A stretch of DNA of 64,000 nucleotides from Candidatus Bipolaricaulis sp. GTDB taxonomy: Bacteria; Bipolaricaulota; Bipolaricaulia; UBA7950; UBA9294. Shown here piece after piece: positions 1 to 64,000 of this stretch. The translations under genes were made by a program, and so were the position numbers. Where the stretch lies: assembly GCA_028713635.1 (NCBI GenBank), contig JAQTNX010000001.1, forward strand, positions 2,281 through 66,280, in the 5' to 3' direction. Numbering within the stretch: position 1 is the first letter of the stretch; each line of letters begins with the position of its first letter. The notes beneath the pieces were generated by a model. The model saw only the letters and a program-made list of their open reading frames with translations. It made no database searches and was not told where the DNA came from.

Positions 1-348
1 CGGACGCCCGCTTGGGGTGGGCAGTCCGGGCGACGGAGCGGACTCGGCGTCCGGCGCACAGGGGACGCTAAACAAGTCGAAGTAGAGCCCCCGGTCATTC
101 ACGCCCTGCATCTCGTACCACCCCGGGAAGCGGCCTCCGAGGCCGACGAAGTGGAACCCGAAGTATGCGGCGCCGTGCGCTGATTCGGTCGCCGCGGTAG
201 CCCAGATCGAGGCGTCGATCTTGTCGTTGTCCTCGTTGCCCCCTACGACGACCGCCCCGTCGCCGACCAGAACGACGCCGCTGCATGCCTCGGCGGCGGC
301 ATTTCCGAGACCGACGATCAGGATCAGGGCTCCAAGCACTCTCCTCAC
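1..348 (-). CDS. Choloylglycine hydrolase / penicillin V acylase family (Ntn hydrolase), N-terminal part only; gene continues beyond window start
   Basis: Manual minus-strand translation, not in ORF track. GTG at 348 is preceded by GAAGGTGG. Signal peptide VRRVLGALILIVGLGNAAAEA is followed directly by Cys (CSGVVLVGDGAVVVGGNEDN...), the typical N-terminal nucleophile arrangement of this family. No stop before position 1. Confidence 0.5.
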   Translation of the reverse strand, partial: MRRVLGALILIVGLGNAAAEACSGVVLVGDGAVVVGGNEDNDKIDASIWATAATESAHGAAYFGFHFVGLGGRFPGWYEMQGVNDRGLYFDLFSVPCAPDAESAPSPGLPTPSGRP

Positions 349-837
349 AACACCACCTTCCGCGGTGGCGGGATTGTACGAGGTTCCGGGGAGAGTGGAG
401 TCCTCACCCGAGGGGCGTACGTGCCGCTCGAAGAAGCGGCAGATCTCCTCCGCCGCGTCGATGTCCGTGCGGCAGTCGTTCCAGTGGTGGCGGCTGGCGT
501 CGGCCGGGTCGGATCGTCCTTCCGGAAGGGCGAGAAGGAACCCGTGCTCGTCGGCCAACGTCTTCCACGACCTCCCGCTCTCGCTCTCCCAGAGGCTTTC
601 TCCGCTGCCGAGTCCGCCGTGGAGAACAAAGACCACCGGGGCGGGCGTCTCGGGAGACGTCGGGGCGTACGCGGTCTAGGTGCGGCTGAGGCCGTCCCAA
701 GGAAGAGATCCGAAGCGCAGGGCCGGCTCCTCATCGGGAACGTGCGGAGCGCACGACGCGACGAAGAAGACGGCAACCCCGGACGTGATGGCGCCCGCCA
801 GCAGCGCTGCGATCCGCGAACCTGTCGTCGGCCGCAT
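349..837 (-). pseudogene. Esterase (PHB-depolymerase-type alpha/beta hydrolase) lipoprotein remnant, interrupted by an in-frame TAG and truncated
   Basis: ATG at 837 opens a lipoprotein signal MRPTTGSRIAALLAGAITSGVAVFFVASC (lipobox VASC), then 53 codons to TAG at 676-678. The same frame continues PVVFVLHGGLGSGESLW... (esterase N-terminal HGG region) but never reaches a GxSxG nucleophile. It runs without a stop into the downstream hydrolase start. Confidence 0.4.
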
Positions 838-925
838 GTTGCGGACAGTCTAGCACACGCGATTCGTTCGGCGGGCGAGCGCGGTCGTCCACCCTCGCGT
901 TCTGCCATCGGGTCGCACATACTTC

Positions 926-1543
926 GTGAGCTTCATGAGCCTGGAACGTGACCCTGCGGCTATTCCGCGCGACTGGGGAAGGAAGGCGTTGAGAGCGGTG
1001 TCTCGAGACTCAAGCAACCTCATCTGGATCGATCTCGAGACGACGGGCCTCAGCGTGGGCAGCCGAGTGATCCTCGAGATCGCGAGCCTCGTCACCGACA
1101 AGGACCTCTACGTTCTCGGCGAGGGACCCGTGATCGTCATCCATCACCCGGATGACGTCCTGTCCCGGATCGACTCATGGAGCCATCGGCAGCACGGCGT
1201 CTCCGGACTACTCGATGCCTCGCGAAGCTCGAACATCTCGCTCTCCGAGGCGGAACAGCAGACGCTTCGGTTTGTCCGCAAGCACGTCCCCTGCGGGGCC
1301 TCGCCGCTGTGCGGGAGCTCCATCTCGCTCGATCGCCGCTTCCTGATGCGCTACATGCCTGAGCTGAACGCGCATCTCTCACACAGGAACCTTGACGTCA
1401 GTACGGTGGCTGAACTCGCCGCGCGGTGGTACCCCGACGCGGCCGCGAAGCTCGACCGCGGCGTTCGCCACCGTGCCGCTCCGGATATCCGCGATTCGAT
1501 CGACGAACTCCGGCTGTACCGCAGGTTGATCTTCCGGGACTAG
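926..1543 (+). CDS. orn: Oligoribonuclease (DEDDh 3'-5' exonuclease)
   Basis: LIWIDLETTGL exo motif I, H-x4-D C-terminal motif, 205 aa typical length. Confidence 0.85.
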   Translation: MSFMSLERDPAAIPRDWGRKALRAVSRDSSNLIWIDLETTGLSVGSRVILEIASLVTDKDLYVLGEGPVIVIHHPDDVLSRIDSWSHRQHGVSGLLDASRSSNISLSEAEQQTLRFVRKHVPCGASPLCGSSISLDRRFLMRYMPELNAHLSHRNLDVSTVAELAARWYPDAAAKLDRGVRHRAAPDIRDSIDELRLYRRLIFRD

Positions 1544-1573
1544 TTGCACGCGTCGCGGCTCACGAGGGGAGAG

Positions 1574-1602
1574 CGGGCGAGGGCTCGATCCCCTCGCCCG
1601 CA
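1574..1602. terminator. Perfect 11-bp-stem hairpin between convergent orn and GNAT genes (bidirectional terminator candidate, no U-tract)
   Basis: gcgggcgaggg-ctcgatc-ccctcgcccgc lies between the stop codons at 1543 and 1612. Confidence 0.4.
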
Positions 1603-1611
1603 AACGATGGT

Positions 1612-2607
1612 CTACGACGCGACCAGGTTCTCCCCCGGGCGCAGTTCCTTCACGAACGTGCTCCGCCGATGCACGGGCGTCATTCCGACGCTTGCATAGA
1701 CACCGAGGGCGTCCGATGCGTTGTCGGAGTCGACGGTGAGCTCGACTCCCTTGAGACCGCGGGCATGCATCGCCCCAAAGGCCTCGAGGAGGAGGGCGCG
1801 GCCGATTCCGCGCCTTCGCCACGCGCGGCGGACCCCGAACTCATCGACGAGGCCGCACTCCTTGTCTCCGTGCGACTCGGCGTAGGTGCAGCAGTACCCG
1901 CAGATCTCCCCGCCGGTTGTGGCGAGAAACCACAAGCCCGGCTCGAAGTCGGGCGGCTTCATCCAGTGTCTCCAGCGCTCGACCTCGGCCTCGAGGGGCT
2001 GCTCGAGATACCCGTAGTGGTCCTGGAACGCGTCTCGATAGGCAAGGACGAGGTTCACGTCGTCTTCCCCCGGCCGAAACGTACGAACGGCAACTCCACC
2101 TGGCCACGCGGGCGCAGGCGGTCGGCGGTCGAACTCGAGGCGCAGGTTCGACCAGACGCGGTCGAGCCGGAAGCCGTGGCGCACGAGAACGTCTTCTCGG
2201 CGCCCGTCGTCCGTGTCGGCTCCCGCCAAGAGCACCACGCGAGCGCCCTTCGGAGCCCGAGGGAGGCTTTCCTGGGCGCGCGCTTCGAACCATGCGAAGA
2301 ACGTGTCGGTGAGCCCGTCGTCGCACTCGACCGCGGGGGCAAGGGTCAGGCCGATGAAGAGATCAACGTGGGGTTCCTTGACGTCGCTCAGAGAGCCGTA
2401 CCCGACGAGCTTCGCACCGTCCCATGCGACCTGCGTGTCGGTCTCGACGGCGAACCCCGGCGTCGACCAGCGGTGTTCGACGTCGGTGGACGTGTAGACG
2501 TTCGGCTGCCCGAGCAGGGCGGCGCGGCGATTCCACAGATCAGCGATCGCGGCGGAGTCGCAGAGCTGCGCCGGCCGCAAGGCAAAGCGGTCCGTTCTGC
2601 TACTCAA
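1612..2607 (-). CDS. Tandem-GNAT N-acetyltransferase (MshD-like architecture)
   Basis: Two acetyl-CoA-binding GNAT cores (RRRGIGRALL motif in the C-terminal half), 331 aa. Confidence 0.75.
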   Translation of the reverse strand: MSSRTDRFALRPAQLCDSAAIADLWNRRAALLGQPNVYTSTDVEHRWSTPGFAVETDTQVAWDGAKLVGYGSLSDVKEPHVDLFIGLTLAPAVECDDGLTDTFFAWFEARAQESLPRAPKGARVVLLAGADTDDGRREDVLVRHGFRLDRVWSNLRLEFDRRPPAPAWPGGVAVRTFRPGEDDVNLVLAYRDAFQDHYGYLEQPLEAEVERWRHWMKPPDFEPGLWFLATTGGEICGYCCTYAESHGDKECGLVDEFGVRRAWRRRGIGRALLLEAFGAMHARGLKGVELTVDSDNASDALGVYASVGMTPVHRRSTFVKELRPGENLVAS

Positions 2608-2847
2608 TGGAGTTCGCTCCTTTGGTTGCGCCGGGACGCCCCGGTCCGCTCGATCGAACGGAGCGCGAATGCGACTCGCTGTCTACCGAGGCGAGACCGG
2701 GGGCGTCGCCGACGTGCTTCGAGTTCCAGTCATGCGATCACCCCCTTTTCGATGGACTCACCCGCACGGCGGGCGGCGCGGCAGTATACGCGAATCGGTC
2801 CATGTCCGTCGACACCTGGGCTGCCGATGGAGCAGCGGAGGCTGTCC

Positions 2848-2958
2848 AGGACGCCGCGTCCCGCTGCCATGGACGCGCCGCGTCTCGCTGCCATGGACGC
2901 GCCGCGTCCCGTTGCCACGGACGCGCTGCGTCCCGTTGCCACGGACGCGCCGCGTCTC
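2848..2958. repeat. 24-bp direct tandem repeat, about 4.5 copies (consensus ccatggacgcgccgcgtcccgytg)
   Basis: Contiguous copies at 2867-2890, 2891-2914, 2915-2938, plus partial copies either side. The repeat lies in the 403-bp divergent intergenic region between the GNAT start (2607) and the lipoprotein start (3011). Confidence 0.85.
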
Positions 2959-3010
2959 GTAGACTGGCACGTTCTCTCTCTACCCGGAGGAGAGGACAGG
3001 GGGTGCCGGT

Positions 3011-3850
3011 GTGAAGAGGAAGGCTCGCGTCCTTGTTCTGATGGTCCTACTGCCCACTCTCGTCGTTGCCTGCGCGTCGCATCGGGAGACTCCCACGGTA
3101 TCGGCGCCCACTGCACAGCCCACGGCGAAGCCATCGGCGTCGGCCCCGGTGTCTCCCGCCCCCGCGCCGACGCGGCCTGGGGTGGATATTGCAGCGTCCG
3201 CAGGTCCCGGCGGCGCGAGTGTCTCGATCGATGTCACCGTCCCGGCCGCGGAAGACGTCTTCGCCCGGTCAGCAGCGGCTCTCGCCGCGCTGCAGAGCTA
3301 CCGGTACGTGACGACGTTCTCGTTTGCCGGAGAGGATGGGGGGAAGCTCGAATCCGGGTCGGTCGAAGTCCGTGGGGCGGTCGCGGCGCCTGACCGGCAG
3401 CGCGTGACGTGGAAGGACCTTGAGACAGGCGAGCAGTTCGGTCTCCTCCGTATCGGCGAGCGTGCGTGGATCCTTGACGGCGCCGAGTGGACGGCCGTGC
3501 CGACCCTCGTGGCCGACGCGGCGAGCCAGGCGATCCTTGTCTATGTCCCGGCGATGAGTTGGGGCAGCTTCGCCAAGGGGATGGGGACGACTTCTACGTT
3601 CATCGGAGTCGACACCCTCGGTGGGATCCAAGCGCGGCACTACGCGTCAACGTACCGCGGCTGGTCGGAGTTCTGGCAGGGGGAGATCACCGCATCCGCC
3701 GTCGACGTGTGGATTGCCGAGGCGGGGTATCCGATTCGCTACCGGTTCGCGGCCAGCGGAATCGACGAACAGGGGAACCATGGATCGCTGCTCTGGACCA
3801 TGGAACTCTCAGACGTGAACGCGCCGGTGTCGATCGACGCGCCGCAGTAG
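3011..3850 (+). CDS. Putative lipoprotein of unknown function
   Basis: Signal peptide with lipobox LVVAC, Ala/Pro-rich linker, RBS ggaggagagg upstream. Confidence 0.65.
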   Translation: MKRKARVLVLMVLLPTLVVACASHRETPTVSAPTAQPTAKPSASAPVSPAPAPTRPGVDIAASAGPGGASVSIDVTVPAAEDVFARSAAALAALQSYRYVTTFSFAGEDGGKLESGSVEVRGAVAAPDRQRVTWKDLETGEQFGLLRIGERAWILDGAEWTAVPTLVADAASQAILVYVPAMSWGSFAKGMGTTSTFIGVDTLGGIQARHYASTYRGWSEFWQGEITASAVDVWIAEAGYPIRYRFAASGIDEQGNHGSLLWTMELSDVNAPVSIDAPQ

Positions 3851-3980
3851 TCAGGCGGAGACGGGGGACTTGGCGGACGCCGACTGCATCGTTCGGCTTG
3901 CCGTCTCTCACCGGGTGGAGTAGCGTATGTTCTCGCATAGGCCACGGTGAATGCACAGGTACGAGGAGGTGGCCTTTGTG

Positions 3981-5357
3981 ATGGCACACAGAGGATTCTC
4001 GGCACTCCGAACGCTAGCGCCGCTCCTATGCGTGGCGCTGTTCTCGGTTGCCGCAAGTGCGACTCACTGGGGTGTCCAGACCTCCTCATCCGGCGCCGTG
4101 ACTCCCGATCTCGAGGCCCTACAGACCTCACCTCACCTCTGTGCGGCATTCGAGGAGCACCCGACGGTGGGAGCCCCTCTTGCGGACGTCGAGCGGGCGC
4201 TCTCCGACCTCACAGACTTCTGGGGCATCGAACTCGACTCCATTCTTGCCTCCGCCGGGCGATGGGGTGCGTCCTCTCCTTGTCTGTGCGTGTTGTTTGT
4301 CTACGCGAGCCCGGAGGACATGGCGCGGGAGCTCAATCGCTTCGACGTCTCAGGAGCAAGCGTCTGGGCGAGTTCCCTTCCGCCGTACACGCCGTTCGAC
4401 ATACCGCCAGTCATGAGATGGCAGTTCCCGATTCTCACGCTCACGAGTGGCTACCGGAATGTCGGATGGTTGACGACGGTGACCCGTGAGCTCGTCCGTG
4501 CATTGCTCATGAGAACGTGGCAAGGCACATTCGTCGGGCAGACGCCGGTGGAAGAGTACCTCCTGAGGAACGGACTCGCGGAGTGGAGCGTCCGCCGTCT
4601 CGGCGGCGCGGACCGCCGTGAGGCTGACCGCGCGTCCGTTGCACGATGGCTGCGCGATGGAGGAGCGCTGGACGCCGTGCCGTACTACCTCAGCCTTGAG
4701 GTTGCCGCGAGTCTGGTGGAGCGATGGGTACGCCTGGCGGGAGCGCCCTCCGTCTGGGCGACGTGCGGTGTTCCCTGTGTGCTGAAGCGCGGTACTCTGA
4801 CGAAGCTGCTTCTCTCCGATGAACCCTGCGAACCGGCCGACTTCCCGTCGGCCTTCTTTGCGTCGGCAGGTGTGACGTGGCCTCAGTTTGTCGCCGATTG
4901 GGTGGTCGAGACGCAGTCGGCCTCGGGGGCTGCCTTCTCCGAGGTACTGGATCGCTGGAAGAAGGACGCTTTCGAGCTTCGGCAGGTTCTTCTCCGGCCA
5001 ATCCTGCAGCAAGAGACGCTCGCGGAACTCGATTCGATTGTGCAGCGCGTGGCTGCCGGCCGGGCGACGGCCGAGGATCTCGATCGAGCGGAGAGCCTGT
5101 TGCAGCGTGCGCCCGAGGATGGAATCGACATCGACGTGGAGGCACTGGCCTCTCGAGAGGACACGCTTGCGTGGTACGCGCTCCGCGTGGCCGAGGCCAC
5201 GAACGAGATGGCCGCAGTCCGCTCGGCCAGTGAGTCGGCTCGGAAATCTGATCGCGACCCGGCGGAGTACGCCCGGCGCTTCGCCCGCGTGGTCAACGCC
5301 CACGTGCCGGCGGCCATGCGGCTTCCTCTGTCAAAGTATGAGCTGCCGACAGGTTGA
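3981..5357 (+). CDS. Secreted hypothetical protein (paralog A of a tandem pair)
   Basis: ATG 3981 with gaggaggtgg 8 nt upstream. Signal peptide MAHRGFSALRTLAPLLCVALFSVAASA. Conserved blocks DFWGIELD and WLRDGGALDAVPYYLSLEVAASLVERWVRL are shared with the downstream paralog. Confidence 0.65.
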   Translation: MAHRGFSALRTLAPLLCVALFSVAASATHWGVQTSSSGAVTPDLEALQTSPHLCAAFEEHPTVGAPLADVERALSDLTDFWGIELDSILASAGRWGASSPCLCVLFVYASPEDMARELNRFDVSGASVWASSLPPYTPFDIPPVMRWQFPILTLTSGYRNVGWLTTVTRELVRALLMRTWQGTFVGQTPVEEYLLRNGLAEWSVRRLGGADRREADRASVARWLRDGGALDAVPYYLSLEVAASLVERWVRLAGAPSVWATCGVPCVLKRGTLTKLLLSDEPCEPADFPSAFFASAGVTWPQFVADWVVETQSASGAAFSEVLDRWKKDAFELRQVLLRPILQQETLAELDSIVQRVAAGRATAEDLDRAESLLQRAPEDGIDIDVEALASREDTLAWYALRVAEATNEMAAVRSASESARKSDRDPAEYARRFARVVNAHVPAAMRLPLSKYELPTG

Positions 5358-5407
5358 GGCGGTGCTGTTGGGGGGAGCTGGGATGAACGGCGGATCCTTG
5401 CGCGGGC

Positions 5408-6690
5408 TTGGTTTGCATGATCATCGGGGGCGCGATCGTCGCATCTGCCTCCCCTCCCTTGCGGCGGGCACAACGGAGTGGACGGTCTAGACGTCACCCG
5501 ACGTCGTGCTCTTCGTGGAAGGAGACGTCGACGCGTCGGCCCCGCTCGCTCTCATCGCGCAATCCCTCTCCGAGGTCGTCGACTACTGGGGGATCGACAT
5601 CGATGCGGTCGCGAGGAGTGTGGCCGGCTCCGAGCGGCGTCTCTGCTCTGTCAAGCTCTACTCGGATTGGGAGGCGATGGTGCGAGAGTTGGGTTGCTTC
5701 GCTTGCGCGGGGACCGTCACTGCGTGCGATGTCACGGGCCCGAACGCGAGCAGCGTCCCTACATCCGAGCCCTGTGCCTGGTCGCCGTTGGCCGTCGCGG
5801 CTGGCGGGTACCCGGCGTGTGACTGGCTCGCGGTCGGGGTGCATGAGATTGGCCAGGTTCTGCAGTCGTACACGCGGCGCGTTGGGTTCGATCGGGCGTG
5901 GGCGGAGGATGACCTCTTCCGCGAAGGGGTTGCGAAGTGGACTCGATATGCGCTCGGGTCCGGGGACTTTGTCGCTGATGCGCAGAGCCTTGTCTCTTTC
6001 TGGCTGAGGGCAGGCGGCACTCTCGACGCTGTTCCGTTCTACCTCGAGCACGACGTGGGAGCCAGTCTTGTGGAGCCCTGCGTCCGCCTTGGCGGGCCAC
6101 GGAGGCGGTGGTCGATCTGCAGCGAGGCGAAAGCAACCCCGTCGGCGGCACGGGGCTCAACTGCCACGAGCCCGTCGACTTCGTCCGAGCATTCCGCGAA
6201 GCCTACGACGTCACGTGGAGCGGCTTCGTCGCTGACTGGGCCGGCGAGGCGGGCTCGACGGATCCGCGCCCGGGAACGGAGCTCCGCATTCGCTGGCGAC
6301 GCGATGCCTTCGACCTCCGGAGCGTTCTGCTCCGCCCGCTTCTTCGCGAGGAGTCCCGTGCTGATCTTGACAGAATCGGGCAAGCCGTCGCCGATCGTAC
6401 AGCTTCTTCCACCGACCTCGACCGCGCCGAGGAACTCCTCGAAGGGCGCCGGAGGGGAACGCGGAGGTCGACGTCGAGGCACGCGGCGCGAGAGGAAACG
6501 CTGAAGAGATAAGCACTCCGAGTGGACGCAACGCGAGCCGGCGTCGTCAACGTCCTCCGTCTCGGGATGCTGGCGCGGCGAGGAGCCGCCGACTCAAGAG
6601 AGTGCGCGAAGGCCTTTGCGGGCGCTGTCACTGCCTATCTGCCCGTCGCCGTCTCCCTGCCGCTGACGTTCCAGTCCGTGCGGAATCTCC
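5408..6690 (+). pseudogene. Frameshifted paralog B of the upstream secreted protein
   Basis: Homologous segments lie in at least three different frames: 5506-6070 (DYWGIDID...WLRAGGTLDAVPFYLEHDVGASLVEPCVRL), 6108-6480 (VTWSGFVADW...LRSVLLRPLL...DLDRAEELL) and 6522-6690 (AKAFAGAVTAYLPVAVSLPL). A possible signal-peptide-like start sits at 5408 in a fourth frame. Confidence 0.55.
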
Positions 6691-6714
6691 GAAAAACGGC
6701 CGCGAAGCTCCGCG

Positions 6715-8406
6715 TCAGCTTCTGCCGCCGCCGTTGCGCTCAAGGGTTCTTCCGAGTGCCCAGAACGCGGCGGCGAGCAGGACGCACAGGCCGGCCGAAT
6801 ACCACACCCACCACGGGAAGCCGAACCATCCGAGGCGGTTGTCGCCCCACGCCCACACGTCTTGCGATGCCAGGAAGAACAGCGCGAGCACACCCGCCCA
6901 GCCCATCGAGGCCTTGCGGCTCAGCGGGTGCAGCAAGGGTGCGTGGCGGCCTTCACGGCGCTTCGTGAGGAAGCTACCGACGACAAGAACGAGGGCCGTC
7001 CCGACGACGACGGGGACGACGGGGAGCGTGCCGAACGTGGGAAGCGCCTTCAGGTGGTAGGCAACGACGAGTCCCTCTCCCACGACGATCGATGCGATCG
7101 CTGCGCCCGGTGTCATCCGAGGCCAATAGATGGCGGCAATCACCGTCGGGAAGAGGACGGCAAGGCCGGTGAACGCCTCGGTCGTGATCTCGAGGAACGT
7201 GGCCGGCGGCCGGTATGCCAGAGCGAGTCCGGCGAGGCCCAGGACGACCACGAACGCGCGGCCCACCCACTCCGACGGCGCGGCGATCTCCGCGCGGCTC
7301 CGCGCGATGCGTGCCCGCAGGGGGGCATAGACGTCGCGCGTGAACATCGATGACAGGGTCAAGAGCTGCGAGTCGAGGGTGGTGATGAGCGCGGCGAGGC
7401 CCGCGGAGAGCACGAGGGTCTCGACGAGCGGCGACGCGTGTTTGTGCAGCAGAAGCGGCAGGATCTGGTCGGATGCGGTTCCGCTGGGAAGCCGCGGGTA
7501 CGACAGCCTCCCCATCACGCCGATGGCGACCGGAAGCAGGAACAGGAATCCGGTCACGAGGGGGTACAGAGCCATCGTCGTGGAGAGCGCGCGGGGATTC
7601 TTTGCGGCGTAGAAACGCTGAAAGAGCTGCGGGAACATCGGATCGCAGAGAAACCAGAGGATCATGTACCCGAACCAGATCCCCGGAGTGAACGTGCCGT
7701 CCAGGCCCGGACGCGAGAAGAGAGCAGGGAAGTCGGCGGCCGCCGTTCGGTTCGCCGCGGCCATCCCTCCGAACGGCGCCGCGACGGCCAGAAGACCGAG
7801 CGTCATGAAGACGATCATCATGGCACCCTGGAAGACGTCGGTCCACACCTCACCGCGGAACCCGCCAAGCAGCACGTAGGCGAGGATGATAATCGTGACG
7901 AGGACCGCCCCGACGTAGTAGGGAATCCCGAACAGCGACGCGAGAGCGTACCCGGCGGCCATCGGCTGGATGGCGAGGTACGGGAGGGTGAACGCGGCCA
8001 TGACGAGGAAGAAGACAAGCCGCAGCCTTGGGCTCGCCGTCCGCTGAAAAACCAGTTCCGGCGGGGTGATCAGCCCGTGCTCCTTGCCCAGCCGCCAAAC
8101 GGGGTGGCCGATCAGGACGAACGAGAGGGCCATGAACCCCGTTCCGAACGCCATGATGGGATAGAACGCGTACCCGATTCTCCATCCGGCGCCGGAGAAC
8201 CCAAAGACCGTGAACGCGCTGAAGTTGGTTGCGGCCATGGTCAGGAAGAGAACCCAGCCCGGCAGCGTTCGCGAGGCGAGGAAGTAGTCGTCGGGCGTCT
8301 TGCGCCGCTTCGCGCGAGCGAGAAGCCCGATGCCAAGGAGAGCCCCCAAGTACGCTCCCACGACTGCGAGCCGAATCGCCATGTCCCCTCCAAAGAGAAA
8401 CGCCAT
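6715..8406 (-). CDS. Sodium:solute symporter family transporter
   Basis: 563 aa, about 13 TM segments, SSF-like organisation. Confidence 0.8.
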   Translation of the reverse strand: MAFLFGGDMAIRLAVVGAYLGALLGIGLLARAKRRKTPDDYFLASRTLPGWVLFLTMAATNFSAFTVFGFSGAGWRIGYAFYPIMAFGTGFMALSFVLIGHPVWRLGKEHGLITPPELVFQRTASPRLRLVFFLVMAAFTLPYLAIQPMAAGYALASLFGIPYYVGAVLVTIIILAYVLLGGFRGEVWTDVFQGAMMIVFMTLGLLAVAAPFGGMAAANRTAAADFPALFSRPGLDGTFTPGIWFGYMILWFLCDPMFPQLFQRFYAAKNPRALSTTMALYPLVTGFLFLLPVAIGVMGRLSYPRLPSGTASDQILPLLLHKHASPLVETLVLSAGLAALITTLDSQLLTLSSMFTRDVYAPLRARIARSRAEIAAPSEWVGRAFVVVLGLAGLALAYRPPATFLEITTEAFTGLAVLFPTVIAAIYWPRMTPGAAIASIVVGEGLVVAYHLKALPTFGTLPVVPVVVGTALVLVVGSFLTKRREGRHAPLLHPLSRKASMGWAGVLALFFLASQDVWAWGDNRLGWFGFPWWVWYSAGLCVLLAAAFWALGRTLERNGGGRS

Positions 8407-8564
8407 CCGCTCGAGGCTGGATGGCGTTGCCTAGACATGCCTCACGCTCAGTATACGGGGTTGCCGAGCTGAACGCGAAGGGCGTCGAGACCCGTGAGTT
8501 GCTCCAGCGCTCCGAATCCGCTATCACTACGGATCTGCCGTGGCGCAGGGTGAGGGAGGTTCCG

Positions 8565-9425
8565 ATGTCGTGGAGCAGCAAGCGGCCTAAGAAGGAACGA
8601 AAGCCCGCCGTCATCGTCCGCTGGGCGTGGAAGATGGGGTGGCAACCCGGGCGCGTCATGCGTGAGGTCCTCGAGTGGATCGAAGTCCTCGTCGTGGCGG
8701 GCGCGCTCGCCGCGCTGATCATGACGTTCGTCACCGTGCGGATGCATGTCCCCACCGGTTCGATGATCCCCACGATCGACCCGAAGGACTCGTTCTTCGT
8801 CGACCGGATCACGTACTACTTCCGCGACCCGAAGCCGGGAGACATCGTCGTCTTCCGCCACACCGAGGAAGTGCACGTGAAGAAGGTGGCCGAGAGCTCG
8901 CCCGCGGCGGCGGCGAAGGTCCCGACAGGGGTTCGACTCCTCTACCTCAACACGGAGCCTGCGTACTCGACGGCGTTCCTCAACGGTCGGTTCGCGACGT
9001 GGGCGAGCGGGACGCCGCTTCAGCTGACCACCGCGGACGGGCGGCGCTACGACCTCGGGACCAAGGCGGCGAACGCAAAGACAATCGCGGACCTCGGCAT
9101 CCAGACGAGCGAACGGCGAATGCGCTACGTCAAACGCCTCATCGCGGTGGGTGGGCAGACGGTCCAGATCCGCGACGGCGCGATCTACGTCGACGGCGCC
9201 AAGCTGACGGGCGAACGCTTCGATCGCTTCTACTACTCCGACGACGCGCGGCTTCGATTCGGCGTCGAGCCGACGAAAGTGCCTGAGGGGTTCTACTTCG
9301 TCCTCGGCGACAACTCGAGGGAGTCGTTCGATTCGCGCTTCTGGGGCTTCGTCGACGACCGCGACATGATCGGCGTTCCGTACCTCCGCGTCTGGCCGCT
9401 CACGCGGTTCGGGACGATGCACTAG
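8565..9425 (+). CDS. lepB: Signal peptidase I
   Basis: Motifs GSMIPTI (Ser nucleophile), VKRLIAVGG, GDNSRESFDSRFWG. ATG 8565 follows gagggagg. The longer ORF from 8229 would overlap the transporter. Confidence 0.85.
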   Translation: MSWSSKRPKKERKPAVIVRWAWKMGWQPGRVMREVLEWIEVLVVAGALAALIMTFVTVRMHVPTGSMIPTIDPKDSFFVDRITYYFRDPKPGDIVVFRHTEEVHVKKVAESSPAAAAKVPTGVRLLYLNTEPAYSTAFLNGRFATWASGTPLQLTTADGRRYDLGTKAANAKTIADLGIQTSERRMRYVKRLIAVGGQTVQIRDGAIYVDGAKLTGERFDRFYYSDDARLRFGVEPTKVPEGFYFVLGDNSRESFDSRFWGFVDDRDMIGVPYLRVWPLTRFGTMH

Positions 9426-10420
9426 GGCGAAGGGCGCTGGTCGCCGTTCGGCGCGGGAACGAGCGCGGGATCGAGCTGGGAGTCCGCAGACAGGAAGGCG
9501 GGGGCGGGGGCACCGGCGAGCACGGCGGCCACGACGTCGGCGAGCAGCGCGTTCACGTGCATGTCGACGTGATCCATGCCCAGGCAGGCGGTGGTCTCCG
9601 CGCCGGCAAGGTGCGCTGACTCCATCGAGACCACGAGGTCCGATCCCGACCACGCGACGGCGTCCCTCACGCATCGCTCCTGGCAGGCCTGCGTGTCTCG
9701 AAGCAGCCCACAGCCAAAGCAGCTCTGGCCGGCCATCGCCACGTAGCGGACTGCCGGATCGATGGCGAGGCCGTCGGGGCCCGGCGCGTTGAGCGTCTGC
9801 AGGAGACGGCTGTTGGGGGCGAGCTCCGCAACCAGGGGGCCGAGCCACGTTCCCAGCGCAGCAAAGCCCGCTCCATGGTGAGGCGTCGCCAAGGTGATCA
9901 GCGTCCGCACATCGTGGCCGTACGTGGTCCCGTACTCCTTGAACCCCGGCTGCCCGAGCAGCGGCCCGAAGTCGCCGCACTCGACGTAGCAGCGAGCGAC
10001 GAGGCCGCCCATGCTATGGCCGACGAGGTCCACGGCCTCGGCGCCGGTGGCCGTCCGGATCCAGGTGACCTCCTCGGCCAGCCGAGCCGCGTAGTAGCGC
10101 AGATCGCGGACGGTGGGCTCGAGGGCTCCCGCGTAGTGGCTCATGTAGACGTCGAAGTGCTCGTCGTCTGCAGCGCCGAGCGCGTAGATCAGGTGGTTCT
10201 CGCCGACTGCCTGTTTCGCGGCCTCCGCGATCGAACGGCCGGACAGCCGCTCGGCGAACGCCTCCCACAAGCGGGTCGGTAGAAAGCCAGGCGCGGGCTG
10301 GAACCCATACACGAGGATCACCGGGAGCCGGGGGACCGTAGCGCCTGCGGTGCCGGCGAGCAGGATGAGCAGGGCCGCCAGGGCCCCGGCGGCGCGTCGA
10401 GCGACTCGGGCTTTCGTCAC
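9422..10420 (-). CDS. Secreted alpha/beta-hydrolase lipase/esterase
   Basis: GHSMGG nucleophile elbow; signal peptide TKARVARRAAGALAALLILLAG. GTG start at 10420 overlaps the upstream stop (GTGA). Confidence 0.7.
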   Translation of the reverse strand: MTKARVARRAAGALAALLILLAGTAGATVPRLPVILVYGFQPAPGFLPTRLWEAFAERLSGRSIAEAAKQAVGENHLIYALGAADDEHFDVYMSHYAGALEPTVRDLRYYAARLAEEVTWIRTATGAEAVDLVGHSMGGLVARCYVECGDFGPLLGQPGFKEYGTTYGHDVRTLITLATPHHGAGFAALGTWLGPLVAELAPNSRLLQTLNAPGPDGLAIDPAVRYVAMAGQSCFGCGLLRDTQACQERCVRDAVAWSGSDLVVSMESAHLAGAETTACLGMDHVDMHVNALLADVVAAVLAGAPAPAFLSADSQLDPALVPAPNGDQRPSP

Positions 10421-11022
10421 GCGCCCGCTTCCTTCGTCCCGCGCGGATTCGCTCGGAATCGCTCCTCGCGCCACGGATCCCCACGGTCGTGGTAGCCCCG
10501 CTGTTCCCAGAATCCGGGCCGCCGCTCGGACAGGAACTCCAACTCCTCGACATACTTGGCGCTCTTCCAGGCGTACAGGCACGGGACGACGAGCCGCAGA
10601 GGGGCCCCGTGTTCGGGGGCGAGGATGCTCCCGTTCATGCGGTCGGCGAGCAGCGCGTCACGGCGCGCGAAGGCGTCGATCGGAACATCGGTGGAGTATC
10701 CGTCTCGGCATCGCACGAGCACCCAACGGACGTCGGGCGCGACGGAGACCCGGTCGATCAGGATGCGGGTCGGAATCCCCTCCCAGACGATCCCACGTAC
10801 GCTCCACGTGGTGACGCAGTGGAAGTCCCGCCGCACGTGAGTGCGTGGGAGAGCCTGGACCTCGGACCAGTCGAGCTCGATCGGCTTCGTCACCTCGCCC
10901 GAGAGGCGAAGACGATAGTCCTCGAGGCGGGCCGGCGGGACCGGACCGATGTCATACACCATCGGCTCCTCGACCCACGACTGTCCTGGCGGCAACCGTT
11001 TGATCCTCATCGTGTTCAGCAT
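10417..11022 (-). CDS. Sulfite-oxidase-family molybdopterin oxidoreductase domain protein (YedY/MsrP-like catalytic domain)
   Basis: Mo-cofactor domain motifs (HCVTTWS, LLADRMNGSIL, GAPLRLVVP). Start at 11022 chosen for the aggagcggcggt RBS. Confidence 0.65.
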   Translation of the reverse strand: MLNTMRIKRLPPGQSWVEEPMVYDIGPVPPARLEDYRLRLSGEVTKPIELDWSEVQALPRTHVRRDFHCVTTWSVRGIVWEGIPTRILIDRVSVAPDVRWVLVRCRDGYSTDVPIDAFARRDALLADRMNGSILAPEHGAPLRLVVPCLYAWKSAKYVEELEFLSERRPGFWEQRGYHDRGDPWREERFRANPRGTKEAGA

Positions 11023-11107
11023 ACCGCCGCTCCTGTCCGCATCCAACGCCCAGCGAACGCAGCTTGCGGGCTGAGACGCGGTCGACGATGCTTTCGACGG
11101 GCTGGAC

Positions 11108-12418
11108 TTGACCCCGGCCGATCCGATGACTACGACTCGTTCTTCTTCGACGCCCGCGAAACTCGTCCTTCGATGCTCGCGTTGCGGGGATCGCGTAGCG
11201 CCGCCGGCGCTTGCCTGTCCTCGTTGCCCCGACGCGCTCCTGCGGAGCGACTACAGAGAGTCCAGGTTTCGGCCCCTCGATCGGCAGGACATCTTCCGCT
11301 TCTCGGAGTGGCTGCCGCCGGAGGTGGTGATCGACACCCCCGTCGGGCCCGTCGTCTATGACGGCGAGCGGCTGGCTCGACACCTCGGATTGAGGCATCT
11401 CGCCGTTGCGTTCAGCGGATATGCTCCGGAGCTCGGTGCACACAACCCGACGGGGACGTTCAAGGACTTCGAGGCGCTGCCGACACTCCTCCATCTCCGA
11501 GAGGCCGGCGTCGATGCCATCGTTCTCGCCTCGGCCGGAAGCACCGGGCGAGCGTTCGCGTACGCAGCAACGCTTCTCGCGTTTCGGACCTACATCGTCG
11601 TCCCGGAGACAGCACTCGAAGCGGTTTGGCTTCCCATCCCGCCGAGCGACGCCGTGCGCCTGGTTGTCCTCGACGGGAGCGGTGACTACTCCAGCGCGAT
11701 CGAGGCCGCCGGGGCGATTTCGTCGGCCTTCTCGATCGTCTCCGAGGGAGGGGCACGCAACGTTGCGCGCCGAGACGGGATGGGGACGGCGCTCCTCGAG
11801 TACGCGCGGACGTTCGGTGCGCTGCCGGCGCACTACGTCCAAGCCGTCGGCAGCGGCACGGGCGGCATTGCCGCCTGGGAAGCCTCCGCGCGTTTGATCG
11901 CGTCGGGTTCGTTCCAGGGGCCGCTTCCGCATCTCCACCTGGTTCAGAACGCTCCGTTCGCTCCGATCCACGACGCGTGGAGCGCGGGAGCGGAGACCCT
12001 CCTGCCGGCCGACTCGAGCGACGAGGCGCGTCGGATCGCCGAGATTCGCGCTCCGGTGCTCGCGAACCGCAGGCCGCCGTACGCGCTGGCCGGGGGAGTC
12101 CGGGAGGCCCTGCGAGCGACGGGAGGGCGAACCTACGCTGCGACAAACGAGGAGATCGTCGCTGCGCAGCGGCTGTTCGAGGACCTGGAAGGGGTGTCGA
12201 TCGGCCCCGAGGCCGGTGCGGCGCTCTGCGGGCTTGAGCAGGGTCTCGGCCGCGGGTGGATCCACCGCGACGATCCCATCCTGCTCCACGTGACCGGAAA
12301 CGGCGACGCCCTCCTTCGGCGCGACTTCTCTCTCTGCCGGGTGGACCCCTGGCTTCGAATCACGTCGGCCGAGGACGTCCGAGGGGATCGGCGACTGGAG
12401 CGGCGGTTTGCCGCGTAG
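11108..12418 (+). CDS. Threonine-synthase-family PLP enzyme with N-terminal Cys4 zinc ribbon
   Basis: PLP-lysine motif NPTGTFKDF and glycine-rich SGTGG loop. N-terminal CSRCGD...CPRCPD ribbon. TTG at 11108 or ATG at 11126. Confidence 0.65.
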   Translation: MTPADPMTTTRSSSTPAKLVLRCSRCGDRVAPPALACPRCPDALLRSDYRESRFRPLDRQDIFRFSEWLPPEVVIDTPVGPVVYDGERLARHLGLRHLAVAFSGYAPELGAHNPTGTFKDFEALPTLLHLREAGVDAIVLASAGSTGRAFAYAATLLAFRTYIVVPETALEAVWLPIPPSDAVRLVVLDGSGDYSSAIEAAGAISSAFSIVSEGGARNVARRDGMGTALLEYARTFGALPAHYVQAVGSGTGGIAAWEASARLIASGSFQGPLPHLHLVQNAPFAPIHDAWSAGAETLLPADSSDEARRIAEIRAPVLANRRPPYALAGGVREALRATGGRTYAATNEEIVAAQRLFEDLEGVSIGPEAGAALCGLEQGLGRGWIHRDDPILLHVTGNGDALLRRDFSLCRVDPWLRITSAEDVRGDRRLERRFAA

Positions 12419-12581
12419 TTGCGGCCGATAGGCTCCCCACCCGTCGGCCGCCGAATGCACACATCTTCCCCACAGCGGGCGGGTACGGTTGCGGCATCGC
12501 CGCGGGACATGTGCGCGGAAGCGATGCCCTCAGGGCGGTAGCGTGAGGGCCCAGGAAGGAGTCGGACTCACTCCCATCACC

Positions 12582-12959
12582 ATGCAAGAGCGAACGCTGT
12601 CGGAAGGGGATATCGTTGCGGTGCTCGCCGCGCCTCGGCGCGGCGAGCTGATTCTCGAGCGGGGTCTGCGGTTGCTGGCGAGGCCATGGCGCCTGGCCAG
12701 GGAGCACGACCTCAACCCGTGGGTGTTCGTTGCCATGTCGGCGATCGGCTATTCGATCAACGCCTGCGTCTTCCTGCCTTGGTTCCGAACGGACGCCTGG
12801 CAGCTCGCGTTTCTCATCCTGCTCCGGGTCGCGGCCCTCGTCGTCCCGACGTACATCCTCCTCAAGGGGAAGGGAATCGCCGCGGCGTTCAACGTGTCGA
12901 TCGTTGCGGTATTCGCCGTCAACACGGCCTGGCACGTCTGCTACTACGTCTACTTCTAG
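12582..12959 (+). CDS. Small membrane protein, unknown function
   Basis: Three predicted TM segments; start position uncertain. Confidence 0.4.
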   Translation: MQERTLSEGDIVAVLAAPRRGELILERGLRLLARPWRLAREHDLNPWVFVAMSAIGYSINACVFLPWFRTDAWQLAFLILLRVAALVVPTYILLKGKGIAAAFNVSIVAVFAVNTAWHVCYYVYF

Positions 12960-12968
12960 GAGGTCGCG

Positions 12969-13490
12969 GTGGGGCGCACAATCGAGTGGAGTGAGCGGAC
13001 GCAACTGCTGCGCGACGCGCTCTCGGCAGGCGGGGCGTTTCTCGTCTCTGTGGACGCGTCGGGCCGACCGAACCCGATGACGATCGGATGGGCTCAGGTC
13101 GGGATTGTGTGGGGCCGCCCCATCCTCACCGTGTACGTTCGGAAGAGTCGGTACACGCACGCCTGCATCCGGGCATCCAAGAGCTTTACGGTGAGCGTTC
13201 CTCGGCCGGGCGAGCTCTCCAAGGAGCTTGCCCTCTGTGGATCGAAGTCCGGCCGAGAACTCGACAAGATGAAGGCCGCAGGGCTTGTGGCTCTGCCGGG
13301 GAGACGCGTCGATACACCCGTGGTCGACGGCTGTGTCCTCTACTACGAGTGTCGCATTGTTGCGCGCACTCAGCAGGAGCTTGTCGACTTCGAGGCCGGC
13401 GATGTTGTCGAGCGGTTCTACCCAACGGGGAATCCGCACCTCGTCGTCTGCGGCGAGATCCTTTCGGCGTACGCCGTCGACAGACCCTAG
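12969..13490 (+). CDS. Flavin reductase-like FMN-binding domain protein
   Basis: Flavin_Reduct fold signature (LVSVDASGRPNPMTIGWAQVG). GTG start. Confidence 0.7.
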   Translation: MGRTIEWSERTQLLRDALSAGGAFLVSVDASGRPNPMTIGWAQVGIVWGRPILTVYVRKSRYTHACIRASKSFTVSVPRPGELSKELALCGSKSGRELDKMKAAGLVALPGRRVDTPVVDGCVLYYECRIVARTQQELVDFEAGDVVERFYPTGNPHLVVCGEILSAYAVDRP

Positions 13491-13524
13491 AATCGCCCTT
13501 GAGTCGGAGTCCGGCGGGGCCGCC

Positions 13525-15114
13525 CTAGCGGCCCTCGGGCACTCGGATCCTCCCCTCGACGCGGGGTGCCACCGGGGACTTGGCGGCCAGGTACTCGGCC
13601 AGGGCGTCAGACAAGAGCCATCCCGTGTCGTAGCGATCGGTTCCGCCGGTGAACGCTGCGTAGCCGTCCCCGCCATCGGCGAGGTACGTGTTGGTCGCAA
13701 CGCGGTACGTCTTCTCGGCGTTCATTGCCTTGTAGGCCTGCGCGTCTCGGTCCCATATCTCAAGCGCCTTCACGCGCGAACCGGCAACCGCACTGGGGTC
13801 GAACGTGAAGCGGGCTCCCGCGATCTGAGGGAACCGCCCGCCTCCGTCGGCGACCTGGCTGACCCCGTTCTCAAGCGCGGCACGGAGACCTCCGCCGGTC
13901 ACTGTGAGAACGGTGATCTCGTTCCCGAACGGGAGAACCTGGAGAACGTCGCCCATCGTGACCTCGCCGGCGGGGACGGATGCGCGGATTCCTCCCCCGT
14001 TCTGGATTGCGACCTGAGTGCCTAGGGACGCCGTTTTCCACAGCATGGCGTCGCACACCAGGTTGCCCAGGTTCGTCTCGCGACTGCGGACGGCGGCGCG
14101 CTCTCCGTCAAGATCCGCCGCCGTCGTACCCACGGCGGCTTCCATGAGGAGGGCGATGTCGTCCTCGTAGGGTTCGAGGACGGCAGCCACCTTCGGGTCC
14201 TCGGGAACCGAATCCCCGACAGGGAGCGTCTGGCCCTCGGCTGCGAGAACGACGCCGTCGGCGTCGAAGGTCACGTCGACGCGGCCCAGGACGCGTCCCC
14301 ACTCCTCGGCCGTCACCACGACGACAGGCTCACCCGCCGGGGACTCGACGATCGTCGGGTACGGACCGGCTGCGCCGTCCGACCCGCCGAGCGTTGTGTG
14401 GCTGTGGCCGCCGACGATGACGTCGATCCCAGGCACCGACTTCGCGAGATTGAGATCGCGAGCGTAGCCGAGATGCGTGAGGGCGATGATCTTGTTGATT
14501 CCTTGGCGCTCGATGTGCTCGACGACGGACGCCGCGGCGCGCTCGGCGGGCGAGAAGGTTACGTTCGGCCCCGGACTGGACGCGGTGGACGTGGTCTCGG
14601 TTGTGAGGCCGAACACGGCGACCGTTTCTCCATCGATCAGGAAGACGTCGAAGGGGGGAACCTTTCCGGCGAGCGCGGGCTCCCGGAGGGCCTCGACGTT
14701 GGCCGAGAGGATCGGGAACTTCGCCAGGTCGACGAGTCGAGCGAGCTCTTGTGGCCCCGAGTCGAATTCGTGGTTCCCGACCACCATGTCGTCGTAGCCC
14801 ATGGCGTTCATCACGCCGGCCACGACCTCCGCGCCTCCGACGTGGAAGTAGAGGGATCCCTGGAATTGGTCGCCGGCGTCGAGCAGCACGACGTGCTTGG
14901 TCTCGCTCCTCACCGCAGTGACCAGGGATGCGATCCGAGCGGCGCCTCCTGCCGTCTCCGCGGCCCCCGCCGGGAAGGGAGCGTAGTGAGCATGCATGTC
15001 GTTCGTGTGCAGGATCGTTAGGTCGAGTGGCTTCTCGGCCGGACGTCCCCACGGGAGACCCACTCCGAGGCACAACAGGATCGTGATCCCTATCAGGACA
15101 AGTTTCCAGTTCAT
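13525..15114 (-). CDS. Secreted bifunctional metallophosphatase/5'-nucleotidase (UshA-like)
   Basis: Motifs ILHTNDMHAHY, GNHEFD, GGHSHT. Signal/TM MNWKLVLIGITILL. ATG 15114 with ggggaagggga RBS. Confidence 0.85.
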   Translation of the reverse strand: MNWKLVLIGITILLCLGVGLPWGRPAEKPLDLTILHTNDMHAHYAPFPAGAAETAGGAARIASLVTAVRSETKHVVLLDAGDQFQGSLYFHVGGAEVVAGVMNAMGYDDMVVGNHEFDSGPQELARLVDLAKFPILSANVEALREPALAGKVPPFDVFLIDGETVAVFGLTTETTSTASSPGPNVTFSPAERAAASVVEHIERQGINKIIALTHLGYARDLNLAKSVPGIDVIVGGHSHTTLGGSDGAAGPYPTIVESPAGEPVVVVTAEEWGRVLGRVDVTFDADGVVLAAEGQTLPVGDSVPEDPKVAAVLEPYEDDIALLMEAAVGTTAADLDGERAAVRSRETNLGNLVCDAMLWKTASLGTQVAIQNGGGIRASVPAGEVTMGDVLQVLPFGNEITVLTVTGGGLRAALENGVSQVADGGGRFPQIAGARFTFDPSAVAGSRVKALEIWDRDAQAYKAMNAEKTYRVATNTYLADGGDGYAAFTGGTDRYDTGWLLSDALAEYLAAKSPVAPRVEGRIRVPEGR

Positions 15115-15500
15115 GACGTCCCCTTCCCCGCGCCTCCGCGGCTGTCCCGTATCTTGTGGCGTCGGGCCGGATGGTTCAAACGGCCTTGCGCGAGCATACC
15201 CCTTCGCGGGCGGCGAACCTCGCTTCCAGGGCCGCACCTACACTCGAAAGAGAGGAGCGCTCTGCCTGGTCCGAGGGACATGGGTCGTCGAACAAGGGCT
15301 GCGGGGAACCGGGAGCGGCGCAATGGGTGCCCCTGGCGAGCGCGGCAAGCGGTGATGGCTTCGCCCTCGGGCTGTAGGTGGGTGACACCCTCGTCTCGTC
15401 GGCGGAGTCCCCGCCTGGCGCGCAGACAGCGGCAACCACGGTACGTCGGATGGGCACTAGCCCGGGCCGGTCTGTCCGCGCTCCATCAGACCTTCTGTTT

Positions 15501-15860
15501 CTAGGTCGACGTCTCAAGCTTCGTGTGAAGGGAGTCCAGCGTCGCTCGGTGCTTGCTGCCTGGTTTGGCGAACCCCTCGATCTTCGGACAGGCGTACTCC
15601 GCACAGTGAGCGCAGTTCTCGACGAGGTTCTCGACGCCGCACGCCCGGATCGCGCACTGAGCGCAATAGCCGATCTGCCGCCCGGTTGTGGCCAGACAGC
15701 CGTCGCACATGGCGCCGTCGACCGTCATGGGGATTCCGAACTCCTCCGACGCCCGCTTCGCCATCTGCTCGAGGGCCGCGCGATCTCCCGCTTGTGTCGC
15801 GGTGAACGCGTCGCACTCCGTGCAGACGATGCCGCAGTACGCCACCATTCGCTGGTCCAT
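15501..15860 (-). CDS. DUF3795 Cys-rich protein
   Basis: CGIVCTECD...CDGC...CAQCAIRAC...CAHC pattern characteristic of DUF3795. Confidence 0.55.
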   Translation of the reverse strand: MDQRMVAYCGIVCTECDAFTATQAGDRAALEQMAKRASEEFGIPMTVDGAMCDGCLATTGRQIGYCAQCAIRACGVENLVENCAHCAEYACPKIEGFAKPGSKHRATLDSLHTKLETST

Positions 15861-16112
15861 CCGACCGCCTCCCTCATGGAGACCCCGCCCTATTCCGGGA
15901 GCATCTTCGTAGCCGGTCGGTCGTCGGAAGTCAACTCCGACACGCGGGGCTGCACCAAGCCGGAGGATGAGCTGAGGTCGGCGCGGTCGAGCTCTCCATG
16001 GTTCCGACACGCCCCTGTCACGCGCCCTCCACCTGCAGCGGGTTGACTCGTCGCACGGAACGAGGAGGAACGATCGATCCCTCATGCGTACTATGCCTAC
16101 GGCCCGTGGCCG

Positions 16113-16325
16113 ATGCTGGTCATCGGGGTTCTCTTCTGGGGAAGCGTCGTTGCGCTGGTCGTGTACGCGATCCATCGGCTTACGAGTCGCGGTGGAACCG
16201 ACTCGACGACTCCCCCCAGACGCACGCCTATGGACTACCTGAAGGAACGCTATGCCAAGGGGGAGATCACGAGAGAGCAGTTCGACCAGATGAGGCGCGA
16301 TCTTCTCGACGGGGCCAACGAGTAG
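16113..16325 (+). CDS. SHOCT-domain small membrane protein
   Basis: N-terminal TM plus C-terminal KGEITREQFDQMRRDLL SHOCT motif. Confidence 0.6.
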   Translation: MLVIGVLFWGSVVALVVYAIHRLTSRGGTDSTTPPRRTPMDYLKERYAKGEITREQFDQMRRDLLDGANE

Positions 16326-16334
16326 CTTGGCGGT

Positions 16335-17435
16335 TCAGCGGATCCAAGTCAGTCGCGAGGCCTTCAGGCGCAGGGCGATGGAGGCGAGCCGAGCGTCGTC
16401 GCTCGACATCAGCTCAGCGTAGATGAGGGCCGGGTGCGCGATCTTGATCTCGAGGCCCGTGGACGGACGTCCGAGGTCGCCGGCGAACGCCTCACATAGG
16501 ACGACGCTTCCTTCTTGGGGTGACGGCGCAAGCTGGAATGCGCGCTGCACACGGCCGCGCTCATCCTCCGGCACATAGAGCCGTATCGATCCCGCGCGCA
16601 GGTGACCGACCAGCAGTTCGGCTGCGTACTCGCCGCCGAGCGTGATGTGCTCGATGTCCATTTCGTCGCGTGCTGCCTCGATCATCGCGGCGAATCCTCC
16701 CCGCATGGTGGGGCGATATCGGCCCAGGACGATCTTCGGCTCGAGTTTTGCGGCGAACGCCGACAGCCACATCTCCAAGAGGCGCGCGCCCTCGACAATC
16801 TCGTAGGTTCCTCGTCCTGATCGCCGGAGCGAGCCGTCCTTGACCCAGGACGAGACGAGCTTCGAGATCAGCCCGAGGGAGACGCCGGTGGCTTCCTCGA
16901 TGTCTCGGTAGGTGGCTTCGACGAGGGGGCCGCAGGCGAGAAGCTCATACAGGACCTTGGCTCCCTGCTCCGTCATCCAGTGGGCGGCGCTCGGTTGGGG
17001 TCGGGACGGGCGGCGACCAACGACGTAGACGAGGAAACTCTGCGGCACCTCGACATAGGCGTTTCCTGCCGCGTCAACGAACCAGATCCCGCGCCGACGC
17101 AGCTTCTGCGCGAGCGACTCCGAGACGTGCGACGCGACGAGGAGGACGGCGGCACACCCGGTCTGCTCCCGCCACCAGCTGGCCTGGGCCTCGACCGAGG
17201 GGAGGAGGGCGGGACGAAGAGCGGCCTTGATGCCGACGCACACGTCGATCGGCTCACCCCCCGCTGGGGTCAGGCGATAGACGGCATCCGGACCCTCTGC
17301 CTCTTCTCGTCGGCGAACCTTCGCAAGGGACGCTTGACGACTCAGATGACCTCGCAGTTTGGCGAGGCACTCGTTCAGCAGAGCATCATGTTGACTTGTG
17401 TTCACGCTATCCGTCCGTTCACGTCTCGTGAACAT
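16335..17435 (-). CDS. Hypothetical protein with central winged-helix (MarR/AbiEi-like) DNA-binding segment
   Basis: wHTH-like ATYRDIEEATGVSLGLISKLVSSWVKDGSLRR. Start set at MFTRRERT (17435). The longer N-terminal extension to 17585 looks non-protein-like. Confidence 0.5.
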   Translation of the reverse strand: MFTRRERTDSVNTSQHDALLNECLAKLRGHLSRQASLAKVRRREEAEGPDAVYRLTPAGGEPIDVCVGIKAALRPALLPSVEAQASWWREQTGCAAVLLVASHVSESLAQKLRRRGIWFVDAAGNAYVEVPQSFLVYVVGRRPSRPQPSAAHWMTEQGAKVLYELLACGPLVEATYRDIEEATGVSLGLISKLVSSWVKDGSLRRSGRGTYEIVEGARLLEMWLSAFAAKLEPKIVLGRYRPTMRGGFAAMIEAARDEMDIEHITLGGEYAAELLVGHLRAGSIRLYVPEDERGRVQRAFQLAPSPQEGSVVLCEAFAGDLGRPSTGLEIKIAHPALIYAELMSSDDARLASIALRLKASRLTWIR

Positions 17436-17701
17436 ACGATATCCGTGAACAAACAGATTGTCAATCCCGACAGGAATGGAACAACGGCATGATGTTCTCA
17501 ATCTGCCAGGACGCTGGATCGCTGGTATGCGGTCCACGACGGCGCAACCCTCTTTGTTCGCGGCGTTGCGTGCGATGGCGTTCACTACGGTGCGCTCGCC
17601 GCGGGTGAGGAAAGGCTGGCGCAGACGGGCCGGGCGGACGCCCTTGTCGGTCGCCCCGCATGTCAGAGAAGCCGTCTTGGGTGAGGACCTTCGGGCCTCG
17701 G

Positions 17702-18283
17702 CTATCTCGGGGAGCAGCGGGCGTGGAGAGTAATCGCCGTTCCCGCCAGAGAGCCCCCGAGAACCTTGCCGGTGCCCCCTATGGACAGGAACGTCGCTCC
17801 TTGTGCGAGCGTCCCGCGAAGGACGAGGCGCACGTATTGCGGTCCGAGCACGGTGGCGCCTTGCGCGCGGAGATCAGCGACGAGGATGTGCACGTACAGG
17901 AGGAACTCGCCGGTTGCGGGGCGGATGCCGCCGTGAGCCCATCGGATGTCTGTGGCAGTCAGCGAGATGGCGGCGAGCAGCAAGCGTTTCGCGAGACCGT
18001 CGCCGTCGAGATCGACGAACACAGGGAGCGCCGAGATCGTCGCCTCGAAGTCCGCAAGAAGAAGTGGCGCATAGCCGGCATAGAACGGCTCTCCCACAGC
18101 GAGCGACAGCAAGCAGCGGAAGCTCGTGTTGATCGCTGTGCCGTTCGGATAGGTGGCCTGAAGAAGGCCGAGGTCGCACGACCAACAGGCGGCCGGCTGC
18201 GCTTCGGACGGAAGTTGCATCGCACAGGAGAGCGGCGCGGAGAGGACGAGGAGAAGGAGGACGAGCAGCCCTCTTCTGTCCAT
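17702..18283 (-). CDS. Secreted hypothetical protein
   Basis: Strong RBS aggaggtga before ATG 18283. Signal peptide MDRRGLLVLLLLVLSAPLSCA. Confidence 0.5.
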   Translation of the reverse strand: MDRRGLLVLLLLVLSAPLSCAMQLPSEAQPAACWSCDLGLLQATYPNGTAINTSFRCLLSLAVGEPFYAGYAPLLLADFEATISALPVFVDLDGDGLAKRLLLAAISLTATDIRWAHGGIRPATGEFLLYVHILVADLRAQGATVLGPQYVRLVLRGTLAQGATFLSIGGTGKVLGGSLAGTAITLHARCSPR

Positions 18284-18545
18284 GGGAATCACCTCCTGCA
18301 CGGGTCACCGTAGCCCCGAGGAGGTGGCGTGGGCAAGAGGAGGGGCGGTGCAGCGCGCCGGCGGCTTGATTGACGATGGCGACTCTTTGCGCAAGTACGT
18401 GCGGGACTACCTGGACAAGCTCGCCCTGCCGTGGATCATACCGTGACGAGCGGGAGGCTATGGTTGGGGTGGTACTGGCGAGCTGGTAGGGCGGGTTGTC
18501 TGCGTTGTCACTGCTCCGCTATCCTCCGAGTTCGGGAGGCCGCGA

Positions 18546-18911
18546 ATGACTCCGCAACGTGAGAAGTACTCCTATGAGGGCAAGGCGACTCTGCAGCGTG
18601 TGACCAATGACACCCACCAGCCGACGATCGAAGGGCGAGCCTTCGTGAGCGGCATGATTCACAGAAGCGTCACAGGGGCGGATGGAGCGCGGCCCGTTCC
18701 CGGGATGATCGCTGCGATCTCTCTCCGTGGGGACTTCTCCGCCGCCGATCCCATTGCCGAGGAGTTCATTCCCCGCGCGGCGGCACTATGCATCGACAAC
18801 GGGTATCGGCTCTCTCTCACGGAAGACCGAAGACTTCGTCCTTCGCTGCCGTGCACGGTAGAACGAGCGAAGGGCGAAAGGCGCATCAGGATCATCCACG
18901 CTGGGTACTGA
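18546..18911 (+). CDS. Hypothetical protein (121 aa)
   Basis: RBS gggagg 8 nt upstream. Lies at the edge of the low-GC island. Confidence 0.45.
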   Translation: MTPQREKYSYEGKATLQRVTNDTHQPTIEGRAFVSGMIHRSVTGADGARPVPGMIAAISLRGDFSAADPIAEEFIPRAAALCIDNGYRLSLTEDRRLRPSLPCTVERAKGERRIRIIHAGY

Positions 18912-19277
18912 TCGAACGGCGGACCTACGGGACTACGTGATGGTTTCGCTCTTCTTGGATTGTGCCGCAGCGAGCGCGAGGGTGCGTTGAACCCCATCCT
19001 CGCGCTGCTAGGATCCTCGGCCCATGGGCCAATCGGCAACCGGCTGACGCCAGAGAACCCATGCCCGGACCTCACGTGACCTCGAACGCGACTTCTGCCG
19101 ATCCTGAGTCGCCTCTGAGCGTTGACTGCTCGGCAATGCGCCCGCCTCTTGGCGTTTATCGGGGTGAGTTAGGTGCCGTCGCGCAGGGCTGAACAAGATT
19201 GGAGTGGCAGCGGGGCGTACTACGGGAGCCGTGTTCGTGCTGGTCCGAGGGAGTACTCCGGTATCATCGTCAGGAAG

Positions 19278-19958
19278 ATGACGATCATCCGTGCAGAATA
19301 CTCAGGTGACCATCGTGACGTTGCCATTATCTCTGATCGTCACGGTCAGCCAAACGTGGCGGCTCTGCAGAACGCATTAGGGCCTAATGAAGGCCTCTAC
19401 AAGACGCTTCTCCTTGGGCCTGAGGTTGCCATTGGGATGGCAGGAGACGGTCGTCTGTGCAACCTCATTCTCGCAGAAGCGCTGGGCCTCCCGGAATCCC
19501 AGGAACCAAGCTTGATCTCCTCGCTGGTTTCCGGTGAGGACCGGCTGTTCTTGTCGTTTCCGGATGCCGCGCATGCGTTCGAGCAAGCAGCGTCAGTAGT
19601 AGTGGCCAGGAAGCGCCCGCCGCTTGCGGTAGACTCCACAGCAATACTTGTCGGGAGACTCAACGGCCGTCCTGTGATTGCCGAGTTGAGTCGGACTACC
19701 AAGTGGCGCTTTGTCCATGTAATGGAGCGGCCCGCGTACTGCATACCGGAAGGAATGACAGACAGTGATTTGCTGCTCTACAAGAGCTACGTTACGAGAC
19801 CCGGTCTTGACTACATTGCATCGCTGAAAGCAGCTGTCGAGTTCTGCGCAGACCGCTATGAGTCTGTCAATCATCGCTACGTGCTCCGGTGTTTGAAGGA
19901 TGGATTCCGGCGCGAGGAGGGCGAGGTCCCACAGGGTGCTTCGTTGCCTAGCAGCTAG
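19278..19958 (+). CDS. Hypothetical protein, low-GC island cargo
   Basis: Codon and GC usage shifts at the ATG at 19278. No recognisable motifs. 3' end overlaps the transposase stop by 11 bp. Confidence 0.4.
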   Translation: MTIIRAEYSGDHRDVAIISDRHGQPNVAALQNALGPNEGLYKTLLLGPEVAIGMAGDGRLCNLILAEALGLPESQEPSLISSLVSGEDRLFLSFPDAAHAFEQAASVVVARKRPPLAVDSTAILVGRLNGRPVIAELSRTTKWRFVHVMERPAYCIPEGMTDSDLLLYKSYVTRPGLDYIASLKAAVEFCADRYESVNHRYVLRCLKDGFRREEGEVPQGASLPSS

Positions 19959-20877
19959 CCAGCACGAGATCCATCATCTGCCCCTTCTCTCTTCGATGCG
20001 AGTACCGGAACGAGAATTCGTCAAGGTAGGACTGCAAGAGCTTCGCGCTGACGTGATGGAACTGACCTACGAGCCCGCGCTTCAGTAGCGACCAAGCATT
20101 CTCAACGTAATTGGTATGGGCTTCCCCGTTTGTCCACTGTCGAGCATGGGTGACAGGCATACTGCTTCCGAGCATCCACATGCGGTTGAAGGAACGAGCG
20201 GCGTCTGTGTAGATGCGCCGCACCGTTCCGAAGTTCTTCTGACAGACGCGGACAATCTCCATGGTGTCGAGCGTCTGTAGGATCTGCATCTGCAAGGCTC
20301 CACTGTCACGCGACACCATACCTAGGACATTCGTGCTTGGGGCAATGCGCCCACCATGCGTGGATTGCCCGCCGTCCGTCTTGATGACGCCGATGTCGGC
20401 CTCAACGATGCCACACAGCTTGTTCTCGAAGATGTCGTGCTTCATGGCCTTGCGAATGCGCTTGGCGAGATACCAAGCGGTCTCGTAGCAGACTCCTAGC
20501 TCACGCTCGATCTGCTTGGCCGAGATCCCTTTCGGGCTGTGGCACATGAGCCATATCGCGACGAACCAGCGGGGCAAGTCAATCTTCGAGCGGTGGAAGA
20601 TGGTGCCACTTGTAACGCTGAAATGATGCTTGCAAGCGGCGCACTCCCAGAGACGCTGGTTCTTGAGCCAGTAGACGTGCTTCTCGCCGCACTTCGGGCA
20701 CGTCACCCCATCCGGCCAACGCATCGCAACAAGGTGCTTCTCGCACTTGACTCGCGTCGAGAACTCCCGCCGTGCTTGTTCCAAGGATTTGATCTCGCTC
20801 GTATCCATGATAACCTCCAATGGAACGAGCATAGCACGATTGGTGCCCTAAGGCAAGCCGATAAACACCCGCCTCTT
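19930..20877 (-). mobile_element. IS1595-family insertion sequence, copy 1 (boundaries approximate)
   Basis: Transposase CDS plus flanks conserved with copy 2. The upstream (higher-coordinate) end reads ...gccgataaacacccgcctcttg in both copies. Confidence 0.65.
19948..20808 (-). CDS. IS1595-family transposase (N-terminal Zn-ribbon + DDE domain)
   Basis: CPKCGEKHVYWLKNQRLWECAACKHHF zinc ribbon; DDE core. About 93% aa identity to the second copy. Confidence 0.85.
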   Translation of the reverse strand: MDTSEIKSLEQARREFSTRVKCEKHLVAMRWPDGVTCPKCGEKHVYWLKNQRLWECAACKHHFSVTSGTIFHRSKIDLPRWFVAIWLMCHSPKGISAKQIERELGVCYETAWYLAKRIRKAMKHDIFENKLCGIVEADIGVIKTDGGQSTHGGRIAPSTNVLGMVSRDSGALQMQILQTLDTMEIVRVCQKNFGTVRRIYTDAARSFNRMWMLGSSMPVTHARQWTNGEAHTNYVENAWSLLKRGLVGQFHHVSAKLLQSYLDEFSFRYSHRREKGQMMDLVLASC

Positions 20878-21031
20878 GGCGTTTATCGGGATGGCTTAGG
20901 AGGGGAGGATGAGGGGCGATTTCGTTGAGAGCATTGGTCTAATGGTGGCGCTGGCGCGCCGTGGCGAGCTAGAGTGCCACTCAGATTACGCCGGGATTCA
21001 CATCATTCTGTGTGGCGAGGAAGCCGGAGTG

Positions 21032-21412
21032 CTATCCCTCAGTGATAGGCCCGACGTGAAACGCCAACTCGATGGGACCAGGATATCCGTCTTGCTTGGC
21101 GACAGCCGAGAGAAGTTTGGCTGACACTTCTCCACGGACGTATGTGGCTCTCTTGCTTACGAGAATCGCGCTCTTGAAAACGCTTGATGGCTGTTCGATC
21201 CCATCAGCCAACTCGATGTTGATGATCGAGCCAAGGTCGAGCGCTCTAAGGCCGGAGCAGAGATCATCCTTGTGCGGGGAGTTCTCTACCGTGAGAACGA
21301 GCACTAATCCAGACACGTCTGTATCGAACTTGATCTCATCTCGCGACATAGATCCGCTACGTTCCCAGCCCTTAGCGGATACCGTGACTCCGACGGTTTC
21401 ATACAATGCCAT
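21032..21412 (-). CDS. Hypothetical protein (126 aa)
   Basis: ATG 21412 with gaggagg RBS. Balanced amino-acid composition. Confidence 0.5.
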   Translation of the reverse strand: MALYETVGVTVSAKGWERSGSMSRDEIKFDTDVSGLVLVLTVENSPHKDDLCSGLRALDLGSIINIELADGIEQPSSVFKSAILVSKRATYVRGEVSAKLLSAVAKQDGYPGPIELAFHVGPITEG

Positions 21413-21557
21413 CTCGTGCCTCCTCGATACTGAGGATAGCGGAGAAAGGATTCGAGAGGCAACAGGGAATTGGGAGTTCGGATGAGGAGGCTGCTCGACA
21501 TCGGAAGACTGCCGCTCTATACTTCGAAACTGTTCAAGGAGTTGCGAGGAGGCGGAC

Positions 21558-21836
21558 GTGGCAGAGGGCACAAGGACTCTCATCCAAGGCCCGGAAGGGA
21601 AGCTGCTCCAGGCGGAGGATCTAGGATTCAAGCAGGTATCCGAAGGCTGGAGCGTCTACGAAGTAGCGGACGGCACGACGCTTCGCGTCAAGGTCGTTGC
21701 ACAGAAGATATCGCGCGCATTAGACGAGACGGGAAGTCTCTATCACAAGGGCGACGGCGAGCCTCTCTACAACCTCCGGTACCAGGTAATGGTGTCTGCC
21801 GAGGTGCAGAAGGATCTGCTAAAGGCCCCCCAATGA
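21558..21836 (+). CDS. Hypothetical protein (92 aa)
   Basis: GTG 21558 six nt after gaggagg. Divergent from the 126-aa gene. Confidence 0.45.
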   Translation: MAEGTRTLIQGPEGKLLQAEDLGFKQVSEGWSVYEVADGTTLRVKVVAQKISRALDETGSLYHKGDGEPLYNLRYQVMVSAEVQKDLLKAPQ

Positions 21837-22174
21837 GCGGATGTGCGCTAACGATCAATGGGAATGCTCTTTCAGGCATCGGCTACGGGCATGTAACTAC
21901 GCGGAACGTAGCAGATGACGCCGACCGCCCAGAAGATCGTCACACCACCGACACATACCTGGCGTATTCTGGTTTGTCAGCAGTGGGAGACGAGGTGACA
22001 GTGGGAATGGAGACCAGAGCACGAAGCAAGGCAGCGACACTCTTCCTGCGTGTTGCTATGACGTTGCGCATCATGGCGCACATTGCAGTCTATGCGTTCC
22101 GTCACCCACTCACTGAGGGCGTTGTGGACCTAGAGACGGGTGAGGTCTACCCAAGAGCAAATGCCAAGGCATAA
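21833..22174 (+). CDS. Hypothetical protein (113 aa), translationally coupled
   Basis: ATGA overlap with the upstream stop at 21833-21836. Confidence 0.35.
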   Translation: MSGCALTINGNALSGIGYGHVTTRNVADDADRPEDRHTTDTYLAYSGLSAVGDEVTVGMETRARSKAATLFLRVAMTLRIMAHIAVYAFRHPLTEGVVDLETGEVYPRANAKA

Positions 22175-22382
22175 GCAGAACGTACTCCCAGTGCGATTCC
22201 TCGTTGCGCTTCTCGTCCTCGGCGGTTTGGTTGTGGCTTTTCTCGTTCCGTGGCTCATCCTAAACACGATGTGGGCTGACCCGACGCCATCGCAGAGTAG
22301 TTGCCTAACAACGCTGACTCACATGATGGTGTCTTCCGCTGGAGCTTTTGTCGGTCTGCTAACCAGCAAGGCTGTGCTCTAG
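22161..22382 (+). CDS. Small membrane protein (73 aa)
   Basis: Two hydrophobic helices (FLVALLVLGGLVVAFLVPWLIL; SSAGAFVGLL). Overlaps the previous stop. Confidence 0.3.
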   Translation: MPRHKQNVLPVRFLVALLVLGGLVVAFLVPWLILNTMWADPTPSQSSCLTTLTHMMVSSAGAFVGLLTSKAVL

Positions 22383-22394
22383 TCCATATCGAGC

Positions 22395-23337
22395 AGGCTA
22401 TGCACGACAGCTACGCAGTACCGCATCCATCAGTCTTCCCTTCTCCCTTCTGTGGGAGTATCGGAACGAAAACTCGTCAAGATAGGTCTGCAATAGCTTC
22501 GCGCTGACGTGGTGGAACTGTCCGAGGAGCCCGCGCTTGAATAGGCTCCATGCGTTTTCGACATAGTTCGTGTGCGCCTCTCCGTTCACCCAATGCCGTG
22601 CATGGGTAACGGGCATTTGATTCCCGACCATCCACAGTCGGTTGAACGACCGAGCGGCGTCCGTGTAGATCCGCCGCACCGTTCCGAAGTTCTTCTGGCA
22701 GACGCGGACGATTTCCATGGTGTCGAGCGTCTGTAGAATCTGCATCTGCAACGCCCCGCTGTCTCGCGACACCATACCCAGGACGTTCGTGCTTGGGGCA
22801 ATGCGCCCACCGTGCGTGGACTGCCCACCGTCCGTCTTGATGACGCCGATGTCGGCCTCCACGATCCCGCACAGTTTGTTCTCGAAGATGTCGTGCTTCA
22901 TGGCCCTGCGGATGCGCTTGGCGAGATACCAAGCTGTCTCGTAGCAGACGCCTAGCTCGCGCTCGATCTGCTTGGCCGAGATCCCCTTCGGACTGTGGCA
23001 CATAAGCCATATGGCGACGAACCAGCGGGGCAGGTCGATCTTGGAACGATGGAAGATCGTGCCGGAAGTGACGGAGAAATGGTGCTTGCAGGAAGCGCAC
23101 TCCCAGAGACGCTGATTCTTGAGCCAGTAGTTGTGTGTCGCCCCGCACTTCGGGCACGTCACTCCGTCCGGCCAGCGCATGGCGACAAGGTGCTTCTCGC
23201 ACTTGACTCGTGTCGAGAACTCCCGCCGTGCTTGCTCCAAGGATTTGATCTCGCTCGTGTCCATGATAACCTCCAATGGAACAAGCATAGCACGATCCGT
23301 GGCCTAAGTCAAGCCGATAAACGCCCGCCTCTTGACA
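22395..23337 (-). mobile_element. IS1595-family insertion sequence, copy 2 (boundaries approximate)
   Basis: About 85-90% nucleotide identity to copy 1 including flanks. Ends at ...cccgcctcttg(aca). Confidence 0.65.
22398..23264 (-). CDS. IS1595-family transposase, second copy
   Basis: Same Zn-ribbon/DDE organisation (CPKCGATHNYW...CASCKHHF). Confidence 0.85.
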   Translation of the reverse strand: MDTSEIKSLEQARREFSTRVKCEKHLVAMRWPDGVTCPKCGATHNYWLKNQRLWECASCKHHFSVTSGTIFHRSKIDLPRWFVAIWLMCHSPKGISAKQIERELGVCYETAWYLAKRIRRAMKHDIFENKLCGIVEADIGVIKTDGGQSTHGGRIAPSTNVLGMVSRDSGALQMQILQTLDTMEIVRVCQKNFGTVRRIYTDAARSFNRLWMVGNQMPVTHARHWVNGEAHTNYVENAWSLFKRGLLGQFHHVSAKLLQTYLDEFSFRYSHRREKGRLMDAVLRSCRA

Positions 23338-23359
23338 GCAGCCAGTGTTGTAGTATACT
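23332..23359 (+). promoter_or_regulatory. Candidate sigma70-type promoter TTGACA-16 nt-TATACT for the GntR operon; -35 overlaps the IS end and the mRNA would be leaderless
   Basis: ttgaca at 23332-23337, tatact at 23354-23359, GntR ATG at 23368 with no SD. Confidence 0.4.
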
Positions 23360-23367
23360 AATACACT

Positions 23368-23745
23368 ATGACCATCGAGTGCACCTGGCCGATCGATATG
23401 AACGCGGGTCCGATCTTCGTTCAAATCGCGAACCAAGTTCGTCAGAAGTTGGCGCGCGGGGAGATCGTTCCAGGGGACAGGCTCCCGAGCGCCCGCGACC
23501 TGGCCGCGGGGCTCGGCGTGAATCCGAACACGGTCGTGCACGCGTTCGCCGAACTGGAAAGGACAAGCGTGATCGAAACAAGACGAGGACTGGGGACCTT
23601 CGTTCGTGAGGACGCCCCGGTGGCGGCGATGCGCCGCGACATGCTCCTTGCAGCGGCGGCGGCGTTCGCGGCCGACGCTGCGGCGCTCGGCGTGTCAACG
23701 TCCGAGGCGCTTGCTGCTCTGAAGGAGGCACTGCATGCTGGCTAG
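23368..23745 (+). CDS. GntR-family transcriptional regulator (short, YhcF-like)
   Basis: HTH segment LPSARDLAAGLGVNPNTVVHAFAELE. Confidence 0.8.
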   Translation: MTIECTWPIDMNAGPIFVQIANQVRQKLARGEIVPGDRLPSARDLAAGLGVNPNTVVHAFAELERTSVIETRRGLGTFVREDAPVAAMRRDMLLAAAAAFAADAAALGVSTSEALAALKEALHAG

Positions 23746-24415
23746 TCTCAATCGTGCGACCAAGCAGTACGGCCGGACGGAGGGGGTGCGCGACCTTACG
23801 GTGGAGTTCCCTCCGGGGGAGGTAGTCGGCGTGCTCGGGCTGAACGGCTCGGGGAAGTCGACGATGCTCAAGCTCCTCGCCGGCCTCCTGTTCCCGACCT
23901 CGGGGGACGTGGCGGTCTTCGACGGACCGGCCCGCGCCCAACGTTCCCACGTCGTGTACCTCGGCGAGACCGACGCCTTGTGGAGTTGGATGACCCCTGA
24001 CGACGCGGCGACGTTCATGGCGGGGCTCTACGACGACTTCGACGTGAAACGCTTCCGTGAGCTGCTCGCGAGTCTCGCGGTCCCGCGGCGGCGGACGAAG
24101 GCGATGTCCAAAGGGGAACGTGGCCGACTGCGTCTCGCCATGGCGCTTGCTCGTGACGCGAAGCTCTACTTGCTCGACGAGCCGCTTGGCGGGATCGACC
24201 TCTTGTCGCGGGAGAAGATCTTGCAGTCGATCGTTCAGGAGTGGCACACCGACGAGACGGTTCTGCTCTCGACCCACGAGGTTGCGGAGGCAGAGGGATT
24301 GTTTGAGCGGGTCATCTACCTGCGCGAAGGGCGCATTGCCCTCGACGCGACGGCGGAGCGGCTGCGGGAGCGGGGGAAGAGCGTTGTGCAGACGTACCGG
24401 GAGGTGCTTGGATGA
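23735..24415 (+). CDS. ABC transporter ATP-binding protein
   Basis: Walker A GLNGSGKST, signature and Walker B LLDEP. Confidence 0.85.
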   Translation: MLASLNRATKQYGRTEGVRDLTVEFPPGEVVGVLGLNGSGKSTMLKLLAGLLFPTSGDVAVFDGPARAQRSHVVYLGETDALWSWMTPDDAATFMAGLYDDFDVKRFRELLASLAVPRRRTKAMSKGERGRLRLAMALARDAKLYLLDEPLGGIDLLSREKILQSIVQEWHTDETVLLSTHEVAEAEGLFERVIYLREGRIALDATAERLRERGKSVVQTYREVLG

Positions 24416-25185
24416 AGGGGCTCAAGGCTCTCCTCTGGCTCGAGTTCCGGCGTAGCGGGGTCTGGGCGGCGACTCTGGTCGGCTCGCTCGCGTTCTGGGC
24501 GTGGGGTCTCTTCCAGGTTCGCCTCGTCGAGACGGCCGAACAGCTTGAGGTCCGCGCCATCCTTCTGGTGCTGGCGGCGGCCATCGGAGCGGTCGTCCTC
24601 GCGCTGATGATTGGACGGATCCGTTCGGAAACCCGCGGCGGGCAATTCCAGGTGCTGCTCTTGACGCCTCCCTCCGGCTACGTCCACATCGCGGCCCGCT
24701 ACGGGTTTGCTGTGGCGACGGCCGCCGTCTACTACGTGATCCTCGGCGGGCTGGCGTGGTGGACGATCGCGATGGCGGGAATCGCGCTCGACGCAGGGAG
24801 CATCGCTCAGTTGACCCTTGCCGTGCCGTTCTACGGCCTGGGAGTCACGGTCATGCCGCTCCTCGCGTGGACCCTTCTGCTCATGGTCTTTATCGCCGCG
24901 TACCGCGTCTCGGGGCCCGGATGGATTCCCGGAACGGTGATGGTCCTCGGGACGCCGTTCGCGTTGCGTTGGCTGATTGAGGGGATCGCGCGCGTCTCGT
25001 TCCGGCTTCCGGGTTGGCACCTGTTCGGCGGGTTGGAGGGCGCGATGCGCCGGGCGGCGGAGCAGTCCGACGGGGAGTTCGCTCCGATCGCGATGCTGCC
25101 CCAGGAACCTTTGTGGATCATGCTTGCCGTCACGGTCGTCCTCTTGGCGATCGCCGGCCGGATCTGGCAGGAGGTGGAGGGATGA
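24412..25185 (+). CDS. ABC-2-type membrane permease
   Basis: Six TM segments, coupled (ATGA) to the ATPase gene. Confidence 0.6.
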   Translation: MKGLKALLWLEFRRSGVWAATLVGSLAFWAWGLFQVRLVETAEQLEVRAILLVLAAAIGAVVLALMIGRIRSETRGGQFQVLLLTPPSGYVHIAARYGFAVATAAVYYVILGGLAWWTIAMAGIALDAGSIAQLTLAVPFYGLGVTVMPLLAWTLLLMVFIAAYRVSGPGWIPGTVMVLGTPFALRWLIEGIARVSFRLPGWHLFGGLEGAMRRAAEQSDGEFAPIAMLPQEPLWIMLAVTVVLLAIAGRIWQEVEG

Positions 25186-25343
25186 CCCAAGCGTTTCTGA
25201 TCGTCGTACGAGCCCTCCTCGTGGGATTGGTCGGGTTCTGGGCGTATCGGCTCTGGACGGGAACGAGGAGCTGGACGACCCGTTTCGTGGGCGCGTTCTT
25301 CTCTGCGACGCTCCTGTGGCAGATCGTGGCGGGTACACTGTGA
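25182..25343 (+). CDS. Small membrane protein (53 aa)
   Basis: ATGA overlap with upstream stop; RBS caggaggtggagg; two TM segments. Confidence 0.4.
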   Translation: MTQAFLIVVRALLVGLVGFWAYRLWTGTRSWTTRFVGAFFSATLLWQIVAGTL

Positions 25344-25371
25344 CGGACTGCACGAATCGAGCGAGGGGCGA

Positions 25372-26109
25372 ATGAACGAGTCGTGGGGAGCTCTTTGGAT
25401 TCCGTGGACCCTCTTCCTTGCCGGCGCGATCGCGATCACGTCCATGGGCGTCGCGAAGCTCTGGGCCCGCCGGCACGAGCGAGCGACGAACTCGCTCGTC
25501 ACCCACGGGCTGATGGCGATCCTGTCGGTTGCCGCCATCGCCGGTCTCTCCCAGGGGCGGTTCGAAGCGTTCGGCTTCACGGTCGGGACGTTCCGATGGA
25601 GCTTCCTCTTGCTCCTTTGGACGATCCCGTCGGCGGTGCTGACACTGCCACGGCTCGCGGGACGGGGCGGGGGACCTCCGGCGACGCCGTTCGGGCTCTC
25701 TCCGGCGCAGACCGTCGTCCGCGTCTGGGTGGTCGCGAGCATCGCGGAGGAGATCCTCACGCGCGGGCTGATTCAGAGCTCCCTGGGAGTTCTGTCGGAC
25801 GTCGGGTTCTCGGTCGGAGCGCACTTCCTCAGCCTTCCGGTGCTGACCGGCGCGCTCGCGTTCTCGGCGATGCACCTCGTTCTCTTGAAGCGGATCGGGG
25901 CGAAGGCCGCACCGGTTCTCGTCGTCGCGTTCCTTCTCGGATGCATCGCAGGCGTCTATCGCGAGACGACGGGGAGCCTGATCCCCGCCGTGCTCGTACA
26001 CATGCTGTTCAACGTCGGCGGCGCCGTCCCGCTCTGGGTGGCGGGTGCCGTCCGGGCGCGCCGCGCAACGCGGGCGCCCCGGGCCGGGGACCGTGGGGAG
26101 GGTGGATGA
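25372..26109 (+). CDS. CPBP-family intramembrane metalloprotease (CAAX protease/bacteriocin-processing type)
   Basis: Motifs EEILTRG, FSAMH, HMLFN. Confidence 0.75.
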   Translation: MNESWGALWIPWTLFLAGAIAITSMGVAKLWARRHERATNSLVTHGLMAILSVAAIAGLSQGRFEAFGFTVGTFRWSFLLLLWTIPSAVLTLPRLAGRGGGPPATPFGLSPAQTVVRVWVVASIAEEILTRGLIQSSLGVLSDVGFSVGAHFLSLPVLTGALAFSAMHLVLLKRIGAKAAPVLVVAFLLGCIAGVYRETTGSLIPAVLVHMLFNVGGAVPLWVAGAVRARRATRAPRAGDRGEGG

Positions 26110-27026
26110 TGACTCGAAGACTTCTCGGAAGAGCGATCGCGCTCGGCGCCTTCGCGTTGGTTCTGGCAGGAGCGGCGGGGTGCGACGTCGATGACCTCTT
26201 CGGGCCCCGCATTGAGAGCACGGCTGTCCGGACGGTGTCGTTCGCGGCCAGTCCCAACCTGATCGTGGATGCCGGGAGCGCCAACGGGGCGATCGCCGTC
26301 CGCCGGGTGGAAGGGCAGACGGCCGTTCAAGTCCAGATGACGCTTCGGTCGCGCGGGACGACGCTCGAGGACGCCAACGCTCGCCTCGCGAGAATCGTCG
26401 CCCGCGCCGAGCAGGAGGGCGATCGCATCGTTCTTCGCTACGTCGCCGCCGAGCAGGACGACGACGTTCGCCGATCGAGCGGCGTGGCGTTCGACGTGAC
26501 GCTCCCGGAAGCCGCCGGGGTGCAGGCGGTGACTTCGAATGGAGCGATCCGCGTTGCCGGAGTTCGCGGCGACCTCGACCTTGCTACGTCCAACGGAGAG
26601 GTCGTTGTCGAGCAGTACGCCGGCGACGTGAAGGCCCGAACCTCGAACGGGCAGATTCTCATCGACCGAGGAGAGGGCGCGCTCCTTCTCGAAACCTCGA
26701 ACGGGCAGATCCAGATCGCCCATGTCGCAGCCCGCGTGGACGCCGAGACGTCGAACGGGGAGATCACGTTCTCCGGGCGGCTCTTCGATGGAGCGCACCG
26801 CCTCGTGACAAGCAACGGCCACATCGGCGTTCGCGTTCCGGACACGGCGGCGATTCGGGTCGTAGCACAGACCCACAACGCCAGCATCTCGTCGAGTCTA
26901 CCGCTGGTGGGAGATACGGAAGGTCGCAGTTGGGATGCGGTTCTCAACGCCCCGGCGGCGGCCACGCTCACCGTGGAGACATCGAACGGTGCGATCGACT
27001 TCGGGATCCTATCGAAGGTAGAGTGA
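26106..27026 (+). CDS. DUF4097 (LiaG/YvlB-like) beta-propeller lipoprotein
   Basis: ATGATGA overlap. Lipoprotein signal LAGAAGC. Repeated TSNGxI blocks. Confidence 0.7.
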   Translation: MMTRRLLGRAIALGAFALVLAGAAGCDVDDLFGPRIESTAVRTVSFAASPNLIVDAGSANGAIAVRRVEGQTAVQVQMTLRSRGTTLEDANARLARIVARAEQEGDRIVLRYVAAEQDDDVRRSSGVAFDVTLPEAAGVQAVTSNGAIRVAGVRGDLDLATSNGEVVVEQYAGDVKARTSNGQILIDRGEGALLLETSNGQIQIAHVAARVDAETSNGEITFSGRLFDGAHRLVTSNGHIGVRVPDTAAIRVVAQTHNASISSSLPLVGDTEGRSWDAVLNAPAAATLTVETSNGAIDFGILSKVE

Positions 27027-27195
27027 ATCTGTGGGGCAGCGTGATCCCCATCACCGACACGAGCGAACGTCCGGTGCACAATGAGGGGCTGGTAAGCCTC
27101 TACATCTCTGGTGCGGCTGCGGGGTTCTGGCCTGCGGCCGCCTTCTTCTGGGAGCCTTGCCTGGGATGGCCTCTCTCCGCTATGGGTGAGAACAC

Positions 27196-27777
27196 GTGAC
27201 GTTGCAGCGTGATCACCTTCCTCCGACGCCCGGCGCGCGCATCAACGTCGTCGGCACATGTGGATCAGGCAAGACGACCGTCGCGAAGAGCCTCGCGGGG
27301 CTTCTTGGCTTTCCTCACGTGGAGTTGGACGCGCTCTTCTGGCGCTCCGGCTGGGGAGAGGCAACAGACCCTGAGCTGCGAGCAGCTGTGGGTGAAGCCG
27401 CGACGGGCGACGCGTGGGTGATCGATGGGAACTACAGCCGGGTTCGCGACCTCATCTGGCCCCGCGCCGACACCATTGTCTGGCTTGACTACTCGTTCCT
27501 GCGCGTCTTCTCCCGGCTCCTCGCGAGGACGATCCGGCGGGCCGTTCTCCGCGAGCCGCTCTGGCACGGGAATCGCGAGAGCCTTCGGACGTCCTTCCTG
27601 TCACGGGAGTCCATTCTCCTTTGGGCCGTGAAAACCCATTGGCGGCGCCGACGGCAGTACCGGGCCCTGCTTGCGGACCCGACCAGCCCGCACCCGAAGG
27701 TCATCCGATTGCGCTCTCCCCGGGAGGCGGAGCGATGGCTTCGGCGCATCGCGGCGTCCGACCTTCCTCTTCCATAG
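27196..27777 (+). CDS. P-loop NTPase, adenylate-kinase-like/topology-modulation-type AAA kinase
   Basis: Walker A VVGTCGSGKTT; GTG start with ggtgag RBS. Confidence 0.6.
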   Translation: MTLQRDHLPPTPGARINVVGTCGSGKTTVAKSLAGLLGFPHVELDALFWRSGWGEATDPELRAAVGEAATGDAWVIDGNYSRVRDLIWPRADTIVWLDYSFLRVFSRLLARTIRRAVLREPLWHGNRESLRTSFLSRESILLWAVKTHWRRRRQYRALLADPTSPHPKVIRLRSPREAERWLRRIAASDLPLP

Positions 27778-27837
27778 GTCAGGTCGCGCAGTGGACTTCC
27801 GCGGTCGCTGTTTCCGTCCGCACTCAAGACCGGTCCA

Positions 27838-27868
27838 TTGACTCCCGTGCCCCTTTCCCGCTAAATTG
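27838..27868 (+). promoter_or_regulatory. Sigma70-like promoter for the amino-acid ABC operon (TTGACT-17-CTAAAT)
   Basis: ttgact at 27838-27843, ctaaat at 27861-27866, then aaggaggtg RBS and ATG 27892. Confidence 0.45.
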
Positions 27869-27891
27869 TTCTAGCAAGGAGGTGTAGGAGA

Positions 27892-28749
27892 ATGAAGAGG
27901 AGTCTCCTCGTTTTAGGTCTCTTGGCGGTTCTTGCCGGGGCTTGTGCTGTCTCGGCGGTCGCCGCGACGTTCACCGTGGCGTCGGACACGACGTGGCCGC
28001 CGTTCGAGTGGGCGGGGGCTGACGGTCAGCTGTACGGGTTCGACCTTGACGTGATGCGCCTCATCGCGATTCTTGAGGGGTACGACGTCAACATCGTGAG
28101 CTACAGCTGGGACATCATTTTCGACGACGTCGGCATCGGCCGGGTCGACATCGGCGCGTCGGGCGCGACCATCACGGCGGAGCGTGAGATGAAGGTGGAT
28201 TTCTCAGCCCCCTACTGGACGTCGAACCAGGCCATCATTGTAAAGGCTGACTCCGGACTCAACATCGCGACGGCTCTCCTGAGCGGCAAGAAGATCGGCG
28301 CGCAGGTTGGAACGACCGGCGCGAAGTGGGTCCAGGAGCAGCTCATCGACAAGGGAATCAAGGTCGAGCTGAAGGAATACACGCTCTACCCGCTCGCGGT
28401 TCTTGACCTCCTGAACGGCAACGTTGACGCGGTCGTCCAGGACGAGCCTGCATCGCGCGCCAGCGTCGCCGCCGATGCAAGGCTGGCGATCACGGGCGTG
28501 ATCGAGACAGGCGAGCAGTTCGGATTCTTCGTCGCCAACGGCGACCCGAAGGGTCTGCTTCCCAAGATCAACGACGGACTTCAGAAGCTGAAGGCGTCGA
28601 CCGCGTGGGACAACCTCATCACCGCCTACATGGGCGGCGCGGACCCGGCGAAGGTCGAGGCGGCGTGGAAGGCCGCGTCGAGCTTCCTTGCGGCGAAGGA
28701 CGCTGTCGGTTTCGCCAAGGCTCTGGCCGCAGGAGTGACAGCTCCCTAG
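27892..28749 (+). CDS. Polar amino-acid ABC transporter substrate-binding protein (family 3 SBP)
   Basis: Signal peptide; SBP_bac_3 architecture. Confidence 0.85.
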   Translation: MKRSLLVLGLLAVLAGACAVSAVAATFTVASDTTWPPFEWAGADGQLYGFDLDVMRLIAILEGYDVNIVSYSWDIIFDDVGIGRVDIGASGATITAEREMKVDFSAPYWTSNQAIIVKADSGLNIATALLSGKKIGAQVGTTGAKWVQEQLIDKGIKVELKEYTLYPLAVLDLLNGNVDAVVQDEPASRASVAADARLAITGVIETGEQFGFFVANGDPKGLLPKINDGLQKLKASTAWDNLITAYMGGADPAKVEAAWKAASSFLAAKDAVGFAKALAAGVTAP

Positions 28750-28770
28750 TCCGTGGCGGGCTTTGTCGAC

Positions 28771-28810
28771 GTGAGAAGAACGCGGGGCGGCCGCCCCGCG
28801 CTCTTCTCAC
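28771..28810 (+). terminator. Intercistronic stem-loop (about 18-bp stem) after the SBP gene; attenuator/mRNA-stabiliser type, no U-tract
   Basis: gtgagaagaacgcggggc-ggcc-gccccgcgctcttctcac. Confidence 0.45.
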
Positions 28811-28813
28811 GCC

Positions 28814-29557
28814 ATGGATTGCGTCCGGTGCAAGGGGGTAGCCATTAGCGCAGCAAAGCTGCTGTGGCAGAGCGTTGGTCCGTTGTTCACGCGCGGGCTT
28901 CCCGTAACGCTGGAGATCACCGTCCTCCTCTTGCTCCTGGGACTCGCCCTCGGCACGGCTCTTGCCCTCGTCCAGGTGTACGGACGCCGGCCGCTCCGTT
29001 ACGTCTGCGTCGCCTACGAGCAGGTGTTCCGCGGTATCCCGCCGCTCGTCACGATCCTCATCTTCTGGAACGGTCTCTCACAGTCCTTCCACATCTTCCT
29101 GCCTGGGGTCGTCGCGGCCGCCCTCGCCTTGGGACTGCGATCGGCCGCCTACCAGTCGCAGATCTTCCGCGGAGCTATCCAGGCGGTGCCCCCAGGGCAG
29201 ATGATGGCGGCTCGTGCTCTCGGGATGGGGAAGCTCCAGGCCATTCGGCATGTCATCCTCCCGCAGGCGTTCCGGCTTGCGATCCCGCCGTGGTCGAACG
29301 AGTACTCGGGAGTTGTCAAGGACACGGCGTTTGCCTGCGTGATCGGCGGGCTGATCGAGCTGACGCGCCTCGGCATGACGAGCCTGACCCGTCTCTCCAT
29401 GACTCACGGCATCGGGTCGCAGCTCATCCTGCCAGTCTTGATCATTGTTGGTCTCTTCTACCTCGCGCTAACGTACGGCGGCAACGCGCTTCTGGCCCTC
29501 TTGGAGAGACGGCTTCGCATTCCGGGGTTCGAGATGAAAGGCAAGGTGGAACGCTGA
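28814..29557 (+). CDS. Amino-acid ABC transporter permease (His/Glu/Gln/Arg/opine family)
   Basis: EAA-like loop ([20 protein letters not shown]). Confidence 0.8.
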
Positions 29558-30342
29558 TGGCGACAGGGACGGGCACGAGCCAAAGCGATGTCATCCTTCG
29601 GGTCGAGGATCTCCACAAGAAGTACGGAAAGGACGAGGTCTTGAAGGGCGTCTCCTTGGAGCTTCGACGTGGCGAGACGAAGGTCGTCATCGGGCCCTCC
29701 GGAACCGGGAAAAGCACGCTCCTTCGCTGCATCAACCAGCTCTCCGTTCCGGACAAGGGGCGCGTGTGGCTCGAAGACGTCGAAATCACGCACGCCCGCA
29801 CGAACATCAACCACGCGCGAGCTCAAATTGGGTTTGTGTTCCAGGACTTCAACCTGTTTGCCCATCTCCCCGCGCTCGACAACGTCGCTCTTGGACTCGT
29901 CAAGGTCAAGAAGATGCCGAAGAAGGAGGCCGTTGTCCGCGCCCGCGAGGAGCTCGCGCGGGTCGGCCTGGCGGAGAAGGCCGATTCCTACCCGGCGGAG
30001 CTGTCCGGCGGTCAGAAGCAGCGCGTGTCCATCGCGCGCGCCCTGGCGATGGACCCGAAGCTCATTCTCTTCGATGAACCGACGTCGGCGCTTGACCCCG
30101 AGCTGATCGGCGAGGTATTGGAGGTCATGATCCAGCTCGCGCGGGGCGGGATGACGATGATCGTGGTCTCCCACGAGATGGGCTTTGCGCGGGCCGTGGC
30201 GGATCGGATCATCTTCATGGAGGGCGGCGTCATCCTCGAGGAGGGAACGCCCGCCGAGCTGTTCACCTGTCCCCGCTGCGAGCGAACGGGCCAGTTTCTG
30301 CGGAAGATCACCGAGCTGTACGGAGAGACGAGCGGGCGATGA
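29557..30342 (+). CDS. Amino-acid ABC transporter ATP-binding protein (GlnQ-like)
   Basis: Walker [29 protein letters not shown]. Overlaps the permease stop. Confidence 0.9.
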
Positions 30343-31031
30343 GCTACTTCGAGTTCGTGGGGATGATCATGCCTCGGCTCCTGAGGGCGACGGTCGTGAC
30401 GCTGGAGTTGACCGCAATCGGCATCGGATCGGGTTTCGTCCTCGGGCTGCTGCTCGCGCTCACTCGGGTCTACGCCCACCGCGTCGTGAGCGGCATTGCC
30501 AACGTCTACATCCAGTTCTTCCGCGCGACCCCGCTCGTGATCCAGGCCCTCATCATCTACTTCGGCCTTCCGCCGTACCTCGCCGCCATGGGGCTCAAAC
30601 CGTTGAGCCCGTTTGCCGCCGGATGCGTCGCGCTCGGACTGAACAGCGCCGCCTACCAAGCCGAGTACCTGCGTGGGGCGATCCAAGCCATCTCGAGCGG
30701 GCAGATGCTCGCCGCGCGGTCGATGGGGATGACGAAGGCGCAGGCCGTCCGGTCCGTGATTCTGCCGCAGGCGCTGCGCATCGTCCTGCCGTCGTGGTCG
30801 AATGAACTCATCTACACGCTGCTCTATTCGTCGGTCGTCTACTTCGTGACGCTCGACGACTTGACGTTCGTCAGCATGAAGATCGCGGCGAAGTACGGGA
30901 GGGCGTTCGACTCCTACTCCGCGGCGGCGCTCATCTACCTCGCGATCGTCGTCCTCCTGTCGAGGGTGCTCGCGTACGTCGAGGCCAGGGTCCGGATTCC
31001 CGGGCTCTCTGTCGACGATCGCGCCCGGTAG
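30339..31031 (+). CDS. Amino-acid ABC transporter permease, second subunit
   Basis: EAA loop [20 protein letters not shown]. Confidence 0.85.
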
Positions 31032-31244
31032 CGACCCCGCGAGGCACGGGCGTCCGGGCCGACATCTCGAATCGTCCTTCCTGTCTGCCCGTCCGGCTGG
31101 CATGCCTGTCTGTCCGACCCGTCACTGGACGGGTGGGGTTTGTCTCTTCCCGCTCCCGACCGTATGGTGGAAGGACGATGCGGAACGAACCGCAGAGCAT
31201 CGCAGCTTGGGCGGGAGGGGATTCAGGGACGAGAAGGAGGAGGG

Positions 31245-31808
31245 ATGGCCGAGCCGTTCGAAGTGACCGAAAGGGACACAACTCCCGACGTCATCGACTG
31301 CGTCCTCCGGCGCCTAGAGAAGGGCGACGTGCGGCATGTCGTCGTGGCCACCAGTTCCGGGGTGACCGGCTTCCGTTTCTCCGAAGCCCTCGCGGGAGAG
31401 GACGCGGAACTGATCTGCGTCAGCCACCACTCCGGATTCCGCAGCGCCGATCTCCTGGACCTTGACCCCGAGTACGCGTCCGAGCTTCGCGAGGCCAAGG
31501 TGCCCGTCCTCATCGCCACGCACAGCCTTTCCGGCGTCGGCCGCGCGATCTCGACGAAGTTCGGCGGTGTGACGCCGGTCGAGATGATCGCGCACACCTT
31601 GCGCCTGTTCGGGCAAGGGATGAAGGTGTGCGTCGAGATCGCGGTGATGGCCGCAGACGCGGGGCTCATCCCAACCGATCGGGATGTCATCTGCGTCGGC
31701 GGGACGGGCACGGGAGCCGACACGGCCGTCGTCCTTCGCCCGGCCCACGCGAACACGTTCTTCGATCTGCGTGTTCGCGAGATCCTCTGCAAACCCGTCG
31801 CCTGCTAG
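31245..31808 (+). CDS. Stand-alone pyruvate-kinase C-terminal (alpha/beta) domain-like protein
   Basis: aaggaggaggg RBS before ATG 31245. Pattern VVVATSSG...VPVLIATHS...VCVGGTG resembles the PK C-terminal domain; assignment tentative. Confidence 0.45.
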   Translation: MAEPFEVTERDTTPDVIDCVLRRLEKGDVRHVVVATSSGVTGFRFSEALAGEDAELICVSHHSGFRSADLLDLDPEYASELREAKVPVLIATHSLSGVGRAISTKFGGVTPVEMIAHTLRLFGQGMKVCVEIAVMAADAGLIPTDRDVICVGGTGTGADTAVVLRPAHANTFFDLRVREILCKPVAC

Positions 31809-32581
31809 CACTGCGACGAGCCGAGGGCGGACTCGACGACGGCCTGCAACCGCGCGCTGTGGGTACCCCACCAGTAGAGGCGCTGGCAGCGGAGGCATTC
31901 CCAGTACCCGTCGATCCAGAGGGCCGCGCGAGGGGGAATACGGTCCCGAACGGCGCTCTTCTCGACGCTTCGCAGGAGGTCGTTGCAGGCGCAGCAACGC
32001 GTGAACGGCCGCGCGTGCTCGACAAGCCCAAACCGACGGACGACCTCTCGAGCCTGTGTCTCGGGGTCCGTGCTGCGCACCCAATAGCCGTGGGCCAGCG
32101 CGCGATGCTTCAAGAGCTGACGGTCGCGCGTGAGAACGACGCGGACCTCGTCGCGGGCGATGCCCACGATGTCGGCGTCTGTCAGCTCGGCGCCGTGTCG
32201 AGTGTCGAACCCGAGCAGGCGAAGGGTTCGAGCGAGTCGCCGCAGGTGGACGTCGGCCACAAACGTCGGCGCCGCCAGCAAGGGCGCCAGGAGGTGGAGG
32301 ACCGAGCCGCTCTCCGGAGGAACGTCGAACGGGTACACGCACACCTGATCCCCGTCGCGAAGCGGGTGCTCGAACCCCACCGAGGCGCCGTTCACGAGGA
32401 TCGCGTCGACCTCCACATGAGGCACGCCGAGCGCCTCGACGGCGTCCTTGACGGAGGGCGCTCCGCGAAAGACGTGCGAGATTGGGCGACCTCGCTCCGG
32501 GGGAGCGAGGAAGTCGGATAGACCTCCTAGGAACGAGAACGACGCCTCCGATTGCGGAGCCCACGGGTCGATGCGTGGCAT
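31805..32581 (-). CDS. Mut7-C RNase domain protein with N-terminal ubiquitin-like (MoaD/ThiS-type) domain and C-terminal Zn ribbon
   Basis: RRLARTLRLLGFDT (Mut7-C core); CCAC...CLRC ribbon. Confidence 0.6.
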   Translation of the reverse strand: MPRIDPWAPQSEASFSFLGGLSDFLAPPERGRPISHVFRGAPSVKDAVEALGVPHVEVDAILVNGASVGFEHPLRDGDQVCVYPFDVPPESGSVLHLLAPLLAAPTFVADVHLRRLARTLRLLGFDTRHGAELTDADIVGIARDEVRVVLTRDRQLLKHRALAHGYWVRSTDPETQAREVVRRFGLVEHARPFTRCCACNDLLRSVEKSAVRDRIPPRAALWIDGYWECLRCQRLYWWGTHSARLQAVVESALGSSQC

Positions 32582-32745
32582 GGACGTAGGCTACGACTTT
32601 CGACCTTCGCGTTCCACCGGCCGCAGATGGCGGGCTGCCACGGCGAGCAGTGCAGCTTCTTCGCCGGCGATGCCCTCAGCAAGCCGCGCGACGGCCGTGA
32701 CCCCGAGCCACGCCTCAACCTGACGGCGCGTGGCGCCGGACTTCC

Positions 32746-33089
32746 TCATGGACTCGCCGCGTGCATCTCCGCGTGGAGCCGAGCAAACGTGCGGCCGTAC
32801 GTTCTCACGCGGAGCGGATGCCCAACCAGCTCGTGGAGCATGGATGGCCCTGCACTCTCTCGAACACGACGCCGAATCGTCCTCCCTCCTCGAAAACTCC
32901 GTCGGGCGTGTCCGCGAGGAGCACGGCCGGGGCCGCGACCCCTGCTTGGCGGATGCGCGCTGTCACCTGAGCCTCGACGGCCGCATCTCCGCGCCGGAAC
33001 CCTGCACGGTCGAGCTTGATCACGTGATCCTCGTCCCAGGCGAAGGCCTCCGCCGTCCGTCCGACTCCGATCCTCTCTCGATGGGTCAT
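32746..33089 (-). pseudogene. Truncated/frameshifted remnant of an APH-like phosphotransferase N-lobe
   Basis: GVGRTAEAFAWDEDHVIKLDR...EAQVTARIRQAGVAAPAVL...VVFERVQGHP resembles a kinase N-lobe. Only about 110 codons before the next gene. Confidence 0.3.
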
Positions 33090-33104
33090 CGGGTTCGCCT
33101 TCGT

Positions 33105-34025
33105 CTACGGGGGGCACTTGCCGCAGATCGATCGGAACAGGCTCGTGCTCAAGTACCGGTCTCCGCGGTCTGGAAGCAGAACAACCACAGTGCCCGAACG
33201 GAGTCCGGCAGCGACCTTGAGCGCTCCCACGACGGCGGCGCCGCTCGACATCCCCACGAACAGCCCTTCGGCGGTCGCCAGCCTTCGCGTCATCTCGAAC
33301 GATTCCTCATCGCCGACGGAGAGCTTCGCGTCGAGCCGACGCGCGTCGTAGATGCCGGGAACGATGGACTCGTCGAGATTCTTCAGTCCCTGGATCGTGT
33401 GCCCACGAACCGGCTCGACGCCGACGACCGTCGCGCTCGGTCGTGTTTCCTTGAGGAACATCGAGACCCCCATGAGCGTTCCCCCGGTCCCGATCCCTGC
33501 GACGAAGGCTTCGATCTCTCCGTCTGTCTGCTTCAGGATCTCCGGACCCGTCGAGTCATAGTGCGACCGAGCGTTCCAAGGGTTCTCGAACTGGTTCGGC
33601 ATGTAGTAGCGCTCCGGGTCCGTCTTCACGAGGCGGAGCGCCTCGTGAATCGCGCCGTCGGTCTTCTCCTTCGCCGACGTCAGCACAAGATCCGCGCCGT
33701 ACGCCTCGAGGATGTGCCGGCGCTCGGTACTGACGCACTCCGGCAGGCAGAGCCGAACCTTGTACCCTTTGGCGGCTCCGATCATCGCCAGGGCGATCCC
33801 CGTGTTTCCTGACGTCGGCTCGAGGATTGTCTTGCCGGGGGCGAGCTCTCCGGCCTTCTCGGCGTGCTCGATCATCCATTTGGCGGGACGATCCTTGACC
33901 GATCCGCCGGGGTTGGCGCCCTCCAGCTTCGCCAGGATGCGAACCTTCGAACCGCGGGGAGGAATGTTGGACAGCTCCACGAGCGGCGTATTGCCGATCG
34001 ACTCGAGCAGGCTCACGGCCTTCAT
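33105..34025 (-). CDS. cysK: Cysteine synthase (O-acetylserine sulfhydrylase)
   Basis: PLP-Lys motif GGSVKDR; TSGNTGIALA; GIGTGGT. Confidence 0.85.
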   Translation of the reverse strand: MKAVSLLESIGNTPLVELSNIPPRGSKVRILAKLEGANPGGSVKDRPAKWMIEHAEKAGELAPGKTILEPTSGNTGIALAMIGAAKGYKVRLCLPECVSTERRHILEAYGADLVLTSAKEKTDGAIHEALRLVKTDPERYYMPNQFENPWNARSHYDSTGPEILKQTDGEIEAFVAGIGTGGTLMGVSMFLKETRPSATVVGVEPVRGHTIQGLKNLDESIVPGIYDARRLDAKLSVGDEESFEMTRRLATAEGLFVGMSSGAAVVGALKVAAGLRSGTVVVLLPDRGDRYLSTSLFRSICGKCPP

Positions 34026-34217
34026 CTCATCGACTCTCCTTCCGGGCTTTCCGACGCCCCGCCGAAGCACGAAAGCCCATTCTAGCGGGACTCGTCTGCG
34101 TCGTGCAGGCTACTGTCGCGTCCCGTGAGTGGCTGCGCGGAAGAGCCTGAAGCGATTCCGCCATGGGGCTGAGTCTGTCGACATCATCGTCCGCTCAGCG
34201 ACTTTGCGGACGCGACA

Positions 34218-34859
34218 CTAGACAATCGCGAGAAGGTCCGAGAACGAACGGATGACGTGGTCGGCGGCGTCCAGTTCTCCATTGCGGGCGTACCCGTACG
34301 CGGCGCCGACGACGGTGCACCCGGTCGCTCGCCCTGCCTCGACGTCGTGGTACCGGTCACCGACGACGAAGGCCCGATGCTCCGGGTAGAGACCTCGCAG
34401 CTCGGAGATGCGCTCCGCCTTCGTGGACGGAGCGCCGTCCAGCGTCTGGAGCCGCTGGAACATGCCGAGGATCCCGCATCGGCCGAGGACGGCCTCGGCG
34501 TAGCGCCGATCGCCGTTCGTGCAGAGCGTGAGGATGTGCTCCCGCTCCGAGAGGATCCGAAGCGTCTCGGCGACCCCGTCGAACAGCGCACCACGCTCGC
34601 GGATCGAGACGAGCTCAAGCTCGGAGATCCGCGCCGACAGCCGAACCTTGTCGGAGAGGAACCCTTGCGGCGCGAGCCAATCGAGGAACGTTTCGAACGT
34701 TTCGCCCACCATGGCGAGGATCGCCCCGTCTCCGGGATAGGGGACCTCGGACTCTTCGTAGACTCGGCGCATCGTCGGAACGAACGACGAGTCGGTCCGG
34801 TAGAGGGTTCCGTCGAGATCGAAGATCAGTAGGGCTCTGCGTGGGTCCGCGTCCGGCAT
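34218..34859 (-). CDS. HAD-superfamily hydrolase (phosphoglycolate-phosphatase-like)
   Basis: Motif I FDLDGTL, motif III VGDRYHD. Confidence 0.75.
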   Translation of the reverse strand: MPDADPRRALLIFDLDGTLYRTDSSFVPTMRRVYEESEVPYPGDGAILAMVGETFETFLDWLAPQGFLSDKVRLSARISELELVSIRERGALFDGVAETLRILSEREHILTLCTNGDRRYAEAVLGRCGILGMFQRLQTLDGAPSTKAERISELRGLYPEHRAFVVGDRYHDVEAGRATGCTVVGAAYGYARNGELDAADHVIRSFSDLLAIV

Positions 34860-34916
34860 GGTGAGGAACGATACCCCGCCTGCACCGCGCCCTCAATGCG
34901 TCCCGCGGGCCCGCCA

Positions 34917-35642
34917 CTACCGAACGGGGTTCCTGAGCACGCCGATGCCGTCGATCTCGACCTCGACGACGTCACCGGCGTGCAGCGGTCCGACACCCTC
35001 CGGCGTTCCGGTGGCGATGACATCGCCCGGCTCGAGGGTCATGAAGGCGGTGATTGCCTCGATCAGCTCCGGGATCGGGAAGATGAAGTCGGTCGTGGAG
35101 CCATCCTGGCGAGTCTCGCCGTTGACGCGGAGCTGCACGTGGAAGGGCCCGCCGGCTTCGTCCGGCGTGACGATGACCGGGCCGAGGGGCGCCGAGGTGT
35201 CGAATCCCTTGGCGCGAACCCAGTTCTTCTCCCACTGCTGCGCCGTGCGGTCGGAGACGTCGTTCAGACATGTGTAGCCGAGGATCACGCGGTGGGCGTC
35301 GCGCGCCGAGATGTTCCGGCAGCGTGTCCCGATGACGACGGCCAGCTCGGCCTCGTAGTGCACGTCGGGCCCAGTCGGAAGCACGATCTCCTCGCCGGGG
35401 CCGATGACCGCCGAGGGGGGCTTGAAGAAGAGCAGAGGCTTGTCGGGGACCTCATTTCCCAGTTCCTTTGCATGGGCAGCGTAGTTTCGCCCCACGCAGA
35501 CGAGCTTCGTCGGCGCGCACGGCGCGACGAGGGTGACGTCCGCGAGCGCGTACGTGCGTCCTTCCGCAACCACCACTTCGCCCACCAGCGTCCCCGCACG
35601 AATGGGTCTGCCCGGTCCGAGTTGGAATCGAACGAGTCTCAT
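34917..35642 (-). CDS. Fumarylacetoacetate hydrolase (FAH) family protein
   Basis: FAH-fold metal-binding acidic residues (YEAELAVVIG...GDVIATGTPEGVG). Confidence 0.85.
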   Translation of the reverse strand: MRLVRFQLGPGRPIRAGTLVGEVVVAEGRTYALADVTLVAPCAPTKLVCVGRNYAAHAKELGNEVPDKPLLFFKPPSAVIGPGEEIVLPTGPDVHYEAELAVVIGTRCRNISARDAHRVILGYTCLNDVSDRTAQQWEKNWVRAKGFDTSAPLGPVIVTPDEAGGPFHVQLRVNGETRQDGSTTDFIFPIPELIEAITAFMTLEPGDVIATGTPEGVGPLHAGDVVEVEIDGIGVLRNPVR

Positions 35643-35744
35643 GGCCCTCCTTCGTCGGACACCGTATCCGCCGAACCCTTCGGCGTCAATCCCGTCGGCA
35701 CCTCGCTTGACGGCCCGCGGCGCCGCGGGTACGCTCGCGGCATC

Positions 35745-36221
35745 ATGCGCAGGGCACTCTGGACCGTCCTTCCCATCACACTCGTTCTACTCGACCGCGT
35801 GACCAAACTCTGGGCGGCGAAGACCCTCGATGTCGGGATTCCCAACCCACTCCTCGGGAACATCGTGCGGCTGACCCTTGTCCACAACACGGGCGGAGCG
35901 TTCGGCATCTTCCCGCAGGGGCAGGCCCTCTTCCTCGCCGTTTCGGCGGTCGTCGCCGTTTCGCTCTTCCTGGTGCTGGTCTTCGCTCGCGACCTGCATC
36001 GGCTTCTGCGCTTCGGACTGACGCTCGTCTTGGCCGGGGCGATCGGCAACTTGATCGATCGGGCTGCCTATGGCTACGTCCTCGACTACTTCGAGATCCG
36101 GGGATTCTTCGTGTTCAACATCGCCGACGCCTGCATCTCCGTCGGCGCCGCCCTTCTCGTGGTGTATGCTCTCTGGGGAGGTGGGCGGCATCGAATTCGC
36201 GGGCAAGCTGATCGTCTTTGA
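35745..36221 (+). CDS. lspA: Lipoprotein signal peptidase II
   Basis: Motifs NTGGAFG and FNIAD; four TM segments. Confidence 0.8.
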   Translation: MRRALWTVLPITLVLLDRVTKLWAAKTLDVGIPNPLLGNIVRLTLVHNTGGAFGIFPQGQALFLAVSAVVAVSLFLVLVFARDLHRLLRFGLTLVLAGAIGNLIDRAAYGYVLDYFEIRGFFVFNIADACISVGAALLVVYALWGGGRHRIRGQADRL

Positions 36222-36801
36222 GGGTCTCGATTTCACGGGCAAGACGACCCAGGCTCGGCTGCTCGCGCACCGGTTGCAGGAAGCAGGGTGCGAGGTCGTC
36301 CTCACGGGCGAGCCCGGAGGGACCTCGGTAGGGAACGCCGTGCGCGAGATCCTCCTCTCGCGCCGCAACTCCGGAACGCTCGATGACTTCGCCGAACTCC
36401 TTCTCTTCCTCGTGAGCCGAGCGCAGCACGCTCGCGAGGTCGTTCTCCCGGCGCTCGAGCAAGGGAAGACAGTCGTCTCGAGCCGGTATCGACTGTCCAG
36501 CCTCGCGTACCAGGGGTACGGGCGAGGCATCGACGTCGACTTGATCGAGCGCCTCAACGAGGAAGCGACGCGAGGGCGCAAGGCGGACATCACGTTCCTC
36601 ATCGACGTCCCCGTCGACATGGCGCTGGCGCGCAAGCGGGGAGACCACGATCGGATCGAGGCCGAGTCTGCGAGGTTCTACCATCGCGTGCGCGACGGAT
36701 TCCTTGAACTTACGGCCGGCGACCCGAGCGTCCATCGGATCGACGGAACGGGCGACGTCGGCGCGACCGCGGCCGCTGTCGCGCGCTGCCTGGGGCTCTA
36801 G
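36166..36801 (+). CDS. tmk: Thymidylate kinase
   Basis: P-loop FEGLDFTGKTT, DRY-like SRY, lid region. Start ambiguous (ATG 36166 or GTG 36181); overlaps the lspA end. Confidence 0.8.
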   Translation: MLSGEVGGIEFAGKLIVFEGLDFTGKTTQARLLAHRLQEAGCEVVLTGEPGGTSVGNAVREILLSRRNSGTLDDFAELLLFLVSRAQHAREVVLPALEQGKTVVSSRYRLSSLAYQGYGRGIDVDLIERLNEEATRGRKADITFLIDVPVDMALARKRGDHDRIEAESARFYHRVRDGFLELTAGDPSVHRIDGTGDVGATAAAVARCLGL

Positions 36802-36868
36802 CTTTTGCCCGGTCTTGGGCCGATGGAGTATCATGGTTTCTGCACAGCAGTCCCAAGGGAGGTCATCG

Positions 36869-38020
36869 ATGGATTTCGTGTGCTCGAAGAACGACTTGGT
36901 GTTCGGAGTGCGGCTCGCGAGCTACGCGCTGGGGACGCGCAGCAGCATGCCCATCCTGGCCGGGCTGAAGCTCGAGGTCGCAGGGAAGCACCTGTACCTC
37001 CAAGCCACGGACTTGGAGCGTGCTGTGCGCTGTGAGATCCCCATCGAGAACAGCGCGAAGGACGAATCCGTCGTGCTCAACGGCGCGATCGTGAACCAGA
37101 TTGCCGCCCACCTCCCGGCGGACGAGAAGATCGCGCTCAAGACTGACGCCAAGGACGGCACGACGGTGAAGCTTCGCTGCGGCGAGGCGACGTTCGACCT
37201 ACCGACTCTACCGGTCGCCGACTACCCCGAAGTGCCGGCGCTTCCCTCGACGAAGATCGCCACCATCCGGGTGGCCGACTTCCATCACGGGCTCGAGCAC
37301 ACGGCGTTCGCCGCCCTCAAGGCGGGGGAGACGACGCGCCTCAGCCTCACCGGGGTCGACATCGTGCTGAAGAGCGACCAGCTGCGGCTCGTGGCGACGA
37401 ACGGCTACCGCCTTGCCGTAAAGACGATCGGCATCGAGGCGATCCAGGAGGAGGGCGAGTACCTCATCGAAGCGAGCGTGCTCACCGATCTGGACCGGGT
37501 TCTCGGCCAGGTCGACTCGCCCACGGTGGACATCCACCGCGGCGACGGGCAGCTCTTCTTCCACGCCGGCGGCGTGACGTTCTCCGCCCGAACGATCGCC
37601 GAGGAGTTCCCCGACTTCGAGCGCGTGATCCCGCGCGACAACCCCGTGCCCCTGACGTTCGATCGGCGGGCGCTGCTCGAGGCGCTGCAGCGCATTCAGA
37701 TCACGGCGGCCGAGGACTCGGGCGCGATCACGATTCACGCATCCCCCGACGAAAGCTCGGTCCAGGTGCGGTCTTCGTCGAAGGACAAGGGCGAGGCGGA
37801 AGAGCGGGTGCGCGTCAAGAAGGCGCCCGCGCAGTTGATCGACATCTCGTTCCGCGCTGAGTACGTCATCGACGTGCTCAAGCGCCTGGCCTCGGACTTC
37901 GTGACGATTTGGCTTGCCGACTCGAAGAAGGCAGGCCTCGTCGAGCCCGCGAGCGAGAAGATCGCCCCCGCCGACGAGGGCTTCCTCTACGTCTGCATGC
38001 CCGTGCTCTTGAGTTCGTAA
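36869..38020 (+). CDS. dnaN: DNA polymerase III beta sliding clamp (DnaN-like)
   Basis: Three-domain clamp. N-terminal LQATDLERAVRCEIP, middle VATNGYRLAV, C-terminal MPVLL. RBS aagggagg. Confidence 0.75.
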   Translation: MDFVCSKNDLVFGVRLASYALGTRSSMPILAGLKLEVAGKHLYLQATDLERAVRCEIPIENSAKDESVVLNGAIVNQIAAHLPADEKIALKTDAKDGTTVKLRCGEATFDLPTLPVADYPEVPALPSTKIATIRVADFHHGLEHTAFAALKAGETTRLSLTGVDIVLKSDQLRLVATNGYRLAVKTIGIEAIQEEGEYLIEASVLTDLDRVLGQVDSPTVDIHRGDGQLFFHAGGVTFSARTIAEEFPDFERVIPRDNPVPLTFDRRALLEALQRIQITAAEDSGAITIHASPDESSVQVRSSSKDKGEAEERVRVKKAPAQLIDISFRAEYVIDVLKRLASDFVTIWLADSKKAGLVEPASEKIAPADEGFLYVCMPVLLSS

Positions 38021-38051
38021 CCGAAGAGCACGGCATCCTCTGCAGGAGATC

Positions 38052-40646
38052 TCAGACGCCGGCGAGGGCCTTTCGCCCTTCGGCGAGCGCCTGGTCGAGC
38101 TTCCCGACGTCCGGTCCCCCGCCCTGAGCGAAGCCGCGGCCGCCGCCGCCCCCGCCGCCGAGGATCTTCGAGAGCGTTCGAACGACAGCACCGGCGTCGA
38201 CGCCCTTGACGTCCTTCGAGGCCTTGCAGACGACGACGCCCCGTCCCTCGGCGCCGCCGACGAGGAGCACGACGGCGGGGCGAGAGCGGTCCTCGACCCT
38301 GTCGGCGAGCTCCTTCAGCTGCTCGGCAGAGAGGTCGACGCGTCCGACGATCGTCCGCACGCCCCCCTTCTCCACGGCCGCCGCGAGGAGTTCGTCGACC
38401 TTCGCGTCCGTCTCGGCCCCACGCTGGGCTTCGAGGGTCGCCTCGAGCGAGGCCATCTTCTCGTGCAACCGAGCCAGGCCTGCGCCGGGGTCGTCGCCGA
38501 GTTCGGATCGCATCCGCGCCGCGAACGCCTCTTGGTCGCGCAACAGGGCCAGGACGGAGTCGCCGGTCACCGCCCGGATTCTGCGTACACCGGAGGCGAT
38601 GCCCTCTTCGGAGACGATCCGGACGAGGCCGATCTCGCCGCTGCGGCGGACGTGCGTTCCGCCGCACAGCTCTCGGCTCACGTCGCCGACCTGGACGAGG
38701 CGCACCGTGGCGCGGCCGCGGTACTCGTCTTCGAACAACCCGATGGCGCCTCGGTCGCGCGCTTCCTCGAGCGTCACTTCGTCGATCTTCACGGGGTGGT
38801 CGGCGAGGACGGCGGCGTTGGCGACGTCCTCGACGCGACGGATCTCATCCGGCGACATCTTCTCGAAGTGCGAGAAGTCGAACCGAAGCTCATGGTCGGT
38901 GACCTCGGACCCCGCCTGCTGAGCGTGCTGTCCGAGGACGTTCCGCAGGGCGGCGTGGAGGAGGTGAGTCGCCGTGTGATTCCGTTCGACCCGGCGTCGG
39001 CGCTCGACATCCACGGTGAGTCGGCAACGATCGCCGGCTCGGATGTCGCCCTCGAGAGAGCCGAGCCAATGGAGCGTCGCGCCGTCGACGTGTCGCGTCG
39101 TGCTCTGCACGGCAGCCGATCCGGGCCGCGTCAGGTTCTCGACCCTTCCCGTGTCTCCGATCTGCCCTCCCGACTGCGCGTAGAACGGCGTCTCCGAGAA
39201 GACCACGTGCCGCCGCCCGTCCACCTCTTCGACCCCCAGCACCTCTGCCTCGGCGACCAGCGTCTCGTAGCCTACGAAGCGGGTCGGCTTCTTGTGCCAC
39301 GACCTCGTGACCGTCGGATCAGCTCGAAGCGAGGCGGAGGCCGAGATGTTCGCGACCGACTCTTTCGATCGCTCTCTCTGCTCGGCGAGCGCCTTCTCGA
39401 ACCCGGGAATGCCGACCGAGACTCCACTCTCTGCCGCGATCTCCTGCGTCATCTCGAGCGGGAAGCCGTACGTGTCCGTGAGCTCGAATGCGAGTTCTCC
39501 AGGGAGGGTCTTGTCACCGCTCTTCGCGAGCTCGGCAAGGATCTTCTCCAGCCGGCGCTCTCCATCACGCAGCGTGCGGCGGAACGTCTCTTCCTCCCGC
39601 GCAATTAGCTTCCGTGCGAGGTCGCGGGCGCCTTCGATCTCGGGGTACACGGTGCCGAGCGACTCGACGACGGGGTCGACGAACGAGGGAAGCGAGCCGG
39701 GACGGATGCCGAGCTTCTCCTCGGCGCGGATCGCGCGTCGGAGGATTCGGCGCAGCACGTAGCCCTGCTTCTCGTTCCCGGGCATGACGCCGTCCGCGAC
39801 GAGGAAGAGGGCGCCGCGGACGTGGTCGACAATCGTGTTGCGGAAGGCGCGGTCGGCCGTGCTCAACGAATGGGGCGCCGCCGCCTCGACCGCCTCAACG
39901 ATCGGCGCGAAGACGTCGATATCGAAGTTCGTCGGAACGCCCTGCAGGATCGCCGTCGCCCGCTCGAGCCCCATGCCGGTGTCGATGTTCTTCCGAGCCA
40001 GGGGGCGGAACGATCCGTCCTCTTGCGCGTCGACCTGCATGAACACGAGGTTCCAGATCTCGGCGAACCGGTCGCAGTCGCAGGCCACTCCTCGGCAGTT
40101 CGGGCCGCAGGCGTGGTCCTTCCCCGTGTCGTAGTGGAGTTCCGAATCGGGGCCGCAGGGTCCGCTGCTCCCCACCGGCCCCCACCAGTTGTTCTCCTTG
40201 CCGAGTCGAACGAGTCGCTCCGCCGGGATCCCGATGGTGTCGCGCCAGATGGCGTAAGCCTCTTCATCGTCCTCGTAGACGGTCACGGCGAAGCGCTCGC
40301 CGGGGATGCCGAGCTCGCGCGTGAGGAACTCCCAGGCGAACTCGATCGCTCCCTGCTTGAAGTAGTCGCCGAACGCGAAGTTGCCGAGCATCTCGAAGAA
40401 CGTATGGTGGTATGCCGTCCGGCCGACCTCCTCGATGTCGGTCGTGCGGAAGCACTTCTGGCATGTCGTCGCGCGGGCGAACGGCGCCTTCGCGCGTCCC
40501 CAGAAGTAGTCCTTGAACTGGACCATTCCGGCGGACGTGAAGAGCAGCGTGGGATCGTTCGGGACGAGCGGTGAGCTTGGCAGTAGCGTGTGGCCGCGCT
40601 CACGGAAGAATCCCAAGTACTGGCGGCGAAGCTCGGACGACAACAT
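38052..40646 (-). CDS. alaS: Alanine--tRNA ligase
   Basis: 864 aa. Class II motifs; editing-domain HxxxH...CxxxH; C-terminal DHHA1. Confidence 0.95.
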   Translation of the reverse strand: MLSSELRRQYLGFFRERGHTLLPSSPLVPNDPTLLFTSAGMVQFKDYFWGRAKAPFARATTCQKCFRTTDIEEVGRTAYHHTFFEMLGNFAFGDYFKQGAIEFAWEFLTRELGIPGERFAVTVYEDDEEAYAIWRDTIGIPAERLVRLGKENNWWGPVGSSGPCGPDSELHYDTGKDHACGPNCRGVACDCDRFAEIWNLVFMQVDAQEDGSFRPLARKNIDTGMGLERATAILQGVPTNFDIDVFAPIVEAVEAAAPHSLSTADRAFRNTIVDHVRGALFLVADGVMPGNEKQGYVLRRILRRAIRAEEKLGIRPGSLPSFVDPVVESLGTVYPEIEGARDLARKLIAREEETFRRTLRDGERRLEKILAELAKSGDKTLPGELAFELTDTYGFPLEMTQEIAAESGVSVGIPGFEKALAEQRERSKESVANISASASLRADPTVTRSWHKKPTRFVGYETLVAEAEVLGVEEVDGRRHVVFSETPFYAQSGGQIGDTGRVENLTRPGSAAVQSTTRHVDGATLHWLGSLEGDIRAGDRCRLTVDVERRRRVERNHTATHLLHAALRNVLGQHAQQAGSEVTDHELRFDFSHFEKMSPDEIRRVEDVANAAVLADHPVKIDEVTLEEARDRGAIGLFEDEYRGRATVRLVQVGDVSRELCGGTHVRRSGEIGLVRIVSEEGIASGVRRIRAVTGDSVLALLRDQEAFAARMRSELGDDPGAGLARLHEKMASLEATLEAQRGAETDAKVDELLAAAVEKGGVRTIVGRVDLSAEQLKELADRVEDRSRPAVVLLVGGAEGRGVVVCKASKDVKGVDAGAVVRTLSKILGGGGGGGRGFAQGGGPDVGKLDQALAEGRKALAGV

Positions 40647-40695
40647 CGGGGGTCTCCTTGTGCACCGTCGGGTGGCGGAATAGTAGACGCCCTAA

Positions 40696-42063
<1,368 letters not shown>

Positions 42064-42096
42064 AACAGCGGTTCGCAGCGACGGGAGAGAGGGGCG

Positions 42097-42417
42097 ATGA
42101 GGGGACTCTGGGCGAAGGTGGCGCGAAGCGTCCGCTGGCCGACGCGCCGGGGGCGGCGCTGGGTGGCTCTTGGGATTGCGGCCTTCGTCGTGCTGTTCGT
42201 GCTCGGGACCTTCGTCAGTCGTGGGCTCGGCATCCTCCACCTGCGGCACGACCTTGTCCGCCTCGAGAAGGCCACGGTGGAGGCGACGGCAGAACAGAAA
42301 CGGCTGCGTGCCGAGTTGGCCTCGGCGTCCAGCTCCAGAGTGCTGGAAGACAAAGCTCGCGAGGAACTGGGTCTCATCAAGCCGGGTGAAGAGAAGGTCA
42401 TCTTCGTCGAGGAGTAA
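42097..42417 (+). CDS. ftsB: Septum formation initiator (FtsB/DivIC family)
   Basis: TM plus coiled coil; conserved position after eno. Confidence 0.6.
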   Translation: MRGLWAKVARSVRWPTRRGRRWVALGIAAFVVLFVLGTFVSRGLGILHLRHDLVRLEKATVEATAEQKRLRAELASASSSRVLEDKAREELGLIKPGEEKVIFVEE

Positions 42418-42422
42418 GCCCG

Positions 42423-45400
42423 TTGCCGAGCCGATTCGTCCATCTCCACGTGCACTCTGAGTACAGCGTCCTCGACTCGTCGTGTCGCCTTTCCGACCTG
42501 ATCGAGCGGGCCTCCGCAGGCGGCATGGGCGCGCTCGCGCTCACCGACCACGGCGTGCTGAGCGGAGCCGTGAAGTTCTACCGGGAGGCCCGGGACCGCG
42601 GGATTCACCCCGTGCTTGGCTGCGAGGTGTACGTCGCTCCCGGCGACCGGCGCGACCGCTCGGGTGGAGAGGGCGGCCGGTACTTCCATCTTGTGCTGCT
42701 CGCCGAGAACGACGTCGGGTTTCGCAACCTCGTGCAGATCGTGAGCGCCGCGCACACCGAAGGCTTCTACTACCGACCCCGGGCGGACAAGGAACTCCTG
42801 GCGGCCCACGCCGAAGGCCTGATCGCCCTCTCGGCGTGCGAGTCGGGCGAGATCCCGCGGCTGCTTTCGGCCGGGAAGGAACGCGAGGCCGATGACGTTG
42901 CTTTGGCGTACGCAACGCTCTTCGGGCCGGATCGCTTCTACATCGAGATTCAGAACCACGGCACGGAGCGCGACGCGCAGCTCCGCCGTCGCCTGATCGA
43001 CCTCGCCCGCCGACTGAACCTGCCGCTCGTCGCGACGAGCGACGTCCACTACCTCGATCCGGACGACAAGCTGGCCCACGAGGTTCTGATCAACATCCGG
43101 GCCAACCGAACGCTCGCCGATCCGGAACACCGGACGTTCGACGGGAACGGCTACCACTTCCGAGGCGGCGACGAGATGGAGACGCTGTTCGCGGACGTGC
43201 CGGACGCCATCGACAACACCCGCGCGATTGCGGAGCGCTGCCGGGTGGAGTTCGACTTCAACCGGATCCTGATTCCTCCGTTTCCCCTTCCGGATGGAGC
43301 CACCGACACCGACGCCTACCTGCGGGAACTCGCGTACGCCGGCGCGGCGGAGCGGTACGGCGAGATCACTCCGACGGTCCGGGAGCGACTGGAGTACGAG
43401 CTCGCCGTCATCGCGACGATGTCGTACAGCACGTACTTCCTCATCGTCTGGGACTTCGTGCGATTCTCGAAGAGCCAGGGGATCGCTGTCGGACCGGGGC
43501 GGGGATCCGCGGCGGGAAGCCTCGTCTCCTACGCGCTCGGGATCACGGGCGTCGACCCGCTTCGCTACAACCTGATCTTCGAACGGTTCCTGAACCCCGA
43601 TCGCGTCAGCATGCCGGACTTCGACATCGACTTCTGCATCCGTGGACGGGATCGGGTCATCGACTACGTCCGCACGAAGTACGGAGGAGAGCGTTGGTGG
43701 GAGCGGATCGCTCAGATCGCGACGTACGACCGGATGGCCGCGCGGAGCGTCGTGCGCGACGTCGGTCGCGTCTTGGGCCTTCCGTACGGCGAAGCCGACC
43801 GGATCGCCAAGCTGATCCCGTTCGGCTCGAAACTGCAGGCCGCCGTGGACAGCGTCGTCGAGCTGAGGACGCTTTATGAGGAGAACGAGAACGTCCGCCG
43901 GGTCATCGACATCGGACTGCGGCTCGAGGACCTCACTCGAAACATCTCGACGCACGCCGCGGGCGTCGTGATTGCGCCCGACGAGCTGGCGAAGCACGCG
44001 CCGCTCCTTCGCGTGGCGGAGAACGAGTACGTGACGCAGTTCGACATGAACGACATCGAGGCCATCGGGCTCCTGAAGATCGACTTCCTCGGCCTTCGAA
44101 ACCTCACCATGATCGCGGATGCGCTGGCCTCCCTGTCGGCCCAGGCGGGGATCGAGATCGATCTCGAGTCCATTCCCCTCGACGACGACGCGACGTTCGC
44201 CGTCCTGCGCGAGGGGAGCACGGATGGGATCTTCCAGCTTGAGGGCTCCGGGATGACCGGCCTCATCCTCCGGGTGCAGCCCAATCGGTTCGAAGACCTG
44301 ATCGCCCTCCTTGCCCTGTACCGCCCCGGCCCTCTCGAGAGCGGGATGGCGGACGAATACGTGGAGCGCCGCTCCGGCCGGAAGCCCGTGACGTACGCCC
44401 ACTCGAGCATTCGCGGGATCCTGGAGGAGACGTTCGGGCTTCCGATCTACCAGGACCAGCTGATGCTGATGACGCAGAAGCTGGCGGGCTTTACGCTCGC
44501 CCAGGCCGACACGCTACGGAAGGCGATGGGGAAGAAGAAGAAGGAGATCATGGCCGGCCTCCGCGAGAAGTTCATCGACGGGTGCCGGGCGCACGGGCTG
44601 TCGCAGGAGTTGGCGGCGACCACGTTTGACGACATGGAGAAGTTCTCGCGTTACGGGTTCAACAAATCGCACGCGACGGCCTACGCGTTCATCTCGTATT
44701 GGACGGCGTACCTGAAGGCTCACCACCCGACCCACTTCATGGCCAGCCTGCTCACGAGCGTGCAGGGGGATGCCGACAAGGTCGCGGAGTATATCGGGGC
44801 GTGCCGCGACATGGGAATCGAGGTGTTGCCTCCCGACATCAACGAGAGCCGCCGGGAGTTCTCGCCGGTCGAGGAGGGACGAATCCGGTTCGGCCTCGGG
44901 GCGATCAAGTACGTGGGAGAGAACGCCATCCAGGCGATCCTGGCCGCGCGCTCGAGCGGGCCGTACGCCTCGTTCTTCGACCTGTGCCGCCGCGTCGACG
45001 TGGACGGCCTCGACCGCGAGACCCTCGAGGCCCTCGTGAAGTCGGGAGCGTTCGACCGGCTCGGCGCGACTCGCCGCGGCCTCCTGCGGCATCTCCCCGA
45101 GGGACTCGAGATGACCCAGGTCGCGCGGCGCGAGCGGCTGACGGGGCAGCAGTCGATCTTCGCTAGCCTGGACGACGTCCGAGCGGATCCGGCGATTCGC
45201 GAGGAGGAGTTCGACCGTGCCGACCTGCTGGCGTTCGAGAAGGAGCTCCTCGGCCTGTACGTGACCGCCCACCCCCTCGAAGCGTACTCCGACCTTCTTC
45301 AGACCTACTGCCGCTCGATCCGCGACGTCACGGCGATGTCGGAAGGCGAGACGGCCACGATCGGTGGGCGTGTGAAGCGCCTGCGGCGCATCGACACGCG

Positions 45401-45857
45401 TCGTGGAGACCAGATGGCGTTCGTGACGATCGAGGACGGGGTCTCCGACGTCGAGGCCACCGTCTTTCCTCGGGCGCTCGACGGGTGTGCGGCGCTGTTG
45501 TCCGAGGATCGGCTGATCGGCGCCGTCGTGGAGGTGGGGAGACGCAACGGGCAGGTGAACCTTGTCGTCCAGGACCTGTTCCCGCTCGAGGAGATCGCCG
45601 GTCGCCGCGCGATGCAGATGACGCTCGTTCTGGACGGCGCTCGGGTCGACTCGATCGCTCTCGCGCAGCTGCGCGACGTCCTCAGCCGCCACCCGGGCCC
45701 GACGCCGGTCGTTCTCGAGCTCACGGACGCGACGGGCGCCGTCCTGGTGTCGGCCGGCGACACGCTCGGGGTGGCTCCGAGTCCCGCTCTTCACTCGGCG
45801 CTCGTGACGCTTGCCGGAGTGCTTGGCGTGTCCCTCTCGGAGCGGGGTGCGGCGTGA
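42423..45857 (+). CDS. dnaE: DNA polymerase III alpha subunit
   Basis: N-terminal PHP domain (FVHLHVHSEYS), polymerase core, OB fold. TTG start. Confidence 0.95.
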   Translation: MPSRFVHLHVHSEYSVLDSSCRLSDLIERASAGGMGALALTDHGVLSGAVKFYREARDRGIHPVLGCEVYVAPGDRRDRSGGEGGRYFHLVLLAENDVGFRNLVQIVSAAHTEGFYYRPRADKELLAAHAEGLIALSACESGEIPRLLSAGKEREADDVALAYATLFGPDRFYIEIQNHGTERDAQLRRRLIDLARRLNLPLVATSDVHYLDPDDKLAHEVLINIRANRTLADPEHRTFDGNGYHFRGGDEMETLFADVPDAIDNTRAIAERCRVEFDFNRILIPPFPLPDGATDTDAYLRELAYAGAAERYGEITPTVRERLEYELAVIATMSYSTYFLIVWDFVRFSKSQGIAVGPGRGSAAGSLVSYALGITGVDPLRYNLIFERFLNPDRVSMPDFDIDFCIRGRDRVIDYVRTKYGGERWWERIAQIATYDRMAARSVVRDVGRVLGLPYGEADRIAKLIPFGSKLQAAVDSVVELRTLYEENENVRRVIDIGLRLEDLTRNISTHAAGVVIAPDELAKHAPLLRVAENEYVTQFDMNDIEAIGLLKIDFLGLRNLTMIADALASLSAQAGIEIDLESIPLDDDATFAVLREGSTDGIFQLEGSGMTGLILRVQPNRFEDLIALLALYRPGPLESGMADEYVERRSGRKPVTYAHSSIRGILEETFGLPIYQDQLMLMTQKLAGFTLAQADTLRKAMGKKKKEIMAGLREKFIDGCRAHGLSQELAATTFDDMEKFSRYGFNKSHATAYAFISYWTAYLKAHHPTHFMASLLTSVQGDADKVAEYIGACRDMGIEVLPPDINESRREFSPVEEGRIRFGLGAIKYVGENAIQAILAARSSGPYASFFDLCRRVDVDGLDRETLEALVKSGAFDRLGATRRGLLRHLPEGLEMTQVARRERLTGQQSIFASLDDVRADPAIREEEFDRADLLAFEKELLGLYVTAHPLEAYSDLLQTYCRSIRDVTAMSEGETATIGGRVKRLRRIDTRRGDQMAFVTIEDGVSDVEATVFPRALDGCAALLSEDRLIGAVVEVGRRNGQVNLVVQDLFPLEEIAGRRAMQMTLVLDGARVDSIALAQLRDVLSRHPGPTPVVLELTDATGAVLVSAGDTLGVAPSPALHSALVTLAGVLGVSLSERGAA

Positions 45858-47179
45858 CCTGGTTCTCGCGAGGGATCTTCCGGTGGCTCTACCCTGGAAT
45901 GGGAGTGAAGCGCTGGGTGCTGCTCGCGTTCGCCTCGATGGCGGTCGTGGCCACGGCCGTGCTCTATGCCCTCGGCGTGGAGCTCGTCCGGATGCTCTAC
46001 CGTGCCGTTCCGTTGCGCGCGACGGATCGGTACATCGTCATGGGCGTCCTCCTGATCGTGGGGCTCGGCGTCTTTGCCTACGCCATCGTCCGCCTTGTGC
46101 GGTCCGTCGCGCGGGGCGTGGCGCCCCTGGCCCACGAGAAGACGTCCGAGCTGATCTACCGCACCCGCATTCTCGAGCGCGCGCCGCACGTCGTGGCGAT
46201 CGGAGGAGGCACCGGGCTGTCGACTCTGCTGCGCGGGATCAAGCAGGCCACGGCGAACCTCACCGCCGTCGTCACGGTGATGGACGACGGGGGAAGCTCC
46301 GGGAGGTTGCGCGAGGAGATCGACGTCCTGCCCCCCGGCGACGTGCGCAACTGTCTGCTCGCGCTGGCCGAGGACGAGTCCCACTTCTCGGACTACTTCC
46401 AACACCGCTTCGTCTCGCCCGGAGAGCTTGCCGGTCACTCGCTCGGCAACCTCGTTCTGGCGGGACTCGAGCAGGCCACGGGCGGCTTCGATCGTGCCAT
46501 CGAAGCGATGAGTCAGTTCCTGAGCATTCGAGGGCGCGTCCTGCCGGCGACGCTGGCCAGAACCCGGCTTGCGGCGCGGATGGAGGGCGGCGCGGTCCTG
46601 GAGGGAGAAAGCGCCATCGGCGGGGACGGCCGCAGGATCGAGTCGATCTTCCTCACCCCCTCGCCCGCCCCTGCGTACGCGAAAGTGCTCGAGGCGATCG
46701 CGGACGCCGATTTGATCATCCTCGGCCCGGGGAGTCTCTTCACGAGCCTGATCCCGAACCTGCTGGTGGAGGGCATCGCGCGGGCGATCGAGGAGTCCTC
46801 GGCGGAGAAGATCCTTGTCGCGAACCTGATGACCCAACCGGGAGAGACGACGGGATACACGCTCTCGGATCACCTTCGCGCGCTCGAGTCGTACGTCGAG
46901 GTCCGATGCTTCGACCTCCTCTTCGTCAACTCCGCTCGCCCGACCGAGCTCCTGCTTGCCGGGTACCGCGACGAAGAGGCGGAGCCCGTCGTCGACGACC
47001 TTCCCACGCCGAACTCGTACGGCCTGACCGTGGTGCGAGAGGATCTGATTGGGCTGGCGAACTGGGTGGGCAAGACGACGGTCAAGCACGACCCGGACAA
47101 GCTGGCGCGTGCCATCGTCCGTCACAGCAAGGCGTTTCCGCGCCGTGCGACCGGAGACTCCGCGGACGTCTCGATCTAG
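45854..47179 (+). CDS. yvcK: YvcK/CofD-family gluconeogenesis factor (UPF0052)
   Basis: VAIGGGTGLSTLLRGIK motif. GTG start overlaps the dnaE stop. Confidence 0.8.
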   Translation: MTWFSRGIFRWLYPGMGVKRWVLLAFASMAVVATAVLYALGVELVRMLYRAVPLRATDRYIVMGVLLIVGLGVFAYAIVRLVRSVARGVAPLAHEKTSELIYRTRILERAPHVVAIGGGTGLSTLLRGIKQATANLTAVVTVMDDGGSSGRLREEIDVLPPGDVRNCLLALAEDESHFSDYFQHRFVSPGELAGHSLGNLVLAGLEQATGGFDRAIEAMSQFLSIRGRVLPATLARTRLAARMEGGAVLEGESAIGGDGRRIESIFLTPSPAPAYAKVLEAIADADLIILGPGSLFTSLIPNLLVEGIARAIEESSAEKILVANLMTQPGETTGYTLSDHLRALESYVEVRCFDLLFVNSARPTELLLAGYRDEEAEPVVDDLPTPNSYGLTVVREDLIGLANWVGKTTVKHDPDKLARAIVRHSKAFPRRATGDSADVSI

Positions 47180-48648
47180 CCCTTGATGACGGCCAACGGC
47201 CGCAGCCGCGCGACGGGGACGTTGATTCCGGCGGCCACGGCGGCGCGCACGACGCTGTCGACATCCTTGTAGGCCCCCGGCGCCTCCTCGGCGATGCCTC
47301 GCTGGTCGTGAGCCAGAAGGCGAATCCCCTTCGCCGCAAGGTCGGACAGGATCGCGTCGCTGCGGAACTGTTTGATGGCCTGGTTCCGCGAGAGGGCGCG
47401 CCCCGCCCCGTGGATTCCGCTGCCGAAAGCCAGTCCCATGCCGGCTGACGTTCCGTGCATGACGTACGACGCCGTTCCCATGGTTCCGCCGACGAGGGTC
47501 GGGTGGCCGACCTGGCGGTACGCGGGCGGGACGTCGCTGCGGCCGGGGCCAAACGCGCGTGTAGACCCCTTTCGGTGGACAAGGAGGCGACGCACGACGC
47601 CGCCGATCTCGTGCGCCTCGATTCGGACGTGGTTGTGGCCGATGTCGTACACGGTCTGGATCGTTTCGGGGGCGATGCCGCAGCTTCGCGCGAGCGAGGT
47701 CCTCACGAGGTGCGTGATCGCCTGGCGATTGGCGAACGCGCAGTTCGCTCCGCAGGCCACCGCCGCCAGGTACCGCTGTCCCTCCGGGCTCCGGACCGGG
47801 GCGCACACCATCTCCTGGTCGGGGATTCGAATGCCGTACTTCTCGCAGGCGGAGGCCATCTCTCGTAGGGAATCCTGGCCGATCTGGTGGCCGAGCGCGC
47901 GAGAGCCGGTGTGCACGGAGACGACCACCTGGGTGGCGGTGAGCCCGAACGCGCGTGCCGCCTTCGGCTCGAGGATTTCCTCGACGATCTGCACCTCGAG
48001 GTAGTGGTTGCCCGAGCCAAGGGTGCCCACCTGCTGGAATTGCCGCTGCTTGGCGAGTGCGCTCACGGCGTCTGGCTCCGCGCCGTCGACATGCCCGTTC
48101 TCCTCGGTGTACTCGAGGTCGCTCCCGATCCCGTTCCCGAGTCGGACGACGTACGGAGCCCCCTCCCGGAGCACACGGTCGATTTCCTTCGTCGACAGGC
48201 ACAGGGCGCCCTTGGATCCAAGCCCCGCGGGGACCGCCCGATAGAGGTCCGCCGCGATACGGTCAATGTCCGGTGCCACATCGCCGCGATGAAGGGGAGT
48301 GCGCAGGAGGCGAACCCCGCAGTTGATGTCAAAGCCGACGCCTCCGACCACGACGACTCCGCTGTCCAGGTCGAAGGCTCCGACCCCGCCGATCGGGAAG
48401 CCGTACCCCGGGTGGACGTCGGGGAGAGCAAGGGCCGGCGCCACGATGCCGGGGAGGCTTGCCACGTTCTTCAGCTGGCGGAGTGCGCTCCAACCCTTCG
48501 GGTCGGCGGCCTCGCCGCGGAGCTGGCCGATGCTCTCGACGTCAGCGTAGATCCGTCCGGCGACGAGCATTCCGTCGTGGGGTGCCAGGACCCACTCGAC
48601 GTCGCCAACTCGTTCCATGTGGTCCAAGATGCTCAACGCAACCCCCAT
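47176..48648 (-). CDS. rtcB: RNA-splicing ligase RtcB
   Basis: Metal-binding and GMP-His motifs (DINCGVR; HNH at the nucleotidylation site). Confidence 0.9.
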   Translation of the reverse strand: MGVALSILDHMERVGDVEWVLAPHDGMLVAGRIYADVESIGQLRGEAADPKGWSALRQLKNVASLPGIVAPALALPDVHPGYGFPIGGVGAFDLDSGVVVVGGVGFDINCGVRLLRTPLHRGDVAPDIDRIAADLYRAVPAGLGSKGALCLSTKEIDRVLREGAPYVVRLGNGIGSDLEYTEENGHVDGAEPDAVSALAKQRQFQQVGTLGSGNHYLEVQIVEEILEPKAARAFGLTATQVVVSVHTGSRALGHQIGQDSLREMASACEKYGIRIPDQEMVCAPVRSPEGQRYLAAVACGANCAFANRQAITHLVRTSLARSCGIAPETIQTVYDIGHNHVRIEAHEIGGVVRRLLVHRKGSTRAFGPGRSDVPPAYRQVGHPTLVGGTMGTASYVMHGTSAGMGLAFGSGIHGAGRALSRNQAIKQFRSDAILSDLAAKGIRLLAHDQRGIAEEAPGAYKDVDSVVRAAVAAGINVPVARLRPLAVIKG

Positions 48649-48693
48649 GCTGCGACGCCGTCGTTCTCCGTCACAGCGACGTCACCGGATCTC

Positions 48694-49116
48694 TCAAACA
48701 TCGGCGACAAACTCAGCGTACCACACGCCGGCCGCTTTGCGGACGTCGAGCCCAAGGTAGGTGATCCCCTTGACCTCGCCGCTCGGTTCGTGGCGCTCGG
48801 GGTCGAGTGTCTCGCCGAGCGCTCGGCCGCGAAGCTCAAAACCAAGCTCGATCGCGCGCACGTCGACGTCGAAGCGGGAGAAGACGAGGCTCTCAAGGTC
48901 CTTCGGCACAAGAAGCGCTGCCAACCATGCGACGAGAAGACCCCTGAGGGAGTCGGCCTGGAGGGTGTAGTCGCGCGGAATTCTCGGTTCGACCCGGTCG
49001 GTTCGGACCATCTTCGAGAACATCGCGAGCGCCGCTTCGGCGAACGCCTCGCCGATGTTCGATCCCCACGCCCGGATGGCCAGGTCGGCGGCGTGGTCGA
49101 GGTAGACGAAGGGCAT
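48694..49116 (-). CDS. Archease (RtcB activator)
   Basis: 140 aa. N-terminal DHAADLAIRAWG and C-terminal KGITY motifs. Confidence 0.75.
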   Translation of the reverse strand: MPFVYLDHAADLAIRAWGSNIGEAFAEAALAMFSKMVRTDRVEPRIPRDYTLQADSLRGLLVAWLAALLVPKDLESLVFSRFDVDVRAIELGFELRGRALGETLDPERHEPSGEVKGITYLGLDVRKAAGVWYAEFVADV

Positions 49117-49126
49117 CGACGCTCCC

Positions 49127-49690
49127 CTACGTCTCCGTCCGTAGCGGGACGGAGAAGAGCGAATCGTACGTCGGCCCGTGGGGGGTGAGCCGGCTCTCCA
49201 TGAGGACAAGACGATCGACGCGAAGTGAGTGAGGTGGGAACGGGCCGAGCGCCTCGACGACGCGGGGGAGGCGGGCGTCGGGGCGCCCCTTGATCCGCAC
49301 CATCGTGATGTGAGCGACGGTCTCGGGCCGCTCGGGGGCGAATCCCAGCTCGTGGAGCTCCCGCTCGAGCGCCCCGGCGAGGTTCCCAAACGCCGGATCC
49401 GCCGTAGCACCGACCCACAAGACCCGCGCGCGGTCGATCGAGGGAAACGCGCCAAGCTCGGCCACACGGAGCGTGAAGGGAGCGAATCCACGGGCAACGC
49501 CGCCCGCGGCCGTCTCGAGCGCGCCGGTGAGGTCTGGGTCGATCTCCCCAAGGAAGCGGAGCGTAACGTGGTAGTTGTCGGGTCGGACCCACGAGGCCGG
49601 CATGGTGGTTTCGCGGCGGATTCGCTCCGCGACGCGTCCGACGTGCATGCGAAGCGCGCCGTCGATCGGCAGAGAGAAGAACGCTCTCAT
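49127..49690 (-). CDS. thpR: RNA 2',3'-cyclic phosphodiesterase (2H phosphoesterase, ThpR/LigT)
   Basis: Two H-x-T/S-x motifs: HVTLRF and HITMVR. Confidence 0.8.
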   Translation of the reverse strand: MRAFFSLPIDGALRMHVGRVAERIRRETTMPASWVRPDNYHVTLRFLGEIDPDLTGALETAAGGVARGFAPFTLRVAELGAFPSIDRARVLWVGATADPAFGNLAGALERELHELGFAPERPETVAHITMVRIKGRPDARLPRVVEALGPFPPHSLRVDRLVLMESRLTPHGPTYDSLFSVPLRTET

Positions 49691-49801
49691 GGCTCCCCCC
49701 TTGGGTTCCGGGCTGCGCCCATCATACCCGTTCCGTTGGGTCGCCTGCCGAGCGTCCGCGGCGCGCTTTGTGGACTCCTCGCCGACCTATACAATCCGGG
49801 C

Positions 49802-52800
49802 ATGCGAGTCGCGTTCCGAATTGGCGTTTGCCTCGTCTTCTTGCTGGCAGCCCCCTTGCTTGCAGCGGCCACCGTGCTCGTCGTGTCCCCGGACGGGTCG
49901 GCCGATTACCGGACGATTCGCGGCGCGATGAACGCCGCGGCCTTCGGCGACATCCTCCGCGTCGCCGGCGGGGTCTACGAGGAGCAGGTGGTGCTCAAGA
50001 ACGGCGTGACCGTCGTGGGCGCGGGGCCTCAGCAGACGGTCGTTCGCTACTCGTACGGGTTTGACCCTGTGCTGGTGATCGATCACGTGAGCTCGGGGCG
50101 GATCGAAGGGATGACGATCGAGCGCGGTGCGTCCATCCTTGAGGGACCGGTTGTCATGGTCACGGCGGGGTCGGCGGATCTTGCCGACTGCGTGATCTCC
50201 GGCGGCATGGGACCTGGCGTCGATGTCGGGGACTTGGCCTCCAACCTTGCGCTCGAGTCCGTGGCGATCGAAGACAACGCGGGCGCCGGCATCTCGGTTC
50301 ATGACGGAGCGAGGGTCACGCTCGACGGCTGCACCGTCCTAGGGAATGAAGGGGTTGGCGCGTGGGTGCGGGACCATGGCCAACTCGAAGCGACCGGTTC
50401 GCGGTTCGAGAGCAACGAGGGGGGAGGAGTCGCCCTCGAGGCGAGTGCGACCGCGTCTCTCGACGGGTGCGAGATCACGGGCCACGCGGCGAGCGGGCTG
50501 CTCGTCGCCGGCGACGCGAGGATCGTCGCCAGCGATCTGACCGTCACGAAGAGCGGTAGCGGCGCCGTTCGCCTAACGAGCCGAGCGCTCGGGCAGTTCA
50601 CCCGCCTTCGCGTCGAGGGGGGCAGCGGCGGAGTCGGATGCGAGGACGAGGCGACGTGCACGGTCGACGGCGGGCGATTCGACGCCGTTGACGGGACGTC
50701 GCTCCACGCGACCGGCACGGCCTCGATCTCGGCGCGGACGTGCGAAGTCGTGGGGGGAGGCGGCGACGGGGTGGTCTTCGAGTCGGCGACCCGATGTCGG
50801 CTCACGTATTCGACGGTGGCGCGCAACGCCGGGGACGGCGTGAGGATCTCCGGTGGCGACGTGGAGGTGGGGCACTGCATCCTCGCGTACAACCGCGGGG
50901 CCGGCCTCAGGGCCGATGTGTCCGGCGACGCGTCGAGCGTCCGGGCGTTCTCGCACAACTGCGTCTGGGGAAACGGGACAGACTACGTGGGAACGGCGAG
51001 GCGGCCGTCGGACGTCGCCGCGGCCCCCGGGTTTGCGCACCTTCCGTCAGGCGACGTGTCTCTGCGGCTCGATTCGCCGTGCATTGAAGCTGGCGTGGGG
51101 TGGACGACGATCGGCGCGCAAGAGGATCCGTCGTCGGCCTCCTCGTGGGCGGTCGAACTCGTCTCCTCGGCGTCGCGAGGATGGTTCGGGGAAACCTGGC
51201 ACGCGGATCTCCGTCTTGCCGGATCCCCGTTTGAGATCGCCTCGCTCGACCTTGGACTTCGCTTCCACGAGGGCGGCGTCGCTCTCGACATCGAGTCGAC
51301 CGTGCTCGGGCGCCTCAGCCGGCGAGTTGCGGCGAGTGGGAGCCTCAGCAAGGCGTGGCCTCAGGGCGGCGGTAGCGAGGCCTTGACCGTGGAGTGCGGG
51401 TTCGCCGGGGTGATCCAGAGCGACGAGTCTTGGGGAGCCGTGTGGGGGCTGGCGGCGCTCGAAGGGGGGGCCGTGGGAGCGTCCTTCCGCGTGGCCACGA
51501 ACTGGCCGTCCCCTCACCTGTCGGCGCGACTCCAGCTGGCTTTCGCGCTGTCCTCGTGGAGGCTCGAGGCCTCCTTGGCGGCCGTCGACGTGACGCTGAC
51601 TGCCCTGGACATTGCCTTGTCGCAGGGACTGGGCGCCGGCGCGCGGCGCCTCCGTCTCGAAGAGCGCGTGCAGCTTCTCCCCGATCGCGTCCTCGCGGCG
51701 ACGGCGGAGTGGGCGGGCGATGGGTGGAATTGGACGGGACTCGTCGAGATCGCCGACGAGGCGTGGCGTGCACGGCTCACCCTTGCAGACCGGGGGTTCT
51801 CTGTGACCGGGAAGGCTCGCCTGGTGGGCTGGAGCCTTTCGGAGGGATCGGTGTCCGCCACAGCGAGGCTCGGGTCCGTGACGCTTTCCGGAGAGCTGGC
51901 GCTCTCAACAAGCGACGGGCCGCGCGTCGCGACGGGAGTTGCGTTCGACCCGACGGCGTGGCTGCGCCGGCGGCCGAACGAGCCGCCGATTCCGGCGTTC
52001 TCGGCGCTTCCCGCGGATCCCGAAGCGGGCACGCCGGTCCAGTTCCGCGCGTCCGGCTCGGCCGATCCCGACGGCCAGATCCGAGTGCTGGTGTGGGACT
52101 TCGGCGACGGCGCGGTGGGTGAGGGCCCGTCGGTCGACCACGCGTACGCGGCCGCGGGAATCTATGACGTCGTGCTGACGGTGTCCGACGATCGGGGCGC
52201 GGCGGTCTCCCTCACGCTCCCCGTGACGGTGTGGCCGGCGGATACCTCCCCGGTTGCCGCCTTTGTCGCCGTTGCGGTGTCGGAGGGTGGCGTGCGACTT
52301 CCGAGGGGACCGCGCGCCGGAGACGGAGTCCTGCTCGACGCGTCAGGGTCGAGCGACGCGGATGGGTCGGTCGTCGAGTACAGCTGGGACTTCGAGTCCG
52401 ACGGCGTGATCGACGCCGTATCGAGCGATCCCACGATCATCGCGCCGGCGCTTGCGGCAGCGGCGCACCCAATCACCCTGCGTGTGGTTGACGACACGTC
52501 GCGGTCCGATGCGGTGATGCGCGTCGTTCTGGTCGACCAGGTCGAGCCTCCCCGCGCGGCGTTCTCGTTCACCCCGCCGACCCCGGCGATCCAAGATCCG
52601 GTTTACTTCTCCGATCGCTCGGTCGACACCGACGGGAGTGTGATCGCTTGGATCTGGGATTTCGGTGACGGCCGGAGTTCCCGCGACGCCTCGCCGGTCC
52701 ATCGGTTTTCGGTGGAGGGCGAGTACACCGTGAGGCTCACGGTGAGAGACTCGGACGGTCTCGAGGCGACGGAGTCGAGGTCGGTCGTCGTCTCGCCCAC

Positions 52801-54124
52801 GCCCGAGATCGTACCGGTGGACGAGGTCTGGGCCGTGGTCATCGGGATCTCGGACTACGCTCAAGTGAAGGACCTGCAGTACGGACGAGATGACGCGATC
52901 GCCATGTACCGATGGCTCGTCGATTCCGGGGTCGCAGAGGATCACGTCCGCCTCCTTCTCGACTCCGAAGGGCCGGTGGCTGCGTTCCCTGGCGCGGCGC
53001 CTCGCCTTGCGTCCCTGGTCAACGTGCGAGAGGCGCTCGGGTGGTTGCGGCGCGTGGCGGAAGAGGACGACCTCGCCCTCGTGTCGTTCTCCGGGCACGG
53101 GTTCCAGGGCGACGACGACAACGGCGACGAGCAGGACGGGGTTGACGAGTTCTTCGTCCTTGTCGACACGTCGGCCTCGGCGGTCGAGGACACGGCCCTT
53201 CGTGACGACGAGTTCGGGCGCTTCCTCGATCGACTCGAGTCGAATCACGTCCTCGTTCTGTTCGACGGCTGCTACTCCGGAGGGCTATCGCGCAGCCTTC
53301 CCTCGTCGAAGCGTCCGATCGGAGATCGACCGGACCTGTTCTCCGATTTTGCCCTTGAAGGGAGGCTCATCCTCTCCGCGGCCGCGGAGGCCCAAGAGGC
53401 GTTCGAGTCCCCCGAAGTGGGTCACGGCGTCTTCACGTACTGCGTGATCGCGGGGCTGCGCGGCGCGGCGGACCTCAACGGAGATCGGCGGGTCACGGCG
53501 TGGGAGCTGTACGAGTACGTGGCTCGGGCCGTCCCGGAGCGGGTCCGTCGGGAGCGGGGAGCCGTGCAGGAGCCGCAGCTTGCCGGGGAAGGCGAAGTCC
53601 GGGTCCTTCTTGCGACCGCCGATCGGCCTCCCGCCGTGGCCTTCACATACGGTCCCGACCTGCCGTACGCCGGTTCGCCTGTGCAGTTCGCCGATCAGAC
53701 GCGGGCGGACCGAGGGGTGGAGACGTACGCGTGGTCGTTCGGCGACGGGTCGACGTCGAACGAGCGCTCCCCGACCCACGCGTATGACGCGGAAGGGGAG
53801 TACTCCGTGGACCTTCGCGTGACCGATGCGCGCGGAGTCGTCGGAAGCGCAGCGTCCCGCGTCGCCGTCGGCCCCGCAGGGCGCGTCCTCTCGATCGATG
53901 CCGCGACGGGCTCCGTCCTCGTGTCCTTGGGAGAGGAGAACGGGCTCCGAGTGGGCGACCGATTCGAGACCTCCCGAAGCGCATCCGAGCTCGAGGTCGT
54001 CGAGCTGGTCGGCGGAGACTCCGCCGCGTGCCGCGTCCTGCGCGGCGACCCACCCGCGGTCGACGAGAGCCTCCGGCCGATGTCGAGCGGCGCGGTGTTC
54101 CCTACTCCTCCAGCTCCAGGGTGA
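49802..54124 (+). CDS. Giant secreted multidomain protein: signal peptide, right-handed beta-helix repeats, four PKD domains, and an embedded caspase-like (peptidase C14) domain
   Basis: ATG 49802; the 191-codon upstream extension in the ORF track is rejected. Signal MRVAFRIGVCLVFLLAAPLLAAA. PbH1-like repeats run to about 51100. PKD W-x-FGDG motifs at about 52095, 52385, 52655 and 53740. Caspase core VWAVVIGISDY...FSGHG (His 53096-53098)...DGCYSGG (Cys 53270-53272). Confidence 0.8.
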   Translation: MRVAFRIGVCLVFLLAAPLLAAATVLVVSPDGSADYRTIRGAMNAAAFGDILRVAGGVYEEQVVLKNGVTVVGAGPQQTVVRYSYGFDPVLVIDHVSSGRIEGMTIERGASILEGPVVMVTAGSADLADCVISGGMGPGVDVGDLASNLALESVAIEDNAGAGISVHDGARVTLDGCTVLGNEGVGAWVRDHGQLEATGSRFESNEGGGVALEASATASLDGCEITGHAASGLLVAGDARIVASDLTVTKSGSGAVRLTSRALGQFTRLRVEGGSGGVGCEDEATCTVDGGRFDAVDGTSLHATGTASISARTCEVVGGGGDGVVFESATRCRLTYSTVARNAGDGVRISGGDVEVGHCILAYNRGAGLRADVSGDASSVRAFSHNCVWGNGTDYVGTARRPSDVAAAPGFAHLPSGDVSLRLDSPCIEAGVGWTTIGAQEDPSSASSWAVELVSSASRGWFGETWHADLRLAGSPFEIASLDLGLRFHEGGVALDIESTVLGRLSRRVAASGSLSKAWPQGGGSEALTVECGFAGVIQSDESWGAVWGLAALEGGAVGASFRVATNWPSPHLSARLQLAFALSSWRLEASLAAVDVTLTALDIALSQGLGAGARRLRLEERVQLLPDRVLAATAEWAGDGWNWTGLVEIADEAWRARLTLADRGFSVTGKARLVGWSLSEGSVSATARLGSVTLSGELALSTSDGPRVATGVAFDPTAWLRRRPNEPPIPAFSALPADPEAGTPVQFRASGSADPDGQIRVLVWDFGDGAVGEGPSVDHAYAAAGIYDVVLTVSDDRGAAVSLTLPVTVWPADTSPVAAFVAVAVSEGGVRLPRGPRAGDGVLLDASGSSDADGSVVEYSWDFESDGVIDAVSSDPTIIAPALAAAAHPITLRVVDDTSRSDAVMRVVLVDQVEPPRAAFSFTPPTPAIQDPVYFSDRSVDTDGSVIAWIWDFGDGRSSRDASPVHRFSVEGEYTVRLTVRDSDGLEATESRSVVVSPTPEIVPVDEVWAVVIGISDYAQVKDLQYGRDDAIAMYRWLVDSGVAEDHVRLLLDSEGPVAAFPGAAPRLASLVNVREALGWLRRVAEEDDLALVSFSGHGFQGDDDNGDEQDGVDEFFVLVDTSASAVEDTALRDDEFGRFLDRLESNHVLVLFDGCYSGGLSRSLPSSKRPIGDRPDLFSDFALEGRLILSAAAEAQEAFESPEVGHGVFTYCVIAGLRGAADLNGDRRVTAWELYEYVARAVPERVRRERGAVQEPQLAGEGEVRVLLATADRPPAVAFTYGPDLPYAGSPVQFADQTRADRGVETYAWSFGDGSTSNERSPTHAYDAEGEYSVDLRVTDARGVVGSAASRVAVGPAGRVLSIDAATGSVLVSLGEENGLRVGDRFETSRSASELEVVELVGGDSAACRVLRGDPPAVDESLRPMSSGAVFPTPPAPG

Positions 54125-55094
54125 TGAGCAGGACCGCGTCGGCGCGATGAACCTTGAGAACCACCCGCTCGCCGGCGCGCCGTGTCGCCAGGTACGCCGC
54201 GAGATCGGCGCACGTGTTCAGCGGAACGCCGTTGGCATAGGTGATCACGTCGCCGACGCGCAGGCCGCGCAGCTCGGCGATGGTCCCGGCGGCGACCGAG
54301 CTGATCCGGATTCCCGTCCCGCCCGTCTCCTCGCACAGGATTCCGAGCGACACCGACGTGCGAGCGTAGGTCAGGGCAACGGCGTCGACCGGGAGGGATG
54401 TTGCAGACGTGAAGGGGATCAGGATTGTCGGCTGGTCGATCACCGCTCCGGCTCCGGTTCCCTTGGTTGCGTCGCCACGGGGATCGGGCAAGTAGACGTA
54501 GACGCGGATCGATCCGCGCAGCGCGTCCAGCGAGGAGTGGGCCTGGCTCGGCGTGGCGAATCGGAACTGCAGCGCTTCGTCTGAGCTCACCTGCCACCCC
54601 GTGATCCGCACGGTCTGCTTCGGCAGGAGGATCCATTTCTTGTCCTTGATCGTTCCGGTGACTCCGGCGCTGCCGTTCGTGTTCAGGCCGTCGATGGCCA
54701 GCACGACGCCCAGCAGGCCTGCGGTCCGGTTCGTGAGGGTGACACGATACAGCGATCCGAGCACCGGCTCGACGGCGTAGTGCCGCTCAAACATGTACTG
54801 GACGGTGGCAAGCGCCGAGCACGAACCGGGTTCGCTCCACGATCCGCTCTGGCAACCGCCCACGATCGCCTGAAGCTGAGCTTGATCGGACGCCTCGAGA
54901 CGGGCGATGTCCATTGACAGGAAGCGCGCGTCGAGCGACTCCCACGTGCCGAGTCCGAACAGGCCCCAGGAGCGGAATACCTCGACCTCGACGTCGACGT
55001 ACCGCGACGACACGGAGGCCGCAGCACCCCCGAGCGACGCGGCGACCACGATTACGATCAACGCGATCCAGAAGGCTCGTATCGTACGACTCAT
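54102..55094 (-). CDS. Membrane-anchored PDZ-domain protein
   Basis: aagggggaa RBS. N-terminal TM. C-terminal PDZ (GIRISSVAAGTIAELRGLRVGDVITYANGVPL). Its 3' end overlaps the giant gene by 23 bp. Confidence 0.6.
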   Translation of the reverse strand: MSRTIRAFWIALIVIVVAASLGGAAASVSSRYVDVEVEVFRSWGLFGLGTWESLDARFLSMDIARLEASDQAQLQAIVGGCQSGSWSEPGSCSALATVQYMFERHYAVEPVLGSLYRVTLTNRTAGLLGVVLAIDGLNTNGSAGVTGTIKDKKWILLPKQTVRITGWQVSSDEALQFRFATPSQAHSSLDALRGSIRVYVYLPDPRGDATKGTGAGAVIDQPTILIPFTSATSLPVDAVALTYARTSVSLGILCEETGGTGIRISSVAAGTIAELRGLRVGDVITYANGVPLNTCADLAAYLATRRAGERVVLKVHRADAVLLITLELEE

Positions 55095-55211
55095 CGTTCC
55101 CCCTTCGGCACCTCGATCCCCGAGCACCGACCGCCGGACTCCCCCATGCTGTCGACCCGGCGGAGCAGAGGATACACCATCGGCTCCGGCAGGCGTCGAA
55201 GTCTGCAGGGG

Positions 55212-55772
55212 CTACCGCGGAAGCGTGACCCCGGGCTGATCCTGGTACCCGCCGCCCGCCTCTTTCTCTCCGTAGGTTCGGTTGGGGCGCTCGCCGCGGA
55301 AGAAGACGACTTGGGCGATCCCTTGGCCGATGTGCAGACGAATCGGAAGGGGGGACACGTTGGCGAGCTCGATCGTCAGGATGCCGCGCCACCCGGGCTC
55401 GAGCGGCGTCACGTTGACGAGAAGGCCGCAGCGGGCGTACGAGCTCTTGCCCCAGCACACTCCACAGACGTCGTCCGGCATGTGGAACCACTCCACGGAC
55501 TCCGCCAGGACTTGGGCGTTCGGCGCCAACTCAAACGTTCCGTCGACCTCCACGGCGCGGAAGTGGTTCACAGGGAAGGTGACCGGGTCAAGGACGACGT
55601 TCAAGCCGCCCAGCGGCACGAGGAGCCGGCGCCCTAGGCGAAGGTCATACCCGTAGCTTCCGAGTCCGTACGACGGCTTGCCCTCCTGGCGGGCGACGAA
55701 CGGAGACAACATGGGCGTGTCTCCGGTGCACAGCGCCGCGATTTCCCGATCCGAGAGAATTCCGTGCCCCAT
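55212..55772 (-). CDS. dcd: dCTP deaminase
   Basis: SYGYDLR and GWRGILTIELAN motifs. ggaggagggtcgtg RBS. Confidence 0.85.
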   Translation of the reverse strand: MGHGILSDREIAALCTGDTPMLSPFVARQEGKPSYGLGSYGYDLRLGRRLLVPLGGLNVVLDPVTFPVNHFRAVEVDGTFELAPNAQVLAESVEWFHMPDDVCGVCWGKSSYARCGLLVNVTPLEPGWRGILTIELANVSPLPIRLHIGQGIAQVVFFRGERPNRTYGEKEAGGGYQDQPGVTLPR

Positions 55773-56305
55773 CACGACCCTCCTCCATCTTCGAGCAGCT
55801 CCGGGTGCTGGACTGCTTCCAGCACCCGCGCCACGAACAGGTGCCACTCCGGCAGGCGATGCGTCTTCCGCTGTCGGATCATCCGCTGGAGAACCATGTA
55901 GTTGAGACAAACGACACGCCGCTGCAGGAGCGACTCCGGCACGCCCGCCTTCGCTTCCTCCCAGTCGTTCGCCGCGATCAGCCTGTTCAGATGGTCGAGG
56001 TACTCTGGGGGGACGGGATGGGCGAAGTCGTCCTGGGCGAGCGGCCGAGACGTCAGCGTGTGCATCGTCGACTCGCTCTGCTTGGTCACACCGACTCGGT
56101 ACGTGTCGAACTGCTGCCAGAAGTACCGGGGCGCGGTCATATCCAGCCAGACGACGATGGACTCCAGGTACTTGTTGTGTCCTTCGCCGAGGAAGCGGAG
56201 GCGTCGAGCGACGGCCGCCATTCGCTCCGGTTCCTGTCGGTAGGAGAGAGACAGTCCGAGCAGAGCGGACTCGTAGCCGTGCTCCTCGAGGACGTCGACT
56301 CTCAC
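55772..56305 (-). CDS. Conserved hypothetical protein embedded in the pyr operon (177 aa)
   Basis: GTG start overlaps the pyrE stop (GTGA). Its stop overlaps the dcd start (ATGA). No recognisable motif. Confidence 0.5.
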   Translation of the reverse strand: MRVDVLEEHGYESALLGLSLSYRQEPERMAAVARRLRFLGEGHNKYLESIVVWLDMTAPRYFWQQFDTYRVGVTKQSESTMHTLTSRPLAQDDFAHPVPPEYLDHLNRLIAANDWEEAKAGVPESLLQRRVVCLNYMVLQRMIRQRKTHRLPEWHLFVARVLEAVQHPELLEDGGGS

Positions 56306-56895
56306 TCGGCCCCCTTCGCCGGGTCCTTGCGGCTTCCAGGCTGGTACAGCGGAGTTCCCGCGGCGCACAGCGGGCACTCCGAGTACGTGTAGGTTGGAAT
56401 GCTCAGGTGAACGAGCGCGCGGATGGTCATCCCTTCCACGGCGTGGGTCTCGGATCGGTCGACGATCGCCGCAGAGCAGACCGGCTCTGCGCCGAAACCG
56501 CGGACCAGGTCGATCAGCTCCCGCGTCGTCCGTCCGGTCGTCACGACGTCCTCGACAATCCCGATTCGTTCCCCGGCGCGCAGGGTGAACCCTCGTCGAA
56601 GCTGAAACCTGCCGTCCGGCCCGCGCTCGGGAAACAGAAACGGGCGGCCGAGTCGTCGCGCCACCTCATACCCGATCAGAATGCCGCCCAGGGGGGGCGA
56701 CGCGACGCGGTCGATCCCCTCCGGAAGATGAGTCGCCAGAGCGGCCCCGAGGGTCTCTGCGTGCGCAGGATTCTCCAACACCCGAGCGCACTGGACATAC
56801 CGGCCTGAGTGACGCCCTGAGGAGAGGAGGAAGTGGCCGGACTGCACCGCTCCCGTCTCCTGCAGGAGTTCGAGCCATCGGGTCTCATCGGTCAT
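56302..56895 (-). CDS. pyrE: Orotate phosphoribosyltransferase
   Basis: PRPP-binding motif VEDVVTTGRT. Confidence 0.9.
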   Translation of the reverse strand: MTDETRWLELLQETGAVQSGHFLLSSGRHSGRYVQCARVLENPAHAETLGAALATHLPEGIDRVASPPLGGILIGYEVARRLGRPFLFPERGPDGRFQLRRGFTLRAGERIGIVEDVVTTGRTTRELIDLVRGFGAEPVCSAAIVDRSETHAVEGMTIRALVHLSIPTYTYSECPLCAAGTPLYQPGSRKDPAKGAE

Positions 56896-57664
56896 GGGGC
56901 CTCCCCATTGCTTTGTTGAAGGTTCGGGCGGCGTCTCCCGGGCGCTCCGCCGCGAGGATGCCGCGGGACACGTTGAAGACAAGGGTGCGGTCGGAGCCGG
57001 CGGCGTCGAGGAACGCCTCAAGCTCCCCGCCCTGCGCTCCGACTCCGGGCACGAGCCACGGTGACCCGGGGCCGATGTCGCGCAACGAGCGCGCTCGGGC
57101 GGGGCTCGTCGCGCCGACCACTAGGCCGACCTGTCCCGGGAAACGCTCCTCGAGGCGGGCCGCAAGCTCCGCCACGAGGACGTAGAGCGGAGGCGAGCCG
57201 TGATCGACGATGGTCGCCGCTGTCGGGTTCGAAGGAAGGGTGACGATGAACACGGCGAGTCCCACGTCGAGGAACGGGAGGATCGCGTCCTCGCCCATGT
57301 AGGGGACCACCGTGATCGCGTCCGCCGCGAGCCCATCGTGAGCGGCCCGCGCGTAGGCGGCCGCCGTCGAAGCGATGTCGCACCTCTTGGCGTCGAGGAT
57401 CGCGAGCCGCCCGGCGTCGTGGATTCGGTCGACCGTGTGCCGGAGGAGCGCGACGCCGTCCGACCCGAGCGCCTCGAAGAACGCGCTGTTCGGTTTGTAG
57501 GCGCAAGCATCGTCCTTCGTCTGCAGGATCACGGCGTCAAGGAATCGCTTGACGGCCTGGGCTTCCCTGCCTCCGCCCGGGACAAGCTCGGGATGAGGGT
57601 CGAGGCCGACGCAGAGCCTTCCCCCGGTCTGTCTCTGTGACGCCTTCAGCTTATCAACGAACAT
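56885..57664 (-). CDS. pyrF: Orotidine-5'-phosphate decarboxylase (long type-2 form)
   Basis: LCVGLDPH and ILDAKRCDI motifs. Confidence 0.85.
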   Translation of the reverse strand: MFVDKLKASQRQTGGRLCVGLDPHPELVPGGGREAQAVKRFLDAVILQTKDDACAYKPNSAFFEALGSDGVALLRHTVDRIHDAGRLAILDAKRCDIASTAAAYARAAHDGLAADAITVVPYMGEDAILPFLDVGLAVFIVTLPSNPTAATIVDHGSPPLYVLVAELAARLEERFPGQVGLVVGATSPARARSLRDIGPGSPWLVPGVGAQGGELEAFLDAAGSDRTLVFNVSRGILAAERPGDAARTFNKAMGRPHDR

Positions 57665-58577
57665 GGATTCCCCCTCGGTGCGATGCACCGCGCAGTTGGT
57701 CGACGTCAGCGATCCCTCGCTTGGTCAGCCACTCGTCAAGTTCCTGGGCCAGGCGGAACACCCGGGTCGGGTCGGCCATCACAGCGAACCCGAACCCGAT
57801 CAGGTCCGCGCCAGCGAAGAGCATCTCCAGAGCGCCTCGTAGATCGGAGACGCCGCCCGTCCCGACGATCACGGTCTCCGGAAAAGCCTTCCGCGCCTCG
57901 AACACACGGTGAAGAGCGATCGGGAAGATCGCTGGGCCGCAGAGCCCGCCCACCTGGCGATCCAGCAACGGGAGTCCTGTCTCGGTGTGGATCCTCATCC
58001 CGCGCAACGCGTTGATCAGCGCGACGCCGTCGGCGCCCGCGGAGAGGGCCGCCTCCACGAGATCGAGGTACTTCCCCTCTCCCGGGAGCTTGGCGAGGAT
58101 CGGACGCGTCGACGCGGACCGGGCGCCTCGCACGAAGGCCCGCACGGTCTCGGGATTGTCGGCCACCGTTTCGCCGTGCACGTTCGGGCAGGAGAGGTTC
58201 ACCTCAAGGACGTCAACCCCTTGCTCTCCCGCAAGACGAGACGCCAGAGCGGCGACCTCCTCCGGACTCCGCCCGGCGATGCTGACGATGCGTCGGGTGG
58301 GGAACGCGCGGATCTGCGGAAGGAGATCCACCTCGAACGCGTCGCACCCGGGGTTCTGGAGTCCGATCGAGTTGAGAACGCCGCACGGCGCGTCGACGAG
58401 CCGCGGCTGAGGGTTCCCGCGGCGGGGTTCGAGCGTCACTGTCTTCGTGGTCAGCGCGCCGATCCTCGACAAGTCGAACGCCGCTGCAAGCTCCAGCCCG
58501 AATCCCGCCGGCCCCGATGCGAGGACCACCGGGTTACGGAACTCGAGTCCCAAGGCGCGAACTGTCAGCGCAGCCAT
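57654..58577 (-). CDS. pyrD: Dihydroorotate dehydrogenase catalytic subunit (class 1B)
   Basis: Motifs ASG...TKT and NLSCPN...GGVS. ggagg RBS at 58577. Confidence 0.9.
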   Translation of the reverse strand: MAALTVRALGLEFRNPVVLASGPAGFGLELAAAFDLSRIGALTTKTVTLEPRRGNPQPRLVDAPCGVLNSIGLQNPGCDAFEVDLLPQIRAFPTRRIVSIAGRSPEEVAALASRLAGEQGVDVLEVNLSCPNVHGETVADNPETVRAFVRGARSASTRPILAKLPGEGKYLDLVEAALSAGADGVALINALRGMRIHTETGLPLLDRQVGGLCGPAIFPIALHRVFEARKAFPETVIVGTGGVSDLRGALEMLFAGADLIGFGFAVMADPTRVFRLAQELDEWLTKRGIADVDQLRGASHRGGIHVR

Positions 58578-59335
58578 GGGACCTCCGAGCAGGCGAACAG
58601 CGGGCCCTCGCGGCACACCCGCTGCATGCCGGAGCGCGTTTCGACGCTGCACCCCTGACAGGCTCCGAATCCGCATCCGATGCGCGTTTCGAGTGAGACG
58701 TACGTGTCTGGCTCCGCCGCGTAGCGTTGTGCAATGCCGCGAAGCATCGGCTCCGGGCCGCACGCGAGAATCCCAAGTCCGTGCTTCCAGCGCTTCCGAA
58801 GGCGGTCGTCCGCCGTCTCGCCGCCCTCCTCTTCGACCGCGATGTCGACTCCCGGCAGGAGGTCGCGCACGCCGCGTTCTCGAACCCCGAAGGCGACGTC
58901 CTCCGTCAGCTCCGGGTAGGCGGCCGCGAAGTGGAGGAGCGGCGCGATCCCGCTTCCTCCCCCTGCGAGAACATAGCGACAGTCGCGGCCGATGCGGGTC
59001 TCGTACGGAGTGCCGTACGGTCCCCGCACGACCACCTCCGTGCCCATGGCTGCACGTCCCAGGGCCTCGCGCAGGGCTCCGTCCAACTTCAGAAGGAACT
59101 CAAGGCGTCCCGCCTCCGCCGCCAAGACGGAGAAGGCGCGCGGCAGCGCCGGGCCCTCCCGTAGGCGAAGGAGCACGAATTGCCCGGGACGAGGCGCGAC
59201 GAAGCTGTGGTCGACGCCGATCGTCGCGCGCGCGTATCCTCCGGCGACGGCGCTCGACTCCAACCGCCCGCTCGAAGCAGAAAAAAACGGCCCTTGGTGG
59301 GCCGCTGTCAGTCCTTCCGACGAGTCTCGCTTCAC
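58565..59335 (-). CDS. pyrK: Dihydroorotate dehydrogenase electron-transfer subunit
   Basis: FAD/NAD-binding PGQFV, GGSGIAP and a C-terminal 2Fe-2S CGFGACQGC cluster. Start uncertain: GTG 59335 (RBS gagggggg) or TTG 59263, see findings. Confidence 0.75.
   Translation of the reverse strand: MKRDSSEGLTAAHQGPFFSASSGRLESSAVAGGYARATIGVDHSFVAPRPGQFVLLRLREGPALPRAFSVLAAEAGRLEFLLKLDGALREALGRAAMGTEVVVRGPYGTPYETRIGRDCRYVLAGGGSGIAPLLHFAAAYPELTEDVAFGVRERGVRDLLPGVDIAVEEEGGETADDRLRKRWKHGLGILACGPEPMLRGIAQRYAAEPDTYVSLETRIGCGFGACQGCSVETRSGMQRVCREGPLFACSEVPWLR
59279..59305 (-). terminator. Intrinsic-terminator-like hairpin plus U7 (cggcccaccaagggccg-ttttttt) on the minus strand, inside the 5' region of the pyrK ORF
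   Basis: Minus-strand stem 59304-59288, U-tract 59287-59281. Confidence 0.35.
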
Positions 59336-59471
59336 CCGAACCCCCCTCAAGGTCTTCGGGAGAAGATCCTACACGAGGGCGGCGCGTCGGCGCAACGCCT
59401 GGGCAACCCCGGCGAGCGGACAACCCGCAAGCCGCCCTGCCTCCTCGATCTCGAGGGCGCGCAGGCTTGTC

Positions 59472-59600
59472 TCAGTCTCTGTCACGGCGTTCGCCGAAGT
59501 ACATCGCGGCGCCGATGACCCCGAGGAACAGCCCGCCGATCGAGGCGAAGTACGTGATGAAACTGAGCCACAACGGCGATGGGATGGCGTGCATCACCAT
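59472..59600 (-). CDS. Possible small membrane protein (42 aa) downstream of oppF
   Basis: Hydrophobic MVMHAIPSPLWLSFITYFASIGGLFLGVIGAAMYF; no clear RBS. Confidence 0.2.
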   Translation of the reverse strand: MVMHAIPSPLWLSFITYFASIGGLFLGVIGAAMYFGERRDRD

Positions 59601-59668
59601 CGCAAACGCCAGACCGCAAGCGGTCAGAAGAAGCGCGAGCGCGATCGCGAAGACCCTACGCGACCCCT

Positions 59669-60664
59669 TCAGCCTTCGCCTCCTTGACGGTAGAGCCAGC
59701 ACTCCACGCGGTGTCCGGGTGCGGGCTCGAAGGTCGTCGGTTCCGTCGTACTGCACAGCTCCGCGATCCGGTGCTTGCAGCGGGGATGGAATCGGCATCC
59801 GGACGGGGGATGGGCGAGGCTCGGAGGCTCGCCGGGCGGAACCTCCTTCTGGATGTGAGCGTTCTCGGGGTCCGGGTCGGAGATGGCGGTGAGCAGCGCC
59901 TGCGTGTAGGGATGGAGCGGATGGCGGATGAGCTCGTGAACCGGCGCCCTCTCCACGATCTTCGCCGCGTACATCACGAAGACGTACTCCGAGAAGTAGC
60001 GCACCGTCGACAGGTCGTGGGTGATGTACATCACGCCCAGGTCGTGGCTCTTCTGGATGCGTCGCAGAAGCTGGAGGATCTCGACGCGCACCGACGCGTC
60101 CAGCATCGAGACCGGCTCGTCCGCCACGACGAGCTTCGGCTCGAGGACGATGGCTCGAGCGATGACCAGACGCTGCTGCTGCCCGCCGCTCAGCATGTGA
60201 GGGTACTTGTGGACGAAGTCGTCCTGTGGGGTGAGGCGGACCTCGTCCATCACGGCGCGAGCGCGGGCTTCCTGCTCGCGCCGGGGAACTCCGTGGACGG
60301 CCAGGGGCTCGCTGAGGATGCGCTCCACCGTCATGAACGGAGGAAGCGCTCCATACGGGTCCTGCTGGACGAATCCGACGTTGGCGCGCAGCCAGGCGAG
60401 GGCCTTTCCCTTCTTCTTCCCGTCGAGCCGCTCGCCGGCGAAGACCATCTCGCCCTTCGTGGGCGGGACGAGTCCGAGCAGCGTCTTGGCCAACGTCGTC
60501 TTCCCCGAGCCGCTCTCCCCTACGATCGTGATCGCGTCGCCCCGACGGAGGTCGAAGGTCACGCCGTCGAGCGCCCGGACGTGTCCTGTGCGGAAGAACC
60601 CCCACTTCCGGAGCTCATACCAGGTATGAAGATCTCGAACCGATAGCAGCGCTTGTTCCGTCAT
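59669..60664 (-). CDS. oppF: Oligopeptide/dipeptide ABC transporter ATP-binding protein (OppF/DppF)
   Basis: Walker A GESGSGKTT and LSGGQQQR; C-terminal oligopeptide-type Cys cluster. Confidence 0.9.
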   Translation of the reverse strand: MTEQALLSVRDLHTWYELRKWGFFRTGHVRALDGVTFDLRRGDAITIVGESGSGKTTLAKTLLGLVPPTKGEMVFAGERLDGKKKGKALAWLRANVGFVQQDPYGALPPFMTVERILSEPLAVHGVPRREQEARARAVMDEVRLTPQDDFVHKYPHMLSGGQQQRLVIARAIVLEPKLVVADEPVSMLDASVRVEILQLLRRIQKSHDLGVMYITHDLSTVRYFSEYVFVMYAAKIVERAPVHELIRHPLHPYTQALLTAISDPDPENAHIQKEVPPGEPPSLAHPPSGCRFHPRCKHRIAELCSTTEPTTFEPAPGHRVECWLYRQGGEG

Positions 60665-60674
60665 CGCCCCCGCC

Positions 60675-61640
60675 TCACACGTGCAGCCAGCACTTGACCC
60701 ACCAGTCCTCTCCGACGTCGCGGAACGGCGGCTCCTCGACGCACTTCCCAAACCGCGACGAGCAGCGGTCCGCGAACCGGCACCCCGTCGGAGGATCGAG
60801 GAGACTCGGCGGCCGACCTGGGATGAACTCCAGCTTCTTGTCCTCGCGCAGCGTGGGCACGCTGGCCATGAGCTTCTGCGAGTAGGGGTGCAGGGGCTCG
60901 CGGAAGAAGTGGTGCGCACTCGAGAACTCAACGAGCTGCCCTGCGTACATGACCGCCGCGCGGTCCGCCAATTCGCTCGACGTGGCGATGTCGTGCGTGA
61001 TCAGAACGAACGTGACCCCTAGGTCGCGCTTGATTCCCTTCAGAACGTTCATGATGCTCGTCTGGGTCAGGACGTCGAGGGCGCTCGTCGGCTCATCGAG
61101 GAACACGAGGTCGGGGTGCGTGATGAGGGCCATCGCCAGGACGGCCCGCTGCCGCATCCCCCCCGACAGCTCGAACGGGAATCGCTCCAGGAAGTCGGCC
61201 GATACGCCGACAAGCCGGAACACCTCCTCGGCCTGACGTAGCGCTTCCTTCTTGTTCGTGGACACCCCGTGGACGCGGAGAGGCTCCGACACCTGATCCC
61301 CGACCCGAATGACCGGGTTCAGCGAGTTCATCGCCGCTTGCGAGACGAGGGCCATCTTCACCCATCGAACCTGGCGACGGAACCGCTCTTCGTTGAGGGT
61401 CATGATGTTGGTTCCGTTGAGCCAGACGTTGCCGGTGTATGCCGACACGTTCCGTGGCAAGAGGCGGAGGATCGCCCGTGCGAGCGTGCTCTTCCCGCAT
61501 CCGGACTCGCCGACCACCACGGTGGCGGGCCCGCGGTCCAGCGCGAAGCTGACCCCGTCGACGGCTTGGACCGGCCCCCGCCACGTCCGGAAGTGGAGCT
61601 TCAGGTCCTCGACGCGCAGCAATCTGTCCGTGGTTCCCAT
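60675..61640 (-). CDS. oppD: Oligopeptide/dipeptide ABC transporter ATP-binding protein (OppD/DppD)
   Basis: Walker A GESGCGKST and LSGGMRQR. Confidence 0.9.
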   Translation of the reverse strand: MGTTDRLLRVEDLKLHFRTWRGPVQAVDGVSFALDRGPATVVVGESGCGKSTLARAILRLLPRNVSAYTGNVWLNGTNIMTLNEERFRRQVRWVKMALVSQAAMNSLNPVIRVGDQVSEPLRVHGVSTNKKEALRQAEEVFRLVGVSADFLERFPFELSGGMRQRAVLAMALITHPDLVFLDEPTSALDVLTQTSIMNVLKGIKRDLGVTFVLITHDIATSSELADRAAVMYAGQLVEFSSAHHFFREPLHPYSQKLMASVPTLREDKKLEFIPGRPPSLLDPPTGCRFADRCSSRFGKCVEEPPFRDVGEDWWVKCWLHV

Positions 61641-61641
61641 G

Positions 61642-62997
61642 TCACATCGTCCTCAGTCTCGGATTGAAGATTCGGTCCAGGGCGAATCCGACGAGGGCGA
61701 ACCCGAATCCCGTGACCATCAGCAGAATCGCCGGCTCCAGCACCCAGTAGTAGTACCCCTTGTATAGCGCATCCGCGGCGCGCGCGTCGTAGATGAGCTT
61801 TCCCCAGGTCGGGAGGATCGGATCTCCGAGGCCGAGGACCGCGAGCGACGCCTCAAGGAACACGAACTGCGGCACGACCAACACGAACGTCGGGAGGAGC
61901 ACCGGCACGATCCTCGGGAGCAAGTACCGGAAGATCATCCTGCGGTGCCTCGCCCCGTACGCTCTGGCCGCCTCGATGTAGGGCGCTTCCTTGGCCTGGA
62001 GGAACATCGCGCGGTACGTGAGGTAGGCGCCGCTGAAGACGTTGAGCAGGATGACGACCGCCAGGATCAGCCAGATGCTGCGGCCGTAGAGCTGGCCGAC
62101 CATGATCAGGATCGGCAAGAGCGGCAAGAGCAGGGTGAGCTGCGTCAGCCGCTGGAACGCCGAGTCCATGAAGCCGCCGAACCACGTCCCGATCCCCGCG
62201 AGGACGAAGGTCGCCGTGTTGGCTCCAAGCGCCGCGAGAAGGCCGAACAGGAGCGCGAGGGGAGCTCCCCAGAGGAGCGCCACGGTGATGTCGCGGCGCT
62301 GGTTGTCCGTCCCGGCGATCCCGTAGACGCTTCCGTAGACGACGAGCTTCGACTCGAGCGTGTACGCCTCGGGCATGTCGGCCTCGAGGACGAGTTCATA
62401 CGTCCCCGGCTGCGTTTTCCACTCTCCCTTGGGCGACGACGCGCCGAATTCGCCGAACAGCGCGACCTCGGGCGCCGCCATCTGAGGCAGCCGGTCGCGG
62501 AGCTGGTTGTCGAGGGAGATGTAGTAGGTGTCGCTCGAGCGGATGCTGCGCCCCGAGGCGAGAGCCACCCGCGTGCCATCCGGCTTCACCCAGGTGGCCG
62601 TGAGCTTCGACCGCTTCGTCTCGTACGTCGCCGTCGAGAAGAGCGACATCTCGGTGGGGAACGTGTCGTAGCGGAAGTCCAGCGCCAAGATGAGACGCTC
62701 CCGAACGTTTCCATCCCCGAGCGGCTCGCGCGTCCGCGTCCCCTCGGTTCGCGAGTCGACGACGATCGTCCGCGAAAGGCTCTTCCCGGTGAACAGGTCG
62801 AACCACGCCGGCGAGGCGTTGCGGGGCAGTTCGTCCCACACTCCCGGCCCGCCGCGCCAGAGGCGGATCGCCTCGCTGTACGGGATGGCGATCACGGCAT
62901 AGATCGAGAGGACGATGAGGAGCCCGATGATCGTGAGGCCCAGGATCGCCGACGGATAGCGGCGGAGCTCTCTCAGGTTGCGAAGGAGCGTGTTCAT
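61642..62997 (-). CDS. oppC: Oligopeptide ABC permease (OppC/DppC) with long N-terminal extracytoplasmic region
   Basis: BPD_transp_1 core with an about 230-aa N-terminal extension after the first TM. Confidence 0.85.
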   Translation of the reverse strand: MNTLLRNLRELRRYPSAILGLTIIGLLIVLSIYAVIAIPYSEAIRLWRGGPGVWDELPRNASPAWFDLFTGKSLSRTIVVDSRTEGTRTREPLGDGNVRERLILALDFRYDTFPTEMSLFSTATYETKRSKLTATWVKPDGTRVALASGRSIRSSDTYYISLDNQLRDRLPQMAAPEVALFGEFGASSPKGEWKTQPGTYELVLEADMPEAYTLESKLVVYGSVYGIAGTDNQRRDITVALLWGAPLALLFGLLAALGANTATFVLAGIGTWFGGFMDSAFQRLTQLTLLLPLLPILIMVGQLYGRSIWLILAVVILLNVFSGAYLTYRAMFLQAKEAPYIEAARAYGARHRRMIFRYLLPRIVPVLLPTFVLVVPQFVFLEASLAVLGLGDPILPTWGKLIYDARAADALYKGYYYWVLEPAILLMVTGFGFALVGFALDRIFNPRLRTM

Positions 62998-63001
62998 GTC
63001 G

Positions 63002-64000
63002 CTACACCTTCCCGCCGCCGACCCGGACGCGCGGATCGACCAGAGCGTAGATGAACTCGAGGAGAAGCAGCGTTCCCGCCAGCAGGTAGCCGTAGATGAC
63101 GAGGGTGCCGAGGATGACCGGCGTGTCGTTCAGGTTGACGGCCGCCAAGTACTGACGGCCGAGGCCCGGCCAGTTGAACACCGTCTCGAGGATGATCTGC
63201 CCCTGCCACGTGCCGATGAGGATGAGCATCAAGCTCGTAATGATCGTTGGCAGGGTCGGCCGCATGATGTACCGCCTCTGGATCCCGCGCGCCGAAAGCC
63301 CCTTGGCCTTTGCAAGCTCGACGTAATCCTCGCTCGAGTAGATGAGGAAGAACGTCCGCCAGCGGTATACGTTGGCGAACAGGGCGCCGATCGTGATCGC
63401 GAGCACGGGAAGGATCATGTGTTCGAGCAGGCTCAGCGCGTAGGCTGGGGCGGTGTCCGGGGGCGGAACCTGGACGAGGCCGCCCCATGGGAGCACCCTA
63501 AGGACGGCCGCGAAAATGAGGATCAGGAAGATGCCGTAGAACCAGCCCGGCGCCGACGACAGCGGCGCCAGGCCGACCATCGTCCGGTCGACGAGGCTGC
63601 CATATCGGCGGGACAAGAACAGGGCGAACTGGATGGCGAGGAAGAACAGGAGCAGGTTCGACGTTCCGAACAGGACCAACGTCGCCGGCAGCCGTTCGCT
63701 CAGAATCCGCGCGACCGAGCGGGAGCCGGTGTCGCTCGTCAGCTGCTCCGCGGTGCCCAGTTTCAACGAAAGGGCCGTGAACAGGTACTCGAGGCTCCGC
63801 CACGGGAAGAACGGCCGATCGAGGCCGAGCCGCTCGTACTCCAACTCCGCAAGCTCGTCGACCATGACCTTGAGGGCGTCGGCCGGGATTCCACGGTTCG
63901 ACGGATCGAGAAAGATCGCCGAGGCGACGTTGGACCGGATCTCGGCCCGCCGCACGTCGTCCAGCTTTCCCCCCATGTTCATGATGATGACGATCAGGTA
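63002..64000 (-). CDS. oppB: Oligopeptide ABC permease (OppB/DppB), 5' end beyond window
   Basis: ORF remains open to the window edge; permease EAA region present. Confidence 0.85.
   Translation of the reverse strand, partial: YLIVIIMNMGGKLDDVRRAEIRSNVASAIFLDPSNRGIPADALKVMVDELAELEYERLGLDRPFFPWRSLEYLFTALSLKLGTAEQLTSDTGSRSVARILSERLPATLVLFGTSNLLLFFLAIQFALFLSRRYGSLVDRTMVGLAPLSSAPGWFYGIFLILIFAAVLRVLPWGGLVQVPPPDTAPAYALSLLEHMILPVLAITIGALFANVYRWRTFFLIYSSEDYVELAKAKGLSARGIQRRYIMRPTLPTIITSLMLILIGTWQGQIILETVFNWPGLGRQYLAAVNLNDTPVILGTLVIYGYLLAGTLLLLEFIYALVDPRVRVGGGKV

What the first reader, a model, noticed from the sequence alone, without database searches (positions are those of the whole stretch)
23368..27026. 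Six-gene GntR-ABC ATPase-ABC2 permease-small TM-CPBP protease-DUF4097 envelope module
All six genes are translationally coupled (overlaps at 23735-23745, 24412-24415, 25182-25185 and 26106-26109). The short GntR regulator with ABC-2 exporter resembles Bacillus yhcFGH-type modules. The CPBP intramembrane metalloprotease has intact EExxxR/FxxxH/HxxxN motifs, and a lipoprotein carries DUF4097 (LiaG/YvlB-like). Together they suggest a peptide/bacteriocin immunity or cell-envelope stress module of undefined function. The operon lies immediately downstream of the IS-flanked island and may be part of the same acquired region.
Basis: partly seen in the sequence, partly recalled or inferred. Interest (0 to 1): 0.55.

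Follow-up and report, generated by a model that had tools for sequence, protein, structure and literature searches.

The report
Self-repressed ABC transporter–Toastrack envelope operon
This is a conserved chromosomal operon of Bipolaricaulota bacteria that encodes its own repressor, a small ABC transporter and a surface-anchored beta-helix lipoprotein, probably for cell-envelope upkeep; it is a lineage-specific version of a gene neighbourhood already described but functionally unsolved, and its protease gene is a recent add-on.

Summary
The six genes exist at the stated coordinates. Four of the five junctions overlap; the small-TM/CPBP junction is a 28-nt gap. The organism is a Candidatus Bipolaricaulota bacterium.

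Across 39 informative related loci, the conserved unit has five genes, not six:
- a YtrA-type GntR repressor
- an ABC ATPase
- a 6-TM permease with no Pfam family
- a 53-aa two-TM protein
- one to three Toastrack (DUF4097) lipoproteins.

The CPBP protease is found only in the three closest relatives; its next homologues are stand-alone genes elsewhere.

The operon has a near-consensus promoter. Its -10 box lies at the centre of a 24-bp palindrome that abuts the ATG. That arrangement is conserved in 27 of 31 loci, which argues strongly for autorepression and a leaderless first gene.

The operon is not part of the IS island. Two tandem IS1595-family elements, each with inverted repeats and 8-bp target duplications, end 6 nt before the -35 box, and a relative shows the empty site.

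GntR→ABC→permease→Toastrack neighbourhoods were already described by Ravi et al. (2024). This is therefore a new variant of a known, uncharacterised kind. Envelope homeostasis is the best-supported role; bacteriocin immunity is weakly supported. Interest is moderate to low.

The parts
23303..23325 (.). Right terminal inverted repeat of the second IS1595-family element (CCTAAGTCAAGCCGATAAACGCC). It marks where the acquired DNA ends.
   Evidence: Inverted-repeat pairs I2/I3 with 19151-19173 and 20878-20900; sequence read.
23326..23333 (.). 8-bp target-site duplication CGCCTCTT, also present at 19143-19150 and 20870-20877. Its last two bases are the TT of the -35 box.
   Evidence: The empty site ...GCGCCTCTTGACAGCAGCC is seen in L038.
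23332..23359 (+). Sigma-70-type promoter TTGACA-16 nt-TATACT (11 of 12 consensus matches).
   Evidence: 0.4 such sites expected in shuffles. The TTGAC -35 sits at the same spacing in 26 of 31 loci.
23344..23367 (+). 24-bp palindromic operator AGTGTTGTAGTATACTAATACACT (10 of 12 pairs). It is centred on the -10 box and abuts the g1 ATG, and is the predicted binding site of the g1 repressor.
   Evidence: Unique in the window, 0 expected. The family consensus AGTGTAyTAGTATACTAGTACACT is conserved in 27 of 31 loci while flanking DNA is not. Its length matches the 24-bp YtrA motif reported in PMC6746942.
23368..23745 (+). g1: YtrA-subfamily GntR repressor, 125 aa, probably translated from a leaderless mRNA.
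   Evidence: PF00392 E 2e-15. Best NCBIfam hits are Rv1152-family and PmtR, both below cut-off. PDB relatives are short YtrA-type proteins 3neu, 4r1h, 6sbs and 2du9. The ATG lies 8 nt after the -10 box with no Shine-Dalgarno.
23735..24415 (+). g2: ABC ATPase, 226 aa, nucleotide-binding domain only, DrrA/ABCA-like class.
   Evidence: PF00005. NCBIfam DrrA subfamily and PmtA-like, below cut-off. Nearest PDB nucleotide-binding domains are ABCA1/A7/A4/A3, Rv1218c and 1VPL. Walker A GLNGSGKST, Walker B LYLLDEP and H-loop STHEV were read from the translation.
24412..25185 (+). g3: 6-TM permease, 257 aa, of a small lineage-restricted family with an ABC-2/type V-like fold.
   Evidence: No Pfam or NCBIfam hit. 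AF2 pLDDT 80, six long helices. Best PDB fold matches are CcmB, NosY, ABCG1 and PmtCD, with weak E-values. Only 45 clusters match among 1.84 billion representatives.
25182..25343 (+). g4: 53-aa two-TM protein with motif YRLWTGTxSWTxR, predicted accessory subunit of the transporter.
   Evidence: Present directly after the permease, overlapping or abutting its stop, in every related locus at 59-96% identity and 53-55 aa. A likely homologous N-terminus is fused to an extracytoplasmic domain in Allomeiothermus silvanus.
25372..26109 (+). g5: CPBP (Rce1-like) intramembrane glutamic protease, 245 aa, a lineage-specific insertion into the operon.
   Evidence: PF02517. Catalytic motifs are invariant. 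Present in only 3 of 39 informative loci. The next homologues are stand-alone genes.
26106..27026 (+). g6: Toastrack (DUF4097) beta-helix lipoprotein, 306 aa, extracytoplasmic.
   Evidence: PF13349. Lipobox Cys26 is invariant. AF2 pLDDT 92.5. Foldseek matches the DUF4097/DUF2807 'putative adhesin' structures 4qrk, 3pet and 3ljy. A same-strand Toastrack gene follows g4 in 37 of 39 loci.
27113..27141 (+). Terminator-like G+C-rich hairpin (11 pairs) with a weak T tract, the probable 3' end of the operon.
   Evidence: The next gene starts at 27196.

Best explanation
This is an ancestral chromosomal operon of Bipolaricaulota that encodes a self-repressed ABC transporter complex working with surface lipoproteins, most likely in cell-envelope homeostasis or stress adaptation.

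How it most likely works:
1. A dimer of the YtrA-type repressor g1 binds the 24-bp palindrome that covers the -10 box and the transcription start. This keeps the operon off. The binding is inferred from phylogenetic footprinting and family knowledge.
2. An unknown envelope-derived signal relieves repression. The transcript starts at or next to the g1 ATG, so g1 is leaderless. Overlapping stop/start codons then give roughly stoichiometric g1-g4.
3. g2 (two nucleotide-binding domains), g3 (two 6-TM ABC-2-like permeases) and the two-TM g4 form the membrane complex.
4. The lipid-anchored Toastrack beta-helix protein g6 acts on the outer face of the membrane. It is either a partner or client of the transporter, or a binding surface for the stressor.
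5. In this sub-lineage a catalytically intact CPBP intramembrane protease has been recruited between g4 and g6 as an accessory.

Shown here: gene content, conservation, promoter/operator architecture, folds, lipoprotein signals, and the boundaries of the IS elements. Inferred: repression, the inducing signal, the physical complex, the substrate, and the role of the CPBP.
For: Conservation. The order g1-g2-g3-g4-Toastrack recurs in 37 of 39 informative loci, with permease identity down to about 50%.

Operator and promoter.
- They are conserved in 27 of 31 loci while the surrounding DNA is not.
- The site is unique in the 64-kb window.
- A 24-bp operator with distant half-sites is the known YtrA signature, and X. 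citri YtrA binds GGTG-N16-CACC (PMC6746942).
- The same operator type sits next to distant GntR+ABC pairs, and in front of RND pumps, in contigs of 30-75% G+C.

Transporter.
- The ATPase falls in the ABCA/DrrA class.
- The permease model has six TM helices, and its best fold matches are CcmB, NosY, ABCG1 and PmtCD.
- g4 is always present and coupled to the permease.
- In A. silvanus the g4-like hairpin carries its own extracytoplasmic domain.

Envelope link.
- Toastrack lipoproteins are present in one to three copies.
- Other lineages place a PF00144 beta-lactamase-family lipoprotein, with or without an S41 peptidase domain, directly behind the same operator.
- This lineage adds a CPBP.

Family precedents.
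- B. subtilis ytrGABCDEF has a YtrA repressor, an ABC transporter and a small TM protein. It is induced by lipid II-cycle inhibitors and stimulates wall synthesis (PMC12772383).
- S. aureus PmtR is released from its operator by the exported peptides (PMC5080381).
- Ravi et al. 2024 describe GNTR-HTH→ABC→TM(s)→Toastrack operons.
Against: - There are no expression, binding or phenotype data for any member, and all relatives but Allomeiothermus silvanus and the other named Thermaceae are uncultured.
- The permease fold matches are weak (Foldseek E 0.012-1, TM 0.45-0.50). Sequence-profile links to ABC-2 families are not significant.
- No ligand is known for any YtrA-type regulator other than PmtR, so the inducing signal is a guess.
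- Two loci (L026, L035) lack a same-strand Toastrack gene, and A. silvanus has none. The lipoprotein is therefore not obligatory for the transporter.
- The terminator is weak, so read-through into the syntenic kinase-like gene at 27196 cannot be excluded.
Confidence: 0.55

Rival explanations
1. Mechanotransmission machine. The ABC-2-like transporter moves no solute across the membrane. It uses ATP hydrolysis, relayed through g3 and the two-TM g4, to load, unload or reshape the extracytoplasmic Toastrack beta-helix lipoprotein. This would resemble NosFY acting on the periplasmic beta-helix NosD and the lipoprotein NosL, or CcmAB with the small subunit CcmD.
For: - The top PDB fold matches of the permease are CcmB of CcmABCD and NosY of NosDFY(L).
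- Both of those systems have small or beta-helical extracytoplasmic partners (established knowledge).
- Toastrack follows g4 in 37 of 39 loci.
- The predicted g4 topology, with a positively charged loop inside, puts its C-terminus outside. In A. silvanus that end carries a Cys-containing domain of about 110 aa.
- PMC7828314 reviews non-transport roles of ABC systems.
Against: - The fold matches are weak, and PmtCD/ABCG-type true exporters match about as well.
- Toastrack copy number varies from 0 to 3, which suits a loosely associated partner better than an obligate subunit.
- No interface prediction could be run.
Confidence: 0.17
2. Peptide or bacteriocin immunity module. The ABC exporter expels an antimicrobial peptide from the membrane, and the CPBP acts as an Abi-type immunity protein.
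For: - CPBP/Abi proteins serve as bacteriocin immunity factors in Firmicutes (established knowledge).
- g1 and g2 score second-best against PmtR and PmtA of the phenol-soluble-modulin exporter.
- NCBIfam holds a fused 'ABC permease/CPBP' family, NF041647, which g5 hits weakly.
Against: - The CPBP is in only 3 of 39 loci and was recruited recently.
- No homologue of the CPBP gene lies in the up-to-8-kb flanks of the other related loci. Flanks were not screened for bacteriocin-precursor, modification-enzyme or peptidase-domain exporter genes, and none was noticed in the ORFs read.
- The module is vertically conserved with its neighbours rather than mobile.
- The PmtR and PmtA scores are far below the family cut-offs (56 vs 200 bits; 111 vs 350 bits).
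- PADLOC gives nothing specific.
Confidence: 0.13
3. Generic drug or hydrophobic-compound efflux pump (DrrAB-like). The Toastrack, CPBP and other neighbours are functionally unrelated genes that merely share a transcript.
For: - The ATPase's best NCBIfam match is the daunorubicin-resistance DrrA subfamily.
- Its nearest bacterial PDB relative is the Rv1218c multidrug efflux ATPase.
- The same operator type precedes RND efflux pumps in other organisms.
Against: - Linkage of Toastrack lipoproteins to g4 persists down to about 50% permease identity. The recurrent recruitment of other extracytoplasmic envelope enzymes behind the same operator is also hard to explain by chance.
- The DrrA score is well below cut-off (127 vs 312 bits).
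Confidence: 0.12
4. The operon is cargo of the IS-flanked island and was acquired horizontally with it.
For: It lies directly next to two IS1595-family elements, and G+C drops to 0.56-0.59 upstream.
Against: - The IS inverted repeats and three copies of the 8-bp duplication CGCCTCTT delimit the insertions at 19151-23325.
- L038 shows the uninterrupted site.
- Operon G+C is 0.63-0.68, like the rest of the window.
- The same operon, with the same downstream kinase-like and solute-binding-protein genes, occurs in many genomes without an IS.
Confidence: 0.02

Closest known systems
[quoted passage not shown] 2024 (mSystems, PMC11237479; type example Xanthomonas citri XAC1545; a Bacillus cereus variant lacks the GntR)
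   Same: Same gene order and domain content: a short GntR with a C-terminal helical extension, an ABC ATPase, a permease, and a membrane-tethered Toastrack protein. The function is likewise unknown. The authors also infer coupling of Toastrack to transcription, membrane-proximal sensing and transport.
   Different: - Here Toastrack is anchored by a lipobox rather than a TM helix, so it lies outside the membrane.
- There is no DUF2884 protein.
- There is an extra, universally conserved 53-aa two-TM protein.
- The permease belongs to a tiny family seen only in Bipolaricaulota and Thermaceae, with unnamed metagenomic relatives. It is therefore not detectably homologous to the proteobacterial permeases.
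- One sub-lineage adds a CPBP.
Bacillus subtilis ytrGABCDEF (YtrA regulon)
   Same: A YtrA-subfamily autorepressor encoded as an early gene of an ABC-transporter operon that also encodes a small TM protein (YtrG). That operon is linked to lipid II-cycle and cell-wall homeostasis (PMC12772383). Both use long palindromic operators.
   Different: ytr has two ATPases, YtrC/D membrane proteins and the FtsX-like YtrF with a large extracellular domain. It has no Toastrack, no CPBP and no leaderless arrangement. No homology between g3/g4 and the Ytr membrane proteins was tested or seen.
Staphylococcus aureus PmtR-PmtABCD phenol-soluble-modulin exporter
   Same: A short GntR repressor followed by an ABC-2-type exporter. 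g1 hits the PmtR model and g2 the PmtA model. PmtCD is among the permease's fold matches. It offers a concrete induction mechanism, in which the substrate binds the repressor (PMC5080381).
   Different: Scores are far below the equivalog cut-offs. Pmt has two ATPases and two permeases, and it has no small subunit, no Toastrack and no CPBP.
NosDFY(L) and CcmABCD non-canonical ABC-2 systems
   Same: They are the best structural matches of the permease. Both pair an ABC-2 core with accessory partners: the periplasmic beta-helix NosD plus lipoprotein NosL, and the small membrane protein CcmD.
   Different: There is no sequence similarity. Toastrack is a different beta-helical fold from NosD. No nos or ccm genes are nearby. 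The resemblance is an analogy only.
Lia/PSP-associated Toastrack proteins (LiaG, YvlB, LiaX)
   Same: The same DUF4097 domain. LiaX is a surface-exposed sensor of antimicrobial peptides, which is a precedent for an extracytoplasmic Toastrack.
   Different: LiaG and LiaX model scores are 32 and 29 bits against cut-offs of 285 and 350. There is no LiaFSR, LiaIH, PspA or PspC in the operon.
Bacillus subtilis yhcFGHI-type modules
   Same: A short GntR followed by ABC ATPase and permease genes. This is from general knowledge and was not tested here.
   Different: yhc has two ATPase genes and a Pfam-recognisable ABC-2 permease. It has no Toastrack or CPBP.

Membership tests
YtrA subfamily of GntR regulators (g1) | N-terminal GntR winged helix-turn-helix | tested here: met
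   PF00392 E 2e-15, 56.6 bits against a cut-off of 27.
YtrA subfamily of GntR regulators (g1) | Very short C-terminal domain (about 50 aa, two helices; total about 120-130 aa) | tested here: met
   g1 is 125 aa. It aligns over residues 13-120 with the 125-128-aa YtrA-type structures 3neu and 4r1h, and also with 6sbs and 2du9.
YtrA subfamily of GntR regulators (g1) | Long (about 24 bp) palindromic operator with distant half-sites, overlapping its own promoter | tested here: met
   A 24-bp palindrome at 23344-23367, conserved in 27 of 31 loci. The criterion is taken from PMC6746942. Actual binding was not tested.
YtrA subfamily of GntR regulators (g1) | Encoded with ABC-transporter or membrane-protein genes | tested here: met
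   g1 overlaps g2 by 11 nt. The same pairing occurs in all related loci and in A. silvanus.
ABC-2 / type V ABC exporter (g2-g3) | Nucleotide-binding domain with Walker A, signature, Walker B and H-loop, of the DrrA/ABCA class | tested here: met
   PF00005. Best NCBIfam hit is DrrA. Best PDB hits are ABCA1/7/4/3 and Rv1218c. The motifs were read from the translation. The Q-loop appears to be YLGE rather than YLPQ; this was not followed up.
ABC-2 / type V ABC exporter (g2-g3) | Six-TM permease recognisable by ABC2_membrane-type profiles | tested here: not met
   No Pfam or NCBIfam hit. hhalign against an ABC2_membrane_2 protein gives E 0.074. The profile finds nothing relevant among PDB sequences.
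ABC-2 / type V ABC exporter (g2-g3) | Type V exporter fold | tested here: inconclusive
CPBP / Rce1-like intramembrane glutamic proteases (g5) | PF02517 domain with the EExxxR, FxxxH and HxxxN motifs | tested here: met
   52.6 bits against a cut-off of 22.4. E126, E127, R131, F164, H168, H210 and N214 are invariant.
Toastrack / DUF4097 (g6) | PF13349 domain and a single-stranded beta-helix 'toast-rack' fold | tested here: met
   43.3 bits against a cut-off of 22.9. AF2 pLDDT is 92.5. Foldseek probability is 1.00 to 4qrk, 3pet, 3ljy and 3lyc.
GNTR-HTH→ABC→TM(s)→Toastrack→DUF2884 neighbourhood (Ravi et al. 2024) | Gene order GntR, ABC ATPase, permease, membrane-anchored Toastrack | tested here: met
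   The anchor here is a lipid, not a TM helix.
GNTR-HTH→ABC→TM(s)→Toastrack→DUF2884 neighbourhood (Ravi et al. 2024) | DUF2884 lipoprotein at the end of the operon | tested here: not met
   No DUF2884 hit on any operon protein. The next gene is a P-loop kinase-like protein.
GNTR-HTH→ABC→TM(s)→Toastrack→DUF2884 neighbourhood (Ravi et al. 2024) | Orthology of the transporter proteins with the Xanthomonas or Bacillus examples | not testable with these tools
   Those sequences could not be fetched. Indirectly, the permease profile finds only 45 clusters, and those with names are Bipolaricaulota/Acetothermia or Thermaceae.
PmtR-PmtABCD | Equivalog-level match to PmtR and PmtA, with paired ATPases and permeases | tested here: not met
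   PmtR scores 55.7 bits against 200 and PmtA 110.8 against 350. There is only one ATPase and one permease gene.
Lia system (LiaG/LiaX with LiaFSR) | Equivalog-level match to LiaG or LiaX, and linkage to LiaFSR/LiaIH | tested here: not met
   LiaG scores 32.2 bits against 285 and LiaX 28.9 against 350. No two-component or PspA-like genes are present in the operon or in the syntenic loci.
Anti-phage defence systems (PADLOC) | A hit to a defence-specific model beyond generic ATPase similarity | tested here: not met
   Only g2 matched, and only ATPase-type models (mad3, mad8, AriA, PtuA, LmuB), which it shares with any P-loop/ABC ATPase; the other five genes gave nothing.

The most novel reading that the evidence does not exclude
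The g2-g3-g4 complex is not an exporter. It is an ATP-driven mechanotransducer whose two-TM subunit g4 docks the Toastrack lipoprotein(s), so that ATP hydrolysis in the cytoplasm loads, releases or reshapes a beta-helix protein on the cell surface. This would be a NosDFY/CcmABCD-like logic in a new protein family. It would give the widespread but biochemically orphan Toastrack domain its first defined molecular role. It would also explain why Thermaceae fuse an extracytoplasmic domain directly to the g4-like hairpin.
Probability: 0.15. Interest if true: 0.65.

Novelty: new variant of a known kind. Interest (0 to 1): 0.35.

Why it matters
Toastrack/DUF4097 proteins and YtrA-controlled ABC systems are widespread, are used as antibiotic-stress reporters, and have no agreed molecular function.

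This locus gives a compact, strongly conserved version:
- one ATPase
- one permease of a family with no Pfam model
- one obligatory 53-aa subunit
- an unambiguously extracytoplasmic Toastrack lipoprotein
- a sharply defined 24-bp operator on a leaderless promoter.

It also has a cultivable relative, Allomeiothermus silvanus, that carries the GntR-ABC-permease-hairpin core. That makes physical and functional coupling between an ABC-2-like transporter and a surface beta-helix protein directly testable.

For annotation, three points matter. The CPBP should not be treated as a core component. The 53-aa ORF is a real gene that annotators are likely to miss. The adjacent IS elements are insertions at a recurrent target abutting the -35 box, not evidence of horizontal acquisition of the operon.

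Tried and rejected
- PADLOC scan: only generic ATPase similarity, so not a defence system.
- Lia and Pmt membership: scores far below cut-offs.
- Sequence routes from the permease to known families all failed: Pfam and NCBIfam, its profile against PDB sequences, and hhalign against two ABC-2-like permeases of A. silvanus (E 0.45 and 0.074). The second alignment does line up GRIRSETRGGQYQVLLLTPP with STISGEIDSGTLQSILTKPI, which I treat only as a hint.
- The 2026 A. baumannii 'GntR-ABC efflux system' paper concerns a transporter operon that includes a substrate-binding-protein gene and a positively acting GntR, so it is not comparable.
- I could not confirm from the held papers that the characterised X. 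citri YtrA/HpaR1 is the regulator of the XAC1545 Toastrack operon.
- Search for extra operator sites (a regulon) in the window: none. Whole-genome regulon scans were not possible.
- The idea that the -35 box is supplied by the IS was rejected. The empty site in L038 already reads CTCTTGACAGC.
- A search for solved structures related by sequence to g6 or g5 gave nothing useful.

Full report
**1. What is in the sequence**

- g1, 23368-23745: a 125-aa GntR.
- g2, 23735-24415: an ABC ATPase.
- g3, 24412-25185: a 257-aa polytopic membrane protein.
- g4, 25182-25343: a 53-aa hydrophobic protein.
- g5, 25372-26109: a CPBP protease.
- g6, 26106-27026: a DUF4097 protein.

Pfam supports g1, g2, g5 and g6 above gathering thresholds. 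g3 and g4 match nothing in Pfam, NCBIfam or PADLOC.

The junctions are an 11-nt overlap, ATGA, ATGA, a 28-nt gap with a Shine-Dalgarno, and ATGA. Four of the five junctions are therefore overlapped, not all of them.

An 11-of-12 sigma-70 promoter lies at 23332-23359, and a G+C-rich hairpin at 27113-27141.

**2. Organism and conservation**

Homologues of the permease are labelled Candidatus Bipolaricaulota/Acetothermia. A 100%-identical copy of the CPBP is annotated Candidatus Bipolaricaulis sp..

A scan of one genome per GTDB species returned 39 loci. tblastn of the window proteins against them and against metagenome loci gave these results:
- The order GntR-ATPase-permease-53-aa protein is always kept.
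- A same-strand Toastrack gene follows within 1.2 kb in 37 of 39 informative loci, and eight loci carry two or three tandem copies.
- The CPBP gene is present in only the three closest relatives (L005-L007, permease identity at least 83%).

The next-best CPBP homologues (54-57% identity) are stand-alone genes in unrelated neighbourhoods. The conserved module therefore has five genes. The CPBP, although catalytically intact, is a recent recruit.

The slot around the core is plastic:
- a methyltransferase is inserted in L027
- a convergent DUF2807 gene occurs in L035
- L026 has no Toastrack
- in several lineages a PF00144 beta-lactamase-family lipoprotein, sometimes fused to an S41 peptidase, is placed directly behind the operator, ahead of the GntR gene.

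**3. Regulation**

The 24 bases before the g1 ATG, AGTGTTGTAGTATACTAATACACT, form a 10-of-12 palindrome whose centre is the -10 hexamer TATACT. It is unique in the window, with none expected by chance.

Alignment of the upstream regions shows the following:
- 27 of 31 loci have the palindrome abutting the ATG.
- The family consensus, AGTGTAyTAGTATACTAGTACACT, is an essentially perfect palindrome.
- 26 of 31 loci have a TTGAC -35 at fixed spacing.
- The DNA further upstream is unrelated between loci.

In the four exceptions, a match to the operator core lies further upstream of g1 in L028 and L030; L019 and L023 gave no match to that pattern. The closely similar locus L102 shows a PF00144 lipoprotein gene between the operator and g1.

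This is a phylogenetic footprint of an operator. It fits what is reported for YtrA-type regulators, namely 24-bp motifs with distant half-sites such as GGTG-N16-CACC in X. citri (PMC6746942).

g1 is a YtrA-subfamily protein by length and by its PDB relatives. Only 8 nt separate the -10 box from the ATG and there is no Shine-Dalgarno, so g1 is predicted to be leaderless. The N-terminal residues are conserved, so the first ATG is the real start.

A metagenome scan for the operator core found 74 contigs of 30-75% G+C. Many have distant GntR+ABC pairs next to the site, some have RND pumps, and one has a PF00144 gene. The operator type is therefore widespread and tied to efflux and envelope genes.

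**4. The transporter**

g2 has the canonical motifs. It groups with DrrA/ABCA-type nucleotide-binding domains.

The g3 model (pLDDT 80, pTM 0.80) has six long TM helices. Its best PDB matches are all ABC-2/type V systems (CcmB, NosY, ABCG1, PmtCD and TarG), but the statistics are weak.

A profile search of 1.84 billion representative proteins found only 45 clusters. Those with names are Acetothermia or Thermaceae: Allomeiothermus silvanus Mesil_0795, Calidithermus, Meiothermus and Oceanithermus.

In A. silvanus the arrangement is GntR, then ATPase (same 11-nt overlap), then permease, then a 159-aa protein. The N-terminal two-TM hairpin of that protein shares the LW-GT-S-T motif with g4 (12 bits, E 1.6e-5 in a single-target search). 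Its C-terminal part is a Cys-containing, presumably extracytoplasmic domain.

More distant relatives keep ATPase-permease, once with a 47-aa overlapping ORF, but have no GntR.

g4 is 53-55 aa in every Bipolaricaulota locus, at 59-96% identity, and always overlaps or abuts the permease stop. It is a real gene and very probably a subunit of the transporter.

**5. The Toastrack lipoprotein**

g6 has a signal peptide ending in a lipobox, and its Cys is invariant. The model is confident (pLDDT 92.5). It matches the JCSG DUF4097/DUF2807 'putative adhesin' structures. The domain is therefore on the outer face of the membrane.

**6. The IS 'island'**

Terminal inverted repeats (GGCGTTTATCGG...) define two tandem IS1595-family elements, at 19151-20869 and 20878-23325. 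Each is bordered by the 8-bp duplication CGCCTCTT, at 19143-50, 20870-77 and 23326-33. The last TT of the third copy is the start of the -35 box.

L038 shows the uninterrupted site. L006 has an IS of the same family at the same target.

G+C is 0.56-0.59 in the ISs and 0.63-0.68 in the operon and genome. The downstream kinase-like and solute-binding-protein genes are syntenic in many genomes.

The operon is ancestral. The ISs are later insertions that leave the promoter intact.

**7. Mechanism**

I commit to a self-repressed ABC-2-like transporter complex (g2, g3, g4) that acts together with surface Toastrack lipoproteins in envelope homeostasis or stress adaptation (confidence 0.55). Repression by g1 at the palindrome is the best-supported step.

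The envelope link rests on three lines:
- the extracytoplasmic partners recruited repeatedly, namely Toastrack, the PF00144 lipoprotein with or without S41, and the CPBP
- the B. subtilis ytr precedent, with its lipid II-cycle link
- the Pmt precedent for substrate-mediated derepression.

Substrate, signal and complex formation are inferred.

The main rival is a NosDFY/CcmABCD-like mechanotransmission role for the transporter towards the beta-helix lipoprotein (0.17). Peptide immunity (0.13) and plain drug efflux (0.12) remain possible. Acquisition with the IS island is refuted (0.02).

**8. Relation to what is known**

Ravi et al. 2024 already catalogued GNTR-HTH→ABC→TM(s)→TM+Toastrack→DUF2884 operons in Proteobacteria and Bacteroidetes, plus a Bacillus variant, without assigning a function.

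The present locus has the same logic but differs in five ways:
- a lipid anchor on Toastrack
- no DUF2884
- an obligatory 53-aa subunit
- a permease family without any profile
- a lineage-specific CPBP.

It is not a Lia or Pmt system by the curated cut-offs. I rate it a new variant of a known, uncharacterised kind, of moderate-to-low interest (0.35). The main value lies in correcting the module's composition and in offering a compact, testable model for Toastrack-ABC coupling.

Noticed in passing
window 19143-23333; L006 5240-6680: Two related IS1595-family elements (about 79% nt identity over 300 nt) sit in tandem in the same 8-bp target, CGCCTCTT, giving three copies of the duplication directly abutting the -35 box of the operon. 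L006 has a third, more divergent element (transposase 74% identical) at the same target. This suggests an insertion hotspot next to the promoter/operator.
   Followed up: partly
window 19173-19958 (+) and 20900-22400: Both IS elements carry passenger ORFs with no Pfam match: a 261-aa ORF in the first, and a roughly 1.5-kb low-G+C segment in the second that holds ORFs at 21032-21631 (-) and 21558-21836 (+).
   Followed up: partly
window 27196-27777 (+): A P-loop kinase-like gene (weak match to the 'DNA topology modulation protein' model, 85 vs 215 bits) follows the Toastrack gene on the same strand in many related loci. The gap is 110-220 nt and the terminator between is weak. It may be co-transcribed or functionally linked.
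   Followed up: no
window 23735-24415 (g2), residues about 64-69: The Q-loop of the ABC ATPase reads YLGE(T/R)D, where YLPQ is usual, and this is conserved in relatives. It may be a Q-to-E substitution at a residue that normally contacts Mg2+/gamma-phosphate and the coupling helix.
   Followed up: no
L102 2464-4241; L104 10778-14070 (-); L056 3896-5410: In some Bipolaricaulota lineages the same operator/promoter is followed first by a beta-lactamase-family (PF00144) lipoprotein, once fused to an S41 peptidase domain, before the GntR gene. L056 has a PF00144 gene alone behind the operator.
   Followed up: partly
L048 (Allomeiothermus silvanus CP002042.1, 777816-790577): The Thermaceae version of the core (GntR-ABC-permease-159-aa hairpin-plus-domain protein) sits immediately after two other ABC-2-type ATPase/permease pairs, with no intergenic promoter or palindrome. 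The result is a cluster of three exporters.
   Followed up: partly
L075 4828-4849; L109 1504-1525: The identical operator core GTGTnnTAGTATACTAnnACAC lies about 26 nt from the start of RND efflux operons (HlyD-type adaptor plus AcrB) in contigs of 63% G+C and unknown taxon. No GntR homologue of g1 was detected in the stretches of those contigs that were fetched.
   Followed up: partly
L030 6721-6960: In one relative the operator is followed by a 72-aa ORF (6742-6960) inserted between the promoter and the GntR gene. Its function is unknown.
   Followed up: no
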